Shown here: positions 1-64,000 of the stretch, one piece after another
Layout of the letters: each line of letters starts with the position of its first letter
How positions within the stretch are numbered: the first letter of the stretch is position 1
Notes under the pieces: model-generated
The model's database searches: none
Told to the model about the DNA's origin: nothing
The model's input: the letters and a program-made list of their open reading frames with translations, nothing else
Source: Clostridia bacterium
GTDB lineage: Bacteria; Bacillota; Clostridia; Oscillospirales; CAG-272
Length of the DNA: 64,000 nt
Direction of reading: 5' to 3'
NCBI GenBank assembly: GCA_017505785.1
Contig: JAFVOQ010000004.1
Coordinates: forward strand, 733 to 64,732
Position numbers and translations under genes: made by a program

Positions 1-187
1 GAAGTGCAGAGTTGGGCTTCTTCGGGCTTGTGGTGGACACCTTGGTGCAAACGCCTCTTCTTTGAGGTGCGCGCTGGTCGGTCTGCTCGTTACGAAGCGT
101 ATTCAGTCCTTTTTGCAACACGGGGGACTTGGACTTGTACGTTTTGTCGGTGCGGCCCTGTCTGACAAGCTGATTAAAGGTTGGCAT
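1..187 (-). CDS. rpsL: 30S ribosomal protein S12, N-terminal part (gene runs off the left edge)
   Basis: Own translation of the minus strand from ATG 187-185 gives [63 protein letters not shown], a canonical S12 N-terminus. AGGAGG lies at 194-199. The position downstream of rpoC is the usual one. Confidence 0.93.
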
Positions 188-260
188 TTTCTTCCTCCTT
201 CTTAAAAATTTTAATGTTTAAGCCAAAATGGGCATAGTTATCCCAAAGCGCTTACGGTTT

Positions 261-289
261 ATTATAACATTTCTCCTTTTCCTTGTCAA
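261..289 (-). promoter_or_regulatory. Sigma-A type promoter for rpsL (TTGACA-17-TATAAT)
   Basis: The minus strand reads TTGACA aggaaaaggagaaatgt TATAAT. The -35 is at 289-284 and the -10 at 266-261, with a counted 17-nt spacer. Confidence 0.7.
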
Positions 290-420
290 GAGGAAAGTGA
301 TTTTCTACTTTTTGCACAAAAAGCCCATACTTATACCTGCTATTTTGCACCGTTTGATGTTCTTTTATGCAAATTTTAACCAAAACACTAAATTTTTTAC
401 AATAAATATTATATATACGC

Positions 421-458
421 AAAAGGGGCTATTCCGGACAACTTCCGGGATAGCCCCC
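421..458 (-). terminator. Rho-independent terminator after rpoC
   Basis: The minus strand reads GGGGCTATCCCGG aagttgt CCGGAATAGCCCC followed by TTTT, directly after the rpoC stop at 481. Confidence 0.8.
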
Positions 459-480
459 AAAGGTATTGGATTATCGGAAA

Positions 481-3400
481 TTACGCCTCAACAGCTTCTC
501 TTTCACCCTGCTCCACGTGCACGTCATGGTAACATGTCATGCCCGTACCTGCGGGAATAAGCTTACCGATGATAACGTTCTCCTTAAGGCCCATCAGGTG
601 GTCTACCTTGCCCTTAATTGCAGCCTCGGTGAGAACCTTGGTGGTTTCCTGGAAGGATGCAGCGGACAGGAAGGACTCGGTCTGAAGCGATGCCTTTGTG
701 ATACCCAGCAGCACGCGAGAAGCGGTTGCCTCACGCAGGTTTTCGCCTGCCGCGACGCGCTCCTTGATCTTGTTGTTCACTTCCTCAAAATCAAGCACAT
801 CCATAAGCGTTCCGATCAGCAGCTCCGTATCACCCGCATCCTCTACATGAACCTTACGGGTCATTTGACGTGCGATGATCTCTACGTGCTTATCGTTTAC
901 GCTAACGCCCTGCGAACGGTAAACCTTTTGAATTTCCTCGGTGATATACTCATAAACCTTATCAAGTCCGCTGATACGCATGATGTCTGCGGGTGCCTTG
1001 CTGCCTGCGGTGAGCACCTCACCGCGCTCTACATGGTCACCCTCGGCAACCACGATCTGCATGCCGTAAGGAATGGTATACTTGTGCATTTCGCCCGTAG
1101 CGTCATCCACTACGCTGATCTCGTGCACGTTAATATTTTCACCGTGTGCAACGCTGAGAATCTTACCGGTTTGCTCGCAAATAATGGCAGCCTTCTTGGG
1201 AGGTCTTGCCTCAAAGAGCTCCTCAACGCGGGGCAGACCCTGCGTAATGTCAGTACCTGCGACACCACCGGAGTGGAAGGTACGCATCGTCAGCTGAGTA
1301 CCGGGCTCACCGATCGACTGTGCGGCAATGATACCGACAGCCTCACCAACGCTAACGGTCTTACCGGAAGCAAGGTCAGCACCGTAGCAGTGTGCACAAA
1401 TACCGTGACGTGCATGGCACTTCAAGAGTGTGCGGATCTTGACACGCTTAATGCCTGCCGCCTCGATTGCCTTGATGTGTGCCTCCGTGATCATGGTGTC
1501 GTTCGGAACGATAACCCCACCCGTTTCGGGGTGTACCACCTCACCGAAGGTGTAGCGGCCCATGATACGGTCGGAAAGTGCCTCAAGCGGATTTTGAGGA
1601 TCCTTGACATTGGAAATCTCCTTAACCCATTCGCCGTCGGTCGCATCACAGCAGACCTCGCGTACGATAACGTCCTGCGAAACGTCAACCAAGCGACGGG
1701 TAAGGTAACCCGAGTCTGCGGTACGAAGTGCCGTATCGGACAGGGATTTACGGGAGGAACGAGAGCCCATGAAGTACTCAAGGATCTTCATACCCTCACG
1801 GAAGTTCGATTTGATCGGGATCTCCATGGTTTTACCGTTGGTCGCGAACATCGAACCGCGCATTGCGGCAAGCTGACGCATCTGCTGGATAGAACCGCGG
1901 GCACCGGAATCTGCCATGATCTTGATCGGGTTTTGGGGGTGGAAGCATTTCATCATCGCAGCGGTCACATCGTCGGTTGCAACCTTCCAGATCGCGATGA
2001 TCGAATTGTAACGCTCCTCGTCAGACAGAAGACCGCGGCGGAAGGAAGCGTTGATACGGTCAACGGTCGCCTGTGCCTTATCGATAAGCTCGGGCTTCTC
2101 CTTCGGTACGCTCATGTCGTACACCGAGATAGAGAAGGCAGCACGGGTGGAGTAACGGTAACCCATTTCCTTGATGTTATCCAGCATCTCTGCACAGTCG
2201 GCAGCGCTGTGACGCTTCAAGCAGTTGTCAATGAGCATACCAAGGATCTTTTTCACATTACCCTTCTTAGCCTTCAAGAATGCAGTATCGATCTCCATTT
2301 TGAAGATATTCTCGGGCTTGGTGCGATCCACAAAGCCAAGATCCTGCGGAATACTGTTATTGAAAATAAGACAGCCAAGAGAGGTTTCAATCATTCCCGT
2401 AACGACCTCGCCGCCTACTTCCTTGCTCATGCGCACCTTAATGGGTGCGTGAAGTCCCAGCGCACCGTTGACGTAAGCCATATTTGCCTCGTCAAAGTTG
2501 CGGAAGGTCATGCCTTCACCGGGCTCGCCGGGCTTCTCCATGAGAAGATAGTAGGTACCAAGGATCATATCCTGCGTAGGCACCGCAACGGCACGGCCGT
2601 CAACGGGCTTTAACAGGTTATTGGCGGAAAGCATCAAGAAGCGTGCCTCAGCCTGTGCCTCTGCGGAAAGCGGTACGTGTACGGGCATCTGGTCGCCGTC
2701 AAAGTCAGCGTTAAATGCGGTACAAACCAGCGGATGCAGCTTAATGGCGCGACCCTCAACCAAAACGGGCTCAAATGCCTGAATCGAAAGGCGGTGCAAG
2801 GTAGGTGCACGGTTCAGAAGAACGGGGTGCTCCTTGATCACGTTCTCGAGTGCATCCCAAACCTCGGGATGCTGGTAAGCGCGCTCGATCTTCTTTTGCG
2901 CTTCCTTGATATTGGTCGCCTTCATCATTTCGGTAAGGCGTTTGATCACGAAGGGCTTAAAGAGCTCGAGTGCCATTTCGCGGGGCAGACCGCATTGATA
3001 AATCTTAAGATTGGGACCGACAACGATAACCGAACGGCCCGAATAGTCAACACGCTTACCGAGCAGGTTTTGACGGAAGCGACCCTGCTTACCGCGCAGC
3101 ATCTCGGAAAGAGATTTGAGCTGACGATTGGAGGGACCCGTTACGGGCTTGCCGCGACGGCCGTTGTCGATGAGTGCATCCACAGCCTCCTGCAGCATAC
3201 GCTTTTCGTTGCGTACCACGATCTCGGGCGTGTGGATCTCCATGAGCTTTTTAAGACGGTTGTTACGCGCGATCACACGGCGGTAAAGCTCGTTGAGATC
3301 GGAGGATGCGAAACGACCGCCGTCAAGCTGGGTCATGGGGCGAATTTCAGGGGGAAGAACAGGCAGCGCATCAAGGATCATCCAATCAAGATGATTGCCA

Positions 3401-4071
3401 GACTTGCGGAACGCCTCGATTACCTCAAGACGCTTGATAATGCGCATTTTCTTCTGACCCGTTGCTACCATGAGCTCATCCTTGAGCTGCTGAGAAAGTG
3501 CTTCTACGTCGATTGCGGCAAGCAGCTCCTTGATTGCCTCGGCACCCATGCCGACGCGGAACTCGTTGCCGTACATCTCGCGATACTCCTCGTAAGCCTT
3601 TTCGGTGAGCACCGTGCCCTTTGTCAAGGGGGTAAGACCGGGATCGAGCACCACGTTCTCGGCAAAGTAAAGCACCTGCTCTAACTGCTTGGGAGAAATA
3701 TCAAGCACCAAAGCCATGCGAGAGGGCACGGCCTTGAAATACCAAATGTGCGATACCGAGCAAGCAAGCTCGATATGGCCCATGCGCTCGCGACGCACCT
3801 TTTTGGTGGTGATCTCCACGCCGCACTTTTCGCACTTGTGTACGCGATCGCGCGGCAAGGAGCCGATGTGAGAATTCTTGTATTTACCGCACATACAAGC
3901 ACCGTCCTTGGTCGGGCCAAAGATACGCTCGCAGAACAGGCCTCCAACCTCGGCCTTCAGAGTACGGTAGTTGATCGTTTCAGGCTTGGTGACCTCACCG
4001 TAGGACCATTCACGGATCATTTCGGGAGAAGCAAGACCTATTTTAATAGAATTAAATTCTTTATTTGCCAT
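481..4071 (-). CDS. rpoC: DNA-directed RNA polymerase subunit beta'
   Basis: 1196-aa ORF starting [27 protein letters not shown]. It contains NADFDGDQM (the catalytic Mg site) and the zinc-binding Cys clusters. Confidence 0.98.
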
Positions 4072-4088
4072 ATTTCATCGCCCCTCCG

Positions 4089-7000
4089 TTAATCTTCATA
4101 TTCATCGTTATAATTGTCGTCATCGTCAAATTCGCCATCCATGCCGAAATTATCGATCACGTCACCGTTTTCATCCTCAATGGTAAGATCGCCAAGATCC
4201 CCTTCCTCAAGGCCGCTTTCACCAAGTGCCTCATCGATTGCGGCAAGCTCTGCCTTATTGGAATACGGCAGGGGCTCCTCATCGTTGCAAAGGGTGGAAA
4301 GCTGGATCTCCTCGCCGTTCTTGTCAAGCACGCGCACGTCAAGGGCAAGTGCCTGCAATTCCTTTACCAAAACCTTAAAGGATTCGGGAACGCCGGGCGT
4401 GGGAATGTTTTGACCCTTAATGATCGCCTCGTAAGCACGGCGGCGACCCGTGATATCGTCAGATTTCACGGTGAGGATCTCTTGCAGCGTATATGCGGCA
4501 CCGTATGCCTCCAGTGCCCAAACCTCCATCTCACCAAAGCGCTGACCGCCAAACTGAGCTTTACCGCCAAGAGGCTGCTGCGTGATGAGGGAGTAAGGAC
4601 CGTTTGCACGGGCGTGGATCTTATCGTCAACAAGGTGATGCAGCTTGAGGTAATACATAATACCTACAGTGACGGGGTTGTCAAAGGGATCACCGGTTCT
4701 GCCATCGTAAAGAATGGTCTTACCGTCAATCACCTTTACCTTATCCTCGGCAATGAGGGCTGCGATCTTATCGCTATCGGCGCGCACTTCATCCTCTACG
4801 CGCACGTAGTCCTTCTTGCCGTCGGCATCAACGACCTCATAAAAGAGCTCCTTGCCGTCAACGTTTTCACCGGGGAGGATCTTACGCGCCATGCCTGCCA
4901 TGCGCATGCATTCCATAATATCCTTCTCGTTTGCACCGTCAAATACGGGGGTCATGATCTTCCAGCCGAGGTGACGGGCAGCGATACCGAGGTGAACCTC
5001 AAGCACCTGACCGATGTTCATACGGGAAGGAACGCCCAGGGGATTCAGCACGATATCAAGAGGCGTGCCATCCGGCAGGAAGGGCATATCCTCAGGGGGC
5101 AAAATACGGGAAACAACGCCCTTGTTACCGTGGCGACCTGCCATTTTATCGCCGACGGAGATCTTACGCTTTTGCGCAATATAAACGCGAACCTGCTTGT
5201 TGACGCCTGCGGGCAGCTCGTCGCCGTTTTCGTGAGAGAACACCTTAACGTCAACAACGATACCACTCTCACCGTGGGGCAGGCGCAGCGAGGTGTCACG
5301 CACCTCTCTTGCCTTCTCGCCAAAGATCGCACGCAACAGGCGCTCCTCGGCAGTAAGCTCGGTTTCGCCCTTGGGCGTGATCTTACCGACAAGAATATCA
5401 CCGGCACGCACCTCGGTACCCTTCTTTACAATACCTTCTGCGTTCAGATCCTTGAGAGCATCCTCACCGACATTGGAGATCTCGCGCGTGATTTCCTCCG
5501 GCCCCAATTTGGTATCACGGGCATCGTGCGTGTATTCCTCAATATGAAGCGAGGTATATACGTCATCGCGAACAAGACGCTCGTTTAGCAGAACTGCATC
5601 CTCGTAGTTATAACCCTCCCAAGTCATGAAGCCGATGAGGGCGTTCTTACCAAGCGAGATCTCGCCGTTTGCGGTTGCGGGACCGTCTGCGATCACGCGA
5701 CCTGCTTCCACGATCTCACCCTTGGCAACAATGGGACGCTGATTAAAGCAGGTTCCCTGGTTGGTGCGTTTGAACTTGATCAGCTCATATACGTCACGCT
5801 CACCGTTATCAAGCACGATCTCGATCTTATCGGCATCCACGTAATCTACGATACCGGCACGCTTAGCGGTGATCACAACACCGGAGTCAACAGCCGCCTT
5901 GTATTCCATACCCGTACCAACGATAGGCGAGTCGGTAACCATAAGCGGCACTGCCTGCTTCTGCATGTTAGAGCCCATGAGCGCACGGGAGTTGTCATCG
6001 TTTTCAAGGAACGGGATCATTGCGGTGGCAACAGAAACCACCATTTTGGGGGAAACGTCCATGTAGTCGACCTGCGAAGCCTCAACCTCACGGATCTCGT
6101 TCTTATCACGGGCGTTTACAATTTTATTCACAAAACGACCCTCACTGTCAAGGGGCTCGTTTGCCTGTGCAATAATATAGCGATCCTCAACGTCGGCGGT
6201 CATGTACTCAACCTCGTCGGTTACAACTCCCTTCTCCTTATCGTACTTACGATAGGGAGCCTCGATAAAGCCGTAGTCGCTGATACGTGCATAGGTGGTA
6301 AGGTAGGAAATCAGACCGATATTGGGACCTTCGGGCGTTTCGATCGGGCACATACGGCCGTAGTGCGTGTAGTGAACGTCACGCACGTCAAAGGATGCAC
6401 GGTCACGGGAAAGACCGCCGGGGCCGAGTGCCGAAAGACGACGCTTGTGGGTAAGCTCAGCCAAGGGGTTGTTTTGATCCATAAACTGCGAGAGCTGAGA
6501 GGAGCCGAAAAACTCGCGAATACCCGTAGCAATGGGACGGGTATTGATCAGCATCTGAGGAGAGATCTTATCCGCATCCTGCGTTGCCATGCGATCAGTA
6601 ATGGTCTTGTTCATGCGAGAGAAGCCGATGCGAAGCTGATTTTGCAGCTGCTCACCGACAGAACGGATGCGACGGTTGCCAAGGTGGTCGATATCGTCGT
6701 ACTGGCCAAGACCCTGATCGTGCATCAGGCCCAGCATATAGTTGATCGATGCAAAGATATCATCCTTCGTCACGTGCTTGGGGCAGAGCTCTGCCATACG
6801 GCGGCGCACAAGGGTCTTGAGGGTATCCGCATCGCCCTCTGCCTCCTCCATGATCTCAAGCAGAACGCTTGTGCGAACCTTTTCGTTCACACCGCAATCC
6901 TTCAGATCATAGCCAAGAAGATACTCGGGCTCAATGGTATTGTTGGAGAAGACCTTTACCTGTTCGCCATCCTCAAGCAAAACGGTAACACCGTTGATAC

Positions 7001-8015
7001 CTGCACGCTCAATTGCCAGTGCATCCTCACTTGACAGTACTTGACCTGCCTCGAAGATCACCTCACCCGTAATGGGGCTAACGGCTGCCTCAGCAAGCTT
7101 TCTGCCCGCAATACGTGCTGCAAGGGCAACCTTTTTGTCGAACTTGTAGCGACCGACGGGAGCGATGTCGTAGCGGCGATTGTCAAAGAGAATATCGGAA
7201 AGAAGCTTTTGTGCGGCATCCACCATGGCAGGTTCGCCGGGCCGCAGCTTTTTGTGGATCTCCTTGAGTGCCTCATGGCCGGCAGAGGTGAGATTGTGTG
7301 CGGCAAGGGTTTCGGATTCATCCTTGTCAAAGGTGGCACGCAGACGCGCCTCCTCACCGAAGATCGCGCAAATATCCTCGCGGCTCTCGATCTCCGGCTT
7401 GTCCCCCAAAGCACCGAGTGCACGGATGAACATGGTGATGGGAAGCTTGCGGTTTTTATCGATACGAACGTAGATCACGCCGCTGTTATCGGTTTCATAT
7501 TCCAGCCACGCACCGCGGTAAGGAATAATTTGGGCGGTATAGTTGCGCTTGCCCATTTTATCGATCTCGGATGCGTAGTACATACCGGGTGAACGAATGA
7601 TCTGCGACACAATCACGCGCTCTGCGCCATTGATCACAAAGGTGCCGTTCTCGGTCATCAAGGGAATATCACCCATGAAAATGTCCGAATTTTGCACCTC
7701 ACCCGTTTGCTTGTTTGTCAGGCGCACGGTGACACGCAGGGGGGCGGCGTAGTTTACATCACGCTCTTTGCACTCTTCAACGGTATACTTGGGCTTCTGA
7801 TCGATCGAGTAGGACAGAAACTCAATGGACAGATTGCCCGAGAAATCGGTGATAGGCGACACGTCACGCAAAACCTCACCAAGTCCCTCCTCAAGGAACC
7901 ATTTGAAGGATTTGGTCTGGACCTCCACGAGGTTCGGGAGCTCCAGGGTGTAACGTGCTTTGGAAAAACTCATTCTCTTGTTCTGACCGAGTTTTTGCTC
8001 TTTTACGTTGACCAT
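4089..8015 (-). CDS. rpoB: DNA-directed RNA polymerase subunit beta
   Basis: The ORF 4089..8171 contains [21 protein letters not shown] and [20 protein letters not shown] place the start at the internal ATG 8015 ([17 protein letters not shown]...). That start gives a Bacillus-like N-terminal length and has GGAG 8-11 nt upstream. ATG 8036 is an alternative start. Confidence 0.95.
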
Positions 8016-8188
8016 TTGTTTTATCACTCCATTCATTGTTGTGTCCCCTGCTTGTGCAGTGGACCAGAGTACCAAAACGCTTACATTTGCGCCGCCAGAA
8101 TTCGCGCATACGCGTATATAATAGTTTTGATGAGAAAATTTGCCAAACCCGCAAAAGCGACAATTCAGCAATTATAATGCAGTTTAAT

Positions 8189-8217
8189 ATTATAGCAAAG
8201 CACCCTTCCTTTGTCAA
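8189..8217 (-). promoter_or_regulatory. Consensus sigma-A promoter for rpoBC (TTGACA-17-TATAAT)
   Basis: The minus strand reads TTGACA aaggaagggtgctttgc TATAAT with a counted 17-nt spacer. It lies about 165 nt upstream of the rpoB start. Confidence 0.7.
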
Positions 8218-8299
8218 GCGTTTTTTCACATTTTTTTAAAATTTTTTCTAAATTGTGGAAACAAACAAAAAATTTTTTTGGGTTTTTTTGAAAAAACTC

Positions 8300-8328
8300 T
8301 TGCAATTTGTGTTTTCGTGTGATAATAT
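8300..8328 (+). promoter_or_regulatory. Promoter for rpsT (TTGCAA-17-TAATAT)
   Basis: TTGCAA at 8300-8305, a 17-nt spacer, and TAATAT at 8323-8328. Confidence 0.55.
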
Positions 8329-8413
8329 ATATGACTGTATGGACTTTTACGACGGCGCACCCTCTCAGGCGCAGTCGTTTAAACCGAAAATTTGTAAAGG
8401 AGGGTGAACGATT

Positions 8414-8677
8414 ATGCCGAACATTAAAAGTGCCAAAAAACGTGTAAAGGTTACCGCAACCAAAACCATGCAGAACAAGATCTTCCGCACGCAGATGAAA
8501 ACCGCGATGAAGAAGTACGAGGCTGCTGTGGAGGCAGGTGACGTAGCACTTGCACAGGAGACCTACAAGGCAGCCGTTAAGAAGATCGATATGGCTGTAA
8601 CGCGTGGGATCATCCACAAGAACGCTGCTGCTCACAAGAAGAGCCAGTTTACCAAAAAGCTCAACGCTATGGCTTAA
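8414..8677 (+). CDS. rpsT: 30S ribosomal protein S20
   Basis: 87 aa, MPNIKSAKKRVKVTATKTMQNKIFRTQMKT..., a typical S20. AAGGAGGG RBS upstream. Confidence 0.95.
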   Translation: MPNIKSAKKRVKVTATKTMQNKIFRTQMKTAMKKYEAAVEAGDVALAQETYKAAVKKIDMAVTRGIIHKNAAAHKKSQFTKKLNAMA

Positions 8678-8692
8678 TTGCCACATAAATAT

Positions 8693-8731
8693 GGAGTGTC
8701 CTTTAACCCGAGGACACTCCGTTTTTATTTT
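8693..8731 (+). terminator. Rho-independent terminator after rpsT
   Basis: GGAGTGTCCT ttaacccg AGGACACTCC followed by GTTTTTATTTT. Confidence 0.85.
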
Positions 8732-8787
8732 CTCCGCTACCGACCGCCACAGGATTTTCGGTAGCACTGCATATATTTCAAACGTGC

Positions 8788-8816
8788 TTGACATAAAAAA
8801 GCCATGCGTATATAAT
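8788..8816 (+). promoter_or_regulatory. Consensus promoter for cysK (TTGACA-17-TATAAT)
   Basis: TTGACA at 8788-8793, a counted 17-nt spacer, and TATAAT at 8811-8816. Confidence 0.7.
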
Positions 8817-8851
8817 AATAGTAACGTAAAAAGGCAAAGGAGCTCCTTGTT

Positions 8852-9775
8852 ATGTATTACCGCAACATCAGCGAAATGGTTGGGGGTACGCCCCTGTTTG
8901 AACCCACCAATTATAATAAAAATGAAGCCATGGGCGCGAAGATATTGCTGAAGCTGGAGTGCTTCAATCCTGCGGGCAGTGCCAAGGATCGCGTGGCTCT
9001 GTCCATGATCTTAGCGGCAGAAGCCGCCGGCAAGCTGAAAAGCGGCTCTACTATCATTGAGCCGACCAGTGGAAACACAGGCATTGGGCTTGCTGCAATC
9101 GGCGTGCCGCGCGGCTACCGCGTCATTCTGACAATGCCGGATACCATGTCCCTTGAACGCCGTCGCCTGCTTTCGGCTTACGGTGCCGAGATCGTGCTCA
9201 CCCCCGGCGCGCTTGGCATGCAGGGGGCCATTGACAAGGCAAAGGAGCTTGCCGCCGCGACAAAGGATAGCTTTATCCCCTCCCAATTTGACAATCCCGC
9301 CAACCCCATGGCGCACCGCACCACCACAGGCCCCGAAATTTTTGAGGACACAAACGGTCACGTGGATATTCTTGTTGCGGGCGTTGGCACGGGCGGCACG
9401 CTCTCAGGCACAGCAAAATTTTTAAAAAGCAAAATTTCCTCTCTGCGCGCTGTTGCGGTAGAGCCCGCGGCATCGCCCCTTTTATCGGGCGGAAAGGCAG
9501 GCGCGCACGGCTTACAGGGGATTGGCGCCAACTTTGTGCCCACCAATTTTGACCGCGACACCGTTGACGAAATTTTAGCCGTAACAGAGGATGAGGCATA
9601 TGCCGCGGCACGAAGGCTCGCGCACACGGAGGGACTGCTTGTGGGCATTTCCTCGGGCGCTGCCCTACATGCCGCCACGGTTCTTGCCCACCGCCCCGAA
9701 AACCACGGCAGGGTGATTGTAGCAATTCTGCCCGACACAGGTGACCGCTACCTTTCAACACCGCTTTTTGAATGA
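8852..9775 (+). CDS. cysK: Cysteine synthase A (O-acetylserine sulfhydrylase), PLP-dependent
   Basis: 307 aa with NPAGSAKDR (PLP lysine), TSGNTGIGLA and GVGTGGTLSG motifs. AAAGGAG RBS. Confidence 0.92.
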   Translation: MYYRNISEMVGGTPLFEPTNYNKNEAMGAKILLKLECFNPAGSAKDRVALSMILAAEAAGKLKSGSTIIEPTSGNTGIGLAAIGVPRGYRVILTMPDTMSLERRRLLSAYGAEIVLTPGALGMQGAIDKAKELAAATKDSFIPSQFDNPANPMAHRTTTGPEIFEDTNGHVDILVAGVGTGGTLSGTAKFLKSKISSLRAVAVEPAASPLLSGGKAGAHGLQGIGANFVPTNFDRDTVDEILAVTEDEAYAAARRLAHTEGLLVGISSGAALHAATVLAHRPENHGRVIVAILPDTGDRYLSTPLFE

Positions 9776-9808
9776 AATTTCTGCAAAGCAAAGAGGAATG
9801 AAGACGTT

Positions 9809-10660
9809 ATGAGGAAGTTGCGTACAAGCTCGGCATTTAATCTGCACTGCCATGAGGGCGAGGATTTTGCCGCATATATCAGAAAGGGACTGCAATTTTT
9901 CAAAGAAACCGGGTTTGATGCTGCAGATTTTCCCACCACCATGCTGGATCTTACCTCCGACGCGTGGCGCGTGCAGGTAGAAGGGATCCTTGCACATAGC
10001 GAGCAGATCGGCATGCACTTTGAGCTTTGCCACCTGCCCTTTGGGGGGCTGAAAAGCGTCATGCAAGACGCCTTTCAGATAAAAATGCACAATGCCATTG
10101 ACGCCGCCAAAATGCTTGGAGTACGCTATGCCGTGCTGCATCCCAACACCACCACACTACCCTTAAAGCAATACGACCGCGCCGCACAGTTTGATGCCGT
10201 TATGGCTCATCTCGCGCCCTTTGTGGAGCATGCGTCAAGGGTGGGGCTAAACGTGGTGGTGGAAAACATGCGCGTAGTGCCCGGCATGATGCTCTCGCAC
10301 CGCTACTGTCAAGCCCCGGATGAGCTATGCGACGTTGCCGATGCACTTGGAATCGGCGTTTGCTGGGATTTCGGCCACGCCAACATCAGCGCTGTAAAGC
10401 AATCCGAGGGGCTCGCTTATGTTGGAAAGCGCCTGAAGGTGCTCCACGTTAACGACAACACCGCCATTGAGGACGAGCACCTCGCCCCCTTTATGGGCAA
10501 CGTAAATTGGCGCGATGCGATGCACGGCCTTGCCCTTGCCGAGTTTGACGGGCTATTTAACTTTGAGCTGACCACCAAGCCCATTCCCCCTACGCTCCGT
10601 CGCCAATATGCCGCTTTCCTGCAAAGTGCCGCCAAGGAGCTTATGTCATATATCGAATGA
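9809..10660 (+). CDS. Sugar phosphate isomerase/epimerase (xylose isomerase-like TIM barrel)
   Basis: 283 aa with family-typical segments AVLHPN, VVVENM, WDFGHAN and HVNDN. Confidence 0.75.
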   Translation: MRKLRTSSAFNLHCHEGEDFAAYIRKGLQFFKETGFDAADFPTTMLDLTSDAWRVQVEGILAHSEQIGMHFELCHLPFGGLKSVMQDAFQIKMHNAIDAAKMLGVRYAVLHPNTTTLPLKQYDRAAQFDAVMAHLAPFVEHASRVGLNVVVENMRVVPGMMLSHRYCQAPDELCDVADALGIGVCWDFGHANISAVKQSEGLAYVGKRLKVLHVNDNTAIEDEHLAPFMGNVNWRDAMHGLALAEFDGLFNFELTTKPIPPTLRRQYAAFLQSAAKELMSYIE

Positions 10661-10670
10661 TCCTACATGA

Positions 10671-10710
10671 AAAATAGGGGCTGAGTCATTTGACTCAGCC
10701 CCTATTTTTC
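10671..10710. terminator. Bidirectional terminator between convergent genes
   Basis: AAAAATAGGGGCTGAGTCA tt TGACTCAGCCCCTATTTTT is a perfect 14-bp stem with A/T runs on both sides. Confidence 0.85.
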
Positions 10711-10712
10711 GC

Positions 10713-12032
10713 TTAAATAATTTTAAGCGTGCCGTTTTGTCCCGGCAGTATCGCGCAGTCGTGCGACAGCAAAACGGTGTATTTTTCATTGCCGTATTTT
10801 TCCACAAAGGCACGGCTTCTTTCCCGATCGAAGGATGCCCCCGTAGGGCGTTTTTGTATCAGACAATCGCGATGATAGCACTCATCACCCGCAATGACGT
10901 ATTCCCTACCCCTATGAGAAAAGGTAACAATGGCAGAGCCTGCCGAATGACCGCCCCATACCGACACCGTAATGCCCGCGATCTCACGGGATTTCTCAAA
11001 GGGCACAACCTTAAGATTGGAAGGCAAAAATCCCTTTTTGGCGGCATATTCGCATTCCTTTGCCGCGATATGTACGGTGGATTTTGTAAAGTAGTGCGCC
11101 GCCCCGGCGTGGTCGTTGTGGGCGTGGGTAAGAACAAGATCGGTAATATCAAACGGGGACACCCCCATACGGCGGAGTGCCTCGACGGGGGAAATATGAT
11201 ATTTTACATCATATCCCGGCATGGTATCACAGCCTGCGTCAACAAGGATCCTTCTGTTTTTTACCTTAATGAGATAGAGCGTGAGGGAAATAGGTACTCT
11301 TGGATGTTCCCCTTTCGTATCGGCAAAAGCCATGCGAATGGGAATATCTGTTTCGCCGTATTTGATCGCAATGACCGAAAGCCGCCCAACGCATCGATAC
11401 CAAAGGTAAAAGCAGGCGAAAACAGGAATCAACAAAAAGAGCAGCAGCGGTGTATATAAAAATGCCACAAGCAACACGGCAAGCACGCTCGAAAAAAATG
11501 CCGCAATGGGGCGCATCCGCTTTTGCGGCAAGCAAAGTGCACCGCAAAGGAGCACCGCCACAGCGAAAAGCAGAGCCGTGGCAAGCCACGCGCCCGCCGC
11601 CGTCAGCTTGTCTTGCCAAAAAGGAGCAACATCGCCAACAGGATCAACACCGAAAAACGCCAAAGCGTTACGAAGCACCGTAAATGCCGCGAAATAGTAA
11701 ACGGCACTCGGCAACAGCCACCGAGGGAAAAGCGCGCGGTCTTTCCCTTGCAGGATCAACACAAGAGCGCGCATATCAAGCGCGATAAATACAAGTGCCG
11801 CCGGTATCACTGCGGGATTATACAACAGCGCACCGACAAGGTCAAGGCGCAAACAGGAAAGGAAGGCACGCGTACCGCCGCAAAGCGGACAGTACAGATG
11901 TAGGATATCGTGCATCAAGCAATGATAGGCTTGGTTTTTTAAAACAATAACCGAAATAAATCCATAGAACGCAAAGGCCACCGCAAAAAGTAAAAAAACA
12001 ACGTGATAGCGAATATACTGTTTTAAGCGCAC
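10713..12032 (-). CDS. Membrane protein: N-terminal DUF2752 domain fused to a C-terminal MBL-fold metallo-hydrolase
   Basis: 439 aa with a GTG start and a GAGGAGGGG RBS. The N-terminus has the CPLCGGTRA motif and about 6 hydrophobic helices. The C-terminal half has HAHNDHAG (HxHxDH) and other MBL-like segments. Confidence 0.8.
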   Translation of the reverse strand: MRLKQYIRYHVVFLLFAVAFAFYGFISVIVLKNQAYHCLMHDILHLYCPLCGGTRAFLSCLRLDLVGALLYNPAVIPAALVFIALDMRALVLILQGKDRALFPRWLLPSAVYYFAAFTVLRNALAFFGVDPVGDVAPFWQDKLTAAGAWLATALLFAVAVLLCGALCLPQKRMRPIAAFFSSVLAVLLVAFLYTPLLLFLLIPVFACFYLWYRCVGRLSVIAIKYGETDIPIRMAFADTKGEHPRVPISLTLYLIKVKNRRILVDAGCDTMPGYDVKYHISPVEALRRMGVSPFDITDLVLTHAHNDHAGAAHYFTKSTVHIAAKECEYAAKKGFLPSNLKVVPFEKSREIAGITVSVWGGHSAGSAIVTFSHRGREYVIAGDECYHRDCLIQKRPTGASFDRERSRAFVEKYGNEKYTVLLSHDCAILPGQNGTLKII

Positions 12033-12110
12033 GTAGCTCCCCTCCTCTCAAAAGAACACCTGAAAGTATATCATATTATGTGTTTTATTGCAAGTTTTTT
12101 TCACAATTGC

Positions 12111-12139
12111 TTGATTTTTTACAGAAAAACAGGTATAAT
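12111..12139 (+). promoter_or_regulatory. Promoter (TTGATT-17-TATAAT)
   Basis: TTGATT at 12111-12116, a counted 17-nt spacer, and TATAAT at 12134-12139. Confidence 0.55.
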
Positions 12140-12169
12140 GAACCTAACGACCACGAAAGGAGTTGCTTT

Positions 12170-12583
12170 ATGGATAACAATCAAAACAACTTTAATCAAA
12201 ACAATGGGCAAAACGAAGGGTGGTCCTATCAAAGCGGACAGTTTTACACACCCGTGACGCCTATCGATAGCACGGCGATGCAGGCAAACCAATCTGCCTC
12301 CTCCTCCCAAACGCTTGGTATTGTAGGACTGATCATTTCACTTATCTGCTGCCCTTTGATCGGCATCATTCTTGGTATTATTGCGATCAGCAAGGCTTCG
12401 ACAGCAAAAAGCTTGCTTGGACATGAGCCCTCTGAAGCAAAAACGGGACGCATCTGCGGCATCATTGCCATTATTTTGGGTGTGCTCTCCATGATCTTGA
12501 GTGCCATTATATACGTCATTAACATGGCACTGATCATGGAAGCACTGGAGAGCATGATGGTTTGGCTCCCATTCTTCCTGTAA
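12170..12583 (+). CDS. DUF4190-like small membrane protein with an N/Q-rich N-terminus
   Basis: Internal ATG 12170 has an AAAGGAG RBS. The protein reads MDNNQNNFNQNNGQNEGWSYQ... and then GIVGLIISLICCPLIGIILGIIAISKA, a typical DUF4190 helix pair. Confidence 0.7.
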   Translation: MDNNQNNFNQNNGQNEGWSYQSGQFYTPVTPIDSTAMQANQSASSSQTLGIVGLIISLICCPLIGIILGIIAISKASTAKSLLGHEPSEAKTGRICGIIAIILGVLSMILSAIIYVINMALIMEALESMMVWLPFFL

Positions 12584-12593
12584 TCAACAAGGC

Positions 12594-12610
12594 AAAAACA
12601 GCCGCTTCGC
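12594..12610 (+). repeat. Left arm of a perfect 17-nt inverted repeat (AAAAACAGCCGCTTCGC)
   Basis: It is the exact reverse complement of 14112-14128. Further matching blocks (TGTTGTT, CGGAGAAAT) extend the similarity to about 50 nt. Confidence 0.9.
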
Positions 12611-12740
12611 GAAAGCGTGATGTTGTTATCGGAGAAATCACTAACAGCAAAAATTGAATCGCAGAAAACAAAGAGATAACCCCGACAGATTTTTAGGTCT
12701 ATCGGGGTTTGCTTGTGCTGTTCTATAAATTGGAATTTGT

Positions 12741-13409
12741 TTAATTCTTTTCGGCAATCCATTTCTTTGACCAAGCGAACAATGTTTCAGACATCAAATT
12801 GAACTCTACTGTTCTGCCATTTTTCAAATTCAAAAAGGTTTCCACAATGACTCGTTCATCGAAAGATACAACTTGAAGCAAATCCTTTTGATGGATGATA
12901 TAGTTTCCTGTTTGCTTAAAAACAATTGCCTGTACAACAAAAGAAGCAGATTTATACAATCCTCGTAAAATATCTTCGCTCTTTTCATACAGCATATTGT
13001 GTACACATCCATGGAATATGTTGCAGGTACCGATTTTGATTGCTCTGTTCACAACACTTTCATCAATAACTGCCATCACCTCATCAAGGCTTCCCTGAAT
13101 TGGTGTGGTATCATGGCAAAACTGGAACAGGTCAGATGGCTCCCAATTCAAAACTTCACTCTTACCTGAGAGAAAACCACAAATCAAATCCCTGTGAGAC
13201 AGGGTATCCAGCATGTCATTATATGTTTGGATGTCCATGGCCGACAATTCATCAAGAATTACAACAACATCAATATCGCTTGTTTCTGTTGCTTCACCAC
13301 GACCATAACTGCCTTGCAAACCAACAAACCATACACGATTTGCGAAAGTCTCATTTAATGACTTCAAGAAATTTTTCATCCAAGCAGTAATATCTATCAT
13401 CTCAGTCAC
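12741..13409 (-). CDS. Pol-beta-type nucleotidyltransferase with a helical C-terminal domain (KNTase/ANT-like architecture)
   Basis: 222 aa with LQGSYGRGEATETSDIDVVVILD (hG[GS]x9-13DxD NTase signature). The C-terminal ~110 aa are helical. Codon usage is AT-rich. Confidence 0.7.
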   Translation of the reverse strand: MTEMIDITAWMKNFLKSLNETFANRVWFVGLQGSYGRGEATETSDIDVVVILDELSAMDIQTYNDMLDTLSHRDLICGFLSGKSEVLNWEPSDLFQFCHDTTPIQGSLDEVMAVIDESVVNRAIKIGTCNIFHGCVHNMLYEKSEDILRGLYKSASFVVQAIVFKQTGNYIIHQKDLLQVVSFDERVIVETFLNLKNGRTVEFNLMSETLFAWSKKWIAEKN

Positions 13410-13519
13410 CTCGTCAAATTCTTATTTATCGTTCTGTTATTTCGCCAGTTTCGCATTTGTATTACAAATGCATCGGGCAAAGCCCATACCCCTTTGGAGA
13501 TGTACGATAGCGTTCAAAG

Positions 13520-13554
13520 GCTCCCTCCGGGAGGGAGCTGTCAGCGAAGCTGAC
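13520..13554. repeat. Two adjacent short palindromes (CTCCCTCC-GGAGGGAG and GTCAGC-gaa-GCTGAC)
   Basis: Read directly. The first is related to the hairpin at 13631-13649. On the minus strand it would encode SLPEGA, which echoes the SLREGG tail of the DUF559 ORF. Confidence 0.7.
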
Positions 13555-13617
13555 TGAGGGAGAGTGCGTACCAATAAGATTGATCCAACCGAAAAGTCAC
13601 GCAGGCTCCTTCCACCG

Positions 13618-13995
13618 CTAACGCGGTCCCCCTCCCTCTCGGAGGGAGGCTTTCACGGCGGCATCTATATACTCGCAGACACCACGAAAGTTTGTGTTGA
13701 TTTGTCTGTTTGTAAAGCGAATTACCCTCAAATCGTATCCTTCAAGGATTTCAGTTCGAAATTCATCTTTTTGCCTGCCGTCTTCGGTATAATGCTGTGA
13801 GCCATCAATTTCTATAATCAATTTTGCTTTGTGACAATAAAAATCCGCAATAAAATTATCGATTGCTTTTTGACGTTGAAATCTTACTTCGTATTTTGAC
13901 AAGAAATCGTACCACAAATGTTTTTCCTGCGGTGTCGCATTTTTGCGCAGATTTTTGGCAAGAGTAATATTCTTTTCGTTATACTCAAGTGACAT
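13618..13995 (-). CDS. DUF559 / Vsr-like endonuclease domain protein
   Basis: 125 aa with LRKNATPQEKHLWYDFL...FQRQKAIDNFIADFYCHKAKLIIEIDGSQH...D..R...L...G..V.RF.N, the characteristic DUF559 pattern. Confidence 0.85.
   Translation of the reverse strand: MSLEYNEKNITLAKNLRKNATPQEKHLWYDFLSKYEVRFQRQKAIDNFIADFYCHKAKLIIEIDGSQHYTEDGRQKDEFRTEILEGYDLRVIRFTNRQINTNFRGVCEYIDAAVKASLREGGGPR
13631..13649. repeat. GC-rich hairpin CCTCCCTC-tcg-GAGGGAGG in the 3' end of the DUF559 gene
   Basis: 8-bp stem with a 3-nt loop, read directly. Confidence 0.7.
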
Positions 13996-14111
13996 ATTTA
14001 CTCCTCCCCATATTCATTGTTTCCATTACATCACAAAATCGGCAGAAAGAAAAGTCCTTCTGCCGAAATTTTTGTGCTTGCAATTTCTCCGTTAAGAACA
14101 ACAGAGAAATT

Positions 14112-14128
14112 GCGAAGCGGCTGTTTTT
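14112..14128 (-). repeat. Right arm of the 17-nt inverted repeat (GCGAAGCGGCTGTTTTT)
   Basis: Exact reverse complement of 12594-12610. It abuts the stop codon at 14129-14131. Confidence 0.9.
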
Positions 14129-15943
14129 TTAGATCACAGTCAGTCCAAAGAAGCAGATCAAAAACAAAAATACCAGATAAAGGATCGCCATATATGCAAT
14201 GCGCTTATGCACCTTGCGGTCAAGCACTGAGGCTACAAAGGCAACCACATAAGAAACCGTGGCACCGATGCCGACCAATAGCGTGAGCACACGCATAGCA
14301 AAATAGAAGGAGGAAAGCAGTGCCGTGCCCATTTTATATGCCGCAAGCACCTGCACACCCACCAATATACTAAGCAGTGCCGCCAAAACATCAGGTAGCA
14401 CAAACCACACACCTGCATGCTCGCCGTGCGTGTTTTTCTCACCAAGCCACTCAAAAAAGCCAAACACGCCCATCAAAGCAAAGCCCGCTGTGAGCAACAG
14501 CAACAGCCCAAACAAAAACGCCGCTGGCACACGTGCATAATAAAACGGAAGCTTATAATAGCACTCACCGGTGGCGGTGACTACTGCCGTGACCTCGCCT
14601 TCCCCGTCAAGCAAGAACTGCAAAACAGGCGTGCTTGCATCCCCTGCCGCATCGGCAAAAACACCGGGCGCGATCTGCATGAGGCGCATATCAAGGAAGG
14701 AAAGCGTACCGTCATCATTTACTGTGGCAGAGATACGCTCTTGCATGGTGAAAAATCGACCCACAAAGGTGTGCTGCTCACTCGTTGATACAGCATACGT
14801 GCCGCGCAGTGCCTTCAGCTCTACCATTTCGCCAACAGGCAAAGCGGGGCTCACTGCGGTTGGTGCAAGCGCTGTCAATGGGAAATCAAGCAGGGTGCTT
14901 TGCGGTACGTTTGTAAGCACCAATGCAGCCTCACGCTTTTCGGTATCAAGACAAAGCGAAGCACCAAAGCAAGCGGTTTTTGCATGGCAGGTATATGCCG
15001 TGCCCTGTTTACTCAGCGCAAGGGCTGTTGGGGAGAAAATGCCGCTATGATAGGGGGTAAAAAGCAAATTCTTGGTTGATGCGCGCATCAAGGCTTCACT
15101 GTCGGACACCAGCCACGCAAGCAGCCTTGAGAGATCTTTGGCGGTGGAAAGTGCGCCCGTGGCAGGATAAAGACCTGCATAGCTTTTTCCGCCGTTTTGC
15201 GGTGCCCTAAAGGAGCCCTCTGCCACCTCCCTGTAGCCTGTGGCGTAGTCTTTGTCATCAACGTTTGAAGAGCGCATTGCCACGGTACCACTCATGCCAA
15301 GGGGCGTGAGTACATGATCGTTCAGATATGCCTCATATGGGGCACCCGAAGCCTGCTCCACTACAAAGGCGGCAAGCGAGATGCCGAACGCCGAATAGGA
15401 ATATGCCGTTCCCGGTATCATGATCTGCTCGGGTACATCGGCAAGCAGTGCCTCCTCAAGCGTTTCAAAGCAATGGCTTTCTTTATCAAAGGATATATCA
15501 AATATTCTGCCACCAAAGCCCGCGCACCCCGACAAAAGCTGCCCCACGGTAACGGGATAGTCAAGCGCAAGCTTTGCCATAAACTCAGCAGGCAAATATG
15601 CCGCAATATCCGCATCAAGGGATAACACACCCGTATCCACCAGCGTTAAAGCCGAAATGGCGGTGAGAAGTGCAGAGAGTTCACCGATTTCAAACACCGT
15701 ATCACCGGTAACGAGCACGCGCGAGGAAAGATCGGCATAGCCAAACCCGTCTGCCATAAGAACCGTACCGTTTCTCACAAGCACCACGGCAGCCCCGGGG
15801 GTATCCACACCGACAGCTGTTGCTGCTGCCTCCTGCGCTTGTGCGACCGACGCATCAAAAGGAGTGGCAACGGTAGCTGACATGGGCAACACACATATGA
15901 CAAGCAGGAAAACAGCCAGTAAAACGCTAAAGATCCTTTTCAT
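14129..15943 (-). CDS. Beta-lactamase-fold (serine hydrolase family) protein with a signal peptide and C-terminal multi-pass membrane region; active-site motifs degenerate
   Basis: 604 aa. The N-terminal signal is MKRIFSVLLAVFLLVICVLP. The family-typical segment DTVFEIG-ELSA-LLTA has ELSA where SxxK is expected. YSA replaces YxN. Four to five hydrophobic helices lie at the C-terminus. Confidence 0.75.
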   Translation of the reverse strand: MKRIFSVLLAVFLLVICVLPMSATVATPFDASVAQAQEAAATAVGVDTPGAAVVLVRNGTVLMADGFGYADLSSRVLVTGDTVFEIGELSALLTAISALTLVDTGVLSLDADIAAYLPAEFMAKLALDYPVTVGQLLSGCAGFGGRIFDISFDKESHCFETLEEALLADVPEQIMIPGTAYSYSAFGISLAAFVVEQASGAPYEAYLNDHVLTPLGMSGTVAMRSSNVDDKDYATGYREVAEGSFRAPQNGGKSYAGLYPATGALSTAKDLSRLLAWLVSDSEALMRASTKNLLFTPYHSGIFSPTALALSKQGTAYTCHAKTACFGASLCLDTEKREAALVLTNVPQSTLLDFPLTALAPTAVSPALPVGEMVELKALRGTYAVSTSEQHTFVGRFFTMQERISATVNDDGTLSFLDMRLMQIAPGVFADAAGDASTPVLQFLLDGEGEVTAVVTATGECYYKLPFYYARVPAAFLFGLLLLLTAGFALMGVFGFFEWLGEKNTHGEHAGVWFVLPDVLAALLSILVGVQVLAAYKMGTALLSSFYFAMRVLTLLVGIGATVSYVVAFVASVLDRKVHKRIAYMAILYLVFLFLICFFGLTVI

Positions 15944-16040
15944 ATTCCCCTCCTTTTAAAATTTAGTTTTATTTTAGCATATTTTCTTTTTTTTGGCAAG
16001 TTCCTTTCCCTATTTTTGCCAAAGAGGTGATACAATATGC

Positions 16041-16090
16041 AAAAACGGCGCTTTGAACGCCCCACAAGAGATAGAACGTTCAAGGCGCCG
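16041..16090 (-). terminator. Rho-independent terminator after the DHH phosphoesterase gene
   Basis: The minus strand reads CGGCGCCTTGAACG ...loop... CGTTCAAAGCGCCG followed by TTTTT. Confidence 0.8.
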
Positions 16091-16111
16091 CTTCATTGAA
16101 GCGCTTATCAT

Positions 16112-17101
16112 TTAGCTTCTTGCCAAGCGCAGTGCCACCAAAACCTTTTCCTGTGCTTCCTCGATGCTGTCAGCACTAACAGTTGCGCCTGCGGCTCGCA
16201 CATGACCGCCGCCGCCAAAGCTTGATGCAACAGCAGCCACGTCAAAATCAACATTAGAACGCAAGGAAACGCGAAAATCGCCCTTAATGGTACCGCGGAT
16301 CGCTACGGCAACCTCGACCCCTGCCACACACCGTGCGACATCGATCAGTGTTCCCAAATGCTCCTCGCGCACGTCAAGCTCTTGCTGTAATGCATACGGG
16401 AAGGTTATGATCGCGATCTTGCCCTCTTCAAAAAAGCGAAGGCGTTCAAAGCCTGCTTTTTCAGCCTTCAAGCCCTGATACGATCTCGTTTCAAAAAGCC
16501 TTCGGTTGATCTCTGCAGTATCAATTCCCTGCTTTACCAGTGCCGCCGCGTGCAAATGCGTGCTCTCGGTCACATTTGAATACCGAAAGCATCCCGTATC
16601 CGAGGAAATGGCGGCATACAGCAATGACGCCGTGCGGGGCGGCACGTCAACACCCGATGCGGCAATCAAATCAAAGATCACCTCACCGCACGCAGCCGCC
16701 TGTGGCACCACCAAATGATCGGCATACGGCGTACCTGTGCCGTGGTGGTCGATCATCAAAGAAACACGGTCACCGAAGTGCTCGAAAAGACTGCCCATTT
16801 GCGCGGGAGATGCGGTATCAACCGTAACGATACGGGCATTTTCAAACCCCGTTGGGATACTTTCCGCCAATACACTCTCCTGCAAGTCCGCTGACAAAAA
16901 GGAAAGATATTGCGGCACCTCGTCGGCACACACACAGTAGCACCTGCTCCCCATGGCAGCAAGCCACAGGGAAAGCGCAAAGGCAGATCCCACGGCATCC
17001 CCGTCCGGCCTTGTGTGAAAGCAGATCAGTGTGGGGGCGGGGGGCGTAAGGCGTGCAACCGCCTCATCGACTGTGAGTGCGCGAAATTCAGTCTTCGCCA
17101 T
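16112..17101 (-). CDS. nrnA: DHH/DHHA1 phosphoesterase (NrnA-like oligoribonuclease/pAp phosphatase)
   Basis: Motifs HTRPDGDAVGS, DHHGTG and GGGGHVRAAG. I chose the start at ATG 17101 (MAKTEF...), which has a GAGGTG RBS and overlaps the rbfA end by 14 nt. The ORF itself extends to 17134. Confidence 0.85.
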   Translation of the reverse strand: MAKTEFRALTVDEAVARLTPPAPTLICFHTRPDGDAVGSAFALSLWLAAMGSRCYCVCADEVPQYLSFLSADLQESVLAESIPTGFENARIVTVDTASPAQMGSLFEHFGDRVSLMIDHHGTGTPYADHLVVPQAAACGEVIFDLIAASGVDVPPRTASLLYAAISSDTGCFRYSNVTESTHLHAAALVKQGIDTAEINRRLFETRSYQGLKAEKAGFERLRFFEEGKIAIITFPYALQQELDVREEHLGTLIDVARCVAGVEVAVAIRGTIKGDFRVSLRSNVDFDVAAVASSFGGGGHVRAAGATVSADSIEEAQEKVLVALRLARS

Positions 17102-17462
17102 GCTCCGCCACCTCGTCATCATCACTGATCTCAATAGAGTTCAGAAGCTTTGAGATATGCGCGCCGTAAGCGATAGACGTATCCTCCACAAAGGTAAATT
17201 CGGGGGTGGCGCGCAGATTAAGGCGCTGTGCCACCTGACGGCGAATGAAGCCCGCTGAGGATTTCAGCCCAAGATAAACCTCCTTTGGCTCTCCCCGCAT
17301 TGCCGAATAATATACCTTTGCATATTTCAAATCGGGAGTAACGTCAACCCCCGTGATACTGATAAACGCCTCTGACACGCGCGGATCCTTGACCTCGCGC
17401 ATGATCGCGGCAAGCTCCTTTTGCATCTCATCATTGATGCGACCTCTCCTGTAATTTGCCAT
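17088..17462 (-). CDS. rbfA: Ribosome-binding factor A
   Basis: MANYRRGRINDEMQKELAAIMREVKDPRV... is a typical RbfA. AGGAGGG RBS before ATG 17462. Confidence 0.92.
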   Translation of the reverse strand: MANYRRGRINDEMQKELAAIMREVKDPRVSEAFISITGVDVTPDLKYAKVYYSAMRGEPKEVYLGLKSSAGFIRRQVAQRLNLRATPEFTFVEDTSIAYGAHISKLLNSIEISDDDEVAEHGED

Positions 17463-17546
17463 ATTCCCTCCTTGAAAGGACAAGCGCCGAGGCGCTGTCT
17501 TAAAGACGGGGGCTGCCGCAAAAGCAGACAGCCCCCATTGATTTAC

Positions 17547-18314
17547 TTATTGTGCTGCGTCAACAATAGCAGTAAATTTCTGTGCCACAAGAGAGGCACC
17601 GCCAATAAGCCCGCCGTCAACATTGGGCTTTGCAAGCAGCTCAGCTGCATTCTTTTCGTTCATCGAGCCACCGTACTGAATGGTAGTAGCCTCAGCGACC
17701 TCCTTGCCGTAAAGCTCGGCAACCACATCACGAATGACACCGCAGGTTTCCTCAGCCTGCTCGGGGGTAGCGGTAAGGCCGGTGCCGATCGCCCAAACCG
17801 GCTCGTAAGCAATGACGATATTTTTCATATCCTCAGCCGATACGCCTGCGAGGTCAAGCTTGATCTGCATCGCACATACCTCATTGGTAATGCCTGCAAC
17901 GCGCTGCTCCTTAACCTCACCCATGCAAAGGATAACACGCATGCCTGCGGCAAGCGCAGCCTTAGTGCGCAGGTTAACGGTTTCGTCGGTTTCGCCAAAG
18001 TACTGACGGCGCTCGGAGTGACCGACGATAACGGTATTGACGCCGATTGCCTTGAGCATCTCGGCAGAAACCTCACCCGTGTATGCGCCCTTTGCGGCGA
18101 AATGCACGTTCTCGGCACCGATGACGATGTTAGAGCCCTTTGCAGCCTCGATAGCGGCGGCAATGGTCACGTAAGGTGCACAAAAGATGATATCACAGTT
18201 ATCCTTGCCTGCAACCATAGGCTTGATCTCATTGATAAAGGCAGTTGCCTCGGCAGGGGTCATGTTCATTTTCCAGTTACCTGCAATGACGGTTCTTCTC
18301 TTTGCGGGATTCAT
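17547..18314 (-). CDS. tpiA: Triosephosphate isomerase
   Basis: 255 aa with IAGNWKMN, VIVGHSERR and AYEPVWAIGTG motifs. Confidence 0.97.
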   Translation of the reverse strand: MNPAKRRTVIAGNWKMNMTPAEATAFINEIKPMVAGKDNCDIIFCAPYVTIAAAIEAAKGSNIVIGAENVHFAAKGAYTGEVSAEMLKAIGVNTVIVGHSERRQYFGETDETVNLRTKAALAAGMRVILCMGEVKEQRVAGITNEVCAMQIKLDLAGVSAEDMKNIVIAYEPVWAIGTGLTATPEQAEETCGVIRDVVAELYGKEVAEATTIQYGGSMNEKNAAELLAKPNVDGGLIGGASLVAQKFTAIVDAAQ

Positions 18315-18362
18315 TTGTAGTTTCCTCTCTTTTTCTATGAATTATGAATGACGGTATGACAA

Positions 18363-19658
18363 TTATTTATCAGCAAGGCAAGCAATGCCGGGCAGAGTTT
18401 TGCCCTCGAGGAACTCAAGAGATGCACCGCCACCGGTAGAAACGTGTGTCATCTTGTCTGCAAAGCCAAGCTTTTCTACTGCCGCTGCAGAGTCACCGCC
18501 GCCGATGATCGAGATCGCATCACTTTCAGCCACAGCCTTCGCAACCGTTTCGGTGCCTGCGGCAAATGCCTCCCATTCGGACACGCCCATCGGGCCATTC
18601 CAAACAACGGTACCTGCATTCTTCAGCACGTCGGCAAACAGCTGCTGCGACTTAGGACCGATGTCAAGACCCATCCAGCCCTCAGGCATCTTATCGGAAT
18701 CCGCAAAGCAGCTTTCGGTATCGGGATCGTATGCCTTGCCAAGCTTGTTATCAACGGGAAGCAGGAAGTTTACACCCTTTGCCTTCGCCTTCTCCATGAG
18801 TTCAAGCGCAAGATCAAGCTTGTCATGTTCGCAAATAGAGGTGCCGATCTCATAGCCCTGTGCCTTAAAGAAGGTATAAGCCATGCCACCGCCAACGATA
18901 AGCGTATCCACCTTTTCGATAAGATTATTGATAACACCGATCTTATCCGAAACCTTTGCACCGCCAAGGATAGCAACGAAGGGGCGCTTGGGGTCGGAGA
19001 GAGCGCCGCCCATAATGGAGATCTCCTTTTGAATGAGATAGCCGCAAACAGCGGGCAGGTAGTCTGCAAGGCCTGCGGTAGAAGCGTGTGCACGGTGTGC
19101 CGTGCCGAACGCATCGTTTACGTAAATTTCAGCCATGGAAGCCATTTCCTTGGCAAACTCAGGATCGTTTTTGGTTTCCTTCTTGTGGAAACGAACGTTC
19201 TCAAGCATCAGCACCTCACCGGGGCGAAGAGCTGCTGCCTTTGCCTTTGCATCGTCACCGATGACGTCCTTTGCCATCTGTACCTCAACGCCAAGCAGCT
19301 CGGAAAGGCGCTTTGCTACGGGAGCGAGCGAGAACTTCTCAGCATCGCCCTTTGCCTTTTCAAGATATGCGGCGGTTGCAGCTGCCTGCTCTGCCTCGGG
19401 GAGCTCCTCAACCTTTTTCTTTTCCTTCTTGTCAAGCTCAAGCTTTGCGTCGAAAATGTTGTGAGGTCTGCCAAAGTGCGAGCACAGAATAACGGCAGCA
19501 CCGTTATCAAGCAGATATTTAATCGTAGGGAGTGCGCCAACGATGCGCTTGTCATCGGTGATAACACCGTCAATCATGGGCACGTTGAAATCGCAACGGG
19601 CAATTACCTTTTTGCCGGCAACGGCGATATCCTCAATCGTTTTCTTGTTGTAGGTCAT
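18363..19658 (-). CDS. pgk: Phosphoglycerate kinase (with a lineage-specific K/E/A-rich insertion)
   Basis: [27 protein letters not shown]..., plus GGGMAYTF and [14 protein letters not shown]. The start at ATG 19658 has an AAAGGTGG RBS. The ORF extends to 19712. Confidence 0.95.
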
Positions 19659-19785
19659 TTTAATGATCCACCTTTCATAGTTGATGTCCCACGCATGTGG
19701 GGTAAATTTCAAAACAGTATTATTTTAGCACATTGTTTAAAATTTATCAAGATAAAATTCCCAAAAAAAGCGAATATTTTAAAAA

Positions 19786-20553
19786 TTATTTATTTTTAAA
19801 TAGCTTACTAAATATCCCATAACGCCCACGACGTGCAACACTGTCCCCTTGCGACGGTTTTTTGGCAGCGGCGGGACAGGGACCGGGCACCTCCCTTTTG
19901 GCGGACTGCAAGCGAATGACACGCGGCATGGGGGAGCTCTCTTGGGGGATCTGTGATGCGGTTTTTGTCACGTTATCCTTCGCAACGGTATGCGGTTTTT
20001 CCGTTGCTTCCCCGACTTCTGTCTGCGTGTACGACTGCGGCAGGGGGTCGTAGTCCTGCGTGGGCGGATCGATTTCCTCTAAAAGCACCTTCGGTTCGGG
20101 GGCGATGATCGGCGCGGCACTGTGCGCTTCTCTTAAAGGCCTTGCCACAGCCCCCACGGGTGCCTTCATGGTAAGCGGTGTAAAGCCCTCCTTGCTATGA
20201 AACAAGATCTCATAATCACACACGCCGCGCCTGAGCATTGCAATGGCGCGAAGGCAAGCCTTTTTGGTGGCATAGGCAGGTGAGGTGATCACGCTTTTAC
20301 CATTTGCCGATTTTACCAAAAATGCAAAGCCGCCCTCCCCCGCAACGATCTCAAACTTGGGGTTTGGCCCATACTCGCCCAAGGTGGCATCATAGACAGG
20401 CATGACAGGAGCGTTTACAATAAGGCTGACTATGCCCTTTTTGCAAGCATCAAGCGTTGCATAATGGCGCGACACAGCAAGTGTTTGGCCGTGGTCCGAC
20501 TGCAATTGAAAGCGATCGCCCGCAGCCGATCTTGAAATGATAAATTTACCCAT
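19786..20553 (-). CDS. YegP/DUF1508-family protein (two repeats) with a long disordered C-terminal tail
   Basis: It has two units of the FxLxSxxGQxLAxSxxYxxxxACxxGI type (RFQLQSDHGQTLAVSRHYATLDACKKGI and FAFLVKSANGKSVITSPAYATKKACLRAI). A P/Q/E-rich tail of about 120 aa follows and ends in basic RRGRYGIFSKLFKNK. Confidence 0.75.
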   Translation of the reverse strand: MGKFIISRSAAGDRFQLQSDHGQTLAVSRHYATLDACKKGIVSLIVNAPVMPVYDATLGEYGPNPKFEIVAGEGGFAFLVKSANGKSVITSPAYATKKACLRAIAMLRRGVCDYEILFHSKEGFTPLTMKAPVGAVARPLREAHSAAPIIAPEPKVLLEEIDPPTQDYDPLPQSYTQTEVGEATEKPHTVAKDNVTKTASQIPQESSPMPRVIRLQSAKREVPGPCPAAAKKPSQGDSVARRGRYGIFSKLFKNK

Positions 20554-20652
20554 GATATCACCCCGTTACATTAAAATACCGTTACTCTATGTTATATTTT
20601 AACATCCCAACCGCGCCGTGTCAAGAAATACCGTAATTTTGCACTTGCGCAA

Positions 20653-20688
20653 CAAAAGGGGGGAACAGACCCTTATAGCCTGTTCCCC
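20653..20688 (-). terminator. Terminator after the DUF11-repeat gene
   Basis: The minus strand reads GGGGAACAG gctataagggt CTGTTCCCC followed by CCTTTTGTT. Confidence 0.7.
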
Positions 20689-20724
20689 TTGGTTCTTGAT
20701 TTAACCAGCTTGCACAGATCCCTT

Positions 20725-21552
20725 TTAAGCAGTGACTACACCGCTAATGGTAAGCACCGCGGTAGCACCTGCCGGGAGCATGATCAAGGCAACGGGATCA
20801 AGAGTAAAGAACCCGTCAGCACTAACCGTATAATCCGTACCTGCCACAAGCGGCACGCTAATGCCACCGACCGTAAGCGTAGCTACCGTAAAGGAGAAGC
20901 CTTCGGGGAGCCGGTCGGTCAGGCTATCGAGCGTAATGGCAGCATCGGAGGTGTTGGTGATCGTAAACTGATAATTGATCGTGTCACCCACGTTTGCCGT
21001 TTCGGGCGCGTTTTTTACGATAGTCAGCCGTGTACGGGTAATGGTTGCAGTGTCGCTATCGGTAATGGTGGGACCGGTTGCGTTGCCTTGGTTTGCGCCA
21101 CCCTGCGCGGTCGATACGATCTCATCCTCGGTAGCGCTCTGTACCACCGCACTGTACGTGATATACACAAAGCCGCCTGCGGGAATGGCGGTGTCAAGAT
21201 CAAAGGTGATCGGCGACGCCTGTGTGGCGGTCACGGGGACTGCACTCACATCGCCCTCTGCATACAAAAAGGCGGTTGCACTGCCCGCCACGTAAGAGAG
21301 CTCCCCACCCTCGAAATCAACAACAACAAAGGGGTTATAAAGTGTGCCCGAGCCTGTGTTGCGCAAAAGAACTGTATAGAAAATAGTATCCCCTACGGCA
21401 AAGGCTGTGGGCGTGGCAGCATGGCTGACCTCAAGACCGTAGTTCACGTTTACCTCGGTGGTGGTGATATTGGAGTCAAGGGACTGCTGATCGCCGTATT
21501 GTGGCGTAAAAAGCAGCGTACCCTGGTTGATAAGAGTTGGCATTGGTATCAT
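20725..21552 (-). CDS. Tandem DUF11-like (conserved repeat domain) beta-sandwich protein, no signal peptide
   Basis: 275 aa with two repeats carrying the GDTIxYTxxxxNTG pattern (GDTIFYTVLLRNTGSG and GDTINYQFTITNTSDA). There is no hydrophobic N-terminus. The start could be ATG 21552 or 21543. Confidence 0.65.
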   Translation of the reverse strand: MIPMPTLINQGTLLFTPQYGDQQSLDSNITTTEVNVNYGLEVSHAATPTAFAVGDTIFYTVLLRNTGSGTLYNPFVVVDFEGGELSYVAGSATAFLYAEGDVSAVPVTATQASPITFDLDTAIPAGGFVYITYSAVVQSATEDEIVSTAQGGANQGNATGPTITDSDTATITRTRLTIVKNAPETANVGDTINYQFTITNTSDAAITLDSLTDRLPEGFSFTVATLTVGGISVPLVAGTDYTVSADGFFTLDPVALIMLPAGATAVLTISGVVTA

Positions 21553-21660
21553 TTCCTTTCTGCGGGAATTCCCCCCGCATTAACAGGATATGACATTTTT
21601 CGCTGACGAGCTCCCACAGGCGAGAAAAAAGCGAGGCAAGCGCCTCGCTTTTTTGACTAT

Positions 21661-22224
21661 TTATTTCTTTGCAATTTCCTCAAGCAGCTTAGTCTGCTTT
21701 TCAACGTTAGCATAGAAGGCTGCGAGTGCATCCTCCTTTGCCTGCACTGCTGCTGCGGCGGCCTCTGCCTTTGCCTTTTCCTCTGCCTTTTTCTTTTCCT
21801 CGTCAGCCTTTGCCTTTGCGGCAGCCTCAGCAATTTCCTTGGCATCGAGGCGCGCGCGAACACCGTTGATGACACGCACGATCACAAAGAGCGTAAAGGC
21901 GATCAGCAGGAAGTTGATGATCGCATTGATAAATGCGCCCCAGTCGATGTAAATGGATTGCGTGAGATCGGGACCCGTGCCGTCGGCAAGCTCGACGCGC
22001 GTTAAGAAGGTATAGACCTCACTGAGCGAATCCGTGCCGAGAATGGCGGCGAGGATCCAGTTGATCAGAGGCTTGAGAATGTTATTACTAAGCGCGTTGA
22101 TGATCGCCGTGAAGGCACCACCCACGATAACGCCGACAGCCATATCGAGCACGTTACCGCGTGTAATGAACTTTTTAAAGTCCTTAAAAAAGCCGTCCTT
22201 TTTTGCTTTCAATTCCTTTTTCAT
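21661..22224 (-). CDS. mscL: Large-conductance mechanosensitive channel with an extended A/K/E-rich C-terminal tail
   Basis: FKKFITRGNVLDMAVGVIVGGAFTAIINALSNNILKPLI is the MscL signature. At 187 aa it is longer than usual because of an AEAAAKAKADEEKKKAEEKAKAEAAAAA tail. Confidence 0.92.
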   Translation of the reverse strand: MKKELKAKKDGFFKDFKKFITRGNVLDMAVGVIVGGAFTAIINALSNNILKPLINWILAAILGTDSLSEVYTFLTRVELADGTGPDLTQSIYIDWGAFINAIINFLLIAFTLFVIVRVINGVRARLDAKEIAEAAAKAKADEEKKKAEEKAKAEAAAAAVQAKEDALAAFYANVEKQTKLLEEIAKK

Positions 22225-22336
22225 TTTTCTTCGTTATCCTCTCTTTCCTTAGCTTCCCCCACCTCGATACGGTGTTTGTCGCCTAAATATCTGCTTTCCG
22301 CATATATCCCTCCGAGAGAAGCCTATTTATAATTTG

Positions 22337-22365
22337 ACTATAACATTATTTTCGCCCCTTGTCAA
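22337..22365 (-). promoter_or_regulatory. Promoter for mscL (TTGACA-17-TATAGT)
   Basis: The minus strand reads TTGACA aggggcgaaaataatgt TATAGT with a counted spacer. Confidence 0.6.
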
Positions 22366-22385
22366 GAAAAATGCTGAAAATTGTT

Positions 22386-22416
22386 AAAAAAACGCGCCGC
22401 ATTGGAAGGCGGCGCG
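22386..22416 (-). terminator. Rho-independent terminator after aroG
   Basis: The minus strand reads CGCGCCGC cttccaat GCGGCGCG followed by TTTTTTT. Confidence 0.85.
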
Positions 22417-22450
22417 TGGGAGGGGGCCTCCCCTACAATATTTGTGACGT

Positions 22451-23479
22451 TTAGATCAGCTCGGCGATCTCCAGCACCAAGCGCTCGCTCCCCTCCCAAC
22501 CAAGACAGGGATCGGTGATCGATTTTCCAAACACGCCCTCACCGATCTTTTGGCAGCCGTTTTCAAGATAGCTTTCGATCATAAAGCCCTTTACGAGGTG
22601 ACTAATGCCCTTGTTATGACGGCAGGCGTGCAGGACCTCCTTGCAAATGCGCGGCTGCTCGGCATATTTTTTGCCTGAATTTGCATGATTACAGTCTACC
22701 ACAACAGCGGGGTTCTTAAGCCCTGCGCCCTCGTAAAGCGCAGCGAGGTGAGCAAGATCCTCATAGTGATAATTCGGCAGGCTTTGCCCGTGGCGATTGA
22801 CATAACCGCGCAAAATGGCATGCGCCAAGGGATTGCCCTCGGTTGCCACCTCCCAGTTACGGTACTGGAATACGTGCGTGTGCTGTGCGGCGGTGATGGA
22901 GTTCATCATGACCGAAAGGTCGCCACCTGTGGGATTTTTCATACCGACGGGCACATCCATACCGCTTGCTACCAAGCGGTGCTCCTGATTTTCTACCGAC
23001 CGTGCGCCAACAGCAACGTAGGAAAGAAGATCGGAAAGGTATTGGTAGTTGGTGGGGTACAGCATTTCATCGGCGGTAGAAAGCCCCATATCCGTAAGAA
23101 TGCGCGTGTGCAGCTCACGAATGGCAAGCAAGCCACTGTAAAGATCGGGCTTTTTGGTGGGGTCCGGCTGATGCAGCATGCCCTTATATCCGTCACCCGT
23201 GGTGCGCGGCTTATTGGTATAAACACGCATCACAAGCATAAGCTTATCTTTAACCTTTTCCTGCAAGCGCGCAAGGCGTGCGGCATATTCAAGCACAGGC
23301 GGCTCGCTATCCACCGAGCACGGACCGATCAAAAGCACCTTTTTATCGCTTTCTCCCTTAAAAATTTTAGCAAGCTCGGCATCGTGTGCCGCCTTGGTTG
23401 CGGCTGCCGCTGCGCTGATCGAATATTTTTGCTTTACCTCCTCGGGGGTGGGGAGCTCGTGTACAAACTTCATAGACAT
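22451..23479 (-). CDS. aroG: 3-deoxy-7-phosphoheptulonate (DAHP) synthase, class I
   Basis: 342 aa with LLIGPCSVDS, MRVYTNKPRTTGDGYKG and VDCNHANS, all typical of AroF/G/H-type enzymes. Confidence 0.92.
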   Translation of the reverse strand: MSMKFVHELPTPEEVKQKYSISAAAAATKAAHDAELAKIFKGESDKKVLLIGPCSVDSEPPVLEYAARLARLQEKVKDKLMLVMRVYTNKPRTTGDGYKGMLHQPDPTKKPDLYSGLLAIRELHTRILTDMGLSTADEMLYPTNYQYLSDLLSYVAVGARSVENQEHRLVASGMDVPVGMKNPTGGDLSVMMNSITAAQHTHVFQYRNWEVATEGNPLAHAILRGYVNRHGQSLPNYHYEDLAHLAALYEGAGLKNPAVVVDCNHANSGKKYAEQPRICKEVLHACRHNKGISHLVKGFMIESYLENGCQKIGEGVFGKSITDPCLGWEGSERLVLEIAELI

Positions 23480-23515
23480 GGAACATCACTCTTTTCTTTA
23501 TTAAACTAAATTTAC

Positions 23516-23534
23516 TGTGACAAATTTTGTCACA
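23516..23534. promoter_or_regulatory. Perfect 9-1-9 inverted repeat TGTGACAAA-T-TTTGTCACA, a candidate TetR operator
   Basis: Read directly. It lies 37-55 nt upstream of the aroG start and 5 nt upstream of the -35 of the tetR/aro promoter. A third TGTGACAAA half-site is at 23641-23649. Confidence 0.6.
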
Positions 23535-23538
23535 CCCC

Positions 23539-23567
23539 TTGACAACCGTCGCATGATGTGTTACACT
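23539..23567 (+). promoter_or_regulatory. Promoter for the tetR-aro operon (TTGACA-17-TACACT with TGn extension)
   Basis: TTGACA at 23539-23544, a counted 17-nt spacer ending in TGT, and TACACT at 23562-23567. Confidence 0.55.
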
Positions 23568-23665
23568 TGTAATTGTTACAGTCGTAACAGTTACGATTGT
23601 ATCACCAAAAATTAAAATTGTCAACATGATTTGTTTTTTGTGTGACAAAATGGAGGATTTTGTTC

Positions 23666-24229
23666 ATGTCAAAAGGAAGTGAATCCAATCGCCTTGCTAA
23701 AGAATGCATCGTAACCGCATTGGTAGAGCTGATGAAGGTGCGAGATTACGACAGCATTTCTATCACCGACATCGCCAAAAAAGCAGGTGTGTCGCGTATG
23801 GCATATTACCGCAACTACACCTCAAAGGATGACATTTTGAATAAATATATTGAAGAGGTGGGCGAGAGTATTCACCAAAAGATTGCCGAGAGCAACAGCT
23901 CTGCGATCCCTTATGAGTACTTTTATGCCCTTTTTGAGCAGCTTGGGAAATACAGCGATCTTGCTATCGTTGCTTATCGCGCGCACCTCGGAGAGCTGAT
24001 CCTGGCGGCGCTGATCAAGAATATGTTTATCACCTTTCCGCCCCCCGATAGCAGCACCGCGGAGCGTTACCACCGCTTCTTTCTTGCGGGCGCGTTTTAC
24101 AATGTGTTTATCGAGTGGCTAAAGGGTGGCCTTACCGAGGATTGTGCCACCATGGCAAGAATCTGTGCCGATATGGCAACCAACGGCTGCCCCACACCCT
24201 TTGACGAGGTAGAACGGCATGACGCGTAA
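23666..24229 (+). CDS. TetR/AcrR-family transcriptional regulator
   Basis: The HTH segment is ISITDIAKKAGVSRMAYYRNYTSKDDIL. The start at ATG 23666 has a GGAGG RBS at 23652-23656. The 3' end overlaps the tyrA start by 11 nt. Confidence 0.88.
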   Translation: MSKGSESNRLAKECIVTALVELMKVRDYDSISITDIAKKAGVSRMAYYRNYTSKDDILNKYIEEVGESIHQKIAESNSSAIPYEYFYALFEQLGKYSDLAIVAYRAHLGELILAALIKNMFITFPPPDSSTAERYHRFFLAGAFYNVFIEWLKGGLTEDCATMARICADMATNGCPTPFDEVERHDA

Positions 24230-25082
24230 AAATTTGGTGATCGGTATTGTGGGGCTTGGCCTCATTGGCGGCTCAATGGCACGCACCTATGCCGCAGCGG
24301 GACACAAGGTCTTGGCGGCAGAAGCCAATAAGAAAACACTTCAAAAGGCACTGGATGAGCAGGTAGTCACAGGGGAGCTTACCCGTGACACGGTTGCCTG
24401 CTGCGATCTTATTTTACTTGCCGTTTACCCCAAGGCTGCCATTGCCAAGCTGCGTGAGCTGGCAAGTGCTGTGCCACCCACAACCGTGGTAATGGATCTT
24501 TGCGGCACCAAGCGCGAGATATGTGCCGCGTGCTTTGCCATTGCCAAGGAGCACGGCTTCCCCTTTGTGGGCGGCCACCCCATGGCAGGCACGCAGTTTT
24601 CGGGATACGAAAACAGCCGTGCCGGGCTGTTTGAGGGTGCCCCCATGGTACTGGTGCTGCCCGAAGAAAATAAAAATACATTGCGTGAGCATGTGAAGGC
24701 CTTGCTTGCACCCATAGCGTTTGGCAGCTATGCGGAAACCGATGCCGAGGCGCATGACCGTGTCATTGCCTTTACCTCGCAGCTCGCACACGTGGTATCC
24801 AATGCCTACGTAAAAAGCCCACAGGCACAGATCCACCACGGCTTCTCTGCCGGCTCATACCGCGATCTTACGCGCGTGGCTTGGCTAAACGAGCATATGT
24901 GGTGCGAGCTGTTTCTTGAAAACCGCGATTTTTTGGCAGAGGAGATCAGCCACATCATAAGTGCACTCGGTGCCTATCGCACGGCACTTCTTGAAAATGA
25001 TGCAAGCACCCTGACGGCACTGCTGCGTGAAGGGCGTATTGCCAAGGAAAATGCAGACAAAGACGGAGATGATAGCAAATGA
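24219..25082 (+). CDS. tyrA: Prephenate dehydrogenase
   Basis: IGIVGLGLIGGSMAR (Rossmann fold) and GGHPMAG motifs; 287 aa. Confidence 0.9.
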   Translation: MTRKNLVIGIVGLGLIGGSMARTYAAAGHKVLAAEANKKTLQKALDEQVVTGELTRDTVACCDLILLAVYPKAAIAKLRELASAVPPTTVVMDLCGTKREICAACFAIAKEHGFPFVGGHPMAGTQFSGYENSRAGLFEGAPMVLVLPEENKNTLREHVKALLAPIAFGSYAETDAEAHDRVIAFTSQLAHVVSNAYVKSPQAQIHHGFSAGSYRDLTRVAWLNEHMWCELFLENRDFLAEEISHIISALGAYRTALLENDASTLTALLREGRIAKENADKDGDDSK

Positions 25083-26140
25083 AAAGCATTACCGTAAACG
25101 CATCTAAAACCTATCTTGTTGAGGTTGGCAAGGGGCTACTACCCACGGTGGGCGCGCGCATCGCGCAGCTGCTCCCCCCACCCCGTAAGATCATGCTGGT
25201 GAGTGACGATACCGTTGCTTCACTTTACGCCAAAGCCGTACTCACCTCCCTACAGGAGGCAGGATATACCGTTTTCAGCTTTGTTTTTCCGCACGGTGAG
25301 GCATCTAAAAATACCGATACGCTCATTGACCTTTGGAACACCATGGCAGAAAAGGGGCTCTCACGCTCGGATATTGCGGTGGCACTCGGTGGCGGTGTGG
25401 TAGGAGATATCACCGGCTTTGCCGCCGCCACCTATCTGCGCGGCATTGCCTGCTATCAAATCCCCACCACGCTGCTTGCCATGGTAGATTCCTCCGTGGG
25501 CGGCAAGACCGCTGTGGATCTGCCTCACGGCAAAAATCTTTGCGGTGCCTTTTCTCAGCCCATTGGCGTGCTTTGCGACACGGACGTGTTGAAAACGCTG
25601 CCCGATGATATTTATGCCGACGGCTGTGCCGAGGTGATCAAATACGGCTATCTTGGCGACCCCACCCTGCTCTCTTGGCTGGAGAACTCCTTTGAAAGCG
25701 ACTCCGCTCGCGTGATTGCGCGCTGTATTGCTGACAAGCGCGATCTGGTACAGGAGGACGAGCATGACAACGGCAACCGTCAGCTCTTAAATCTTGGGCA
25801 CACGGGCGGTCATGCCGTGGAGCGTCTTTCAAATTTCACGATCTCGCACGGCAGTGCGGTTGCCATTGGCATGCTGCTTGCCGCAAAAGCGGCGGTGGCA
25901 AGGGGCATCTGTCCCCCGAACGTGCCCCTGCACATGGAACAAACGCTGCGTCGCTACCGCTTACCCACCGTTTGCCCTTACACCGCAGAGCAGCTTGCCG
26001 AGGCGGCACTTTCCGACAAGAAACGGCGCGGCGATCGCATCACGCTGATCTTGCCCACGGATCTTGGCAAAAGTGCGCTATTCCCTGTTTTGACCAACGA
26101 CCTCGCAAGTCTTTTTGCCGCAGGAGGCGCACCGCAATGA
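25079..26140 (+). CDS. aroB: 3-dehydroquinate synthase
   Basis: 353 aa with GGGVVGDITGFAAATYLRGI, DSSVGGKTAVD and LNLGHTGGHA motifs. ATGA overlap with tyrA. Confidence 0.95.
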   Translation: MKSITVNASKTYLVEVGKGLLPTVGARIAQLLPPPRKIMLVSDDTVASLYAKAVLTSLQEAGYTVFSFVFPHGEASKNTDTLIDLWNTMAEKGLSRSDIAVALGGGVVGDITGFAAATYLRGIACYQIPTTLLAMVDSSVGGKTAVDLPHGKNLCGAFSQPIGVLCDTDVLKTLPDDIYADGCAEVIKYGYLGDPTLLSWLENSFESDSARVIARCIADKRDLVQEDEHDNGNRQLLNLGHTGGHAVERLSNFTISHGSAVAIGMLLAAKAAVARGICPPNVPLHMEQTLRRYRLPTVCPYTAEQLAEAALSDKKRRGDRITLILPTDLGKSALFPVLTNDLASLFAAGGAPQ

Positions 26141-27405
26141 ACGTTGTTTTAAAATCACCCGCCTATGCCTCCACGGTAGCGGCTCCCACCTCAAAATCGG
26201 TGGCGCACCGCGCTCTTATCGCGGCGGCATTTGCTGAGCGTGAAACCGTGATCCCCATGCGTGTATCCTGCGAGGATATCGATGCGACGGCACGCTGTCT
26301 TTCGGCACTCGGTGTTGGCATCACAAAAACCGCACGCGGCCTTACCGTAACGCCGATATCGCGCGAAAGCATCAATAAAAACGCCGTGCTTGATTGCGGC
26401 GAATCGGGCTCCACCTTACGCTTTTTGCTACCCGTTTGCGCCGCACTGGGTGCTGATGCCACCTTTTTGCGGCGCGGCAGGCTTCCGCAGCGCCCTCTAT
26501 CTCCGCTTGACGAGGAGCTGAAGCGGCACGGTCTGGTACTGCTTGAGCAGGATGAAAAGCTGATCACCCACGGCAAAATTTCCGCGGGCGAGTACAGCAT
26601 TGCCGCAAACGTTTCCTCCCAATATATCACGGGGCTTTTATTTGCCCTTTCCCTGCTTGACGCCCCCTCAACGCTTACACTTACGGGCAAGGTGGAATCC
26701 GCGCCCTATATCGATATGACAACCGATATGCTCTCACGCTTCGCTGCTCCGCCCACCGTTTGTGGCAGCCACGCCGCCTTTTGGGTTGCGGGGTATCAAG
26801 CGCAGCCGCTTCTCTCCCCTCGCGAGATCGTACCCGAGGGTGACTTTTCGGGGGCAGCCTTCCCCTTGGCACTCGGTGCTATCGGCGCGCACGCTGTCAC
26901 CGTCACGGGTCTTTCCCTGCCTTCCTTGCAGGGGGACAGTGCCATTTTAGATCTTTTGGCTCGCTTTGGCGCAAAGGTAACGCAAACACTTGACACGGTC
27001 ACGGTTTCCCCCGCCCCCCTCTTTGGCATAGATATTGACGCTGCACAGATCCCCGATCTTGTGCCCATTCTTGCCGTGGTGGCGGCAGCCGCAAGCGGCA
27101 CAACGCGTATTACGGGAGCAAAGCGATTGCGCTTAAAGGAAAGCGACCGCCTTGCCGCCATTACCGCGTTTTTACGCACCCTTGGTGGGGATATTACCGA
27201 AAATGAAGACGGCCTCACCGTTGTGGGCGGCAAGCCGCTTCACGGCGGAACGGTCAATACCTGCGGCGATCACCGCATTGCCATGAGTGCCGCCGCCGCG
27301 GCACTTTTGACCGAAGAAGCAGTTACCATTCCTCACGCGGAATGTGTGCAAAAATCCTATCCTACATTTTTTGACGAGGTGGTGCTTGCCACCGACAAGG
27401 AGTAA
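26137..27405 (+). CDS. aroA: 3-phosphoshikimate 1-carboxyvinyltransferase (EPSP synthase)
   Basis: MNVVLKSPAYASTVAAPTSKSVAHRALIAAAF..., plus LKESDRL and GDHRIAMS. The start at ATG 26137 has an AGGAGG RBS and an ATGA overlap with aroB. The ORF extends upstream to 25972. Confidence 0.95.
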   Translation: MNVVLKSPAYASTVAAPTSKSVAHRALIAAAFAERETVIPMRVSCEDIDATARCLSALGVGITKTARGLTVTPISRESINKNAVLDCGESGSTLRFLLPVCAALGADATFLRRGRLPQRPLSPLDEELKRHGLVLLEQDEKLITHGKISAGEYSIAANVSSQYITGLLFALSLLDAPSTLTLTGKVESAPYIDMTTDMLSRFAAPPTVCGSHAAFWVAGYQAQPLLSPREIVPEGDFSGAAFPLALGAIGAHAVTVTGLSLPSLQGDSAILDLLARFGAKVTQTLDTVTVSPAPLFGIDIDAAQIPDLVPILAVVAAAASGTTRITGAKRLRLKESDRLAAITAFLRTLGGDITENEDGLTVVGGKPLHGGTVNTCGDHRIAMSAAAAALLTEEAVTIPHAECVQKSYPTFFDEVVLATDKE

Positions 27406-27406
27406 T

Positions 27407-28504
27407 ATGAAAAACACCTACGGCAACAATCTTACCCTTTCTGTGTTTGGCGGCTCGCACGACAGCGAGATCGGCATGACACTTGAGGGGTTTCCCTCGG
27501 GCTTGCAGCTTGATCTTGGCGCACTGCACGCCCTTATGGCACGCCGCGCCCCCGGCTCAACGCCGCTTGGCACGCCGCGCCGCGAATCCGACCTGCCGAT
27601 TTTTACAAAGGGGCTTGATGAAAACGGTGTCACAACGGGCGAGATGCTTCGTGCCGTGATCCGAAACGAGAACACACGCTCCTCGGATTACAGCTTCGTT
27701 TACGACACGCCGCGACCCGGTCACGCTGATTTTGCCGCGCTGAAAAAGTACGGCAACGGTGTGGATCTTGCGGGCGGTGGGCGATTTTCCGGGCGTCTTA
27801 CGGCTCCCCTTTGCATTGCGGGGGGGCTGTGCCTGCAATATCTTGAAAAAAGAGGCATTCGCATCGGTGCTCATATCGCCTCGGTTGGCGCAGTAAAGGA
27901 TACCGCATTTGACCCCGTTACCGAAAATACAGCTCTGTTTGACAGGCTTGCCACACAGTCGCTTGCTGTAATTGACCAAGCGGCAGGCGAAAAAATGGCT
28001 GCTGTGATCCGCGAAGCACGCGCAGCGGGTGACTCGGTGGGTGGCACGGTGGAATGTATGATAACAGGACTGCCCACAGGACTTGGCGAGCATATGTTTG
28101 ACGGTGTGGAGGGTAGGCTTTCCTGTGCGCTCTTTTCCATTCCCGCCGTAAAGGGTGTGGAATTTGGCGCGGGATTTGCCGCAGCGCAAATGACGGGCAG
28201 CGAGAACAACGACCCGTTTGTAACCGACGGCAAGCGCGTATTTACCGAAACAAACAACTGCGGTGGCATTCTCGGCGGCATGACCAACGGTATGCCTGTG
28301 GTATTCCGCATTGCCGTGAAGCCCACGCCCTCGATCGCACGGGAGCAACGCACCGTTTCACTGCAAAGAATGGAAAATACCACACTTAAGATCGGAGGGC
28401 GGCACGACCCCTGCATCCTGCCCCGCGTAGTGCCCGTGGTAGAGGCGGTAGCCGCCATTGCCGTAATGGATCTTTTACTGGATGAAATGAGGGAACAGCT
28501 ATGA
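27407..28504 (+). CDS. aroC: Chorismate synthase
   Basis: MKNTYGNNLTLSVFGGSHDSEIGMTLEGFP..., plus GGRFSGRLTA and GGRHDPC. The start is 1 nt after the aroA stop. Confidence 0.95.
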   Translation: MKNTYGNNLTLSVFGGSHDSEIGMTLEGFPSGLQLDLGALHALMARRAPGSTPLGTPRRESDLPIFTKGLDENGVTTGEMLRAVIRNENTRSSDYSFVYDTPRPGHADFAALKKYGNGVDLAGGGRFSGRLTAPLCIAGGLCLQYLEKRGIRIGAHIASVGAVKDTAFDPVTENTALFDRLATQSLAVIDQAAGEKMAAVIREARAAGDSVGGTVECMITGLPTGLGEHMFDGVEGRLSCALFSIPAVKGVEFGAGFAAAQMTGSENNDPFVTDGKRVFTETNNCGGILGGMTNGMPVVFRIAVKPTPSIAREQRTVSLQRMENTTLKIGGRHDPCILPRVVPVVEAVAAIAVMDLLLDEMREQL

Positions 28505-29664
28505 ACGATACCGAAAAAAAGCCACTTGACCTGGGTGAGCTGCGCCGCGAGATCGACCGCATTGATACCGACCTCGTTTCACTTTTTGCGGCACGCATGA
28601 GCATAAGTGCGGGTGTTGCCGAATACAAGCGTGCCTCGGGCATGGCGGTCACAGACCCCACGCGTGAGGCGGCACTGCTTGACCGCGTGGCGGCGATCTC
28701 CCCCAAGGATTTTGCCGATTACACGCGCACGCTTTACACCAACATCCTTTCCCTTTCCCGCGCCTATCAGCACGCAAGGCTTGGCTCCGAAACATCGCTT
28801 GCGCAAGAAATTACACGTGCGACCGAAAACACGCCAAAAGCCTTTCCCTGTGCTGCCAAGGTTGCCTGTCAGGGCACGGACGGCGCTTACTCCTGCAAGG
28901 CTGCCGAGCGACTGTTTGAGCACCCTGATATTCAGCATTACACACACTTTGCCGACGTATTTACCGCCATTGAACGCGAGGAGTGCCGTTACGGCGTGCT
29001 CCCCATTGAAAACAGCACGGCGGGGTCTGTGACCGAGATCTACGATCTCATGTCAAAGCACCGCTTTTACATCGTGCGCGCGCTAAAGCTTGACATCGAT
29101 CACTGCCTGCTCGCCAAGCGAGGCACTAAGCTACAGGATATTACCGAGATCGTTTCGCACAAGCAGGCACTTTTGCAATGCGCCGCATTTCTTGCAAAGC
29201 ACCCGCACGTGAAGGTGACCGAAATGGAAAACACCGCGGTAGCGGCGCGCTATGTGGCAGAAAGCCATGGCTGTGTTGCCGCGATTGCGGGGCGCGACTG
29301 TGCCGCGCTCTATGACCTTGACCTCCTTGCCGAGGGCATTTGTGACAGCGCGCGCAACCGCACACGCTTTATCTGCATTTCCAAAACACCCGAGATTTAT
29401 GAGGGCGCTGACAAAACCAGCCTTATTCTTACCATTCCCCATAAGCCCGGTGCTCTTTCACGCTTGCTCACGCGCTTTGATGCGTTGCGCATCAACCTCA
29501 CCAAGCTCGAATCGCGCCCGATACCCGACCGCGATTTTGAGTTCCGCTTTTACTTTGATCTGGTAGCACCCGCCAACTCCCCTGCACTCTCGCATCTTTT
29601 AGCAGAGCTGTGCGGTGAGCACGAGGAGTTCCGCTATCTTGGCACATACACTGAAATACAATGA
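28501..29664 (+). CDS. pheA: Bifunctional chorismate mutase / prephenate dehydratase (with ACT domain)
   Basis: The N-terminal LRREIDRIDTDLVSLFAARMSISAGVAEYK is chorismate mutase. It is followed by VACQGTDGAYS, PIENSTAGSV and TRFICI (prephenate dehydratase) and a C-terminal ACT-like region. Confidence 0.9.
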   Translation: MNDTEKKPLDLGELRREIDRIDTDLVSLFAARMSISAGVAEYKRASGMAVTDPTREAALLDRVAAISPKDFADYTRTLYTNILSLSRAYQHARLGSETSLAQEITRATENTPKAFPCAAKVACQGTDGAYSCKAAERLFEHPDIQHYTHFADVFTAIEREECRYGVLPIENSTAGSVTEIYDLMSKHRFYIVRALKLDIDHCLLAKRGTKLQDITEIVSHKQALLQCAAFLAKHPHVKVTEMENTAVAARYVAESHGCVAAIAGRDCAALYDLDLLAEGICDSARNRTRFICISKTPEIYEGADKTSLILTIPHKPGALSRLLTRFDALRINLTKLESRPIPDRDFEFRFYFDLVAPANSPALSHLLAELCGEHEEFRYLGTYTEIQ

Positions 29665-29671
29665 GGTTTAT

Positions 29672-30916
29672 ATGGCACTTCAAGAAAAAAAACAACTGCG
29701 GGCAGGCTTGATCGGCTCGCATTTGTCGCACAGCTTTTCCCCACAGATCCACGCGGCACTTGCCGATTACGAATACCGCTTATTTGAGCTTGAGGCAAGT
29801 GAGCTGGGCAATTTTTTGACAAAGCATGATTTTGATGCTCTTAACGTGACAGCACCCTATAAAAAGGATGTGATTCCCTACCTTGCGCGCCTTTCCGATG
29901 CTGCCGCGCGTATCGGTGCCGTCAACACCATAGTGCGCGAGCAGGACGGATCGCTGTCGGGCTACAACACCGATTACGACGGTCTTACAGACCTGATTCA
30001 TGATCTTGGCGTACCCTTTGCCAATAAAAAGGTGCTTGTGCTTGGCTCGGGCGGCGCCTCACGTACCGCCGTTACCGTGGCAACCGACATGGGGGCAGGC
30101 GCGGTGGTGGTGATCTCACGCAGTGGCGAGGATCACTACGGCAATCTCGAAAAGCACAGGGATGCCGCGATCATCATCAATACAACGCCCGTTGGCATGT
30201 ATCCCCATAACGGTGAAGCACCGCTATCCCTTTCGCACTTCCCCCGACTTGAAGCGGTAATTGATGTGATCTACAATCCTGCGCGCACCGCACTCCTGCA
30301 AGAAGCACAAGCGCGCGGTATTCCCTGCCAAAACGGGCTTTTGATGCTGGTTTCGCAGGCGCGGCGCGCGGCGGAGCTCTTTTTACAAACCACACTCCCT
30401 GCTACACTTTCCCAAAAAATTGCCGCCGACATGGCACGCAAGGCTGAAAACATTATCCTCATCGGCATGCCCGGCTGCGGCAAAACAACGCTTGGCAAGC
30501 TGCTTGCCAAGGAGCTTGGCCGTACGTTTGCGGATGCCGATGCCCTTCTTGAAAAGGAAGCGGGGCTCACGATCCCCGAGATCTTTCAGCGCGAGGGAGA
30601 AGCAGGCTTTCGGGCACGTGAAGCCGCCGTGCTAAAAAAGCTTGGCTGTGAAAAGGGACAGGTGATCGCTACAGGGGGCGGATGCGTGACGGTAGCAGAA
30701 AATTATCCCTCCCTGCACCAAAACGGAAGGATCCTTTTTCTTGACTGTGACCCCAAGGGCCTTCCAACCGAGGGCAGACCGCTTTCAAGCGCGCGCTCAC
30801 CCGAGATATTGTACCGCGAACGCTTGCCGCTTTATCAAAAATTTGCAGACATTACCGTTGGCGTCACACGTGACGTAGAAGAAAACCTAAAACGCATTAA
30901 GGAGGCACTCAAATGA
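29672..30916 (+). CDS. aroE: Fusion protein: shikimate dehydrogenase (AroE) + shikimate kinase (AroK)
   Basis: The N-terminal half has SHSFSPQIH, NVTAPYKKDV, NTDYDG and GSGGASR. The C-terminal half has IILIGMPGCGKTTLGKLLA (P-loop) and IFQREGEAGFRAREAAVL. The start at ATG 29672 has a GAGG RBS. Confidence 0.9.
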   Translation: MALQEKKQLRAGLIGSHLSHSFSPQIHAALADYEYRLFELEASELGNFLTKHDFDALNVTAPYKKDVIPYLARLSDAAARIGAVNTIVREQDGSLSGYNTDYDGLTDLIHDLGVPFANKKVLVLGSGGASRTAVTVATDMGAGAVVVISRSGEDHYGNLEKHRDAAIIINTTPVGMYPHNGEAPLSLSHFPRLEAVIDVIYNPARTALLQEAQARGIPCQNGLLMLVSQARRAAELFLQTTLPATLSQKIAADMARKAENIILIGMPGCGKTTLGKLLAKELGRTFADADALLEKEAGLTIPEIFQREGEAGFRAREAAVLKKLGCEKGQVIATGGGCVTVAENYPSLHQNGRILFLDCDPKGLPTEGRPLSSARSPEILYRERLPLYQKFADITVGVTRDVEENLKRIKEALK

Positions 30917-31344
30917 AGCTGCTTGTGATCAACGGACCCAACCTCAATATGCTCGGCATCCGCGAGCCCGAAATATACGGCGAGCGCAATTACGCCTCGC
31001 TTTGCGCCTACATTACCGATGCCGCCGCCGAGGCAGGTGTATCCTGCGAGATCTACCAATCCAATCATGAGGGTGCGATCGTAGATAAAATACAAGAAGC
31101 ATACAGCAAGGTTGACGGCATTGTGATAAACCCCGCCGCCTACACACATACCAGTGTAGCGATCGCCGATGCGCTTTCTGCCGTCGCGATCCCAACGGTT
31201 GAGGTGCATTTATCCGACGTGACAAAGCGTGAGAGCTTCCGCCACCACTCCTTTGTTGCACCGATTGCTAAAAAAACCTATATGGGACTTGGCTTTGAGG
31301 GATACAAAAAAGCCATTCGCTATCTTACAAAGAATGAAGATTAA
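30913..31344 (+). CDS. aroQ: Type II 3-dehydroquinate dehydratase
   Basis: MKLLVINGPNLNMLGIREPEIYG, NPAAYTHTS and EVHLSD motifs. Confidence 0.96.
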   Translation: MKLLVINGPNLNMLGIREPEIYGERNYASLCAYITDAAAEAGVSCEIYQSNHEGAIVDKIQEAYSKVDGIVINPAAYTHTSVAIADALSAVAIPTVEVHLSDVTKRESFRHHSFVAPIAKKTYMGLGFEGYKKAIRYLTKNED

Positions 31345-31353
31345 ACAAAAAGA

Positions 31354-31397
31354 GGCTGTCGCAAATTTTTTGCAATTTGCGACAGCCCCTTTTTTCT
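31354..31397 (+). terminator. Rho-independent terminator ending the aro operon
   Basis: GGCTGTCGCAAATT ttttgc AATTTGCGACAGCC followed by CCTTTTTTCT. Confidence 0.88.
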
Positions 31398-31578
31398 CTT
31401 TCACTCGACATTTCCAAACATTTTGTGTTATTTTCCAATTTTGCAATATATTTTTTCTAATTTTATTTTTTGATTTTTCTTGATTTTATCAAACAGTGCC
31501 CGAGAATTTTCGCGTTTTCAAAAAACGACTTTTTTGGGCGTTGCCAAAGCCCTTGTCAACGCCCAACCTTTTTTCGCT

Positions 31579-31791
31579 TTAAGAATGAAAGATTTTTACG
31601 CTCAAAATGCTATCCACGCGCTCCACCTTTACCACGCGCTGACCCGTTTTATCGGTGTAAAAAATTTTGATCCACTCATCATCAACATCAAGCACCTCGC
31701 AAACGATATCCGCACTCTCTGTAAGATATTCCGCCTCATCGTTTTTGATGCTGCAGCAGCAGTTTTTCAGCCCGAGCAACATATCAGACAT
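31579..31791 (-). CDS. Small hypothetical protein (70 aa, CCC motif)
   Basis: Internal ATG 31791 has an AGGGGGA RBS. The protein reads MSDMLLGLKNCCCSIKNDEAEYLTESADIVCEVLDVDDEWIKIFYTDKTGQRVVKVERVDSILSVKIFHS. I recognise no family. Confidence 0.45.
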   Translation of the reverse strand: MSDMLLGLKNCCCSIKNDEAEYLTESADIVCEVLDVDDEWIKIFYTDKTGQRVVKVERVDSILSVKIFHS

Positions 31792-31918
31792 AACAAAAAT
31801 CCCCCTTGTGCAAAAAATTGAACTAGTTTTGGAGTGGCACTCACAGGAGCGCACGCCAAACCGACAATTCCATTTTTTACACATTAGGGGGATTTTATAC
31901 AGGCTATGTCAAAAATTT

Positions 31919-32122
31919 TCACAGATCCAAAAGGTACACCTGATCCGTATCATATACAACCGCCTTTTTTTCAAGCTCATCCTTTTTTTCGTTGTTATGG
32001 ATCACCTCCGCCACGCGATTAAAGGCGATGATCACCGCCACAACAAAAATTATAACGATAAGCAAGCGTATGATCAAGGTAAGGGGCGAGGTGTTGCCAC
32101 CCTTTTTTCTTTTTTTCGACAT
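31919..32122 (-). CDS. Small bitopic membrane protein, DivIC/FtsB-like by position and shape
   Basis: MSKKRKKGGNTSPLTLIIRLLIVIIFVVAVIIAFNRVAEVIHNNEKKDELEKK... has a basic N-terminus, one TM helix and a short charged coil. It follows yabQ, as divIC does in Bacillus. The assignment is positional. Confidence 0.4.
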   Translation of the reverse strand: MSKKRKKGGNTSPLTLIIRLLIVIIFVVAVIIAFNRVAEVIHNNEKKDELEKKAVVYDTDQVYLLDL

Positions 32123-32766
32123 CTTTTTTTCATTCCTTTTTGAGTTACGTTTTTTTCGGTTGCACAGGGCGAAAGCCCCGCCTTGGCAGCAGTTAACTGT
32201 GCACGGCACATTGCCGCCGAACGCCGCAGGCTTAGCAGCAGAAACAAGGCTTTTGCGCCACGTGAAGCAGGCGCAACACAGAATTTTAATATCATGCGCC
32301 ACAAAAATTTCGGTGGCAAAAGCAACAGCGTTCGCAAATAGAGCCAAAGTACGGCAAGACCAAAGGCGACAAGTGCAAAAATTTTTGCCATACGTGCCGA
32401 AAAAAGCACGCGCCAAGTGCCAAGCCCAAGCAAAAGAAGAACAAAAGCACTGATGCGGAGCTTGCCGCTGTTAAAACAAAACAAAATATAAAGCAAATAA
32501 AATGCGGTGCATATGGGAAAGGCAAAATCACACAAAAAGGAAACACCTGCCGCAAACGCACGGCGCGCAGGCGCAGTACGCCAGCCAACACCGCGTGAAA
32601 GCCACGGCAAGCTGCGCTCGTAAAGCGGTTTGTACGAGGGGGACGGCAGATACGCACCCAACAAAATACGCAATATCTTACCGAGCTCCGCTAAAATACC
32701 AAGTCCAATTCCGCCAAAAAACGCTGCAAAATAAAGCGACAGCTGCGCTATGGGATCAATCGTCAT
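32074..32766 (-). CDS. yabQ: Spore cortex biosynthesis protein YabQ
   Basis: Polytopic membrane protein with FNSGKLRISAFVLLLLG (compare the Bacillus YabQ VNEGELRFYIFLAVLCG). It lies immediately after yabP. Confidence 0.75.
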   Translation of the reverse strand: MTIDPIAQLSLYFAAFFGGIGLGILAELGKILRILLGAYLPSPSYKPLYERSLPWLSRGVGWRTAPARRAFAAGVSFLCDFAFPICTAFYLLYILFCFNSGKLRISAFVLLLLGLGTWRVLFSARMAKIFALVAFGLAVLWLYLRTLLLLPPKFLWRMILKFCVAPASRGAKALFLLLSLRRSAAMCRAQLTAAKAGLSPCATEKNVTQKGMKKRCRKKEKRVATPRPLP

Positions 32767-32768
32767 TT

Positions 32769-33065
32769 TTACCGCCTAACGCCGCCAAAAAAGCCTTTTT
32801 TTCTGGTTTGGTTGGTTTCGGCGTAGTAAAGCCCACAGATCTTGCCATCTATCACCAAGAGCCCACGCGCTATATCAAGCGTTCCCACGCGAAGCCCTAC
32901 ACCCTCAACCGTCAGCTCGCCGCAAACGGTTGCAAGCACCACACACTCCTCATCAAAGCTGTTTACCTCCGTCACGCCGGAAATCTCCGCGTGCTCACGC
33001 GCGAGCAGCGAAAGGGTGTGCTGCTTTGCATCTTGCCCCGCGCTCGGTTCCTTAAAGTCCACCAT
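32769..33065 (-). CDS. yabP: Sporulation protein YabP
   Basis: 98 aa with HTLSLLAREHAEISGVTEVNSFDEECVVLATVCGELTVEGVGLRV..., a typical YabP. Confidence 0.88.
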   Translation of the reverse strand: MVDFKEPSAGQDAKQHTLSLLAREHAEISGVTEVNSFDEECVVLATVCGELTVEGVGLRVGTLDIARGLLVIDGKICGLYYAETNQTRKKGFFGGVRR

Positions 33066-33151
33066 TGCTTACCTCCACCGATTGATATCGGTAAACTATA
33101 TGTGAACCGTGACATTTTTATTCAAAATCTTCGGCAAGTTGGAAGCGTCCT

Positions 33152-33187
33152 TAGCCGCACAGGAGTCGAACACACAAGGTCTCGTGG
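33152..33187 (-). repeat. Degenerate copy of the tRNA-minihelix-like repeat
   Basis: TAGCCGCACAGGAGTCGAACACACAAGGTCTCGTGG matches the 55133-55170 element at about 30 of 38 positions by my own alignment, in the same orientation. Confidence 0.7.
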
Positions 33188-33394
33188 GGCATCTTTTCCG
33201 CAATACTTTGCCGAATTTTTCTTAAATATCCGCATATTTCTCAAAAAATTCGACTCGTCTTGCAAAAAACCTATCCCCCCGAGACTGCAATGCACCCTGC
33301 GGCAAAAAAATTTTTGATGGATTTTACCGTGGCAAGGTGAAGATAAGTGTGGACTTTTCAAGACTTGACACGGTAAAAGACGCGAAAATTTATC

Positions 33395-33430
33395 GCCGCA
33401 GGGCTTATGGGTTTGACTCCCGTGCGGCTA
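33395..33430 (+). repeat. tRNA-minihelix-like repeat, inverted relative to 33152-33187
   Basis: GCCGCAGGGCTTATGGGTTTGACTCCCGTGCGGCTA differs from the reverse complement of 55133-55168 by one base. Confidence 0.85.
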
Positions 33431-33458
33431 GGCAATGCGTTCGGCTTTGGCGGTAAAT

Positions 33459-33701
33459 TTATTCAATCACCTCATAAAGGCTTGCGGCATCAGCCTTTCC
33501 CGCAATCTCCTTTACGGTTGTAACACGAATTTTTAGCGTGCGCGCCCCAAATGCCACCTCGATGACATCATTTTCCTTTACCTCATACGATGCCTTTGCC
33601 GGGCGACCGTTTACGGTAACACGTGCAGCATCGCAAGCATCGTTTGCAACGGTGCGACGCTTAATGATGCGGGATACCTTTAAATACTTATCAAGTCTCA
33701 T
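33459..33701 (-). CDS. yabO: S4-domain RNA-binding protein (YabO/HslR-like)
   Basis: MRLDKYLKVSRIIKRRTVANDACDAARVTVNGRPAKASYEVKENDVIEV is an S4 domain. GGAG lies before ATG 33701. Confidence 0.88.
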   Translation of the reverse strand: MRLDKYLKVSRIIKRRTVANDACDAARVTVNGRPAKASYEVKENDVIEVAFGARTLKIRVTTVKEIAGKADAASLYEVIE

Positions 33702-33759
33702 TTTTTCTCCAAAAAACACGCGGCGAGGAAGCCCCCGCCGCGTATTTTATCACATTTGA

Positions 33760-34032
33760 TTACTGAACAGCTTCTTTGAGAGCCTTGCCAGCAGCAAAGG
33801 TGGGAACCTTGGCAGCTGCAACTTCGATTGTTTCGCCGGTGCGAGGATTGCGTGCAGTTCTTGCAGCGCGCGCCTTAACGGCAAAGGTGCCAAAGCCTAC
33901 GAGCTGAATTTTATCGCCCGCTTTGAGTGCCTCTTTGATCGCTTCAACGGTTGCGTTGAGAGCTGCCTCTGCATCTTTCTTGGAAAGATCGCCCTTGGCT
34001 GCAATTACTTCGATCAGTTCTGCTTTGTTCAT
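33760..34032 (-). CDS. hup: DNA-binding protein HU
   Basis: [82 protein letters not shown]. Confidence 0.96.
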
Positions 34033-34141
34033 AGGTCTACACTTCCTTTCTGTTATGTTGGGAGCCGGACGATGAGCATTGCTCATCACAAAAGTAGTTT
34101 ACCATAAAATAAACAAAAAAGCAATAGGAAAAACAAAAAAA

Positions 34142-34969
34142 TTAGCGATTTTTCTCAGAAATTTTCATTTTTTTTACATTTTCCCACAATTTGTCCTTAT
34201 CTTGGTCGCTCATGTCAGCCAAATCCTTTCCCAAAGATGTAGCACACGCCTCTACTGCGGAAAAGCGTGCCACAAACTTATCGGTAGCCTTAGTGAGTGC
34301 CTCCTCGGGTTCAACGCCCACCAAGCGTGCAAGATTTGCTGCCGTAAAGAGAAGATCTCCGACCTCCTCCAAAACTTGATCGGGGTCTTTTTCGGCAAGT
34401 GCTGCCTCAACCTCTAAAAGCTCCTCGCGCGCCTTGCTCAAAATCGACGCAACATCGGGAAAATCTAGCACAGCTGCCTTCTTTCCGATCTTTGCGGCGC
34501 GCATAAGTGCCGGAAGCTGGCGCGGAATGGCATTCAGCTTATCGGTGACGGTGTTGCGGCTTTTTTCCTCGCTTTTGATCTTCTCCCAGTTGGAAAGCAC
34601 CTCGGCAACGCTATCTGCCTTTCCCTGCCCAAACACATGCGGATGTCGGTGAATCATTTTGCGGCAAACGTCACCTGCGATCTCGTCAAAGGTGGCGCGC
34701 CCTGCCTCCTCCTCGATGCGAGCGTGCATCACGATCTGCAAAAGTGCATCACCGAGCTCCTCGCGAAGAAGGGCGGGATCATCGTTGTCGATCGCCTCGA
34801 TCACCTCATAGGTTTCCTCAATAAAATCCTTACGCAGTGACTTGTGCGTTTGCTCCATATCCCACGGACAACCACCCGGCAGGCGTAACAGCTCTACTAT
34901 CCTAACCAGATCATCTGCGTTATATGCGTTTTTTTGTAAAATCTCCTGTAATTTTTCTTCTCTTGTCAC
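34142..34969 (-). CDS. mazG: Nucleoside triphosphate pyrophosphohydrolase MazG (tandem MazG domains)
   Basis: 275 aa with CPWDMEQTHKSL..ETYEVIEAI and a second EEVGDLLFTAANLAR repeat. Confidence 0.9.
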   Translation of the reverse strand: MTREEKLQEILQKNAYNADDLVRIVELLRLPGGCPWDMEQTHKSLRKDFIEETYEVIEAIDNDDPALLREELGDALLQIVMHARIEEEAGRATFDEIAGDVCRKMIHRHPHVFGQGKADSVAEVLSNWEKIKSEEKSRNTVTDKLNAIPRQLPALMRAAKIGKKAAVLDFPDVASILSKAREELLEVEAALAEKDPDQVLEEVGDLLFTAANLARLVGVEPEEALTKATDKFVARFSAVEACATSLGKDLADMSDQDKDKLWENVKKMKISEKNR

Positions 34970-36620
34970 GTTTTTTTACCTCACGCAATATATTGCATTT
35001 TTCAAGCACGCGGCAAATCCTATCGCCGCAGGGCAATTCCTCTATATCCTCACGCGACACTGCACCGAGGCACAGTGCCAAAAAGCCGTAAAAAGCCACT
35101 ACAAAAAGGAGCACCAGCGGCATTTGCCACAGTGCCTCATCAAAATACCGCAGCATGTAAAAATATCCAACACCGCCCCCAAGCACCGCAAGCGATGCGG
35201 CAAGAAGAGGACGCAAAAGCGCGCCGATCGGCACAGTGCGAAGGCTTACGGTACGCGAAAGCACCGCCATATTGATCGCCAAGACCGTTACGTTACAGGC
35301 AAGTGTGCTGATCGGTGCTCCCATGATATTGACGGTAGGGCAAGTAAGCAACGGCGCCTGAACCAAGAGCTTTACCGCCGCACCCACAAGCATGGACCAC
35401 ACGGGAACGGCTGCCTTATTTGCCGCCTGCAAAGCGGCACTCGTTAGGGCGATCAAAACGGCAGGCAACAGTGCCGGTGCAAGCACCGAAAGCAGCGGTG
35501 CCGCTATCGCAATGGCACTCTCCTGCCCCGCATACAGGAGTGAGAGTATGGGCTTTGCAAAAACCGAAAGTCCAAGAGCTGCAGGCAGGGCGATCAGGGA
35601 TGTCAGTCGCAACGCCTTAGAAAACGCAGCTCCCACGCCACGCGCATCCCCCCCGGCAAACGCCGCCGTCAGCGTGGGGGTAAGCGAAAGTGTGATCGGT
35701 GAGAGAAGTGCCGGCACAAGATTATAAAGCGGCACAGCAAGATTGCCGTAGCTGCTATACATGGCGTTGGCAATGCCGGGTGCAAAGCCACCCGCTTGCA
35801 GTCTGCTTGAAATAAGAACCGTATCGACCAAGCTGACAAGGCTCATGACAGAAGCACTGAGTGTAACGGGAAATGCCACGCGCAAAATCTCCCGAAGGAG
35901 GGCACGCCGTGAAGGCATTGGGCAAGCAGACGGCGAAAAAAGCGTTTTTCTTGCGACAAGCAAGGAGAGTGTAAGATAAAGGGCGGAAAGCAAAACACCC
36001 AAGGTAATGCCGAAAACAGCCGCGGCAGCCACCCCTTCCAAGCTTGCGCCGCGCGACCTTGCGAGCTGTGCCAGCGTTATGCCAAACACGAGCTTACCCA
36101 CCGCCTCAATGACCTCCGACAGGGCGGTTGGCACCATGTTGTGATGCCCCTGAAAAAGGCCGCGCGCAGCACCTGTGAATGCCGACAGCATGAGCGCAGG
36201 CGCGATTGCCATGAGTGAAAAAGCCGCCTCGCGCATCGACAGGCTCAAAGCGATCTGTTTGGCAAACACAGACAGCATCACAGTTCCCACCAAGCCGATC
36301 AACCCAAACACGGCAAGTGAAACACCGAAAATGCGCCCCACTGCGCCCCTTCTTCCACTTGCCACATGGCGTGACACAAGCAACGACAGCGCACTTGGCA
36401 GCCCAGAGGCGGACAGGACAAAAAGCAAGGAGTAGACGTGATATGCCGACAAAAAATATGCCATTCCCTCCACGCCCACGATCAGCAAAAGCGGTATTTT
36501 GTAAAAAAGACCAATGAGCTTAGCCAAAAGTGTTGCGGGGGTCAGTATCATGACCCCACGCATAAATTTTTTCTCCCGCACGGGAGAGGTTTGATCTGAC
36601 AAGCGTATCACCCCCGACAC
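34920..36620 (-). CDS. MOP-superfamily polysaccharide/lipid II flippase (SpoVB/YabM/MurJ-like)
   Basis: About 14 hydrophobic helices. The N-terminus GVMILTPATLLAKLIGLFYKIPLLLIVG is typical of SpoVB/MurJ. The position upstream of mazG matches Bacillus yabM. The start is uncertain (GTG 36620 or ATG 36563). Confidence 0.8.
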   Translation of the reverse strand: MSGVIRLSDQTSPVREKKFMRGVMILTPATLLAKLIGLFYKIPLLLIVGVEGMAYFLSAYHVYSLLFVLSASGLPSALSLLVSRHVASGRRGAVGRIFGVSLAVFGLIGLVGTVMLSVFAKQIALSLSMREAAFSLMAIAPALMLSAFTGAARGLFQGHHNMVPTALSEVIEAVGKLVFGITLAQLARSRGASLEGVAAAAVFGITLGVLLSALYLTLSLLVARKTLFSPSACPMPSRRALLREILRVAFPVTLSASVMSLVSLVDTVLISSRLQAGGFAPGIANAMYSSYGNLAVPLYNLVPALLSPITLSLTPTLTAAFAGGDARGVGAAFSKALRLTSLIALPAALGLSVFAKPILSLLYAGQESAIAIAAPLLSVLAPALLPAVLIALTSAALQAANKAAVPVWSMLVGAAVKLLVQAPLLTCPTVNIMGAPISTLACNVTVLAINMAVLSRTVSLRTVPIGALLRPLLAASLAVLGGGVGYFYMLRYFDEALWQMPLVLLFVVAFYGFLALCLGAVSREDIEELPCGDRICRVLEKCNILREVKKRDKRRKITGDFTKKRI

Positions 36621-36634
36621 GGGGCGCGCCCCTT

Positions 36635-38122
36635 TTAAAAGCCGCGTTCCCGATAAAATGATACGATCTGATCGTGCTGCTCGCGGGAAATGCCCGCATC
36701 AAGATATTCATAGGGATATTTGGCATTGAAAAGACGGGTGATCACGGTTTTTTTGCCGCTTTCGGGTGCCGCATACTCCATAAGCTTGGTAACGGCCCCC
36801 GCGCCTGCGGCAAAAATGGAATGCACTTCTTCCATCATGTAAATATTATATAACCCCTCAAAGCCCTCTTTTGCAAAGCCGACATTTTCATAGTTGCCGA
36901 CCATGTTCTTCTGTCGGTACATATAATAGGGCTTAAAGCCTGCCTCCGAAGCGCGGATCTGTGAGTAATCTACACATTTCCCCGCATCACCGCCGCGCAG
37001 ATTGTACACGCGGTTGCCCTGCCGCAATATTTCTGCCGCACGCTTTACGCAAAAGGTATGTACGGTAATGTTTTCGGGATCAAGGCGCAGGATCTCATCA
37101 AAGGTTGCAGAAAAAGTGCGGAAGGTGTCTCCCGGCAAGCCGACGATCAAATCGGTATTGATACACTTTATGCCCGACCTTCTTGCAATATCATAAGCAC
37201 GGTAAAAATCACCCGTGGTATGCGAGCGACCGATACCCTGAAGCACCTCATCGCACAGCGTTTGCGGATTTACACATACGCGCGTTACGCCAAACTCCTT
37301 GGCGATCTTCATTTTTTCGGCATCAATGGTATCGGGTCTGCCGCTTTCAAGCGTAAACTCAGACAGGCTCCACACATCCGTACCCGCCGCTACCGTTTCG
37401 AGCAGCTCCCGAAGCTGGGGGGCGGTCAAAATGGTGGGCGTGCCGCCGCCGATATACACCGTTCGCACGTGAAGCCCGAGCTCCTTGATAAGGCGGAACT
37501 TTTCGCTGACCTCGCGCTTGAGCTGCTCAAGATAGTCGGGAATCAGGGAAAGCAAACGCTTTGAGGTATAGGAAACAAAGGAGCAATAGGAGCAACGCGA
37601 CGGGCAAAACGGAATTGAGATATAAACGCTGCAATCACGCATATCGGGCTTTCCTATGATCTGCTGCTCATAAAGAGCCACATCGGTAGCAAGTGCCGCC
37701 TTTTTCGGGATCACCAAATAATCGGATGCCAGCATCTTCTTTACACGGGTCTTGCTGTGCCCCTTCAGCAGCAGCTCAGTTGCTACCTTAGAGGGGCGTA
37801 CGCCCGTGAGCATGCCCCATGAGGGGCGGTAATGCAAAAGCTCACCTGCAGCAGAAAGGATCACGTGACCGATCACGATCTTTTTTAAGCGGTCGGCACC
37901 GAGATCCTCACGTCGCTCCAAGGCCTTTTCAGCAGTTGCGCTCTTGCCGTCACAAATAATGCGCGCGGCGGCAAAAACACCGTCCTCGCTTTCGTTTATC
38001 CTAAGATACAGCTCGTGCGCATCCTCCTCGCCCTCTGCGGAGAATTTTTCGCCCGGGAAAAAGATCATGCAAAGCGTTTGCACATAATATGCGTTGATGT
38101 TTCCCTCTATATGCAATTTCAT
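36635..38122 (-). CDS. Radical SAM coproporphyrinogen-dehydrogenase-like protein (HemZ/HemN family)
   Basis: CPSRCSYCSF (CxxxCxxC) and GGGTPT motifs. The start at ATG 38122 has an AAGGAGGA RBS and an ATGA overlap with dtd. Confidence 0.85.
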   Translation of the reverse strand: MKLHIEGNINAYYVQTLCMIFFPGEKFSAEGEEDAHELYLRINESEDGVFAAARIICDGKSATAEKALERREDLGADRLKKIVIGHVILSAAGELLHYRPSWGMLTGVRPSKVATELLLKGHSKTRVKKMLASDYLVIPKKAALATDVALYEQQIIGKPDMRDCSVYISIPFCPSRCSYCSFVSYTSKRLLSLIPDYLEQLKREVSEKFRLIKELGLHVRTVYIGGGTPTILTAPQLRELLETVAAGTDVWSLSEFTLESGRPDTIDAEKMKIAKEFGVTRVCVNPQTLCDEVLQGIGRSHTTGDFYRAYDIARRSGIKCINTDLIVGLPGDTFRTFSATFDEILRLDPENITVHTFCVKRAAEILRQGNRVYNLRGGDAGKCVDYSQIRASEAGFKPYYMYRQKNMVGNYENVGFAKEGFEGLYNIYMMEEVHSIFAAGAGAVTKLMEYAAPESGKKTVITRLFNAKYPYEYLDAGISREQHDQIVSFYRERGF

Positions 38123-38598
38123 GCCTCGCAAGTCCTCCTTCCCTTATTTTTCAGTACGCCACTATCCATAACGATCGTAACGGGCCCATCACATTCCATA
38201 TCAATTTTCATATCCGCGCCAAACCTTCCCATTTCCACGGGGTGGGAAAGGTGCTTTGAAAGTGCCCCACAAAAAAGCTGATAGGCATCCTGTGCCACCT
38301 CGGGTGCCGCCGCCCCAAAAAATGAGGGGCGATTGCCGTGGGTGTAATCGGCACAGAGCGTGAAATTTGACACAACCAACACCCCACCGCCAACATCCCC
38401 GACAGATCGGTTCATTTTATCGTTTTCATCGGTAAAGATGCGGCATGCGGCAATCTTTTTGGCAAGCAGCTCGCGATCCTCGGGGGCATCGTCGCCGCAA
38501 ACACCGAGTAAAACCAGCAACCCCTTGCCGATCTCACCGACGATCTCTCCCTCGACGCGACATTTGGCATAGTTGACACGTTGCAATACAGCTATCAT
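38119..38598 (-). CDS. dtd: D-aminoacyl-tRNA deacylase
   Basis: MIAVLQRVNYAKCRVEGEIVGEIGKGLLVLLGV... and SNFTLCADY..GNRPSF. Confidence 0.95.
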   Translation of the reverse strand: MIAVLQRVNYAKCRVEGEIVGEIGKGLLVLLGVCGDDAPEDRELLAKKIAACRIFTDENDKMNRSVGDVGGGVLVVSNFTLCADYTHGNRPSFFGAAAPEVAQDAYQLFCGALSKHLSHPVEMGRFGADMKIDMECDGPVTIVMDSGVLKNKGRRTCEA

Positions 38599-40823
38599 GA
38601 AAAGCCTCTTCCGATATCGATCACGTCCTTCAGGCCCTTGAGGCGAGAAACGATAGAGTGATAGTGATCGACATTCTTACAACTGATTTTTAAATTGACA
38701 ACAAGGCGTCCGTCGCTCTTTTTCTGGGTATTGATCTGAAGCAGCAGCACCTTCATATCGGCAAGTGCCATGGTGATCTCCGCAAGAATGGTAAGACTGC
38801 TGTATGCATAGATCTGCACAAGCGCCTCATAGACGTCCTCTGCATTCTCGCGTCCACCGTGCTCCCAGTGTGCCTCCACCCAACGGTCGGCATCCTCGGG
38901 CTTTTTCATGCCGGTTTCCACATTGGGGCAATCGACCTTATGAATGGAGATGCCAAAGCCCTTTGTGATAAAGCCGATAACGCTGTCACCCGGCAAGGGA
39001 TTGCAGCACTTGGCAAACTTCACCTGGCAACCGCGCTCACCGTCAACCACGATGCCGCTGTTATGGCGCAGGTGGCGCGGCTTCTCGGAAACGCGAATGT
39101 TTTCTACCGTTAGCGGTGCCCTCTCCCCCTGCTGCTGCGGCTCGGGGCGCACGACCTTATCAAATTCCTCACGCAAGCGCGTGGAGATCTTGGAAACGGT
39201 AATGCCACCGTATCCGATCGTATTAAACAGATCTTCAGCCGAAGCATATCCCACGCGCTGTGCGGCGGCGGCAATGATCTCCTGCCGCTGTGCCTCGTTG
39301 GTAGGTCTGCCAAACTTTTTAAGCTCCATTTCAACGGCAGCCTTGCCCACCACGATATTATCCGCGCGCTTCTCCTTTTTGAACCATTGGCGGATCTTAC
39401 TGCGCGCCTGCCCCGTTTTTACAATATTGAGCCAGTCACGAGAGGGACCCTTGGAGGAGCCCGAGGTAATGATCTCCACGATCTCACCGTTTTGCGGCAC
39501 GCGGTCAATGGGCACGATCATACCGTTGATCTTGGCACCCGTCATTTTGTTACCCACAGCCGAGTGAATGGCGTAAGCAAAGTCAATGACAGTAGCCCCC
39601 TTTGAAAGCGTGATCACGTCACCCTTGGGCGTAAACACAAAGGTTTCGTCTTGGAAAACGTCTGTTTTAAATACATCAATAAACTCATCGGGGTCGCGCG
39701 TTTCCTCCTCGCTTTCGAGAAGGCGCGATACCCAAGCAAGCTTTTTATCAATATCCGCACGGCTCTGCGCACCCGACTTGTATTTCCAGTGCGCGGCGAT
39801 ACCAAACTCAGCGATCTCATGCATCTCACGGGTGCGGATCTGCACCTCAAACGGCACGCCAAAGCGACCGATAACGGTGGTGTGCAGCGAACGGTACAAA
39901 TTGGGCTTGGGCGTGGAGATATAATCCTTGAATCGCCCGGGCATAGATTTATACATTTCGTGAATGATACCGAGGGCCGTATAGCAAGCAAGCTCGGTAT
40001 CCACAATGAGGCGAAGCGCATAGAAGTCATAGATCTCATCAAAGCTCTTATTTTGCGTATACATCTTTTTATATATGCTGTAAACCGATTTGATACGCCC
40101 CTCGAGGGTAAAGGAAATATTGTTCTCACGCATTTTATCACCGACCTGCTTTCTGATATGCTCTACAAAATCGGTGTGCGTGCCGTATTTCTTTTCAATA
40201 TCCTGCTTAACCTCGGTATAGCCGTAGGGGTCAAGGTACATCAGACTTAAATTTTCAAGCTCCTGCTTGATACGCTGCATACCGAGGCGGTGTGCCAGAG
40301 GCGCGTAAATATGCATGGTTTCAAGCGCAGTGGTGCGCTGCTTGGCATCGGAGCGCGCGTCAAGTGTACGCATATTGTGCAAGCGGTCACAAAGCTTAAT
40401 GAGGATCACACGCACATCCTTGGACATGGCAAGCAGCATCTTGCGCAAGGTTTCAATGTGCGCCTCCTCCTTATCCTCCACCTCAAGCAAAACGATCTTG
40501 GTAAGGCCGTCAACAAGCATTGCCACGTCCTTGCCAAATCGCTTTTCGATCTCCTTTAAATTGGTCTTGTCTGCGCAGTCCTCTACCGTATCATGCAAGA
40601 GTGCCGCGCAAATGGAATCGGAGTCAAGCCCAAGACCCGCCACGATCTCCGCAACGGCGATCGGGTGGGAAATATACGCATCTCCGCTCTTTCGCCATTG
40701 CCCCTCGTGTAGCATCGCCGCATACTCGTATGCAGTGGTGATCTTGGCGATATTATAGTTGTTGCCCGACGCGCCGAGTATCTCGAACAAGCGGGTAATA
40801 TCGTTATAAGCGGCACTTGCCAT
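38595..40823 (-). CDS. relA: Bifunctional (p)ppGpp synthetase/hydrolase (Rel/SpoT homolog)
   Basis: 742 aa. It has an HD domain (HPIAVAEI...LHDTVED), a synthetase region (YRSLHTTV), and TGS and ACT-like C-terminal regions. Confidence 0.96.
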   Translation of the reverse strand: MASAAYNDITRLFEILGASGNNYNIAKITTAYEYAAMLHEGQWRKSGDAYISHPIAVAEIVAGLGLDSDSICAALLHDTVEDCADKTNLKEIEKRFGKDVAMLVDGLTKIVLLEVEDKEEAHIETLRKMLLAMSKDVRVILIKLCDRLHNMRTLDARSDAKQRTTALETMHIYAPLAHRLGMQRIKQELENLSLMYLDPYGYTEVKQDIEKKYGTHTDFVEHIRKQVGDKMRENNISFTLEGRIKSVYSIYKKMYTQNKSFDEIYDFYALRLIVDTELACYTALGIIHEMYKSMPGRFKDYISTPKPNLYRSLHTTVIGRFGVPFEVQIRTREMHEIAEFGIAAHWKYKSGAQSRADIDKKLAWVSRLLESEEETRDPDEFIDVFKTDVFQDETFVFTPKGDVITLSKGATVIDFAYAIHSAVGNKMTGAKINGMIVPIDRVPQNGEIVEIITSGSSKGPSRDWLNIVKTGQARSKIRQWFKKEKRADNIVVGKAAVEMELKKFGRPTNEAQRQEIIAAAAQRVGYASAEDLFNTIGYGGITVSKISTRLREEFDKVVRPEPQQQGERAPLTVENIRVSEKPRHLRHNSGIVVDGERGCQVKFAKCCNPLPGDSVIGFITKGFGISIHKVDCPNVETGMKKPEDADRWVEAHWEHGGRENAEDVYEALVQIYAYSSLTILAEITMALADMKVLLLQINTQKKSDGRLVVNLKISCKNVDHYHSIVSRLKGLKDVIDIGRGFS

Positions 40824-40837
40824 CTATGGTTCTCCTT

Positions 40838-43030
40838 TCAGGCTCTGTTGCGGCACTGTGCACGCAACCGTTTGAGAATAGACGATTTTTCAATATTGCT
40901 CTTCTCGGATTTGTAATAGATATCAAAGGAATATTTGCCTGCGCTCGGCTCCTCTACACCGCAGATCTGCAATTCGCGGAAAATTTCCACAATATATTTC
41001 ATGCAAGGATAGGTGATCTTGCGTGGCGCGGCAATATTAAACAGGGATAAAAGCTCACCCTCGCTGTATGCAGTCTTTCCGCGACGGAACTCGCGGCGCA
41101 GTGCCATGTAGGCATGAGCGCAAAGCTCGCGGTCGGGCAAGATGTTTTCCTCAAGCGCAAAGGACGCGCCTGCGCGCAGCTCGGCAAAGCGAAGGCGCCC
41201 CTGTTCAAGCTCGGCTTGATAACCGCACGAAAGTCTTGTATCCTGTACGATAAGCTGTACCGAGCAAAGATCGCGATACTCGTTGATATCAAGCGTACAA
41301 AGCAGATCGATACGGTCACCCTCGTCAAAATCGATCTCTGAGCGAGAGGTGGAAAAGAGCAGCGCATAAAGCGAGCGACTGCCCGACGTAACGGTAAGCT
41401 TTAAGTGCTTGCCTCCGCCAAGCTCGGTAATGCGTTCAACTGTCACATCACGCACCGCAAAGCGCGGCTGGATATTACCCACGCCAAAGGGCTCCAATGC
41501 CGCAAGCTCCTGTGCCAAAGGCATGGTAGCATCACAAAGATCAAGCTCCATATCAACATCGATCTCGGGCAAGCGATCGGCTTGCTCGGTATGCGATGCG
41601 ACATACTCATTGATACGCGCACGGAACTCGGCAACGCGCGAACGGGTCACCGTAAGGCCTGCCGCAAGCTCGTGTCCGCCAAATTTTTGCAAGAGATCGG
41701 CGCTGTCGGAAAGTGCCTGTACAAGATTGATACCCTTAATGCTACGCCCCGATCCCTTGCCGGCATCAAGTCCGCTGCCCCCTGCCGTTACCGCACCGTC
41801 AAAGGTGATGAGAATGGCGGGCATGCCATAACGCTCGGTCACGCGTGAAGCAACGATACCGATAACGCCCTGACGCCAATGGTCTGCCTCCAACACCAAA
41901 ACGCGCGTTTGATCAAGATCAAACTCCTCGTCAATGCGTGCAAACACCTCCTGCGCCATGCGGTTTTCCTCCTGCTGGCGCTGTTGGTTGATCTCACAAA
42001 GCTCAGCGGCAAGCCGCTTTGCCTCGCCCACCTCATCGGCAAGCAAAAGCTGCACGGCAAGCGTGGCATCACGCATGCGACCTGCGGCATTGAGGCGCGG
42101 TGCAAGTGTAAAACCGATAAAGGATGCCGTGATCCTTTTGCGGCGCGCTGCATCGCTCACACCCTTTGTGCCGGCTGTTGCCTCGTCAATCAACGCGGCA
42201 AGCCCGGCGCGCTTGGTTGCGCGCAGCTGGGCAATGCCGTACTTGACCATAACACGGTTTTCATCTACGATCGGCATAACATCGGCAACGGTGCCGATTG
42301 CCATAAGATCGGCATATTCTTCACAAATTTTGCGCACACCGTCTATTTCCCGTCCACCGCGCGCAAGCGAAAGCGTGCTCTCATACGCGGTAACAAACTT
42401 AAAGGCGACGCCAACCCCCGCAAGCTCCTTAAAGGGATAAGGACAATCGGGGCGGTGCGGATTGACAACGGCAGCCGCCTCGGGCAACGGCAAGCGGCAT
42501 TCGTGGTGGTCGGTGATCACCATATCAATGCCCAGCTCCTTGGCATAGCGCACCTCCTCATTGGCGGTGATGCCTGTGTCGACCGTAATAATGCAGGTGA
42601 TGCCCTCGGCGGCAAATTTATCGATCGCTGTGGCACAGAGCCCGTAGCCCTCGCCCGTGCGACTGGGGATATAATACTGCACATCGGCACCGAGATCGGT
42701 AAGATAAAGGTAAAGCAGGCTAACGGATGTTACGCCGTCTACATCATAATCGCCGTAGATCATGATCCTCTCATGCGTTTCAACGGCACGCTGCATACGC
42801 GCAACAGCCTTATCCATATCCTTCATCAAAAAGGGCTTGTGCAGCACGGCATCGGTGCAGTTGAAAAATCTTTTTGCCTCCTCGGGGGTGCGATAGCCGC
42901 GACGGCAGAGCAGCCTTGCCAAAACGCAAGAAACGCCAAGCTCGCGCGAAAGCACCGCGGCATCCGCTTCCTCAGTGGGGGTAGCGACACGAAGCTTCCA
43001 GCTTTTTTCTTTTCTCTTATGCTCTGCCAT
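40838..43030 (-). CDS. recJ: Single-stranded-DNA-specific exonuclease RecJ
   Basis: 730 aa with GDYDVDGVTS, VITDHHE and GGHELAAG (DHH/DHHA1) motifs. Confidence 0.95.
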   Translation of the reverse strand: MAEHKRKEKSWKLRVATPTEEADAAVLSRELGVSCVLARLLCRRGYRTPEEAKRFFNCTDAVLHKPFLMKDMDKAVARMQRAVETHERIMIYGDYDVDGVTSVSLLYLYLTDLGADVQYYIPSRTGEGYGLCATAIDKFAAEGITCIITVDTGITANEEVRYAKELGIDMVITDHHECRLPLPEAAAVVNPHRPDCPYPFKELAGVGVAFKFVTAYESTLSLARGGREIDGVRKICEEYADLMAIGTVADVMPIVDENRVMVKYGIAQLRATKRAGLAALIDEATAGTKGVSDAARRKRITASFIGFTLAPRLNAAGRMRDATLAVQLLLADEVGEAKRLAAELCEINQQRQQEENRMAQEVFARIDEEFDLDQTRVLVLEADHWRQGVIGIVASRVTERYGMPAILITFDGAVTAGGSGLDAGKGSGRSIKGINLVQALSDSADLLQKFGGHELAAGLTVTRSRVAEFRARINEYVASHTEQADRLPEIDVDMELDLCDATMPLAQELAALEPFGVGNIQPRFAVRDVTVERITELGGGKHLKLTVTSGSRSLYALLFSTSRSEIDFDEGDRIDLLCTLDINEYRDLCSVQLIVQDTRLSCGYQAELEQGRLRFAELRAGASFALEENILPDRELCAHAYMALRREFRRGKTAYSEGELLSLFNIAAPRKITYPCMKYIVEIFRELQICGVEEPSAGKYSFDIYYKSEKSNIEKSSILKRLRAQCRNRA

Positions 43031-43068
43031 GATTGCTCCTTTCCCGAAGGCTTTTTCAACCGTTCGTT

Positions 43069-44694
43069 TTATGATTTTTGATAGGGCGCAAAGCGCGCTA
43101 TAATAGCAAGTGCTGTTTTCAGTCCGTCCAGCGCGGCACTGGTAATACCGCCCGCATACCCTGCCCCCTCGCCCGCAGGATAAATGCGGTCGTGGCAGAG
43201 AGCCGTGCGCCCCTCACCGCGCAAAATGCGCAAGGGCGACGAGGTACGTGTTTCCACACCGGTAAGCACTGCATCGGGCGCGGCATAGCCGCGCAATTTT
43301 TTATCGAAGGAACGAAGACCCGCCGCCAGTGTCTTAGAAACAAAGGGGGGTAAAACTGTGTCAAGGTCGCACACGCGCACGCGCCCTCCGCCGTAGGTCG
43401 GCTGAATGCGAGTGGGATTGGTAGCGCGGTAGCCACCGAGGAAATCACCCACGGTAGAAATCGGTGCGACGTAATCTCCGCCGCCGGCGCGATGTGCCGC
43501 GCGCTCCAGCTCGCGCTGAAAATCAATTCCCGCAAGAACGCTGCCGCCAAAATCGGCAGGCATTACCGTTACCGCGACAGCGGCATTTGAATTTTTGCCG
43601 CTTCGCGCGTGGTAGCTCATGCCGTTTACCACAACGCCACCGGCCTCACTTGCGGCAGGTACGACCTCGCCGCCGGGGCACATGCAAAAGGTATAAACGC
43701 CGCGCTCACCCGTGGTATCGGAGAGTGCATATTCCGCAGCTCCGAGTGCGGGATGCCCCGCGTGCTCACCGTAGAGCGCACGGTCAATATCCTCACGCAA
43801 ATGCTCGATACGCACCCCAACGGAAAAGGGCTTGGGGGCGGTAGCAAGACCGTGTGACAGCACGACATCAAAGGTGTCGCGCGCGCTGTGACCGATCGCA
43901 AGCACCATAGCACCTGCCACGATCTCACCCTTGCTTGTGATAGCGCACACGCAGTCACCGTGCTCGGTAAAGTCCTCAAGCCTTGTGCGATAAAGCACCC
44001 TTCCGCCAAGTGCTTGAATACGCGAGAGCACCGCATCAACAACCACGCGAAGAATATCGGTGCCAACATGCGGCTTAGCCTTTACGAGAATATCCGCGGG
44101 CGCACCGAAGGAAACCAAGCGATCAAGCACGTAATTGCAAAGTGGATCATTCACGCGTGTGACCAGCTTGCCGTCAGAAAAGGTACCTGCTCCACCGGCA
44201 CCGAATTGAATGTTGCTTTCGGTATCCAAAATACCGAAATCGCGAAAGCGTGCCGTTGCGGCAGCACGTGTTTCCACGTCATCACCCCGATCGATGATGA
44301 TCGGGCAATATCCCCACTCTGCAAGCAGCAGGGCGGCAAACAGCCCCGCAGGCCCCATGCCGACCACCAAGGGCGGCGCTGTCAAGTGCTCCGTTCCGCA
44401 ACGGATCTCGGGTGCCATGGCGGCAAAGGGACGAACGCCTGCCGCAGCAAGCCTTTTCTCCTCAAAAAAAATCGGCTCGTCAGCAGTGGCGAGAACCGAG
44501 CATACCTGTAAAATATCCGGCTTTTTTCTGGCATCAAAAGACTTTTTATAAAGGCGAAAATGAAGCTCCGTGGCAGTTCTGCACAGGCGCTTCATTTTCG
44601 CTTTGGCTATTTCAATCACCTCTGCCTCGGCTACATCAAAGGGTGCGCGAATATCCGAAAGCAGAAAGGCCGTTGCCTTTTTTCTCTCACTCAT
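43069..44694 (-). CDS. Uncharacterized FAD-dependent dehydrogenase (COG2509-like)
   Basis: 541 aa with VVGMGPAGLFAALLLA (dinucleotide-binding) and GAGGAGTFSDGKL motifs. Confidence 0.8.
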   Translation of the reverse strand: MSERKKATAFLLSDIRAPFDVAEAEVIEIAKAKMKRLCRTATELHFRLYKKSFDARKKPDILQVCSVLATADEPIFFEEKRLAAAGVRPFAAMAPEIRCGTEHLTAPPLVVGMGPAGLFAALLLAEWGYCPIIIDRGDDVETRAAATARFRDFGILDTESNIQFGAGGAGTFSDGKLVTRVNDPLCNYVLDRLVSFGAPADILVKAKPHVGTDILRVVVDAVLSRIQALGGRVLYRTRLEDFTEHGDCVCAITSKGEIVAGAMVLAIGHSARDTFDVVLSHGLATAPKPFSVGVRIEHLREDIDRALYGEHAGHPALGAAEYALSDTTGERGVYTFCMCPGGEVVPAASEAGGVVVNGMSYHARSGKNSNAAVAVTVMPADFGGSVLAGIDFQRELERAAHRAGGGDYVAPISTVGDFLGGYRATNPTRIQPTYGGGRVRVCDLDTVLPPFVSKTLAAGLRSFDKKLRGYAAPDAVLTGVETRTSSPLRILRGEGRTALCHDRIYPAGEGAGYAGGITSAALDGLKTALAIIARFAPYQKS

Positions 44695-45083
44695 TTTTTC
44701 GAAACCGTAAGGGTAAGATCGGTCAGCTCCGAAAGAGATACTCCCTCGGGCAGAACAAGATCCTCAAGTGCGATCACATACGTACCGGGAGCTGTTGCCT
44801 GCTCGGGCACAATGACCTCAATACGCTCTGCCATTTTTAAAAACACGACCGCGCCGCTGACTTCAAGCTCGGCATCGGAAAGCACATACGTATACTCAGC
44901 TTGTGCCCCCACCACCTCAAGCGGCAATTTCTTGGAATCTTTTACGTTCATCACCATGAGCCACACTACAACGGCAAGCAGCAGGCATACCACAGCAGCA
45001 ACGATCAAAGAGAGGCGACTGCGGCGCACGGCATATTCGCCATTGTCTGTGCCGAGCTCTGTATTTTCATGTTTGCGGTTCAT
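44691..45083 (-). CDS. YbbR-like domain protein (CdaR-like regulator of CdaA)
   Basis: 130 aa with one TM helix followed by a beta-rich domain. It lies directly downstream of cdaA. The assignment is partly positional. Confidence 0.6.
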   Translation of the reverse strand: MNRKHENTELGTDNGEYAVRRSRLSLIVAAVVCLLLAVVVWLMVMNVKDSKKLPLEVVGAQAEYTYVLSDAELEVSGAVVFLKMAERIEVIVPEQATAPGTYVIALEDLVLPEGVSLSELTDLTLTVSKK

Positions 45084-45098
45084 AACGCTCCCCTCCCC

Positions 45099-45929
45099 TT
45101 AATTTTCACTTTGTTCTTGACGGCGGAGCAGCTCGAAGAGCTTACGGCGCAAGGACACCGAGGTAAACTCACGGAACAGCTCGCCCCTGTAGGCAATGGA
45201 AATGGTGCCTGTTTCCTCAGAAACGACAACCACAATGGCATCACTTTGCTCTGACAAACCGATTGCCGCGCGGTGACGCGTGCCAAGGCTCTTAAAAATA
45301 TCGTTTCTATCCGAAAGCGGCAAATAGCATCCTGCGGCAAACAAACGGCCGTTGCGAATGATCACTGCACCGTCGTGCAAGGGCGCCTTGTTGACGAAAA
45401 GCGCGCAAAGCAGCTCGGGTGAGAGCTCGGCATTGATCGTAGTGCCGGTGCTGATATATTCACCGATCTTGGTGGAGCGTTCGATTACAATGAGCGCGCC
45501 TGTTTTAGAAAAGGACATATTTTTTGTCGCTTCTACAATGGCATTTACCCATGCGGCGGAAGAAGAAAGCTCGCGTGTTTCCGCACCGATCGTTTTCAGA
45601 CCGTTAAAGGGCACAGAGCCAATACGCTCCATGGCCGCACGAAGCTCGGGCTGGAAAATGATTGCCAGCACCACAAGCCCATAGCCAAAGAAGCTGTCGA
45701 GAATGTACCGAATGGCATACATATCGAGCAGTTCACTGACTGCAAACATCACCACGACAATGGCAACGCCCACCAGAAGCTTACCCGCGCGACGGTCGCG
45801 CACAAACAAATACAGCGCGAAAAAGAGTGCCGCAAGACAAACAATATCCAATATATCCCGCCACCCAAAGGTGCTGAACGGATCGGCAAAAAAGCCCCCC
45901 GAGAATAATTTATCAAACATTTCCTTCAT
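45099..45929 (-). CDS. cdaA: Diadenylate cyclase CdaA
   Basis: Three N-terminal TM helices, then the DAC domain motifs GALIVIE, HDGAVII, LGTRHRAA and VVVVSEETGTIS. The start is probably ATG 45929. The ORF extends to 46001. Confidence 0.92.
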   Translation of the reverse strand: MKEMFDKLFSGGFFADPFSTFGWRDILDIVCLAALFFALYLFVRDRRAGKLLVGVAIVVVMFAVSELLDMYAIRYILDSFFGYGLVVLAIIFQPELRAAMERIGSVPFNGLKTIGAETRELSSSAAWVNAIVEATKNMSFSKTGALIVIERSTKIGEYISTGTTINAELSPELLCALFVNKAPLHDGAVIIRNGRLFAAGCYLPLSDRNDIFKSLGTRHRAAIGLSEQSDAIVVVVSEETGTISIAYRGELFREFTSVSLRRKLFELLRRQEQSEN

Positions 45930-46238
45930 AGCATACCGCCTATATGTATTCGTCGCCGCCCCTGCGGCGCGATCAAGCGAATCATTTCGCGTAAATTGCA
46001 TCTCCCGCGCGACTGATGCGCGCGAGTGTATCTTTAATTTTTATTATAACACGGTATTTTAAGAATTGCAAATGTTTTTAAAAATTTTTTATGCGTTTTT
46101 TCGAAAAAATTTACAAATTGCGCTCTTTTTGCAAGGAATTTGTAAAAAAAAGAAAAACGGCAGCTTTTAAAGAATTTTTTTTGCTTTTTTAATACACTTG
46201 TGCTATACTGGACTTAAGCCATGAAAGGAGAATGCATC

Positions 46239-47354
46239 ATGATGCATGCTGATTTTTATATACCGACTCACCTGTTTTTCGGCGAAAACGCACTTAACAA
46301 GGGGAAGGATATGCTTACCGCGGCAGGCCGACACGCCATGCTGGTAACCGGTAAGCAAAGCGCACGAAAATCGGGCGCTCTTGCCGATGTCACTGCCCTA
46401 CTTAAGGATGCCGCTATCACCTATACCGTATTTGACGGCATTACGGAAAATCCGCCTCTCCTAACCTGCTTTGAGGCAGGAAGACTTGCCGCCAAGGAGG
46501 GGGCTCAATTCGTCATTGGTATTGGCGGCGGCTCGCCCCTTGATGCGGCAAAGGCCATTGCCGCATTTGCTGCCAATCCCTCCCTTTCCCCCGAGGATAT
46601 TTTTGATGACAAAAAGCGTATAAATCCCGCCCTGCCCATTTTTGCCGTGCCCACCACGGCGGGCACGGGCAGCGAGGTCAACAATTACAGCGTTTTAACA
46701 CTGCCCTCGGGGCTGCAAAAAAAGACCTTTAAGGCACCCGACAGCTGGCCGCGCGCCGCATTTGTAGACCCGCGCTATACCGCTACCATGTCAAATGATA
46801 CCACACTTTCCACCGCGCTGGATGCCTTTGCACACGCTATGGAGAGCTATCTTTCCCCAAGATCCACCTTATTTTCCGAAAACGCTGCCCTCTTTGCGGC
46901 ACGCGAGATTTTTGATGTGATCTCCGCACTCCCCACGACATATGACGCCGAAATGCGCGCACGCTTAGCACTTGCCGCAACCGCAGGCGGTATGGCGATC
47001 AGCGTTACGGGAACGGGCTTTCCGCACCCACTCGGGTACAGCCTCACGCTCCTTGACGGCATTCCGCACGGGCGTGCCTGCGCGGTGTTTGCGGGTGATT
47101 ATATCACCTACAACGAAAAAAGCGAAAGCGGACGCGCACGCATAGCGAATTTTGCCGCCGCAATTGGCGCAAAGCCCGCTGTTTTGAAGGCATTTCTACC
47201 CGGCGTTGCCGGCGTGTCGCTCTCCATGACCGATGATGAAATTGCGCAGCACGTGGAGCTAATCGCAGGTGCAAAAAATTACGCCAACAGTCCCTATGTT
47301 ATTTCAAAAGAGGAAATTTTTGAAATCTATCGCGCACATTTCAAAACAAAATAA
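46239..47354 (+). CDS. Iron-containing alcohol dehydrogenase family protein
   Basis: GIGGGSPLDAAKAIA, VPTTAGTGSEV and several conserved His residues. AAAGGAG RBS before ATG 46239. Confidence 0.88.
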   Translation: MMHADFYIPTHLFFGENALNKGKDMLTAAGRHAMLVTGKQSARKSGALADVTALLKDAAITYTVFDGITENPPLLTCFEAGRLAAKEGAQFVIGIGGGSPLDAAKAIAAFAANPSLSPEDIFDDKKRINPALPIFAVPTTAGTGSEVNNYSVLTLPSGLQKKTFKAPDSWPRAAFVDPRYTATMSNDTTLSTALDAFAHAMESYLSPRSTLFSENAALFAAREIFDVISALPTTYDAEMRARLALAATAGGMAISVTGTGFPHPLGYSLTLLDGIPHGRACAVFAGDYITYNEKSESGRARIANFAAAIGAKPAVLKAFLPGVAGVSLSMTDDEIAQHVELIAGAKNYANSPYVISKEEIFEIYRAHFKTK

Positions 47355-47401
47355 TTCCAAAAACGGCAATTCGCGGTACAAAGCCACGACGCGCTGATCA
47401 C

Positions 47402-47443
47402 AAAAAGGACAGAGAACGCAACAACATTCTCTGTCCTTTTTTA
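47402..47443. terminator. Bidirectional terminator between the ADH gene and spoIVA
   Basis: AAAAAGGACAGAGAA cgcaacaaca TTCTCTGTCCTTTTTT. Confidence 0.85.
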
Positions 47444-47469
47444 TCTGTAGGCAAGAGTGCATTTTACCC

Positions 47470-48948
47470 TTAAAGCAAAATACAGATCAGGCCGTTGCTA
47501 CCCTCGTTGATGATACGCTCCAAGGTTTCGGAGAGCTTACGGCGCGCATCGTCCGGCATGTGTGCCAGCTTGCCGCAAAGGCTATCGCTAACCATTTCAT
47601 AAAGGCTTTTGCCAAACATATTGGAATGCCAAAGCTTTTGGGGATCTGCCTCAAGCTCGGCGAGGATGTTGCGCAAAAACTCCTCGGATTGCTGCTCTGT
47701 GCCAACGATAGGATTGATCTCGGCGGTAATATCCGCGCGTATCATATGGATCGAGCGTGCCGCAGCGCGCAACCGCACACCAAAACCGCCCGACTGCCGC
47801 ACAATGGCCGGTGTTTCAAGGCGCAGATCCTCAAGCTCGGGCATCACGATCCCATAGCCGTCGCACTCCGCCTGCTCAAGTGCCGATGCCACGCGAGCAT
47901 ATTTTTTGCGCACATCGGCAAGCTCTCGCAAAAGCGCGAGAAGCGCACCCTCATCACGAATATCCTCTCCTGTGATCTCGCTGATCATATCGTAATACAG
48001 CGAATGGCAAAGCTCTACATTGATCTCTGCGCGCCCCGTGCCCATATCAAGCTCCGTGACCGTAACACCCTTTACAAAATCGTTTTCTTCAAGCCCTGCA
48101 AACGCCTGTGGCACATCACCCATACGCTTTACCGCACCGCCCGCTTGGCACACTGCCTCCATAACAGACCTGCGCACAGCATTATCCGCATCAAGCGCGC
48201 GCCACCACGAGGGCAGCGTAATACCAACCGACGTCACGGGAAATTCGCCAAGCACAAGCTCCAAAATACCAACAATATCATCAGCACCCAGCGACAGGCA
48301 ATTGACAAGTGCCACGGGCACACCGTATTTCTGCTCGAGCTCGGTTGCAAGAGCTCTTGCCTGCTCACTTGCAGGGTCAGCAGAATTGAGCACCACGGCA
48401 AACGGCTTGCCAAGTGCCTTCATTTCCCCCACAAGGCGCTCCTCGGCCTCAACGTAAGAGGCACGCGAGATCTCGCCTACTGTACCGTCTGAGGTGACAA
48501 GCATACCGATCGTAGCGTGCTCACTCATCACCTTACGCGTGCCAAGCTCTGCCGCTTCCCCAAAGGGCATCGGCTCCTTGGACCACGGTGTATGTACCAT
48601 GCGCGCGCTGCCGTTTTCCTCGCCGCCGAGTGCTTCGGGAATCATAAAGCCTACGCAATCGATCATTTTTACGCACAGAGAAACCCCACCGCCCACCGTG
48701 AGCGAAACGCCCTCGTCGGGCACAAACTTCGGCTCTGTGGTCATTACCGTCATGCCTGCGGCACTTTGCGGCATCTCATCACGGGCACGGTCACGGCTGT
48801 ACGCATCGGTTATATTTGGCAGGACGAGCTCCTGCATAAAGCGCGTGATAAAGGTGGATTTTCCGCTGCGAACGGGACCCACCACACCGATATAAATATC
48901 ACCGCCCGTGCGCTCGGCGATATCCTTATAAATGGAATGCTCTGCCAT
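47470..48948 (-). CDS. spoIVA: Stage IV sporulation protein A
   Basis: MAEHSIYKDIAERTGGDIYIGVVGPVRSGKSTFI... (Walker A); 492 aa from ATG 48948 with a GGAGGAG RBS. That length matches my recollection of Bacillus SpoIVA. Confidence 0.95.
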   Translation of the reverse strand: MAEHSIYKDIAERTGGDIYIGVVGPVRSGKSTFITRFMQELVLPNITDAYSRDRARDEMPQSAAGMTVMTTEPKFVPDEGVSLTVGGGVSLCVKMIDCVGFMIPEALGGEENGSARMVHTPWSKEPMPFGEAAELGTRKVMSEHATIGMLVTSDGTVGEISRASYVEAEERLVGEMKALGKPFAVVLNSADPASEQARALATELEQKYGVPVALVNCLSLGADDIVGILELVLGEFPVTSVGITLPSWWRALDADNAVRRSVMEAVCQAGGAVKRMGDVPQAFAGLEENDFVKGVTVTELDMGTGRAEINVELCHSLYYDMISEITGEDIRDEGALLALLRELADVRKKYARVASALEQAECDGYGIVMPELEDLRLETPAIVRQSGGFGVRLRAAARSIHMIRADITAEINPIVGTEQQSEEFLRNILAELEADPQKLWHSNMFGKSLYEMVSDSLCGKLAHMPDDARRKLSETLERIINEGSNGLICILL

Positions 48949-49056
48949 GTTCTTCTCCTCCGCTTTCTTTCGCGTTCTGATATCGCTATATCGTATGCCG
49001 CGAGAAAAAAGAATATTCCACCCTGCCGCACGGGCAGGGTGGAATATATCCATATG

Positions 49057-50220
49057 TTAATGCTTACCGCGCACAAGGCTTTGGGTGCCCTCCCGCAGTG
49101 CCGCAAGCAAGGCTTGCACGTCCTGTTCGGTATTTTCGGGAGAAAAGCTGATGCGAACGGAGGCCGCCGCCTCATCAGGTGTAAGACCGAAGGCGAGCAA
49201 AACCTTACTGGGTCCTGCGGCGTGCGAGGAGCACGCCGAGCCTGCCGACACCGAGATCCCCTTACCGGAAAGGAAATGCAGCATGGTTTCGCTTTTGATG
49301 TGCGGCAAGGTTATATTTACAATATGGGGAGCAGCCACAGGGGGGCGGTTCACTCTAATTTCGCTTCCCTCAAGCCCTGCCACAAGCTCTGCTGCAAGGT
49401 GTGCCATATGCGGCATGGCAGTGCGCGCAGTGGCGGCACCTGCCGCGGCGGCTGCGGCAAAGCCCGCGATGCCGATCGTGTTCTCAGTGCCCGAGCGAAG
49501 CCCAAACTCCTGCCCACCGCCCAAAAGAAAGGGCGAAAGGCGGCGTTCACGCAGCATACGCTCCGACACATACAGTGCCCCCACGCCCTTGGGACCGTGT
49601 ATTTTATGTGCGCTGACCGTAACGAGATCGGCTCCCATGGCACGTATGTGCAACGGCACCTTCAAAAATCCCTGCACCGCGTCGCAGTGACACACGCACG
49701 CGGGATTTGCTGCCTTGGCTGCGGCAAACACCTCCTCGACGGGATAGCGCGCACCCGTTTCGTTATTCACAAGCATCATGCTGACCATGAAAAGATCGGC
49801 ATTGCAATGGGCGCGCACGGTATCCATATCAAGCACGCCGCCGCGTGTGGCAACGCGCACCACAGAAAAGCCCTCCCTTTCAAGCAAGCGAAGATTGTTT
49901 TCCACACTCGGGTGCTCGCTGTCGGTGGTTAAGACCGTGCGTGCTGTGCGACGCTCCTTGGCATGTGCTGTGCCCAAAAGAGCAAGCGCGTTTGCCTCGG
50001 TGCCGCACGAGGTAAAAATAAGCTGTCCGTCCTTTAAAAATCGCTCACCAAGTGCCTCGCCCACCGCCACACGCGATTCGCGCAAAAGCCTTGCGGCAGC
50101 GGCACCGAGCGAATGAAGCGAGGATGGATTGCCGAAGTGCTCCATAGCCTCACACATTGCCTCCCTCGCCTCACGGCAAAGACTGGTGGTGGCACTGTTA
50201 TCCAAATAGATCTGTTGCAT
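49057..50220 (-). CDS. nifS: Cysteine desulfurase (NifS/IscS family, class V aminotransferase)
   Basis: MQQIYLDNSATT..., SAHKIHGPKG (PLP lysine) and SAGSACSS (active-site Cys). Confidence 0.9.
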   Translation of the reverse strand: MQQIYLDNSATTSLCREAREAMCEAMEHFGNPSSLHSLGAAAARLLRESRVAVGEALGERFLKDGQLIFTSCGTEANALALLGTAHAKERRTARTVLTTDSEHPSVENNLRLLEREGFSVVRVATRGGVLDMDTVRAHCNADLFMVSMMLVNNETGARYPVEEVFAAAKAANPACVCHCDAVQGFLKVPLHIRAMGADLVTVSAHKIHGPKGVGALYVSERMLRERRLSPFLLGGGQEFGLRSGTENTIGIAGFAAAAAAGAATARTAMPHMAHLAAELVAGLEGSEIRVNRPPVAAPHIVNITLPHIKSETMLHFLSGKGISVSAGSACSSHAAGPSKVLLAFGLTPDEAAASVRISFSPENTEQDVQALLAALREGTQSLVRGKH

Positions 50221-50221
50221 A

Positions 50222-50743
50222 TTATTTAAAGGTGAAGCTGGAAACGATGCTATCCACCTCAGCAGCATATGTATCATACGCCGTGGAAATAGCGGTATAG
50301 GTCAAAACATAAACATTGAAATCGTATACGGCGATCACCTGCTGGCATTGATAGAGCGTATCGCCAAAGATGTAGGAAAACCTATATTTCTTTGCATCCT
50401 TACCGCCAAGGGTAGCGTCAGAGCCGTCCTCAATCAGTGTAAAGCTCGAAAACACCATTGTGTGCTCGGGCATACAATACTCGCTCCAATACGAAGCGGG
50501 GGTAACCTCGCTTTCGGGATAATGTACGGTTACGATCACGTTTGGTGCATGATCCTCGGGCGTTGCCTTTGCCCCCGAAATGTTATACGACGAGGGAACC
50601 CACGACTCAGGCACGTACAGATTATATTTGGCACTCTCAAGTGCAACATTTTGCATGCCGTCAGGCGTTGGGTCCGTGTTGGCACAGCCCACAGCCGACA
50701 CAAGGCATGCGACAAGCAACAAAACAGTAAGTATTTTTTTCAT
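50222..50743 (-). CDS. Lipoprotein of unknown function
   Basis: MKKILTVLLLVACLVSAVGC has a lipobox (AVGC); 173 aa. Confidence 0.7.
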   Translation of the reverse strand: MKKILTVLLLVACLVSAVGCANTDPTPDGMQNVALESAKYNLYVPESWVPSSYNISGAKATPEDHAPNVIVTVHYPESEVTPASYWSEYCMPEHTMVFSSFTLIEDGSDATLGGKDAKKYRFSYIFGDTLYQCQQVIAVYDFNVYVLTYTAISTAYDTYAAEVDSIVSSFTFK

Positions 50744-50757
50744 GATCTTTCCCTCTC

Positions 50758-52023
50758 TTATTTGTTTTTTTCACGAAGCATTTCAGCAGCCGCGGATAAA
50801 ATACCGATCCTGCCGCTTTCAAAGGTAAGCCCACCCTGCAAAAATGCGGTAAAGGGGGGCTTTATAGGTCCATCGGCAGACAGCTCAATAGAAGCACCCT
50901 GCACAAATGCGCCAGCCGCCATGATCACCTCATCCTGATAGCCCGGCATCGCCCACGGCTCGGGCGTGACGTAGGCATCAACGGGCGAGCCTGCCTGTAT
51001 ACCGCGACACAGCGCACAAAGCCCCTCACGGCTGCCCGTGATAACGGTTTGAATAATATCGGCACGGGGCTCCTGCCACGAGGGCTCGACCTCATATCCC
51101 AATGCCTCAAATATGTAGGCGGCAAAATGTGCGGTCTTCAGTGCCTCCATGACGGTGTGCGGCGCGTAAAAAAGTCCGCGGTACATATTTTTATTCTGTC
51201 CCAGCGTCGCACCCACCTCAAGCCCGATACCGGGGCAGGTGAGGCGGTAAGAGGCAAGCTCTACCGCACGGGCGGTGCCTGCAAGATAGCCGCCCGTTTC
51301 TGCCATGCCGCCGCCGGGGTTTTTGATCAGTGAGCCAACAGTCAGATCCACGCCCACAGCAGGCGGCTCTTTTTCCTCGGTAAACTCACCGTAGCAGTTA
51401 TCCACCATAACGAAGATATCCTCACGCACCGCCTTGATCGCACGCACCGCCTCACCAATCTCATCCACAGTCAGCGTGCGGCGGTTAAGATACCCCTTGG
51501 AGCGCTGAATAAAGCAGACCTTCACACGTGCGCCCTCGGCCCCCCGCAGGAACGCGGTAATGGCATCAAGATCCAGCGTTTTGCTATCCTTCAATTCGAT
51601 CTGCCGATAGCAGACGCCGAAATCGGCAAGCGAGCCGTTGCCGGCATCACCCTCAATACCAATGACCTCACCAAGGGTATCGTAGGGCTTACCCGCCACC
51701 GAAAGCAGGATGTCCCCGGGACGCAAAAGCCCGAAAAGACCGATTGCGAGTGCCTGTGTGCCGTTTGCAATGCTGTGGCGCACAAACGCCGCCTCAGCAC
51801 CCATGACATCGGCAAAAATGCGGTCAAGCACTTCCCTGCCGCGGTCGTCATAGCCATAGCCGCTGCTGCCGTTAAAGCAGGCGGCATCGACATGGTGCGC
51901 GGCAAACGCCTCCATGACACGCGCGGTATTATGATGCGATATCCTTGAAAGTCTTAAAAATTGCGGCGCAAGAGCCGCTTCTGCCTGATCGGCAAGCTCT
52001 AACAGGAAGGGGGAAAATTTCAT
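50758..52023 (-). CDS. Methionine gamma-lyase family protein (YnbB / aluminium-resistance-protein family), PLP-dependent
   Basis: 421 aa. FNGSSGYGYDDRGREVLDRIFADVMGAEAAFVR and SLIKNPGGG are typical of this family. Confidence 0.82.
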   Translation of the reverse strand: MKFSPFLLELADQAEAALAPQFLRLSRISHHNTARVMEAFAAHHVDAACFNGSSGYGYDDRGREVLDRIFADVMGAEAAFVRHSIANGTQALAIGLFGLLRPGDILLSVAGKPYDTLGEVIGIEGDAGNGSLADFGVCYRQIELKDSKTLDLDAITAFLRGAEGARVKVCFIQRSKGYLNRRTLTVDEIGEAVRAIKAVREDIFVMVDNCYGEFTEEKEPPAVGVDLTVGSLIKNPGGGMAETGGYLAGTARAVELASYRLTCPGIGLEVGATLGQNKNMYRGLFYAPHTVMEALKTAHFAAYIFEALGYEVEPSWQEPRADIIQTVITGSREGLCALCRGIQAGSPVDAYVTPEPWAMPGYQDEVIMAAGAFVQGASIELSADGPIKPPFTAFLQGGLTFESGRIGILSAAAEMLREKNK

Positions 52024-53024
52024 TTCAATTCACCTCCGAGGTAAGCAACGCCAAGCTGAACCGCCGCCTTGACATCTCCCATATCAAGCATTTCCACACC
52101 TGTATGGATATAGCGGCAGGGCAAGGAAAGCGCACCCGCACGGCAACCAAGCCCCGTCATTTGCACAGCAGAGGTATCCGTGCCCCCAAAGGTAAGGATC
52201 TCGCATTGCGCCATGATCCCCTTTTCCTTGGCAAGCGACAGCAGCTCATCAACCAGTGCCGCATCGCAAATAACCGATTTATCCTTGATCTTCACGGCAA
52301 CACCGCCGCCAAGCTTTACTGCCATGGCAGGCGCAGAAAGTGCATCGCCCGTGGCGGTCACATCAAAAATAAGTGCGATATCGGGTGCAATGCCAAAGGC
52401 GGCAGGGCGTGCACCGCGACAGCCGACCTCCTCCTGCACCGAAAAGACATAATAAATATCGTCCGCGGGGGCGTTCATACGGCGTGCGATCTCGATCATG
52501 ACGGCACACCCCACACGGTCATCAAGCGGACGGCCGCATACGCGGTTGTCCATGAGTCGCACAAGGCTTGCGCAAAGCGCACAGCAATCGCCGATCTTAA
52601 GCTTTTTCTCTGCCTCACGGCGGCTTTTTGCGCCAATATCCACATAGCACTTATCCCATTTGGGTGCTTCGTCCTTTTTGACGTCACCCTCGGGCACCAG
52701 CACACCGCGCATGCCGTTTTCAAACACGACCACAGATCCCGCCGCAGCCGTATAATCGATGCCGCCTATGGGTGCTACGCGCAAATAACCGTTATCCTCA
52801 ATAAAATTAACGATAAAGCCGATCTCATCCATGTGTGCGGCAAGCAGTATCTTGCGAGGTGCTTGCGCGTTGCCCTTTTTAAGACAGATGAGATTTCCCA
52901 TTGGGTCGGTGTGCATCTCATCGCAAAGAGAAGCCATAAGATCCTTGATGATATCCCGAATGCTCTGCTCACGTCCCGAAACCGAAGGGGTGGAGGGGAG
53001 CAGCTTTTTTAAGGTTTGATACAT
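52020..53024 (-). CDS. M42 family metallopeptidase (paralog 1)
   Basis: SVSGREQSIRD, AHMDEIGF and LDDRVGC motifs. ATG 53024 has an AAAGGGA RBS. Confidence 0.88.
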   Translation of the reverse strand: MYQTLKKLLPSTPSVSGREQSIRDIIKDLMASLCDEMHTDPMGNLICLKKGNAQAPRKILLAAHMDEIGFIVNFIEDNGYLRVAPIGGIDYTAAAGSVVVFENGMRGVLVPEGDVKKDEAPKWDKCYVDIGAKSRREAEKKLKIGDCCALCASLVRLMDNRVCGRPLDDRVGCAVMIEIARRMNAPADDIYYVFSVQEEVGCRGARPAAFGIAPDIALIFDVTATGDALSAPAMAVKLGGGVAVKIKDKSVICDAALVDELLSLAKEKGIMAQCEILTFGGTDTSAVQMTGLGCRAGALSLPCRYIHTGVEMLDMGDVKAAVQLGVAYLGGELK

Positions 53025-53037
53025 AAAATTCCCTTTC

Positions 53038-54081
53038 TTACGCATTTTCAAGCATTGCCGTAAGCAGTGCTGTCATTGCCTCAATATCACTGTATTTTGC
53101 CACCGTAACGGGTGCATGCAAATAACGTGTGGGGGCGGAGAGCGCAAGGCAACGCACGCCAACGCCCGACTGGTGAATATGCTTGGCATCGTTGCCGCCC
53201 GATACATAACGCTTTACCTGCACGGGGATATTCTTCTCCCCTGCAATATGCAGTGCTCGGTCGATAAGCGCACGGTCATAGATCGTGCCTTTATCCAGCA
53301 ACGAGAGCACCCCGCCCGCACCAATATCTGCCACACGGCGTGCGGCGGGCACATCGGGCAGATCTGCCATTGCAGTGGTTTCAATGACAAATGCCACGTC
53401 GGGTGACACGCGATTTGCCACCACGGCAGCACCCGAAATACCAAGCTCCTCTCGCACGGTGAAGGCAAACCACAGATCAAGCGGCAGGTGTTTGTCCGAA
53501 ACGGCGCGCAGCACTTCGATCAGCACGGCGCAGCCAACGCGGTCGTCAAGTGCCTTGCCGGAAAGGAACGCCTTGTCCTTGCCAAAGGGCAGGAAGGGTG
53601 TGTCAAAGGTGCCAAAATCGCCAAGCGACACGTAGTGCTCCGCCTCCTCGCGACTGCTAACACCGATGTCGATATACATATCCTTGAGCTGCGGCATTTT
53701 ACTGCGCTCCTCAGCGGTTTGAAAATGAATACCCTTTTGCGAGATCACACCCAACGCACGCTTCGTTTCATTGCCAAGCGTGACGGGTCTGCCAACCAGC
53801 ACACGGGGGTCAATGCCGCCAAGCGTGGCAAAGCGAAGAAAGCCGTTTGACTCGATCTCTGTGATCATAAAGCCGACCTCGTCCATGTGCGCCGAAAGCA
53901 GCACGCGCGGTGCCCCCACGGGGCCGGGCAAATGTGCTGTAAGATTGCCCATACGGTCCGTCATCAGCTCCGCAGGTACACCCGCAAGCTCGGCGCGGAT
54001 CAGTCCTTCCACCTCGCCCTCGCACCCCGAGGGCCCAAAGGCAAGCGCAAGCTTTTCGATCAGTTTTACACCGCTTGTCAT
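53038..54081 (-). CDS. M42 family metallopeptidase (paralog 2)
   Basis: GPSGCEGEV, SAHMDEVGFMI and LDDRVGCAVL motifs. Confidence 0.88.
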   Translation of the reverse strand: MTSGVKLIEKLALAFGPSGCEGEVEGLIRAELAGVPAELMTDRMGNLTAHLPGPVGAPRVLLSAHMDEVGFMITEIESNGFLRFATLGGIDPRVLVGRPVTLGNETKRALGVISQKGIHFQTAEERSKMPQLKDMYIDIGVSSREEAEHYVSLGDFGTFDTPFLPFGKDKAFLSGKALDDRVGCAVLIEVLRAVSDKHLPLDLWFAFTVREELGISGAAVVANRVSPDVAFVIETTAMADLPDVPAARRVADIGAGGVLSLLDKGTIYDRALIDRALHIAGEKNIPVQVKRYVSGGNDAKHIHQSGVGVRCLALSAPTRYLHAPVTVAKYSDIEAMTALLTAMLENA

Positions 54082-55115
54082 ACCGCAAACACCTCCGCGA
54101 TCTCTTTGTCGGTCACAAATGCCTCTACCAACCTTTTGAGCGCATCGGCGTCCCTCATATCCAAAACCTCTTGGTACGTGTGCATGGCGGTAAGGGGCAG
54201 CCCCACATCTACCACCGAAATGCCTGCCCCAACCAAATGCAGTGCCTCGGTGTTCGTGCCCGTGCTCTTTGGCTCAACAGCGATCTGCCACGGGATATTT
54301 TCCCTAGTAGCAAGTGCCTCGGTCATCGCCGTTAGGCGACGGTCAACAATAGCACTGCGTGCAACAGAGGGGCCCTTGCCCATTTCCACGCAATCGCGGC
54401 GCTCAGCACCACTCATATATCCAAGGTTGACATCGATCACCATGGCATAATCCGGCATAAGGGCAAAGCCGCCAACGGCAGTGCCACCGATGTGATCGGT
54501 TTCCTCATGTACCGAAAGTAACAAATAGACATCGCCCGCAAGCTGCGAGGCAGGGATCTCCAGCAGTGCCGCCGCGGCAATGGCAGCGCATGCCTTATTA
54601 TCAAGCCCCTTACCCGTGAGTCTGCCGCCCGCAAGCGTGCGATACATGGGATAAAAACCAACGGGGGTGCCGATACGCACCAATTCGCGCAGCTCCTCGG
54701 TGGGGTAACCCGTGTCGATCAAAAGCTCCTCTGTGCGGGGCAGCTTTTTTTCATCACCCGACAAATGCGGGGGCGTTGAGGATACAACGGCATCGATCAC
54801 CTCTTTGCCGTACACGCGCACGCGTGCGGAGGAAAGCGTGCGTACATCAAGGCCGCCCACCGAGGTTACCGTAAGGAATCCGCCCTCCTTTATATCGGTT
54901 ACCAGCATGCCGATCTCATCAAAATGCGTATCAATGAGAATTTTCGGCGCATTTTTCTTGCCCGACCGACGGACAAACACATGATTACCGACAGTATCGG
55001 TGTAGCTCTCGTCAAAGCCCTGCATCAAAGCAAGGAGCCGATCTCTGTCATAGCTTTCGTAGCCCGTGATGCTCATCAGATCCGCAAGGGCACAAATGAA
55101 TTGCTTCAGTTCCAA
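54078..55115 (-). CDS. M42 family metallopeptidase (paralog 3)
   Basis: SITGYES, THFDEIGMLV and LDNKACAA motifs. I prefer TTG 55115, which has AAAGGA 9 nt upstream, over the ORF-track start at 55184. The extension would run through the minihelix repeat at 55133-55170. Confidence 0.8.
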   Translation of the reverse strand: MELKQFICALADLMSITGYESYDRDRLLALMQGFDESYTDTVGNHVFVRRSGKKNAPKILIDTHFDEIGMLVTDIKEGGFLTVTSVGGLDVRTLSSARVRVYGKEVIDAVVSSTPPHLSGDEKKLPRTEELLIDTGYPTEELRELVRIGTPVGFYPMYRTLAGGRLTGKGLDNKACAAIAAAALLEIPASQLAGDVYLLLSVHEETDHIGGTAVGGFALMPDYAMVIDVNLGYMSGAERRDCVEMGKGPSVARSAIVDRRLTAMTEALATRENIPWQIAVEPKSTGTNTEALHLVGAGISVVDVGLPLTAMHTYQEVLDMRDADALKRLVEAFVTDKEIAEVFAV

Positions 55116-55132
55116 AATTTTATATCCTTTCT

Positions 55133-55170
55133 TAGCCGCACGGGAGTCGAACCCATAAGCCCTGCGGCTA
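55133..55170 (-). repeat. 38-nt tRNA acceptor/T-arm minihelix-like element
   Basis: The minus strand reads TAGCCGC AGGGCTT ATGGG TTCGACT CCCGT GCGGCTA. That gives a 7-bp acceptor-like stem, a 5-bp stem and a TTCGACT T-loop-like heptaloop. It is nearly identical to 33395-33430. Confidence 0.85.
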
Positions 55171-55246
55171 GGCACAACCGACAAGTCCGAACACGATTTT
55201 GCCGGACAAATTTAGGTCGTTGCCACGTTAAAATACTCGTGAAACC

Positions 55247-56620
55247 CTAGGCAAGCCCCTCTACCAACCGGCAAAAGGCCTCGCCTCTTTCTTCAAAGTC
55301 ACGAAATTCACCAAACGCGGTACACGCCGGTGAAAGTAAAACGGTATCACCCTCATCGGCAGCATCGGCAGCCGCAAAAAAGGCATCGGCAAAGCGAGAG
55401 AATACCCAGTGTGGAAGCTTGGGATCCAGCACCGCAGCGATCTCTGCCGCTGCCTCACCGTAAAGATAAACAGCCTTGGCGTGTGCCGCAAGTGCCGTTG
55501 CCAAGGGGGCAAACGATATCCCCTTTCCCCTACCGCCCACAATCACCAAGGGGTGCGCGTCAAGCGCGGCAAGTGCCGCGGCAGTTCTGGTGGGCGAGGT
55601 ATCAATGGAGCTGTTATAATAGGTTACCCCACGCACCGTATCAACATACTGCAGGCGATGCGCGACGCCGCGAAAATCCCGCAGTGCCGCTTGCGGCGCA
55701 GCGTCGTCAAGAAACGGTGCTGTCGCACCAATGGCGGCAAGCAGGTTTTCAAGATTGTGCACGCCAGGCAAGCGAAAGGAGGAAAGACAGGAAAACGCGC
55801 GCTGCGCGCCTCTTTCCGCCACGATAATATCATTCTCGGATGTATACACCGCACCGCTGCCAGCAACAATATCGTTGGCAAATTCAGCCCCCTTTGCCAA
55901 CGACGAAAAAAAGATCGCATTTCCGGCTCTTCTCTGTCCGATCTCGCGCGTGAGCGCGTTTTCGCCATTTAGCACAAGGCGCGTATCGGCGGCAAAAATG
56001 CGGCACTTCGCCGCCCTGTATTCCGTCATATCGGTATGCCAGTTGAGGTGATTGGGGGTGATATTGGTGATCACCGCCACCTCTGGCGCACGGCGCGCCG
56101 TCATAAGCTGAAAGCTGGAAAGCTCCAAGACGGCAATATCGCTTGCATGTATTTGCGATACCGCAGGTAAAAGGGGCGTGCCGTTGTTACCGCCAAGCCA
56201 CACGCGGTGTCCCGCCGCACCGAGCAGGGCGGCTGTAAGATTTGCCGTGGTGGTCTTTCCGTCACTGCCCGTAATGCCAATGCACCTGCAGGGGAGCTGT
56301 GCCATCAACAGCTCAACCTCGCTCAAAAGCAGCGCACCTGCCGCAACAGAATGCAAAATCGCAGGGATATCGGGGCGAATACCGGGAGAGCGTATCAGCG
56401 CCTGCTCCCCAAACACTGTTGGGAAAGCCCCCACGTGAAAGGCAATGCCCAACCCCGCACAGCTCGCTTCCACATCAGAGGGCAAGGGTGCCTCGGTATA
56501 TACCGTGGCGGTGGCACCTCTTTCCCTCAGCCACGCCAGCACCGCGCGATTGGCGCGCCCAAAGCCAAGCAGTGCCACAGAAAAATGTGAGGGGGTCTTA
56601 CAAAATGCTTCAAGAGTCAT
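55247..56620 (-). CDS. murD: UDP-N-acetylmuramoylalanine--D-glutamate ligase
   Basis: 457 aa with the GITGSDGKTTT (P-loop) and NITPNHLNWH motifs. Confidence 0.94.
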   Translation of the reverse strand: MTLEAFCKTPSHFSVALLGFGRANRAVLAWLRERGATATVYTEAPLPSDVEASCAGLGIAFHVGAFPTVFGEQALIRSPGIRPDIPAILHSVAAGALLLSEVELLMAQLPCRCIGITGSDGKTTTANLTAALLGAAGHRVWLGGNNGTPLLPAVSQIHASDIAVLELSSFQLMTARRAPEVAVITNITPNHLNWHTDMTEYRAAKCRIFAADTRLVLNGENALTREIGQRRAGNAIFFSSLAKGAEFANDIVAGSGAVYTSENDIIVAERGAQRAFSCLSSFRLPGVHNLENLLAAIGATAPFLDDAAPQAALRDFRGVAHRLQYVDTVRGVTYYNSSIDTSPTRTAAALAALDAHPLVIVGGRGKGISFAPLATALAAHAKAVYLYGEAAAEIAAVLDPKLPHWVFSRFADAFFAAADAADEGDTVLLSPACTAFGEFRDFEERGEAFCRLVEGLA

Positions 56621-56741
56621 CGGATCACCTCATTATAATATAAAATAGGCGTATCCATAGTATATTATACAGATTTGCCCACCCGCGTGCAAGGGGTAGC
56701 GGTGTTTTTTTGGTGAATATTTAAAAAAATCTTGGTGACAC

Positions 56742-56770
56742 TTTACAAAATCCACAAGATATGGTACAAT
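56742..56770 (+). promoter_or_regulatory. Promoter (TTTACA-17-TACAAT with TGn extension)
   Basis: TTTACA at 56742-56747, a counted 17-nt spacer ending in TGG, and TACAAT at 56765-56770. Confidence 0.55.
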
Positions 56771-56823
56771 GTGAAAGATAAGAACACTATCCCTTGTAAA
56801 AAGCAGAGAAAAAGGAGCATGTA

Positions 56824-58827
56824 ATGGCTGCAAAAACTTCCGCAAAAAGCTACGGCAATGACAGTATCACCGCCTTAAAGGGTGCAGACCGTGTAAGAAA
56901 ACGCCCGGGCGTTATTTTCGGTTCTGACGGACTTGAGGGCTGTGAACATTCTTTTTTTGAAATTCTCTCAAACTCGGTTGACGAGGCGCGCGAGGGGCAC
57001 GGCAATATCATTACCGTAACCGCCTTTAACGATCATTCGATCGAGGTGGACGACCGCGGACGCGGCGTGCCACTCGGATACAACGAAAAAGAGGGGCGTT
57101 GGAACTGGGATCTTATTTACTGTGAGCTTTATGCGGGCGGCAAATACGAAAACAACAAGGGGGATGCGGCTTACGAGTATTCTCTTGGTCTCAACGGCCT
57201 TGGCGCGTGCGCCACACAGTATTCCTCTGAATATATGCAGGTAGAGTCCTTTGACGGCAACGAGGTGCATACCATTTCCTTTGAGAAGGGCGAGCCGAAA
57301 ACCGAGCTGCAAAGCCGCGCGCTTGAAAAGAAGGAGCGTCGCACGGGTACCGTGATCCGCTGGCGGCCCGATCTTGAGGTCTTTACCGATATTAAAATTC
57401 CGCACGCATTCTTTGTGGATACCATGCACCGCCAGGCGGTGGTCAACCCCGGTATCACCTTCAAGCTTCGCTTGCAGGAGCAAGACGGCAAATTTACCGA
57501 GCAAAGCTTTCTTTACAAAAACGGCATTTCCGATTATATCACCGAGCGCGTGGGTGACACCGCCAAAACCGAGCCCGTGCTGTGGCACCTTGAAACAAAG
57601 GGGCGCGACCGCGACGACAAGGCGGATTACAAGCTGAAGGCTGACATCTCCTTTTGCGTTTCCAACACGGTAACCGCGACCGAATACTACCACAACTCAA
57701 GCTTTCTTGAGCATGGCGGCTCACCCGACAAGGCAGTAAAGCTTGCCTTTGTTGCGGCAATGGATGCCTATCTCAAGGGCAACGGCAAATACAACAAGGG
57801 CGAGAAAAGCATCGCCTTTGAGGACGTGCGTGACTGCCTGTTCCTCGTAATCAACAGCTTCTCTACCCTCACCTCCTACGAAAACCAAACCAAAAAGTCG
57901 ATCACGAACTCCTTTATTTACGAGGCCTTGCGTGATTTCCTGCGCCAGCAGTTGAATTTTTATTTGGTGGAGCACCCCACCGAGGCAGAGATCTTTGCCA
58001 ATCAGGTGCTCATCAACAAGCGCAGCCGTGAAAATGCAGACAAGGCACGCATTGAGATCAAAAAGAAGCTGACGGGCACCATTGACATTGCCAACCGCGT
58101 AGAAAAATTTGTGGGGTGCCGTTCCAAGGACCCCGATGTGCGTGAGCTCTACATCGTGGAGGGTGATTCGGCGCTTACCTCCTGTAAGCTTGGGCGCTCC
58201 CCCGAATTTCAAGCTATTATTCCCGTGCGCGGAAAAACGCTCAACTGCGTGAAGGCAAGCTACGACCGCATTTTCAAGAACGACATCATCACAGACCTTT
58301 TGCGTGTGATCGGCTGCGGTGTGGAGATCGACGGCAAGATCAAGGGCGACCTCAATCGCTTTGATCTATCGCAGCTCCGCTGGTCAAAGATCATCATTTG
58401 TACCGATGCCGATGAGGACGGCTTCCAGATCCGCACGCTGCTCCTCACCTTGTTCTATCGCTTGCTCCCTACCCTGTTGCAGGAGAAAAAGGTCTTTATT
58501 GCAGAATCGCCCCTGTTTGAGATCACAACCAAGGATGAGATCCTGTTTGCCTACAACGAATTTGAAAAGGCAGACATTCTCAAAAGGCTGGAGGCCGAGG
58601 GTAAAAAATACACCCTGCAACGCTCCAAGGGTCTTGGTGAAAACGAGCCCGAAATGATGTGGCAGACCACTATGAACCCCGCAACAAGACGCCTGATCTC
58701 CGTAGAGCCCGCAGATGTGGCACGCACCGAATATATGTTTGACGTCCTTATGGGCGACAATCTTGCCGAGCGCAAGGTGTTTATTGCCGAGCACGGCAGT
58801 GAATATATCAAGGATGCCGACATCTAA
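56824..58827 (+). CDS. Type IIA DNA topoisomerase subunit B (GyrB/ParE family, divergent)
   Basis: 667 aa. It has a GHKL ATPase region (EILSNSVDEA, DDRGRGVP, LGLNGLG), a Toprim domain (ELYIVEGDSA, IIICTDADEDG) and the PVRGKTLN motif. No A subunit is adjacent. Confidence 0.85.
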   Translation: MAAKTSAKSYGNDSITALKGADRVRKRPGVIFGSDGLEGCEHSFFEILSNSVDEAREGHGNIITVTAFNDHSIEVDDRGRGVPLGYNEKEGRWNWDLIYCELYAGGKYENNKGDAAYEYSLGLNGLGACATQYSSEYMQVESFDGNEVHTISFEKGEPKTELQSRALEKKERRTGTVIRWRPDLEVFTDIKIPHAFFVDTMHRQAVVNPGITFKLRLQEQDGKFTEQSFLYKNGISDYITERVGDTAKTEPVLWHLETKGRDRDDKADYKLKADISFCVSNTVTATEYYHNSSFLEHGGSPDKAVKLAFVAAMDAYLKGNGKYNKGEKSIAFEDVRDCLFLVINSFSTLTSYENQTKKSITNSFIYEALRDFLRQQLNFYLVEHPTEAEIFANQVLINKRSRENADKARIEIKKKLTGTIDIANRVEKFVGCRSKDPDVRELYIVEGDSALTSCKLGRSPEFQAIIPVRGKTLNCVKASYDRIFKNDIITDLLRVIGCGVEIDGKIKGDLNRFDLSQLRWSKIIICTDADEDGFQIRTLLLTLFYRLLPTLLQEKKVFIAESPLFEITTKDEILFAYNEFEKADILKRLEAEGKKYTLQRSKGLGENEPEMMWQTTMNPATRRLISVEPADVARTEYMFDVLMGDNLAERKVFIAEHGSEYIKDADI

Positions 58828-58886
58828 AATATGAAAATGCCCCATTTTTCGCAAAAACCGAAGAAAAATGCATAAAAATGAACGAA

Positions 58887-58922
58887 AGAGTATGGTTTTA
58901 TAACAGCCATACTCTTTTTTGT
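58887..58922 (+). terminator. Rho-independent terminator
   Basis: AGAGTATGG ttttataacag CCATACTCT followed by TTTTTGT. Confidence 0.85.
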
Positions 58923-59067
58923 GCATAGATTGTATTAGATTGCCCCTCTTGTGTGTTGCATTATTTTCCAAATCGTGTTACAATTAAATCACGATAAGGG
59001 ATGTGCTGCCGGTAAGGGCCCCTGCATATTGCTTTATCGATACTTTAACCCTTAGGAGGATACAATT

Positions 59068-60510
59068 ATGCCATTTGTATTTATCGGAATTGCAGTAGGC
59101 GTACTACTTCTGCTCTTCGTCATTTTCGGCTATCTCAAAGCCCCGCCCGATACCGCTTACATCATTTCGGGTCTTGGAAAAAAACGCATTTTGATCGGTA
59201 AAGCCGGTTGGCGCGTTCCCTTTTTCGAGCGTGTAGATAAGCTCTCCTTGAGTGTTATGCAGGTAGACGTAAAAACATCTGAAGCAGTGCCCACCAACGA
59301 ATTTATCAACGTTTCGGTTGACGGTGTTGCCAACATCAAAATTTCTTCTGATCCCGAGCTTTTAAAGCGCGCAGCGGAATCCCTGCTTGGCAAAAACAGA
59401 CAGGAGCTGATCACACTTGTCACCCAGGTGCTTGAGGGTAACATGCGTGAGATCGTGGGCTCGGTAGGCCTGAAAGAAATGGTTCAAGACCGCCAGGGCG
59501 TTGCCAAAAAGATCACCGAAAACGTGGTTCCCGATATGGAAAAGCTGGGTATTGAGGTCGTAAACTTCAATATTCAAAACTTTAAGGACGGTGCCGGCAC
59601 GATCGAAAATATGGGTATCGACAACGTGGAGCAGATCCGCAAGAACGCCCAGATCGCGAAGGCAAACGCCCAAAGAGATATTGCTATCGCCACCTCCAAT
59701 GCACAGCAGGAGGCAAACGCCGTAAAGGTAGAGGCAGAAAAGAAGATCGCCGAGCAGAATGCCGAGCTTGCTGTTCAGCAGGCAGACATGCAGGTGCGCG
59801 CCGACACAAAAAAGGCGGAAGCAGATGCCGCTTACTCCATTCAGCAGGAAAATCAGCGTAAGATCATTGAGATCGCTAAGACCAACGCAGATATCGCACG
59901 CCGTGAAAAGGAAGCCGAGCTTGCCGAAAAGGAGATCGCCATTCAGGAGCGTCGTCTGGATGCGGAGATCAAAAAGCAGGCTGACGCTATGAAGTATCAA
60001 TCCGAGAAAGAAGCCGAGGCTGAACTCATTAAGCGTCAAAGAGAAGCCGATGCGCGCCAGTACGAGGCTGTTAAGGCAGCCGAAGCAAAGCGTGCCGAGG
60101 CAGAAGCATTGCGCTTTGCCATGGAGCAAGAGGCAGAGGGTATCCGCGCCAAGGGTCTTGCTGAGGCTGAAGCTATCGAAAAGAAGGCCGAGGCACAGAA
60201 GAAAATGGGCGAAGCCTCCGTGCTTGAAATGTACCTCTGCGCTCTGCCCGAGGTCGTGAAAAACGCCGCTGCTCCCCTTGCTAAGACTGACAAGATCGTG
60301 ATGTACGGCGACGGCAATTCCACCAAGCTGGTGCGTGACGTTATGAACAGTGCCGATCAGATCATGGCAGGCGTAAAGGAATCTACCGGTATTGATATCG
60401 GTAGCCTGCTTGCAGGCTTTGTCGGCGGCAAGGCATCCGCTACAAAGGTTGAAGAAATCCCCGAAACAGTTGCAGTTGCCGAAGCTGACGCTGAGGCTGA
60501 CGCCGAGTAA
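59068..60510 (+). CDS. Flotillin-like SPFH/band 7 protein
   Basis: 480 aa. An N-terminal membrane hairpin is followed by an SPFH domain and a long A/E/K-rich coiled coil (flotillin repeats). Confidence 0.88.
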   Translation: MPFVFIGIAVGVLLLLFVIFGYLKAPPDTAYIISGLGKKRILIGKAGWRVPFFERVDKLSLSVMQVDVKTSEAVPTNEFINVSVDGVANIKISSDPELLKRAAESLLGKNRQELITLVTQVLEGNMREIVGSVGLKEMVQDRQGVAKKITENVVPDMEKLGIEVVNFNIQNFKDGAGTIENMGIDNVEQIRKNAQIAKANAQRDIAIATSNAQQEANAVKVEAEKKIAEQNAELAVQQADMQVRADTKKAEADAAYSIQQENQRKIIEIAKTNADIARREKEAELAEKEIAIQERRLDAEIKKQADAMKYQSEKEAEAELIKRQREADARQYEAVKAAEAKRAEAEALRFAMEQEAEGIRAKGLAEAEAIEKKAEAQKKMGEASVLEMYLCALPEVVKNAAAPLAKTDKIVMYGDGNSTKLVRDVMNSADQIMAGVKESTGIDIGSLLAGFVGGKASATKVEEIPETVAVAEADAEADAE

Positions 60511-60526
60511 TCATAAAAAAGGCAAG

Positions 60527-60559
60527 CCGCCCACCCTCACGGGTGGGCGGTGTTTATAT
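60527..60559 (+). terminator. Rho-independent terminator after the flotillin gene
   Basis: CCGCCCACCC tcac GGGTGGGCGG followed by TGTTTATAT. Confidence 0.8.
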
Positions 60560-60659
60560 AAAAGCACTGCTTTCTTTGCCTTTTCTTCCAAAACTGCATC
60601 AACTTTTTCAATCACCGCAAAAATTTACAAAACAAGTTTTGCATTTTTTAAAAAAGCTA

Positions 60660-60688
60660 TTGCTTTTTGCAATTTCATGTGCTATAAT
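60660..60688 (+). promoter_or_regulatory. Promoter upstream of the tRNA-Ser region (TTGCTT-17-TATAAT)
   Basis: TTGCTT at 60660-60665, a counted 17-nt spacer, and TATAAT at 60683-60688. Confidence 0.6.
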
Positions 60689-60731
60689 AACACATGTTTT
60701 GAGTCACAATGTAAGCAAAACATAATATTTT

Positions 60732-60960
60732 GGAGAAGTACTCAAGTGGGGACGTTTGCGAGCGCTGCCGGTGGCGGATGAAGGAAGGCGAACGAGTGTG
60801 CAGCCTGTCCTCGGCTATCGCCGAGCACTGCAAGTTTGCCTTTGGCAAACATTGCGCGTCAAAATTTGGCGAAGCGAACAGCGAGCAACAAATTTTGGGC
60901 ACCGCAACAGGGTCGAAGAGGCGACGCCGACTCCCGAACATTCCTGCAAGATGCTTTTCT
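60732..60960 (+). ncRNA. Structured, non-coding-looking segment carrying a split copy of the tRNA-Ser 5' half
   Basis: GGAGAAGTACTCAAGTGG (60732-60749) matches tRNA positions 1-18 at 17 of 18. GGTCGAAGAGGCG (60911-60923) matches the following 13 nt exactly. The 161 nt between them contain several clean hairpins. No T-arm or 3' acceptor strand is present. Confidence 0.45.
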
Positions 60961-60979
60961 GACAATTTAATATTTTTAT

Positions 60980-61070
60980 GGAGGAGTACTCAAGTGGTCG
61001 AAGAGGCGTGACTCGAAATCTCGTAGGCCGTTAACGCGGCGCGTGGGTTCAAATCCCACCTCCTCCGCCA
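60980..61070 (+). tRNA. tRNA-Ser (anticodon CGA), class II with long variable arm, CCA encoded
   Basis: Manual fold: acceptor GGAGGAG/CTCCTCC, D-arm CTC-AAGTGGTCGAA-GAG, anticodon loop CT-CGA-AA, long variable arm, T-arm GTGGG-TTCAAAT-CCCAC, discriminator G plus CCA. Confidence 0.9.
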
Positions 61071-61075
61071 AAAAA

Positions 61076-61107
61076 GGACTGCCCCCCCTCGTGGGCAGTC
61101 CTTTTTT
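61076..61107 (+). terminator. Rho-independent terminator after tRNA-Ser
   Basis: GGACTGCCC cccctcgt GGGCAGTCC followed by TTTTTT. Confidence 0.85.
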
Positions 61108-61287
61108 GGTATCACATTTCTTTTCACGACAACTGATTCTTTTCCGGTTCATTCTTCAATTATATATTCTTTTAATATTCTCATAATGAAATCCGCACTA
61201 GCAGGAGTATCTTCTTTTCAATTTTTCCAACTTAACATGGATGCAAAATTTAGTGATTAGAGACAACGTGTCTCGAGTCTTATTTAC

Positions 61288-61316
61288 TTGACAACAAATT
61301 GCCACTATGATATACT
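61288..61316 (+). promoter_or_regulatory. Promoter for the two-gene cassette (TTGACA-17-TATACT)
   Basis: TTGACA at 61288-61293, a counted 17-nt spacer, and TATACT at 61311-61316. Confidence 0.65.
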
Positions 61317-61352
61317 TGTATAAAGTTCTCAATGTTTTAAGAGGAGCCATTT

Positions 61353-61565
61353 ATGAGTGTTAACAACTTTATCATTAAAAACTGTGAGTTAATTTCTGAA
61401 GACACCTCGATTGCATTATCTGGCGGTACAATCTCGGAATTAATAGCAACTTTAATTTGCAAGCAAGCAGAAAATGCAGACGAATCCTACGACACCATTG
61501 ATCTTTACAAAAAAATTGAAAAACACATAAGTGAAGCAATTAGCCACTGCGAAACAATGTTTTAA
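61353..61565 (+). CDS. Small acidic hypothetical protein (70 aa)
   Basis: AGAGGAG RBS. The protein reads MSVNNFIIKNCELISEDTSIALSGGTISELIATLICKQAENADESYDTIDLYKKIEKHISEAISHCETMF. I recognise no family. Its stop is 32 nt before the next gene. Confidence 0.6.
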   Translation: MSVNNFIIKNCELISEDTSIALSGGTISELIATLICKQAENADESYDTIDLYKKIEKHISEAISHCETMF

Positions 61566-61597
61566 AAAGACACTCTCTAACTATTTTGGAGGAAAAC

Positions 61598-62680
61598 ATG
61601 TCATCAAAACCTAAGGTATTTGTTATAACTCCTTTTAATGAGGATTTGCTCGCACTATACGAAAAACTCAAACGCACATTTGCAGATGAGTATGATTTTA
61701 ACAACGCCGGTGATTTAGATAACCAGCAAAATATTTTACGAGATATTGTTGAAGGCATACATGCCGCGGATGTTATTATCGCTGATTTAACGGGATTAAA
61801 CGCAAATGTTTTCTACGAGTTAGGATTAGCTCATGCCATGAATAAAAAAGTCATTATTATTACTCAAGACTTGAGCGAACTTCCTTTCGATATTAAAAGT
61901 TATCGCGCGAATGAATACAGTTTATTATTCTATAAGTTGCCTAACCTAATCGACAAACTAAAAGAACTATTAGCAGGTGCTATTAATGGTTCTATTCAAT
62001 ATGGAAATCCCGTATCTGATTTTATTCCCCACCTTCCCATTGCTAAACCCGAAAGTTCACCGCAGATATTAGACAACCCGCCATGTGAAAACATAGGTGA
62101 ATCAAGCGAAGGAGAAAATGGCTTTTTAGATGATATAGCCGACATACAAGAAAATGCCGATAAATTGACAAATGAGTTAAACCACATGACCGATGAATTG
62201 CAAGATCTGAATACCGCTGTAGAAGCTGCAAATCAAGATATTAATCGTGTCAAAAGTAAAAGTGGCGTCACAGATATATCGTTTGTTAGAAGTATTTGCC
62301 GCAAATTAGCCATTCCCACCGACAAACTTGCTAACCAAATCAAGATGCACAACGCAGAAATTGCAAACTATTGGAAAATTATCGAAAATAGTTATTTGTC
62401 TTTATTAGACAATAAATATGCGAGAACGCCCGATAATCTTAAGGGCTTGAGAGATTCGGTTTCTCAATTGCGAAATATGCAGCTTAGCATCAAGGGTTCA
62501 AACGAAAAGATCGAGTCGTTCGTTGCTGTGTTAAAAACAACTATGGGGATAGAACGCAAACTTAATCAAGCCGTCACAGCCCTGATAACAGAATTTGAAG
62601 CATATCTGCGCCAAACGGATACGATGCATTCCTCGATTGATAGAATTATCAGTAAAAGCAATTTAGTAACAGGTAATTAA
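61598..62680 (+). CDS. Nucleoside 2-deoxyribosyltransferase-like / TIR-like Rossmann domain fused to a ~200-aa coiled-coil region
   Basis: ATG 61598 has a GGAGG RBS at 61588-61592. The N-terminus reads KVFVITPF...DIVEGIHAADVIIADLTGLNANVFYELGLAHAMNKKVIIIT, the pattern I associate with NDT-like/TIR-like N-glycosidase folds (conserved Glu at 61817-61819). The C-terminal half is heptad-like and rich in E/K/N/L. Confidence 0.6.
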   Translation: MSSKPKVFVITPFNEDLLALYEKLKRTFADEYDFNNAGDLDNQQNILRDIVEGIHAADVIIADLTGLNANVFYELGLAHAMNKKVIIITQDLSELPFDIKSYRANEYSLLFYKLPNLIDKLKELLAGAINGSIQYGNPVSDFIPHLPIAKPESSPQILDNPPCENIGESSEGENGFLDDIADIQENADKLTNELNHMTDELQDLNTAVEAANQDINRVKSKSGVTDISFVRSICRKLAIPTDKLANQIKMHNAEIANYWKIIENSYLSLLDNKYARTPDNLKGLRDSVSQLRNMQLSIKGSNEKIESFVAVLKTTMGIERKLNQAVTALITEFEAYLRQTDTMHSSIDRIISKSNLVTGN

Positions 62681-62699
62681 CACCCTATCTTATTCAGTC

Positions 62700-62736
62700 C
62701 CGCACGCCCTTTTGGGCGTGCGGATTTTGTTTATTT
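62700..62736 (+). terminator. Rho-independent terminator after the cassette
   Basis: CCGCACGCCC tttt GGGCGTGCGG followed by ATTTTGTTTATTT. Confidence 0.85.
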
Positions 62737-63250
62737 CCCCTCCCCCAATGCTTCGTCAATGGTCATCGCGCACTCTGCGGTGCTGGCGGCGTCCACTGTG
62801 GCACACTTCGTATGATGTTCGCCGTTGTGGAGATGTTACTGTGACCCAGCCACTGCCCAATCAGCTTCATTTGCACGCCCTGCGCGACAAGGAGCGAAGC
62901 GCAGGAGTGGCGCAGGTCGTGGAAGCGAATGTGCTTGAGGTCGTTCTGCCGCAGGATCGTGGCAAAGCGGTTGCTCACGTAATCGGGCGTGACAGCTCGC
63001 CCAGCGCGTTCAGGCACACGTAGTCCGCATCCTTGCGACAATACGCGTTGCCAAGCACCTTGGCGCGCTCCTTTTGCTTTTCTCGCTCCTCCAGAAGCAG
63101 CGCCTTGATGGCGGGGCTTAAACCAAGCGCGCGGTGCGAGGACACGGTCTTCATCACGTCATAACCCACAGGTCCCTCGGGTGTGTGCCGCACGCTGCCG
63201 TAAGGCGCAACGTTGCCACGCTAAAGCTCCTCCAAGATGTTAGCCATTCC
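62731..63250 (-). pseudogene. Tyrosine recombinase/integrase remnant (catalytic domain only, with frameshifts and an in-frame stop)
   Basis: Two ORF fragments in different frames (62975..63193 and 62763..63041) together read KTVSSHRALGLSPAIKALL...HIRFHDLRHSCASLLVAQGVQMKLIGQWLGHSNISTTANI. A 1-nt shift occurs just before the expected catalytic Tyr (NI-YEV in the neighbouring frame). There is a stop after MANILEEL. The N-terminal SAM-like domain is absent. Confidence 0.75.
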
Positions 63251-63322
63251 CCTCACCTCCCGATGCAAAAACGGCGGCCGCGCTACCGAGATCACTCTCG
63301 GCAATGCAGTCGCCGTTTTGTT

Positions 63323-63484
63323 TCATTTTTCTGCTGCGATCAGCGTCTGACGGACGATTTCTAGCTCCAAGCGCGTTTGCTCGTCCACCGTTTTGTCTGG
63401 TACCAACAGCATCGCCTTGAACACTTCGCCCATCACGCCGTAGCGCTCCCCGTAGTATAGTTCTTTCACTGTGATTTTTGCCAT
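63323..63484 (-). CDS. Small ORF (53 aa) with a strong RBS, upstream of the integrase remnant
   Basis: Own translation gives MAKITVKELYYGERYGVMGEVFKAMLLVPDKTVDEQTRLELEIVRQTLIAAEK. AGGAGG lies 7 nt upstream. It falls below the ORF-track length cutoff and is followed by a hairpin. Confidence 0.4.
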   Translation of the reverse strand: MAKITVKELYYGERYGVMGEVFKAMLLVPDKTVDEQTRLELEIVRQTLIAAEK

Positions 63485-63594
63485 TTTTGCTACCTCCTAT
63501 GTTGGTAGCACACACTATACCACAAGTTTTCGGGAAAGTCCAGAAAAGAAAGTGTTAAATTTCAAAAGTGCAATATAAAAATGGAGTCTTATTC

Positions 63595-64000
63595 TCACTC
63601 ATTTTCCCACTCCATCTCCGCTTGTTTTAAAAAAGTTAAATTTTTATTTCTTCTTAAATCATCAAATCCCCGTTTTCCAAATATGCTCACAAGATTTTTT
63701 ATATATGTTTTCACTGCATTGGATGAGTGATAAAGAATAAAAATTCTATTTGACAGATCAAACAAATCGATAATAATATCTTGATCTGTTATATCAAGCG
63801 AATGCCCTATAACATATAAAGAATAGCCGTTATCATATTTACGGGTTTGATTCAATGCTTGAATTTTGTTCAAATACGAATCATCCGTCTTAAAAAACAC
63901 CCTTTGGAAATATTTTTTGAATTGAATGAAAGTAGTATCTAATTGCATTAACTCGTCTCGTTCATCTGGATTTATTCCAAGAACAATATCTTTGTCAACA
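63595..64000 (-). CDS. AbiH-like abortive infection protein, C-terminal part (gene runs off the right edge)
   Basis: YSLYVIGHSLDITDQDIIIDLF matches the AbiH-family GHSL..D motif region as I remember it. The reading frame stays open upstream of the listed Met to the window end (..DKDIVLGINPDERDELMQLD..). Very AT-rich. Confidence 0.6.
   Translation of the reverse strand, partial: VDKDIVLGINPDERDELMQLDTTFIQFKKYFQRVFFKTDDSYLNKIQALNQTRKYDNGYSLYVIGHSLDITDQDIIIDLFDLSNRIFILYHSSNAVKTYIKNLVSIFGKRGFDDLRRNKNLTFLKQAEMEWENE

Follow-up and report, generated by a model that had tools for sequence, protein, structure and literature searches.

Genes and base composition at the end of the window

The DNA analysed here (the window, 64,000 nt) comes from an uncultured gut Clostridia/Oscillospiraceae bacterium of a herbivore-gut lineage. 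Close to its end lies a single tRNA-Ser(CGA) gene, located at the same position by ARAGORN and Rfam. Beyond this gene, a GC-rich remnant consisting of a dead integrase gene, a DUF6809 fragment, a 53-aa ORF and a promoter is flanked by two AT-rich modules (Table 1). At relaxed thresholds Rfam returned only the tRNA and terminator look-alikes, and the insert at 60749-60910 gave no match.

Table 1. Features around and downstream of tRNA-Ser(CGA), in window coordinates
Feature	Position	Strand	Evidence or remark
Promoter and leader of the probable native tRNA-Ser	60681-60730	+	gctataataacacatgttttgag conserved with L004 and L005
Probable native tRNA-Ser 5' remnant, tRNA positions 1-18, allele GGAGAAG	60731-60748	+	direct repeat
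Insert of ~160 nt interrupting the tRNA remnant in the D loop	60749-60910	.	common to L004; absent in L005, L097
Second tRNA 5' remnant piece and degenerate spacer	60911-60979	+	exact 13-nt repeat
tRNA-Ser(CGA)	60980-61070	+	ARAGORN; Rfam 53.6 bits; allele GGAGGAG/CTCCTCC
Bidirectional terminator hairpin	61068-61109	.	17-nt arms, 100% complementary; flanking A and T runs
AT-rich module 1, GC 0.36	61110-62699	+	promoter, 70-aa ORF, 360-aa ORF
Module 1 promoter	61288-61316	+	11/12 consensus positions and TG motif
70-aa ORF	61353-61565	+	module 1
360-aa ORF, deoxyribosyltransferase/TIR-like with helical bundle	61598-62680	+	Pfam, PADLOC, structure model, Foldseek
GC-rich hairpin terminator at 3' flank of integrase remnant	62700-62723	+	terminator scan
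Tyrosine integrase pseudogene, C-terminal ~150 aa only	62732-63176	-	Pfam PF00589; three-frame translation
DUF6809 gene N-terminal fragment, in-frame stop, fused to mid-integrase	63177-63244	-	translation MANILEEL*RGNVAPYGSVRHTPE
53-aa ORF of old element	63323-63484	-	ORF list; called in L001, L098, L102
Promoter-like motif (TGGACT, 17 nt, TG-TATAGT) 5' of 53-aa ORF	63513-63559	-	promoter scan; edge of GC-rich block
AT-rich module 2, GC 0.29	63560-64000	-	AbiH C-terminal part; runs past window end
AbiH gene, C-terminal 134 codons	63595-64000	-	Pfam AbiH (PF14253)

Counted in 500-nt segments, the GC content of the upstream 60.9 kb is 0.523 ± 0.048 (1st percentile 0.384). Right after the tRNA terminator it drops to about 0.356 (61108-62690), rises to 0.572 in the middle block (62700-63520) and falls to 0.293 in the last one. 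The GC3 values of the three AT-rich genes (0.352, 0.335 and 0.259) lie more than 4 standard deviations below those of the long ORFs of the window (0.590 ± 0.051), and the remnant genes of the GC-rich block have a GC3 of 0.65-0.74. An abrupt shift of composition at this point had been noticed by eye in a preliminary description of the sequence; the computed GC and codon-usage profiles, which are far from flat, bear it out. Some other low-GC patches are found elsewhere in the window.

In module 1, an alternative TTG start at 61586, which would give a 364-aa ORF, was discarded: an exact look-up of this form was empty, whereas the form starting at ATG 61598 is on record and is taken as the true one. 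The N-terminal 130 residues of the 360-aa protein match Pfam Nuc_deoxyrib_tr (PF05014; 31.8 bits, cut-off 28.8) and the PADLOC TIR-effector model, and the acidic Glu74 of the YELG motif, the candidate catalytic residue, does not vary among 32 homologues. The AF2 model (mean pLDDT 78) and Foldseek gave the flavodoxin-like fold that marks the deoxyribosyltransferase/TIR-like family. The top Foldseek matches of the N-terminal fold were 7o62, DNPH1 and TIR-STING, with deoxyribosyltransferase also matched (probability 1.00, target-normalised TM 0.6-0.69, best E-value only 2e-3). The C-terminal part, about 185 residues, consists of four helices. A PDB sequence search with the family profile returned only weak DNPH1 and coiled-coil matches, and PADLOC 2.0 produced no full-length match, only a 65-residue TIR-effector match and coiled-coil noise; for the 70-aa ORF PADLOC 2.0 gave no match. 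The protein would be an enzyme head of the N-glycosidase/NADase type held by a helical-bundle tail serving as sensor or for oligomerisation.

The 360-aa family has more than 1300 members and is widespread, AT-rich, often solitary and sited in defence neighbourhoods; its genes adjoin GmrSD, a methylase and a PLD-helicase, and are AT-rich even within a GC-rich host (0.315 vs 0.567). Plasmid and phage collections contained only relatives of the N-terminal domain, annotated as hypothetical. Judged from homology and neighbourhood, the 360-aa protein probably acts against phages. Upstream of the homologues there are neighbours other than the 70-aa gene, or none, and the 70-aa ORF is nearly an orphan, its closest homologue (60% identity) having no 360-aa-like neighbour. 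The two genes, previously described as a cassette, are a single transcription unit here but not a conserved pair in other genomes.

The integrase in the GC-rich block is decayed, as had been supposed. Its fragments cover positions 101-163 of the 172-position Phage_integrase model (E 4e-12), there is a frameshift near 63000, and the DNA alignment shows that the catalytic Tyr codon is gone, 17 nt (ATACGAAGTGTGCCACA) replacing TATAGCCAC. The remnant is 88-91% identical to proteins P0121 and P0123 and about 375 nt shorter than its counterpart in the related locus L097. With an integrase that is truncated, frameshifted and devoid of the Tyr codon, the island is not autonomously mobile. The Tyr-codon lesion is common to the window and both integrase copies of locus L005, and is absent from L096 and L097. 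Since both L005 remnants carry the identical lesion, the tandem copy in L005 was not produced by its own integrase. The segment 62700-62907 is 94% identical to L005 12547-12754, and its hairpin terminator (62700-62723) is conserved there at 94% and in L005 16913-17099 at 85%.

Homology to the conspecific locus L098 begins at 63176; at that point the DUF6809 gene of L098 is intact (90 aa). We considered whether the 53-aa ORF, which has no Pfam match, and the DUF6809 piece could be the N-terminus of the integrase; this idea was dropped because DUF6809 is a separate gene in L098 and the intact integrase of L106 starts differently. The promoter-like motif at 63513-63559 has 83% copies in L005 (12848-12894) and L004 (12573-12601), and a second copy precedes the CoA-disulfide reductase gene in L098-L102.

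The AbiH-like gene reported for the last AT-rich block was recovered with a score of 33.5 bits, above the curated cut-off of 30.9, for the fragment in the window, and the full-length conspecific protein (P0259, 405 aa) scored 109.5 bits, covering nearly the whole PF14253 model. In the conspecific loci L098-L103, AbiH and a 49-51-aa ORF form an AT-rich insert of about 1.5 kb; certain conspecific copies are split into 63 + 194 aa. The subgroup is small and divergent, with 14 proteins at E<=1e-5 among 5.8 billion, and PADLOC had no match for the window fragment. AbiH, too, probably acts against phages, the label 'defence-type' for the cargo being based on homology and neighbourhood only.

The locus in related genomes

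A search of the genome collection with the flotillin protein yielded 553 confirmed relatives, from which 80 loci were kept. The tRNA adjoins the flotillin gene in only two of these (L004 and L005), the other 78 being uninformative here. L004 and L005 are about 85-86% identical to the window over approximately 12 kb, and the alignment ends at 61071-61072, the 3' end of the tRNA; that of L096 reaches 61108, so far retaining the terminator hairpin. Conserved synteny with these three sister species therefore ends at the tRNA or its terminator, and beyond that point they have other genes: a 126-aa ORF in L004, an RNase III-like gene in L005, and four genes, including WapI and T5orf172, in L096. Module 1 is absent from this position in L004, L005, L096 and L097, and L005 has both flanks of the AbiH position without AbiH. 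Thus, at the positions of both AT-rich modules the relatives have other genes or nothing, and the same gene content without boundary repeats was not encountered in them.

The integrase remnant is retained in two of the three sister species (L005 and L096); in L096 an unsplit tRNA is followed by a 243-aa remnant 88% identical to that of the window. Because these pieces are common to sister species, the element remnant must predate their separation. In L098, DUF6809, HTH_17 and HsdM genes take the place of the integrase remnant. In L097 and L106, where the element is intact or less decayed, there is no cargo and the integrase lies 54-175 nt from the tRNA, whereas in the window, L005 and L096 differing cargo separates the two. 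This agrees with the earlier suggestion of nested or successive insertions. The site is still in use, since near-identical contigs diverge inside the tRNA gene: the conspecific L084 is 99.97% identical to the window over 11,959 nt and then diverges at the anticodon loop, and L085 leaves the window sequence at 61041. Viral contigs, scanned three times with the junction tails of L084 and L085 and with the second tRNA, gave no match.

The locus was judged by the Islander definition of a tDNA-integrated genomic island. A complete tRNA gene, tRNA-Ser(CGA), stands at one end, a tyrosine integrase is present inside, as a pseudogene, and the content is absent or different in close relatives (L004, L005, L096 and the conspecific L084-L086 and L098). 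A search for displaced tRNA fragments found 5' fragments upstream and no 3' fragment downstream in the window; the contig stops at about 64166. As stated earlier, the window holds no downstream copy of the tRNA 3' end, even with 3 mismatches allowed, and the far boundary does not lie within it.

Some 166 nt beyond the window the source contig stops within AbiH, at the same point as L001. The conspecific loci L098-L103 run from AbiH via 245-aa and 87-aa HTH_17 genes to CoA-disulfide reductase, a gene that in two sister species lies downstream of this tRNA. L005 contains, at 16553-16697, a degenerate tRNA 3' half that starts with CTCGAAAT and has a disrupted T arm. The far end would be a degenerate tRNA 3' half beyond CoA-disulfide reductase, the repeat starting at CTCGAAATCTCGTAGGCCG before the DUF3810, RluD and YbaK genes.

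Taken together, these observations suggest, with a probability of about 80%, that an old and immobilised integrative element sits at tRNA-Ser(CGA), its tRNA-proximal part forming the end of the window, and that the locus now serves as a slot for the turnover of accessory, mostly defence-type, genes. Several other explanations have to be weighed. The AT-rich modules could be the original cargo of the element rather than later insertions. Parts of the element do lie on both sides of the modules, and neither module is bounded by target-site duplications, terminal inverted repeats or transposase genes, only short chance-level repeats being found. Yet in L097 and L106 tRNA and integrase are direct neighbours, the element remnant in L005 and L096 is accompanied by other slot genes, the AbiH position is unoccupied between its two flanks in L005, and a GC3 of 0.26-0.35 contrasts with that of the remnant genes; original cargo is therefore improbable.

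The join between the flotillin flank and the island comes from the window's own assembly. A chimera joined through a 91-nt tRNA repeated in the metagenome was also considered. It would explain why the tRNA is the place where conspecific contigs end or part from the window (the independent island contigs L001-L003 begin inside it, and those sharing the left flank diverge inside it) and why L001 and the source contig share an end point. Against it, L001-L003 carry an unbroken stretch from the 3' part of the tRNA across module 1 and the integrase to AbiH, L098-L103 link the island with the CoA-disulfide reductase block, and sister species with the same left flank have the integrase remnant and this block downstream of the same tRNA, which makes a chimera highly improbable. 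That the genes are native and merely AT-rich, with no horizontal transfer, is hardly credible: the few further low-GC patches in the window would fit, but the genes are absent at this position in all related loci, the locus varies between strains, and the GC3 deviation is too large.

Upstream tRNA remnants and the probable origin of tRNA-Ser(CGA)

Copies of the 5' part of the tRNA are present upstream of the complete gene, which the preliminary description had missed. A 28-nt direct repeat (60722-60749 vs 60970-60997) is 86% identical, and 60911-60923 repeats 60996-61008 exactly over 13 nt, so that two collinear copies lie 60-250 nt upstream of tRNA-Ser(CGA). The remnant at 60731-60748 is found in L004 too, the end of the spacer before 60980 aligns with the L097 and L005 spacers, and the layout, a 5' remnant upstream of a complete tRNA, recurs in L004, L005 and L097. 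In L096, blastn aligns window 60643-60749 straight onto the start of the unsplit tRNA. The tRNA-Ser(CGA) of the window is identical to the integrase-adjoining tRNA of L097, whose genomic context differs.

An intact arrangement was found in another host (L106/L107), where a host tRNA 5' half and a spacer precede a complete tRNA-Ser(CGA), after which come an intact 391-aa integrase, an HTH_17 gene and a PemK toxin gene. The tail of L084 matches L106/L107 at 91-95%, and the three loci show directly that an element of the same family, carrying a whole tRNA, splits the tRNA in the anticodon loop. We rejected the possibility that L084 carries only a mini-insertion of about 190 nt, made up of a spacer and a 5' half joined to the 3' half of the host gene, because the 3' side of its second tRNA matches L106 and not the window. 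We infer that the crossover site of the family is the 7-nt anticodon loop of tRNA-Ser(CGA); the far-end repeat to be sought therefore begins at CTCGAAAT and is not only the tRNA 3' end. The attP of an element of the L084/L106 type would read X-GACTCGAAAT-TTTGTAGTCAC, the complete tRNA would lie about 150 nt from it, and excision would rejoin both host tRNA halves.

Since the window shares the split-tRNA signature of the intact relative, the ancestral island probably starts about 250 nt upstream of the tRNA and not at 61108, and tRNA-Ser(CGA) is probably island-borne, having arrived with the ancestral element. The 5' half of the native gene probably survives as remnants within 60731-60950. Of the earlier view that the island begins directly 3' of the tRNA, the variable region there stands, and the ancestral start probably has to be moved upstream. 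In the window the 5' remnant has degenerated and is broken by the insert, and the allele argument (GGAGAAG vs GGAGGAG) depends on two nucleotides.

The element would thus have split the host tRNA-Ser, bringing with it a whole replacement tRNA-Ser together with a terminator and a convergent integrase. The window tRNA would be the replacement copy, and the upstream remnant the 5' half of the native gene. After the death of the integrase, module 1 would have entered the spacer that separated the terminator of the tRNA from the integrase, and module 2 a position upstream of the promoter of the 53-aa ORF.

Alternatively, the tRNA is the native gene, an element integrated at its 3' end, the island starts at 61108, and the upstream tRNA-like pieces are unrelated debris. 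The exact stop of L004/L005 homology at the tRNA 3' end fits this, as do the unsplit tRNA and following integrase remnant of L096, and among mapped islands those with a 3' fragment (3760) far outnumber those with a 5' fragment (159; Islander, PMC4383910). The collinear order of the two upstream 5' copies, the recurrence of the layout in three loci and the anticodon-loop split with a whole tRNA carried along in L084, L106 and L107 speak against it, and we regard a native tRNA as unlikely.

The generalization of the replacement reading stands at even odds: small elements of gut Clostridia split tRNA-Ser(CGA) at the anticodon loop, leave the host halves dead and bring their own complete tRNA-Ser(CGA), an event fossilised here, the tRNA of the locus being the element's copy. 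If this is true, an element-borne tRNA would anchor the remnant and make it a stable platform for defence-gene turnover, whose cargo includes a single-gene deoxyribosyltransferase/TIR-like candidate defence family, the one with more than 1300 members.

Relation to known islands and defence systems

Variable defence genes between conserved flanks are known from the defence islands and hotspots of E. coli and Pseudomonas. The present locus is similar in that genes for AbiH, a deoxyribosyltransferase/TIR-like protein, the type I R-M subunit HsdM, an RNase III-like protein, T5orf172 and WapI alternate at one position. It differs in that the flanks of the slot are remnants of a dead integrative element instead of core genes, and in that the host is an uncultured gut anaerobe. 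Beside Streptococcus ICEs, dead elements with att-like sites stack in tandem at a tRNA-linked site by CIME-type accretion, newer elements integrating beside dead ones. The tandem pile-up seen here is similar, but conjugation genes were not seen and the units are much smaller.

The feature as a whole is of an ordinary, common kind, a classification that is well supported; the unusual detail is that the tRNA gene itself seems to have come with the island. Islands and prophages that target tRNA genes by tyrosine integrases likewise have the integrase next to the tRNA, a crossover centred on the anticodon loop and tRNA fragments at their ends, and the class is known to form tandem arrays and to decay (Williams 2002; Islander, PMC4383910). 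Crossover in the anticodon loop is the commonest Islander class, with 2083 of 3919 islands (PMC4383910). Normally the tRNA fragment in attP fuses to the host part and restores the gene, whereas in the present case the 5' half of the host gene would stay dead, the complete tRNA-Ser being a separate copy 130-230 nt inside the element. With replacement instead of restoration, programs searching for 3' fragments joined to the 5' part of a host gene would misplace the island boundary. The locus documents the conversion of a dead tRNA-linked element into a slot for the exchange of defence genes between strains and species, with exact junctions that are open to a check by PCR or long reads.

The AbiH protein shares its domain with the abortive-infection protein AbiH of Lactococcus (PF14253) and belongs to the small divergent subgroup described above, with its C-terminal 134 residues in the window. 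The N-terminal fold of the 360-aa protein resembles nucleoside 2'-deoxyribosyltransferase, DNPH1 and the TIR-like N-glycosidases (CBASS TIR effectors, TIR-STING). The protein differs from these in its four-helix C-terminal fusion, has no SAVED, STING or NTPase partner and is in no PADLOC system. Beside the replacement of the target tRNA, the 360-aa family, a widespread candidate in defence neighbourhoods, is the second lead beyond the routine.

Composition and gene content downstream of the tRNA-Ser gene

The window contains one tRNA gene, a tRNA-Ser(CGA) on the plus strand at 60980-61070 (ARAGORN; Rfam 53.6 bits), followed at 61068-61109 by a perfect hairpin with 17-nt arms and A and T runs on both flanks, which looks like a bidirectional terminator. 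In the 60.9 kb upstream of this gene the GC content was 0.523 ± 0.048 (500-nt windows, 1st percentile 0.384). Downstream of it the composition shifts three times, and the GC3 values agree with the GC of the blocks (see the table). Because these shifts were measured in both quantities, the abrupt changes reported after the terminator in the preliminary description were correctly observed, and its coordinates were accurate. Elsewhere in the window, a low-GC patch at 12240-14000 (GC 0.36-0.39) is flanked by genes of the metallo-beta-lactamase fold and of the beta-lactamase family. It contains a 176-aa ORF without domain, a nucleotidyltransferase gene (NTP_transf_2/Polbeta) and a gene for a DUF559 endonuclease-like protein, and could represent a further small accessory insertion. 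Other short patches with GC <0.40 in 500-nt windows are at about 7900-8200, 31200-31500 and 45800.

Features downstream of the tRNA-Ser gene (window coordinates) and location of a conserved non-coding motif in related loci (coordinates of each locus)
Feature	Position	Strand	Composition
AT-rich block, module 1	61108-62690		GC 0.356
Near-consensus promoter of module 1 (TTGACA, 17 nt, TG-TATACT)	61288-61316		
70-aa ORF, module 1	61353-61565		GC3 0.352
360-aa ORF, module 1	61598-62680		GC3 0.335
Hairpin terminator ending module 1	62700-62723		
GC-rich block	62700-63520		GC 0.572
Tyrosine integrase, C-terminal part (~150 residues), fused to DUF6809 fragment	62732-63176	-	
DUF6809 gene, short N-terminal fragment with in-frame stop	63177-63244	-	
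53-aa ORF	63323-63484	-	
Integrase pieces			GC3 0.69-0.74
AT-rich block, module 2	63560-64000		GC 0.293
AbiH fragment			GC3 0.259
Long ORFs of the window			GC3 0.590 ± 0.051
~120-nt motif, L004	12085-12205		
~120-nt motif, L005	16589-16733		
~120-nt motif, L096	about 7600-7725	reverse	
~120-nt motif, L097	about 4130-4255	reverse	

The integrase, already described as decayed, is a pseudogene. Relative to its relatives the entire N-terminal half is missing (~375 nt are absent compared with L097, a locus with the same tRNA beside an integrase), a frameshift occurs near 63000, and 17 nt, ATACGAAGTGTGCCACA, stand where L097 and another relative, L096, have TATAGCCAC (Tyr-Ser-His codons). As a result of this replacement the catalytic tyrosine is lost and the frame is shifted.

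Module 2 consists of the last 134 codons of an AbiH-family gene extending past the window end. The full-length conspecific protein (405 aa) scores 109.5 bits on PF14253, and the putative label 'defence-type' is reasonable for it. In the protein database the AbiH product of the source contig (64,898 nt) is a 189-aa fragment without start codon, thus the contig ends ~166 nt past the window. The conspecific contig L001 ends at the same place, the point where the population holds two AbiH variants. AbiH is intact (405 aa) in four conspecific contigs and split (63 + 194 aa) in two, and the variant point (...YLKNF) is precisely where both the source contig and L001 stop.

Comparison with related genomes

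With the adjacent flotillin protein as query, species-representative genomes yielded 553 confirmed relatives, and the best 80 of these loci were compared. Among the 80, the tRNA-Ser(CGA) beside the flotillin gene was kept only in the two closest, the sister species L004 and L005, which share about 85-86% DNA identity with the window across 12 kb and whose homology ends at 61071-61072, the last tRNA base. In the more distant L096, which is without flotillin, tRNA and terminator are kept and the alignment reaches 61108. Window positions 62700-62907 (hairpin and integrase 3' end) match L005 twice, at 12547-12754 (94%) and at 16913-17099 (85%), and the tyrosine-codon lesion is common to the window and both L005 integrase copies. 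L096 has a 243-aa integrase remnant 88% identical to that of the window, and the promoter-like motif at 63513-63559 is also found in L005 and L004, directly ahead of a conserved CoA-disulfide reductase gene. Since the GC-rich pieces occur in relatives, whereas module 1 and AbiH are absent from L004, L005 and L096, the remnant of the integrase-bearing element is old and the AT-rich modules flanking it are lineage-specific additions.

The slot between the tRNA-Ser terminator and the integrase 3' end holds module 1 in the window, an RNase III-like gene in L005 and four genes, including WapI and T5orf172 domains, in L096; it is empty in L097 and in L106, a metagenome contig from another host (integrase-tRNA distance 54-175 nt). 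L004 has lost this integrase copy and has a 126-aa ORF after the tRNA. The differing slot contents of these genomes are as predicted from the nested, successive insertions proposed earlier. The L005 gene (11974-12534, GC 0.38) is solitary, encodes a 186-aa RNase III-domain protein and is possibly a stand-alone defence or toxin gene. A ~120-nt non-coding motif, GGTGCTTTGCGAAACCTCGGCGGC...CGCAAGTCG...GGCGCAACAAATAG, is conserved after the tRNA-Ser terminator or pseudo-tRNA in 4/4 relatives; the window lacks it, module 1 occupying its place. It may represent a small RNA or, alternatively, an arm-type attP site.

Taken together, the island is real and well supported: it is tRNA-linked, degenerate and contains nested AT-rich modules of defence type, a well-known kind of feature. 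The possibility that the genes are native and merely AT-rich is excluded by the comparisons with related genomes. That the modules were the original cargo of the element is unlikely in view of intact or less decayed elements with an empty slot, and of the GC3 contrast between modules and integrase pieces. A chimeric join of the contig through the tRNA is also unlikely, as in the sister species this tRNA is likewise followed by that integrase remnant and the reductase block, and every internal junction was confirmed by independent contigs.

The conspecific contigs L098-L103 match the window at 99-100% identity where they overlap it. Past its end they continue with an AT-rich stretch of ~1.5 kb (AbiH and a 49-51-aa ORF), GC-rich 245-aa and 87-aa HTH_17 genes, the promoter-like motif again, now with a hairpin, and then the CoA-disulfide reductase and TauE genes, which are downstream of the tRNA in L004 and L005 too. 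In L005, a degenerate tRNA copy at 16553-16697 (anticodon loop to CCA, T arm disrupted) precedes the second integrase remnant and then genes common to L096 (259-aa membrane protein, DUF3810, RluD and YbaK). By analogy, the far tRNA repeat of the present genome should lie several kilobases past 64000. Because one lesion is common to the two L005 remnants, the tandem copy is not the product of its own integrase and would have required action in trans or segmental duplication.

Strain-level variation and proposed mode of integration

Conspecific contigs retrieved by exact look-up of the flotillin protein include L084, which shares 99.97% identity with the window across 11,959 nt and diverges immediately past the anticodon loop, near 61019-61026. 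The contig L086 departs at the same point and L085 at 61041. In three independent assemblies (L001-L003) the island is identical, the contigs starting inside the tRNA. Where the window has the integrase remnant, the conspecific contig L098 has DUF6809 (intact) and HTH_17 genes, then the beginning of a type I restriction-modification methylase. These differences show that the site is polymorphic today; it is still active in the population. The L085 junction (2442-2576), at the variable arm/T stem border of the tRNA, represents a third conspecific type, and the 135 nt past it had no match among the retrieved loci or viral contigs.

The tail of L084 consists of an unrelated spacer of ~150 nt, after which a second tRNA-Ser(CGA), distinct from the first, begins. 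The interpretation that L084 joins a 5' half borne by the element to the 3' half of the host gene was rejected, since the second tRNA has its 3' half within the insert too. Spacer and second tRNA recur with 91-95% identity in the metagenome contigs L106 and L107, preceded there by the tRNA-Ser 5' half of a different host with the same cut point (GACTCGAAAT). After them come a terminator, an intact integrase of 391 aa encoded on the other strand (45% identical to the window remnant), an HTH_17 excisionase-like gene and a PemK toxin gene. We infer that this element family would recombine at the anticodon loop of tRNA-Ser, leaving the host 5' half dead and supplying a complete tRNA-Ser of its own. 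In contrast, in the usual tRNA islands the split gene is restored by a tRNA fragment on attP (PMC4383910). This replacement mode is a lead beyond the routine.

This arrangement recurs in the window, where two partial 5' copies, collinear with the tRNA, are located upstream of it: 60722-60749 repeats 60970-60997 (28 nt, 86%) and 60911-60923 is an exact repeat of 60996-61008. Equivalent remnants are present in L004, L005 and L097, and in L096 the native promoter runs directly into an unsplit tRNA. The acceptor allele of the upstream remnant is GGAGAAG, as in the sister species. In the present tRNA GGAGGAG pairs with CTCCTCC, and this tRNA is identical to the one by the L097 integrase, whose genome context differs from that of the window. 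These data support, without proving, an arrival of the window tRNA together with the ancestral element and an island start near 60731. The simpler model of a native tRNA with an island starting at 61108, as in the preliminary description, is considered improbable. The 5' remnant is interrupted in the D loop by a GC-rich insert of ~160 nt (60749-60910) with internal palindromes, e.g. GCAAGTTTGCC/GGCAAAC, which is conserved in L004, absent in L005 and L097, and without a match in Rfam.

The two-gene cassette of module 1

The 360-aa ORF, whose start on record is the ATG at 61598, encodes a protein matching Pfam Nuc_deoxyrib_tr above the cut-off and, across 65 residues, a TIR-effector model of PADLOC; neither this nor the 70-aa protein matched a PADLOC system. 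In a structure model built from 32 homologues (mean pLDDT 78), residues 1-130 are predicted to adopt a fold akin to nucleoside 2'-deoxyribosyltransferases, DNPH1 and the TIR domain of TIR-STING (target-normalised TM-scores 0.6-0.69), and residues 176-359 to form four long helices. Glu74, in a YELG motif, is invariant among the 32 homologues. The family comprises 1340 proteins at E<=1e-5 and is conserved over the full length, with 52-74% identity among the 120 best matches listed. Among 1.84 billion representative proteins, only five are related to the 70-aa ORF, and the closest one is not adjacent to any 360-aa homologue; the two genes form a single transcription unit in the window, not a conserved system.

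Three genomic contexts of 360-aa homologues were inspected: one with GmrSD, methylase and helicase neighbours, one with PLD-helicase, NUDIX, HNH, GmrSD and an IS66 fragment, and one with the gene alone (GC 0.315 versus 0.567 for the locus). The label 'defence-type' is plausible, as a putative one, for the 360-aa protein, and this uncharacterised deoxyribosyltransferase/TIR-like family is a further lead beyond the routine. The homologue P0054 (L088-L091, from Pseudoflavonifractor sp. An176 and metagenomes) is solitary, has a GC of 0.315 in a 0.567 locus and is flanked by a tRNA U5-methyltransferase gene and a branched-chain amino-acid transporter gene, a clean case of single-gene insertion.

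Follow-up and report, generated by a model that had tools for sequence, protein, structure and literature searches.

The window, a 64,000-nt stretch of DNA, contains toward its end an AT-rich block with two ORFs, one for a 70-aa acidic protein and one for a 360-aa protein. A sequence-only reading had proposed that these ORFs form a two-gene defence or abortive-infection cassette, in which the small protein is an antitoxin, an inhibitor or a sensor for a large protein composed of an NDT/TIR-like domain and a coiled coil. The question is therefore whether this locus encodes a pair of partners, or whether the large gene acts alone, and if so, in what role.

Organization of the locus

The features of the locus are summarized in Table 1. 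The two ORFs are co-oriented on the plus strand and, together with several integrase fragments and an AbiH-like gene, account for the ORFs of positions 61100-64000. The GC content is 0.33-0.38 over positions 61100-62700, whereas it is 0.52-0.60 in the flanks, and the GC3 value is 0.34-0.36 in the cassette, as compared to 0.57-0.66 in the neighbouring host genes. The GC content falls directly after the 17-nt inverted repeat. No site within positions 60500-64000 fits the promoter consensus better than the putative promoter, which has 11 of the 12 consensus bases. The terminator begins 20 nt past the stop codon of the 360-aa gene and is predicted to close the transcription unit. The tRNA-Ser gene flanks the island, which likely integrated there. 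An att-type repeat of the 3' end of this tRNA is not found inside the window, so that the island probably continues past the window end. The tRNA is also the only RNA found when non-coding RNAs, including retron RNA, are sought with Rfam. These results agree with the sequence-only reading in that the block is AT-rich, has its own promoter and a strong terminator, and lies in a tRNA-linked island, for which horizontal acquisition is supported by the tRNA gene and the composition.

The AbiH-like neighbour named in the same reading is partial in the window and scores below the cut-off of PF14253, but a longer version of 189 aa, from an identical contig (L088), matches this family. It is a neighbouring unit separate from the cassette. 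The cassette is separated from the AbiH-like gene by a fragmented integrase, which had been left unmentioned. The 92-aa fragment of this integrase at 62763..63041 matches PF00589 with 46.6 bits at model positions 101-163 only, and no family match is found for the adjoining fragments. The GC content of this remnant is 0.54-0.60.

Table 1. Features of the locus (positions are those of the window).
Feature	Position	Strand	Basis
tRNA-Ser (anticodon CGA)	60980..61070	+	ARAGORN; Rfam RF00005 at 53.6 bits
Perfect 17-nt inverted repeat, bidirectional terminator-like hairpin, just 3' of the tRNA	61068..61109		Inverted-repeat search
Putative promoter, sigma-70-type, TTGACA-17-TATACT with TG extension	61288..61316	+	Consensus match only
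70-aa acidic orphan ORF, Shine-Dalgarno AAGAGGAG upstream	61353..61565	+	ORF calling
Predicted NDT/DNPH1-fold N-glycosidase domain, aa 1-145	61598..62032	+	PF05014, Foldseek, domain profile
Linker, variable, acidic, disordered, aa 146-175	62033..62122	+	AF2, alignment
C-terminal four-helix domain, aa 176-360 and stop codon	62123..62680	+	AF2, alignment
Intrinsic terminator	62700..62723	+	10-bp stem, 9 GC pairs, then T-run
Decayed tyrosine-integrase remnant, several ORF fragments	62763..63515	-	PF00589 on one fragment
AbiH-like abortive-infection gene, cut by the window end	63595..64000	-	PF14253 24.4 bits, 117-aa ORF

N-terminal domain of the 360-aa protein

The large ORF can start either at TTG 61586 or at ATG 61598 and ends at position 62680 of the plus strand. 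ATG 61598 is preceded by a GGAGG Shine-Dalgarno sequence, and the 360-aa product has the same sequence as the database protein P0001, which is named nucleoside 2-deoxyribosyltransferase in NCBI and UniRef. When this protein is compared with Pfam, PF05014 is matched with 31.8 bits by the full protein and with 33.5 bits by the N-terminal domain (gathering cut-off 28.8). This match spans only about 60 residues, and PF05014 is precomputed for nearly all homologs. PF15891 (Nuc_deoxyri_tr2) is matched only below its cut-off (E=0.034; 14.9 bits against 30), and the TIR families PF01582, PF13676 and PF10137 are not matched by the window protein. DUF4062 (PF13271) is not matched by the isolated N-terminal domain even at E<=10. 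Distant homologs give weak matches to TIR_2 (E=0.19) and CAP12-PCTIR_TIR (E=0.16). Thus, of the Pfam families named for checking in the sequence-only reading, PF05014 is recovered, PF15891 falls below its cut-off, and the TIR families are matched weakly and by distant homologs only.

The AF2 model of the N-terminal domain, which is of moderate confidence (pLDDT about 70-85), has a beta-alpha pattern across aa 6-130. Its top Foldseek matches are NDT (7o62/8pqq), DNPH1 and BcmB (4jen), with TM(target) of 0.6-0.72 and modest E-values (5e-4 at best), and it is also matched to TIR-STING (9lmq). In a profile comparison with Rcl/DNPH1 (E=2.6e-5), Glu74, encoded at 61817-61819, is placed on the catalytic Glu of these enzymes, and Asp49 (61742-61744) aligns with Asp80 of DNPH1. 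The PADLOC TIR effector model PDLC00733 matches aa 43-107 (E=1.7e-10), and profile comparison with Cap12 (7un8) gives E=0.026. Glu74 does not vary among 46 family members, 32 diverse sequences or 42 sequences of other architecture. The residues of this domain that are invariant in the 32 diverse sequences are F8, V9, P12, N70, V71, Y73, E74, G76, D98 and Y107. These results show that the N-terminal domain has the NDT/DNPH1 fold, a Rossmann-like three-layer alpha/beta structure, and is a predicted N-glycosidase domain, so that the proposal of an NDT/TIR-like fold with a conserved Glu is upheld. As judged from the conservation of the nucleophile Glu74 and of an Asp at the position of DNPH1 Asp80, this domain is predicted to be catalytically competent.

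C-terminal domain of the 360-aa protein

The linker that follows the N-terminal domain has a pI of 4.05 and variable alignment columns, and the pLDDT values of residues 143-172 are below 50. It is followed by a region of ~185 aa, which is helical, as had been proposed, but is modelled with high confidence (pLDDT 90.9, pTM 0.82) as a conserved four-helix domain (helices 176-222, 227-271, 278-314 and 320-359) instead of a plain coiled coil. Eleven residues of this domain are invariant (F229, W259, E263, N264, G317, E319, R320, Y336, L337, S346 and R349), and it has 325 matching representatives among 1.84 billion proteins. It has a conserved tip (SFVRxxCRKL plus GxERxLN) and an end with GFLD, W259-D271 and S345-K353. 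The earlier statement that the protein contains no other recognisable domain therefore holds for Pfam, in which no family matches the C-terminal domain, but not for the protein as a whole, because this domain is distinct and conserved. No significant fold match is found in PDB or BFVD. The weak matches, with high RMSD, are to pore-forming toxins of the ClyA family and to designed helical bundles, and the NCBIfam matches to XaxA and MakE are likewise weak and far below the cut-offs. A pore-forming role is rejected, because the domain has no hydrophobic or TM-like segment (maximum 19-residue Kyte-Doolittle mean 1.17).

The C-terminal domain recurs in another, rare protein, P0244, together with a DUF4062-like TIR domain and a wHTH domain (hhalign probability 97.4%, E=1.5e-11). 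P0244 matches HTH_24 with E=9e-14, and only 3 of 120 relatives of P0244 have the four-helix domain. No HTH family of Pfam is matched by the 360-aa protein. It may be conjectured that the C-terminal domain is a regulatory, oligomerisation or sensor module.

Distribution and genomic neighbourhood of the family

The large protein matches 1,386 clusters at E<=1e-3 (about 1,400 relatives), and the best 120 of these clusters are all full length, with both domains present in 120/120. Full-length members, with 25-74% identity, are found in Clostridia, Erysipelotrichales, Bacilli, Bacteroides, Desulfovibrionaceae, Chloroflexota and Actinomycetota. Phage, plasmid and IMG/VR collections yield N-domain relatives but no full-length member, which fits a chromosomal defence gene without proving it. 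The N-terminal domain is fused elsewhere to TPR-S, MAP3K_TRAF_bd, SLOG or Mrr_cat, and in prophages of Staphylococcus it is found in an accessory gene on the opposite strand. No description of the NDT plus four-helix architecture is found in the searchable literature, and PADLOC-DB v2, with models of 2023, assigns the protein to no system and gives a partial TIR effector match only, in agreement with the earlier statement that no named system has this architecture. The family is large, widespread and unnamed, and its members are accessory genes mainly in gut Bacillota.

The genes that flank the homologs were listed descriptively. One homolog is flanked by EcoRI methylase and GmrSD, another by GmrSD, PLD-helicase and NUDIX, and a third lies near Dam methylase and HNH on a recombinase element. 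Other neighbours include BglII restriction-modification, AlwI endonuclease, type I restriction-modification, FRG, MazF, KilA-N, DUF4238, SLATT with SMODS, HipA and Fic. An integrase adjoins one homolog, and tRNA genes flank four homolog loci. Genes of these kinds are characteristic of defence islands and of mobile elements, so that a defence-type neighbourhood is supported, in this descriptive sense, both in the window and around the homologs.

The protein could instead be an ordinary nucleotide-salvage or sanitising enzyme, either a nucleoside 2-deoxyribosyltransferase or a DNPH1-like hydrolase, that has a structural helical tail and lies in the island by chance. This role is unlikely. It accords with the database name, with the best sequence and fold matches, which are metabolic enzymes, and with the position of some homologs between housekeeping genes (rumA/brnQ, or tRNA synthetase and PTE, at several loci). 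However, the metabolic enzymes are only remotely similar to it (17-23% identity) and the Pfam match is short; the family is distributed patchily over distant phyla and its GC content here is foreign; restriction-modification, toxin-antitoxin, integrase and tRNA genes recur in the flanks; fusion partners of the N-terminal domain include conflict-system modules such as TPR-S, SLOG and Mrr_cat; and the conserved extra domain would be left unexplained.

70-aa ORF

The protein encoded by the 70-aa ORF contains 3 Cys and has a pI of 4.48, and is hence acidic as had been noted. The coding status of this ORF is uncertain, because GC is flat across its codon positions, which is atypical of coding sequence. 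Its single match among 5.8 billion protein clusters is the same locus (99% identity). A tblastn comparison with 87 loci, each containing a homolog of the large gene, gives no match, and nothing significant is found in Pfam, PADLOC, NCBIfam or PHROG profiles. Eight small ORFs that adjoin homologs, mostly upstream, are mutually unrelated by pairwise BLAST. The genes immediately upstream of the homologs are also mutually unrelated (they include restriction-modification, GmrSD, MazF, FRG and KilA-N genes, integrases, tRNAs and rumA) or absent. In L014, a homolog with 55% identity is located ~100 bp downstream of tRNA-Ser(cga), leaving no room for a small ORF. A 16-nt direct repeat flanks the small ORF on both sides. 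An insertion scar was considered for this repeat, which is compatible with chance in AT-rich DNA.

It is still less probable than a salvage role that the locus is a two-gene toxin-antitoxin or abortive-infection cassette, in which the 70-aa protein, at least in this lineage, neutralises the NDT toxin or senses for it. The two ORFs are only 32 nt apart between one promoter and one terminator, each is preceded by a good Shine-Dalgarno sequence, and the small protein is acidic. In addition, antitoxins can evolve fast and be swapped, and there is an unrelated HTH_3 gene upstream in L001, and there are unrelated small acidic ORFs in L006 and L019. A cognate partner is nevertheless not recovered beside any of the 87 homologs; many homologs lack a small ORF upstream altogether (L002, L014 and L095 among them), and a gene family that has been maintained without a companion in hundreds of lineages needs no antitoxin. 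These results suggest that the 70-aa ORF is a local orphan, a strain- or lineage-specific leader gene, and not a family-wide partner. The proposed partnership, and with it the expected co-occurrence of a small acidic upstream ORF with the homologs, is thus not supported.

Least probable is that the protein generates or senses a nucleotide signal for an effector encoded elsewhere, or serves a mobile element in addiction or competitor exclusion instead of serving the host in phage defence, because no partner of any kind recurs within two genes on either side at 34 loci and the invariant catalytic Glu argues against a purely binding role, even though TIR, DrHyd and SLOG domains can generate signals or act as sensors without catalysis (PMC9503650) and the gene often lies at the edge of an integrative element, by integrases or recombinases and KilA-N genes.

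Proposed function

The 360-aa gene is a stand-alone member of its family, and rather probably it encodes a single-polypeptide sensor-effector against phages or mobile elements. In the mechanism that we propose, the helical domain would keep the enzyme inactive as an oligomer and would sense an infection cue. Upon activation, the NDT domains would pair into the dimeric active sites that characterise this fold and cut the N-glycosidic bond of an essential nucleotide, either NAD+ or a (d)NMP/adenine nucleotide, and this cleavage would abort the infection. The 70-aa acidic ORF would be a strain-specific leader gene on the same transcript, and not a conserved component. The analysis shows the fold, the conserved motifs, the size of the family, its domain architecture, the lack of a conserved partner and the kinds of genes nearby; the defence role, the substrate, the trigger and the autoinhibition are inferred. 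A more specific version of this proposal, which is tentative, is that the family constitutes an undescribed single-protein immune system, abundant among gut Bacillota, in which a new kind of four-helix sensor, itself interchangeable with a DUF4062/TIR head, gates an NDT enzyme, and in which the substrate is maybe not NAD+ but a deoxynucleotide or modified nucleotide, as in the action of DNPH1 on hm-dUMP and of BcmB on CMP.

If the family protects against phages, it would be a compact one-gene addition to the little-explored immunity of gut anaerobes (Clostridia and Erysipelotrichales), and its C-terminal domain would represent a new regulatory or sensor module, combined with two or more kinds of N-glycosidase head. 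The family is a testable case of whether an NDT-fold enzyme kills by loss of NAD+ or by attack on the (deoxy)nucleotide pool, and if its substrate is not NAD+, the immune chemistry would be unlike that of the known TIR, SIR2 and Swarozyc NADases. The label nucleoside 2-deoxyribosyltransferase is misleading in that it implies a salvage enzyme.

Comparison with known systems

The metabolic enzymes DNPH1/Rcl, NDT and BcmB/MilB have the same fold as the window protein and the same nucleophile motif, (V/F)-Y/G-E-L-G. In contrast, the linker, the four-helix domain, the island and the foreign GC content are found only with the window protein. The hallmark of type II toxin-antitoxin systems, a toxin family kept with its cognate antitoxin gene, is absent in the window family. 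The TIR effectors of CBASS and Pycsar, including Cap12 TIR-STING, show partial profile similarity to the window protein over the catalytic core. Unlike these effectors, the window protein lacks a STING or SAVED sensor domain and an adjacent cyclase, and it does not match PF10137. Neither ThsA nor a CD-NTase or cyclase is present in the cassette, and no such family recurs among 113 proteins that flank the homologs. DrHyd domains, which belong to the NDT superfamily, have been described as NADase effectors of conflict systems (PMC9503650).

The NDT-like effector of the Ec86 retron depletes adenine derivatives (bioRxiv 10.1101/2023.08.16.553469). The type II-A retrons Ec86/Eco1 and Sen2 resemble the window protein in that they have an NDT-fold enzyme, which serves in the retrons as the phage-defence effector. 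Dimerisation of the NDT-like domains is linked to activity in the retron effectors and, in the proposed mechanism, would be so in the window protein as well. However, these retrons contain a reverse transcriptase and an msr/msd RNA, neither of which is present in or near the cassette, and their effector is of the PF15891 type, whereas the window protein falls below the cut-off of this family. Furthermore, the retron effector is regulated by msDNA, whereas regulation of the window protein, if any, would come from the fused protein domain.

Swarozyc is a single-gene, portal-activated, TIR-like NADase with helical stalks (bioRxiv 10.64898/2026.05.01.722283). Like the window protein, it is encoded by a single gene and has an N-terminal N-glycosidase domain of the TIR/NDT superfamily with a catalytic Glu, followed by a helical part, and both families are patchy and occur in defence islands. 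As far as can be judged from the description of Swarozyc, the two differ at both ends: Swarozyc has DUF4062 at the position where the window protein matches PF05014, and the window protein ends with the four-helix domain instead of the C-terminal HTH/winged AUX domain by which Swarozyc binds the phage portal. The window family is thus analogous to Swarozyc and to the retron NDT effectors, but belongs with neither of them.

Organization of the locus

The features of the locus are listed in the table below. ORF calling recovers both ORFs proposed in the sequence-only reading, and the promoter, the strong terminator, the AT-rich block beside a tRNA gene and the adjoining AbiH-like gene that it described are likewise borne out.

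Features of the locus in the window
Feature	Position	Strand	Remarks
tRNA-Ser(cga)	60980..61070		upstream of both ORFs
Perfect 17-nt inverted repeat (CCAAAAAAGGACTGCCC / GGGCAGTCCTTTTTTGG)	61068-61109		immediately past tRNA-Ser; U/A tracts flank both sides
Promoter, TTGACA-17-TATACT with TG extension	61288..61316		best consensus site of the region
16-nt direct repeat (CAATGTTTTAAGAGGA / CAATGTTTTAAAAAGA)	61330-61345 and 61555-61570		225 nt apart; flanks the small ORF
Small ORF, 70 aa	61353..61565	+	ORF call; same orientation as the large gene
Large ORF	61586/61598..62680	+	ORF call
Terminator hairpin, 10 bp with 9 GC, and T tail	62700..62723		3' of the large-gene stop codon
Tyrosine-integrase remnant	62763-63515	-	downstream; at least 3 ORF fragments
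AbiH-like gene, AT-rich	63595-64000	-	beyond the integrase remnant; cut by the window end

The GC content is 0.33-0.38 in the block at 61100-62700, as compared with 0.52-0.60 outside it, and the GC3 of the block is approximately 0.35, as compared with 0.57-0.66 for the adjoining gyrB-like and flotillin genes. The hairpin next to the tRNA gene looks like a bidirectional terminator at the left border of this block. A match to PF00589 is limited to a 92-aa C-terminal fragment of the integrase remnant. The GC content of this remnant (0.54-0.60) resembles that of the host, unlike that of the AT-rich cargo on both sides, suggesting that the island may be old and immobilised. The window region is present in three metagenome contigs with 100% DNA identity across their entire lengths (2.0-3.0 kb), and in one identical contig (L088) 189 aa of the AbiH-like protein are shown and listed as PF14253 AbiH. 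A GGAGG sequence lies upstream of the large-gene ATG at 61598, and the 360-aa product is identical to a database protein labelled "nucleoside 2-deoxyribosyltransferase [Clostridia bacterium]" (NCBI).

N-terminal domain of the large protein

PF05014 matches the whole window protein with 31.8 bits and its N domain (145 N-terminal residues) alone with 33.5 bits, both above the curated cut-off of 28.8 bits. In the Pfam profile search, the N domain has no significant match to PF15891, the family of the retron effectors, to DUF4062 or to any TIR family. The AlphaFold2 model, built from 46 homologs (mean pLDDT 78), consists of a beta-alpha domain, a disordered acidic linker (residues 143-172) and four long helices. 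Foldseek matches it in the PDB to nucleoside 2'-deoxyribosyltransferases (NDT; 7o62 and 8pqq), human DNPH1, the CMP N-glycosidase BcmB (4jen) and TIR-STING, with target-normalised TM-scores of 0.6-0.72. The N-domain profile matches rat Rcl/DNPH1 (E=2.6e-5), and in the profile alignment Glu74 (61817-61819) falls on the catalytic Glu of its GYELG motif, and Asp49 is aligned with DNPH1 Asp80. Glu74 shows no variation among 46 family members, 32 diverse N domains and 42 proteins of other architecture, and the PADLOC TIR effector model covers the N-domain core including the Glu74 region (E=1.7e-10). These results indicate that the NDT/TIR-like N-glycosidase fold and its conserved Glu had been recognised correctly from the sequence.

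The database annotation would make the large protein a metabolic salvage enzyme, which we consider unlikely. In other proteins, the N domain is joined to TPR-S, MAP3K_TRAF_bd, SLOG or Mrr_cat modules, which we take to be building blocks of biological-conflict systems. A stand-alone sensor-effector is the preferred reading.

C-terminal four-helix domain

The C-terminal region had been read as a coiled coil with no other recognisable domain. It is helical and has no Pfam family, but instead of a generic coiled coil it is a conserved four-helix domain: a model of this region by itself has four antiparallel helices (pLDDT 90.9, pTM 0.82), and F229, W259, E263, N264, G317, E319, R320, Y336, L337, S346 and R349 are invariant. 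It contains no hydrophobic segment. Fold searches reveal no significant neighbour in the BFVD or in the PDB, in which the best matches are ClyA-type toxins (E=0.029, TM below 0.46, RMSD up to 40 Å). The C-domain profile finds 325 representatives in 1.84 billion proteins; the N domain is also present in 78 of the best 149, and the rest of these are, by appearance, mostly gene fragments or long coiled-coil proteins. At two loci (L032:5989-7094 and L038:5998-7332), the two domains are encoded by separate ORFs. This arrangement is either a split into two genes or the product of a frameshift in a pseudogene.

Small ORF

With a pI of 4.48, the 70-aa protein is acidic, as had been noted when it was proposed as the partner in a two-gene cassette. 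This cassette does not hold, because the small ORF is an orphan: its single match in 5.8 billion clusters is a 99%-identical copy, no tblastn match is found across 87 loci encoding homologs of the large protein, and the upstream genes in 34 non-redundant full-length loci are unrelated to one another or missing. The protein has no significant profile match in Pfam, PADLOC, NCBIfam or PHROG. At L014, a site of the same kind as in the window, a 55%-identical homolog begins approximately 100 bp past tRNA-Ser(cga), leaving no space for a small ORF. The small ORF may be translated, because it has a good Shine-Dalgarno sequence and a promoter in common with the large gene, but its GC content is flat over codon positions. 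The most suitable reading of the small ORF is a strain-specific leader gene, maybe without function, which is, as judged from these comparisons, outside the large-protein family. A local toxin-antitoxin pair of the small ORF and the large gene is thereby rendered quite improbable, and the large protein is preferably regarded as acting alone. The direct repeat flanking the small ORF could be a scar of its insertion into the large-gene leader, or chance in AT-rich DNA.

Distribution and genomic neighbourhood

The large-protein family comprises 1,386 clusters at E<=1e-3, of which the best 120 are all 348-391 aa long with both domains. It is distributed patchily over Clostridia, Erysipelotrichales, Bacilli, Bacteroides, Desulfovibrionaceae, Chloroflexota and Actinomycetota (25-74% identity). 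The predicted defence-type surroundings are found: besides the AbiH-like gene in the window, homologs are flanked by an EcoRI-type methylase with GmrSD/HNH; GmrSD, HNH, NUDIX and PLD-helicase; BglII endonuclease with two methylases (three loci); AlwI endonuclease; type I hsdM/S and R-like genes; an FRG protein; MazF; KilA-N (four loci); the PADLOC candidate PDC-S22 (four matches); Dam methylase with HNH in a serine-recombinase element; an integrase immediately upstream; or an island of DUF4238, SLATT+SMODS, HipA and Fic. Some homologs have housekeeping neighbours alone, and no partner gene recurs within two genes on either side at 34 loci. In a Desulfovibrionaceae MAG (L033:24-5703), a 35%-identical homolog lies between a type I hsdM/S fusion gene 77 bp away and a 971-aa helicase-type gene at a 10 bp gap, and seems to lie within a restriction-modification operon.

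A tRNA gene lies within 300 bp at four homolog loci and in the window. Another recurrent site is the 3' flank of a rumA-like 23S rRNA m5U methyltransferase gene (L002, L016, L026, L017, L020), sometimes with KilA-N or DUF6037 cargo between this gene and the homolog. These methyltransferases are 33-37% identical across orders, and the site resembles a hotspot of integration in Bacillota.

No full-length family member occurs in 50,697 phage records, 72,556 plasmids or the best 80 of 164 IMG/VR matches. N-domain-only relatives are common in prophages, and PHROG 3634 matches the window protein (E=1.8e-22). Gp16 of Staphylococcus phage SA13 (L091:3995-4645; 216 aa) is an N-domain homolog with 28% identity, and a similar protein is carried by 15 further related Staphylococcus phage records. 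Its gene lies inside the replication module on the opposite strand, as is usual for prophage accessory genes that are expressed independently.

Possible function

The fold, motif, architecture and context of the large protein are established by these analyses; from them we infer, with somewhat better than even confidence, a stand-alone sensor-effector together with its defence role, substrate and trigger. The helical domain would hold the NDT-fold enzyme inactive until an infection cue alters its oligomeric state; once activated, the enzyme would abort the infection by hydrolysing an essential nucleotide. NDT enzymes have composite dimeric active sites. The activated NDT-like effector of the Ec86 retron depletes adenine derivatives (bioRxiv 10.1101/2023.08.16.553469), and DrHyd domains have been described as NADase effectors (PMC9503650). 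Signal generation, sensing or a role that serves the mobile element itself is the least probable of the alternatives.

Comparison with known systems

Fusion of a TIR/NDT-superfamily glycosidase to a sensing module is already well known. The large-protein family and its C-terminal domain appear to be undescribed so far; as the sequence-only reading held, no such system is named in PADLOC-DB v2 or in the full-text literature outside subscription journals.

Swarozyc is a single-gene system, in which a DUF4062 TIR-like NADase is joined to helical stalks and a winged-helix auxiliary domain, and which depletes NAD+ upon activation by the phage portal (bioRxiv 10.64898/2026.05.01.722283). In contrast, the window protein has neither a DUF4062 match nor an HTH domain, and for this reason it is not a Swarozyc member. 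Three metagenome proteins of 436-437 aa (P0244 and its close relatives P0271 and P0272) resemble Swarozyc in architecture and contain the four-helix domain of the window protein, placed between a DUF4062-like head and a C-terminal MarR/HTH_24 wHTH. The head of P0244 matches PF13271 at E=2e-3, and UniRef names one relative as DUF4062-containing. The alignment of its middle domain with that of the window protein takes in the GFLD and GxE motifs (hhalign probability 97.4%, E=1.5e-11); this domain is present in only 3 of 120 P0244 relatives among the matches listed. The four-helix domain is thus a module able to serve two different N-glycosidase heads, in keeping with a function in regulation, oligomerisation or sensing.
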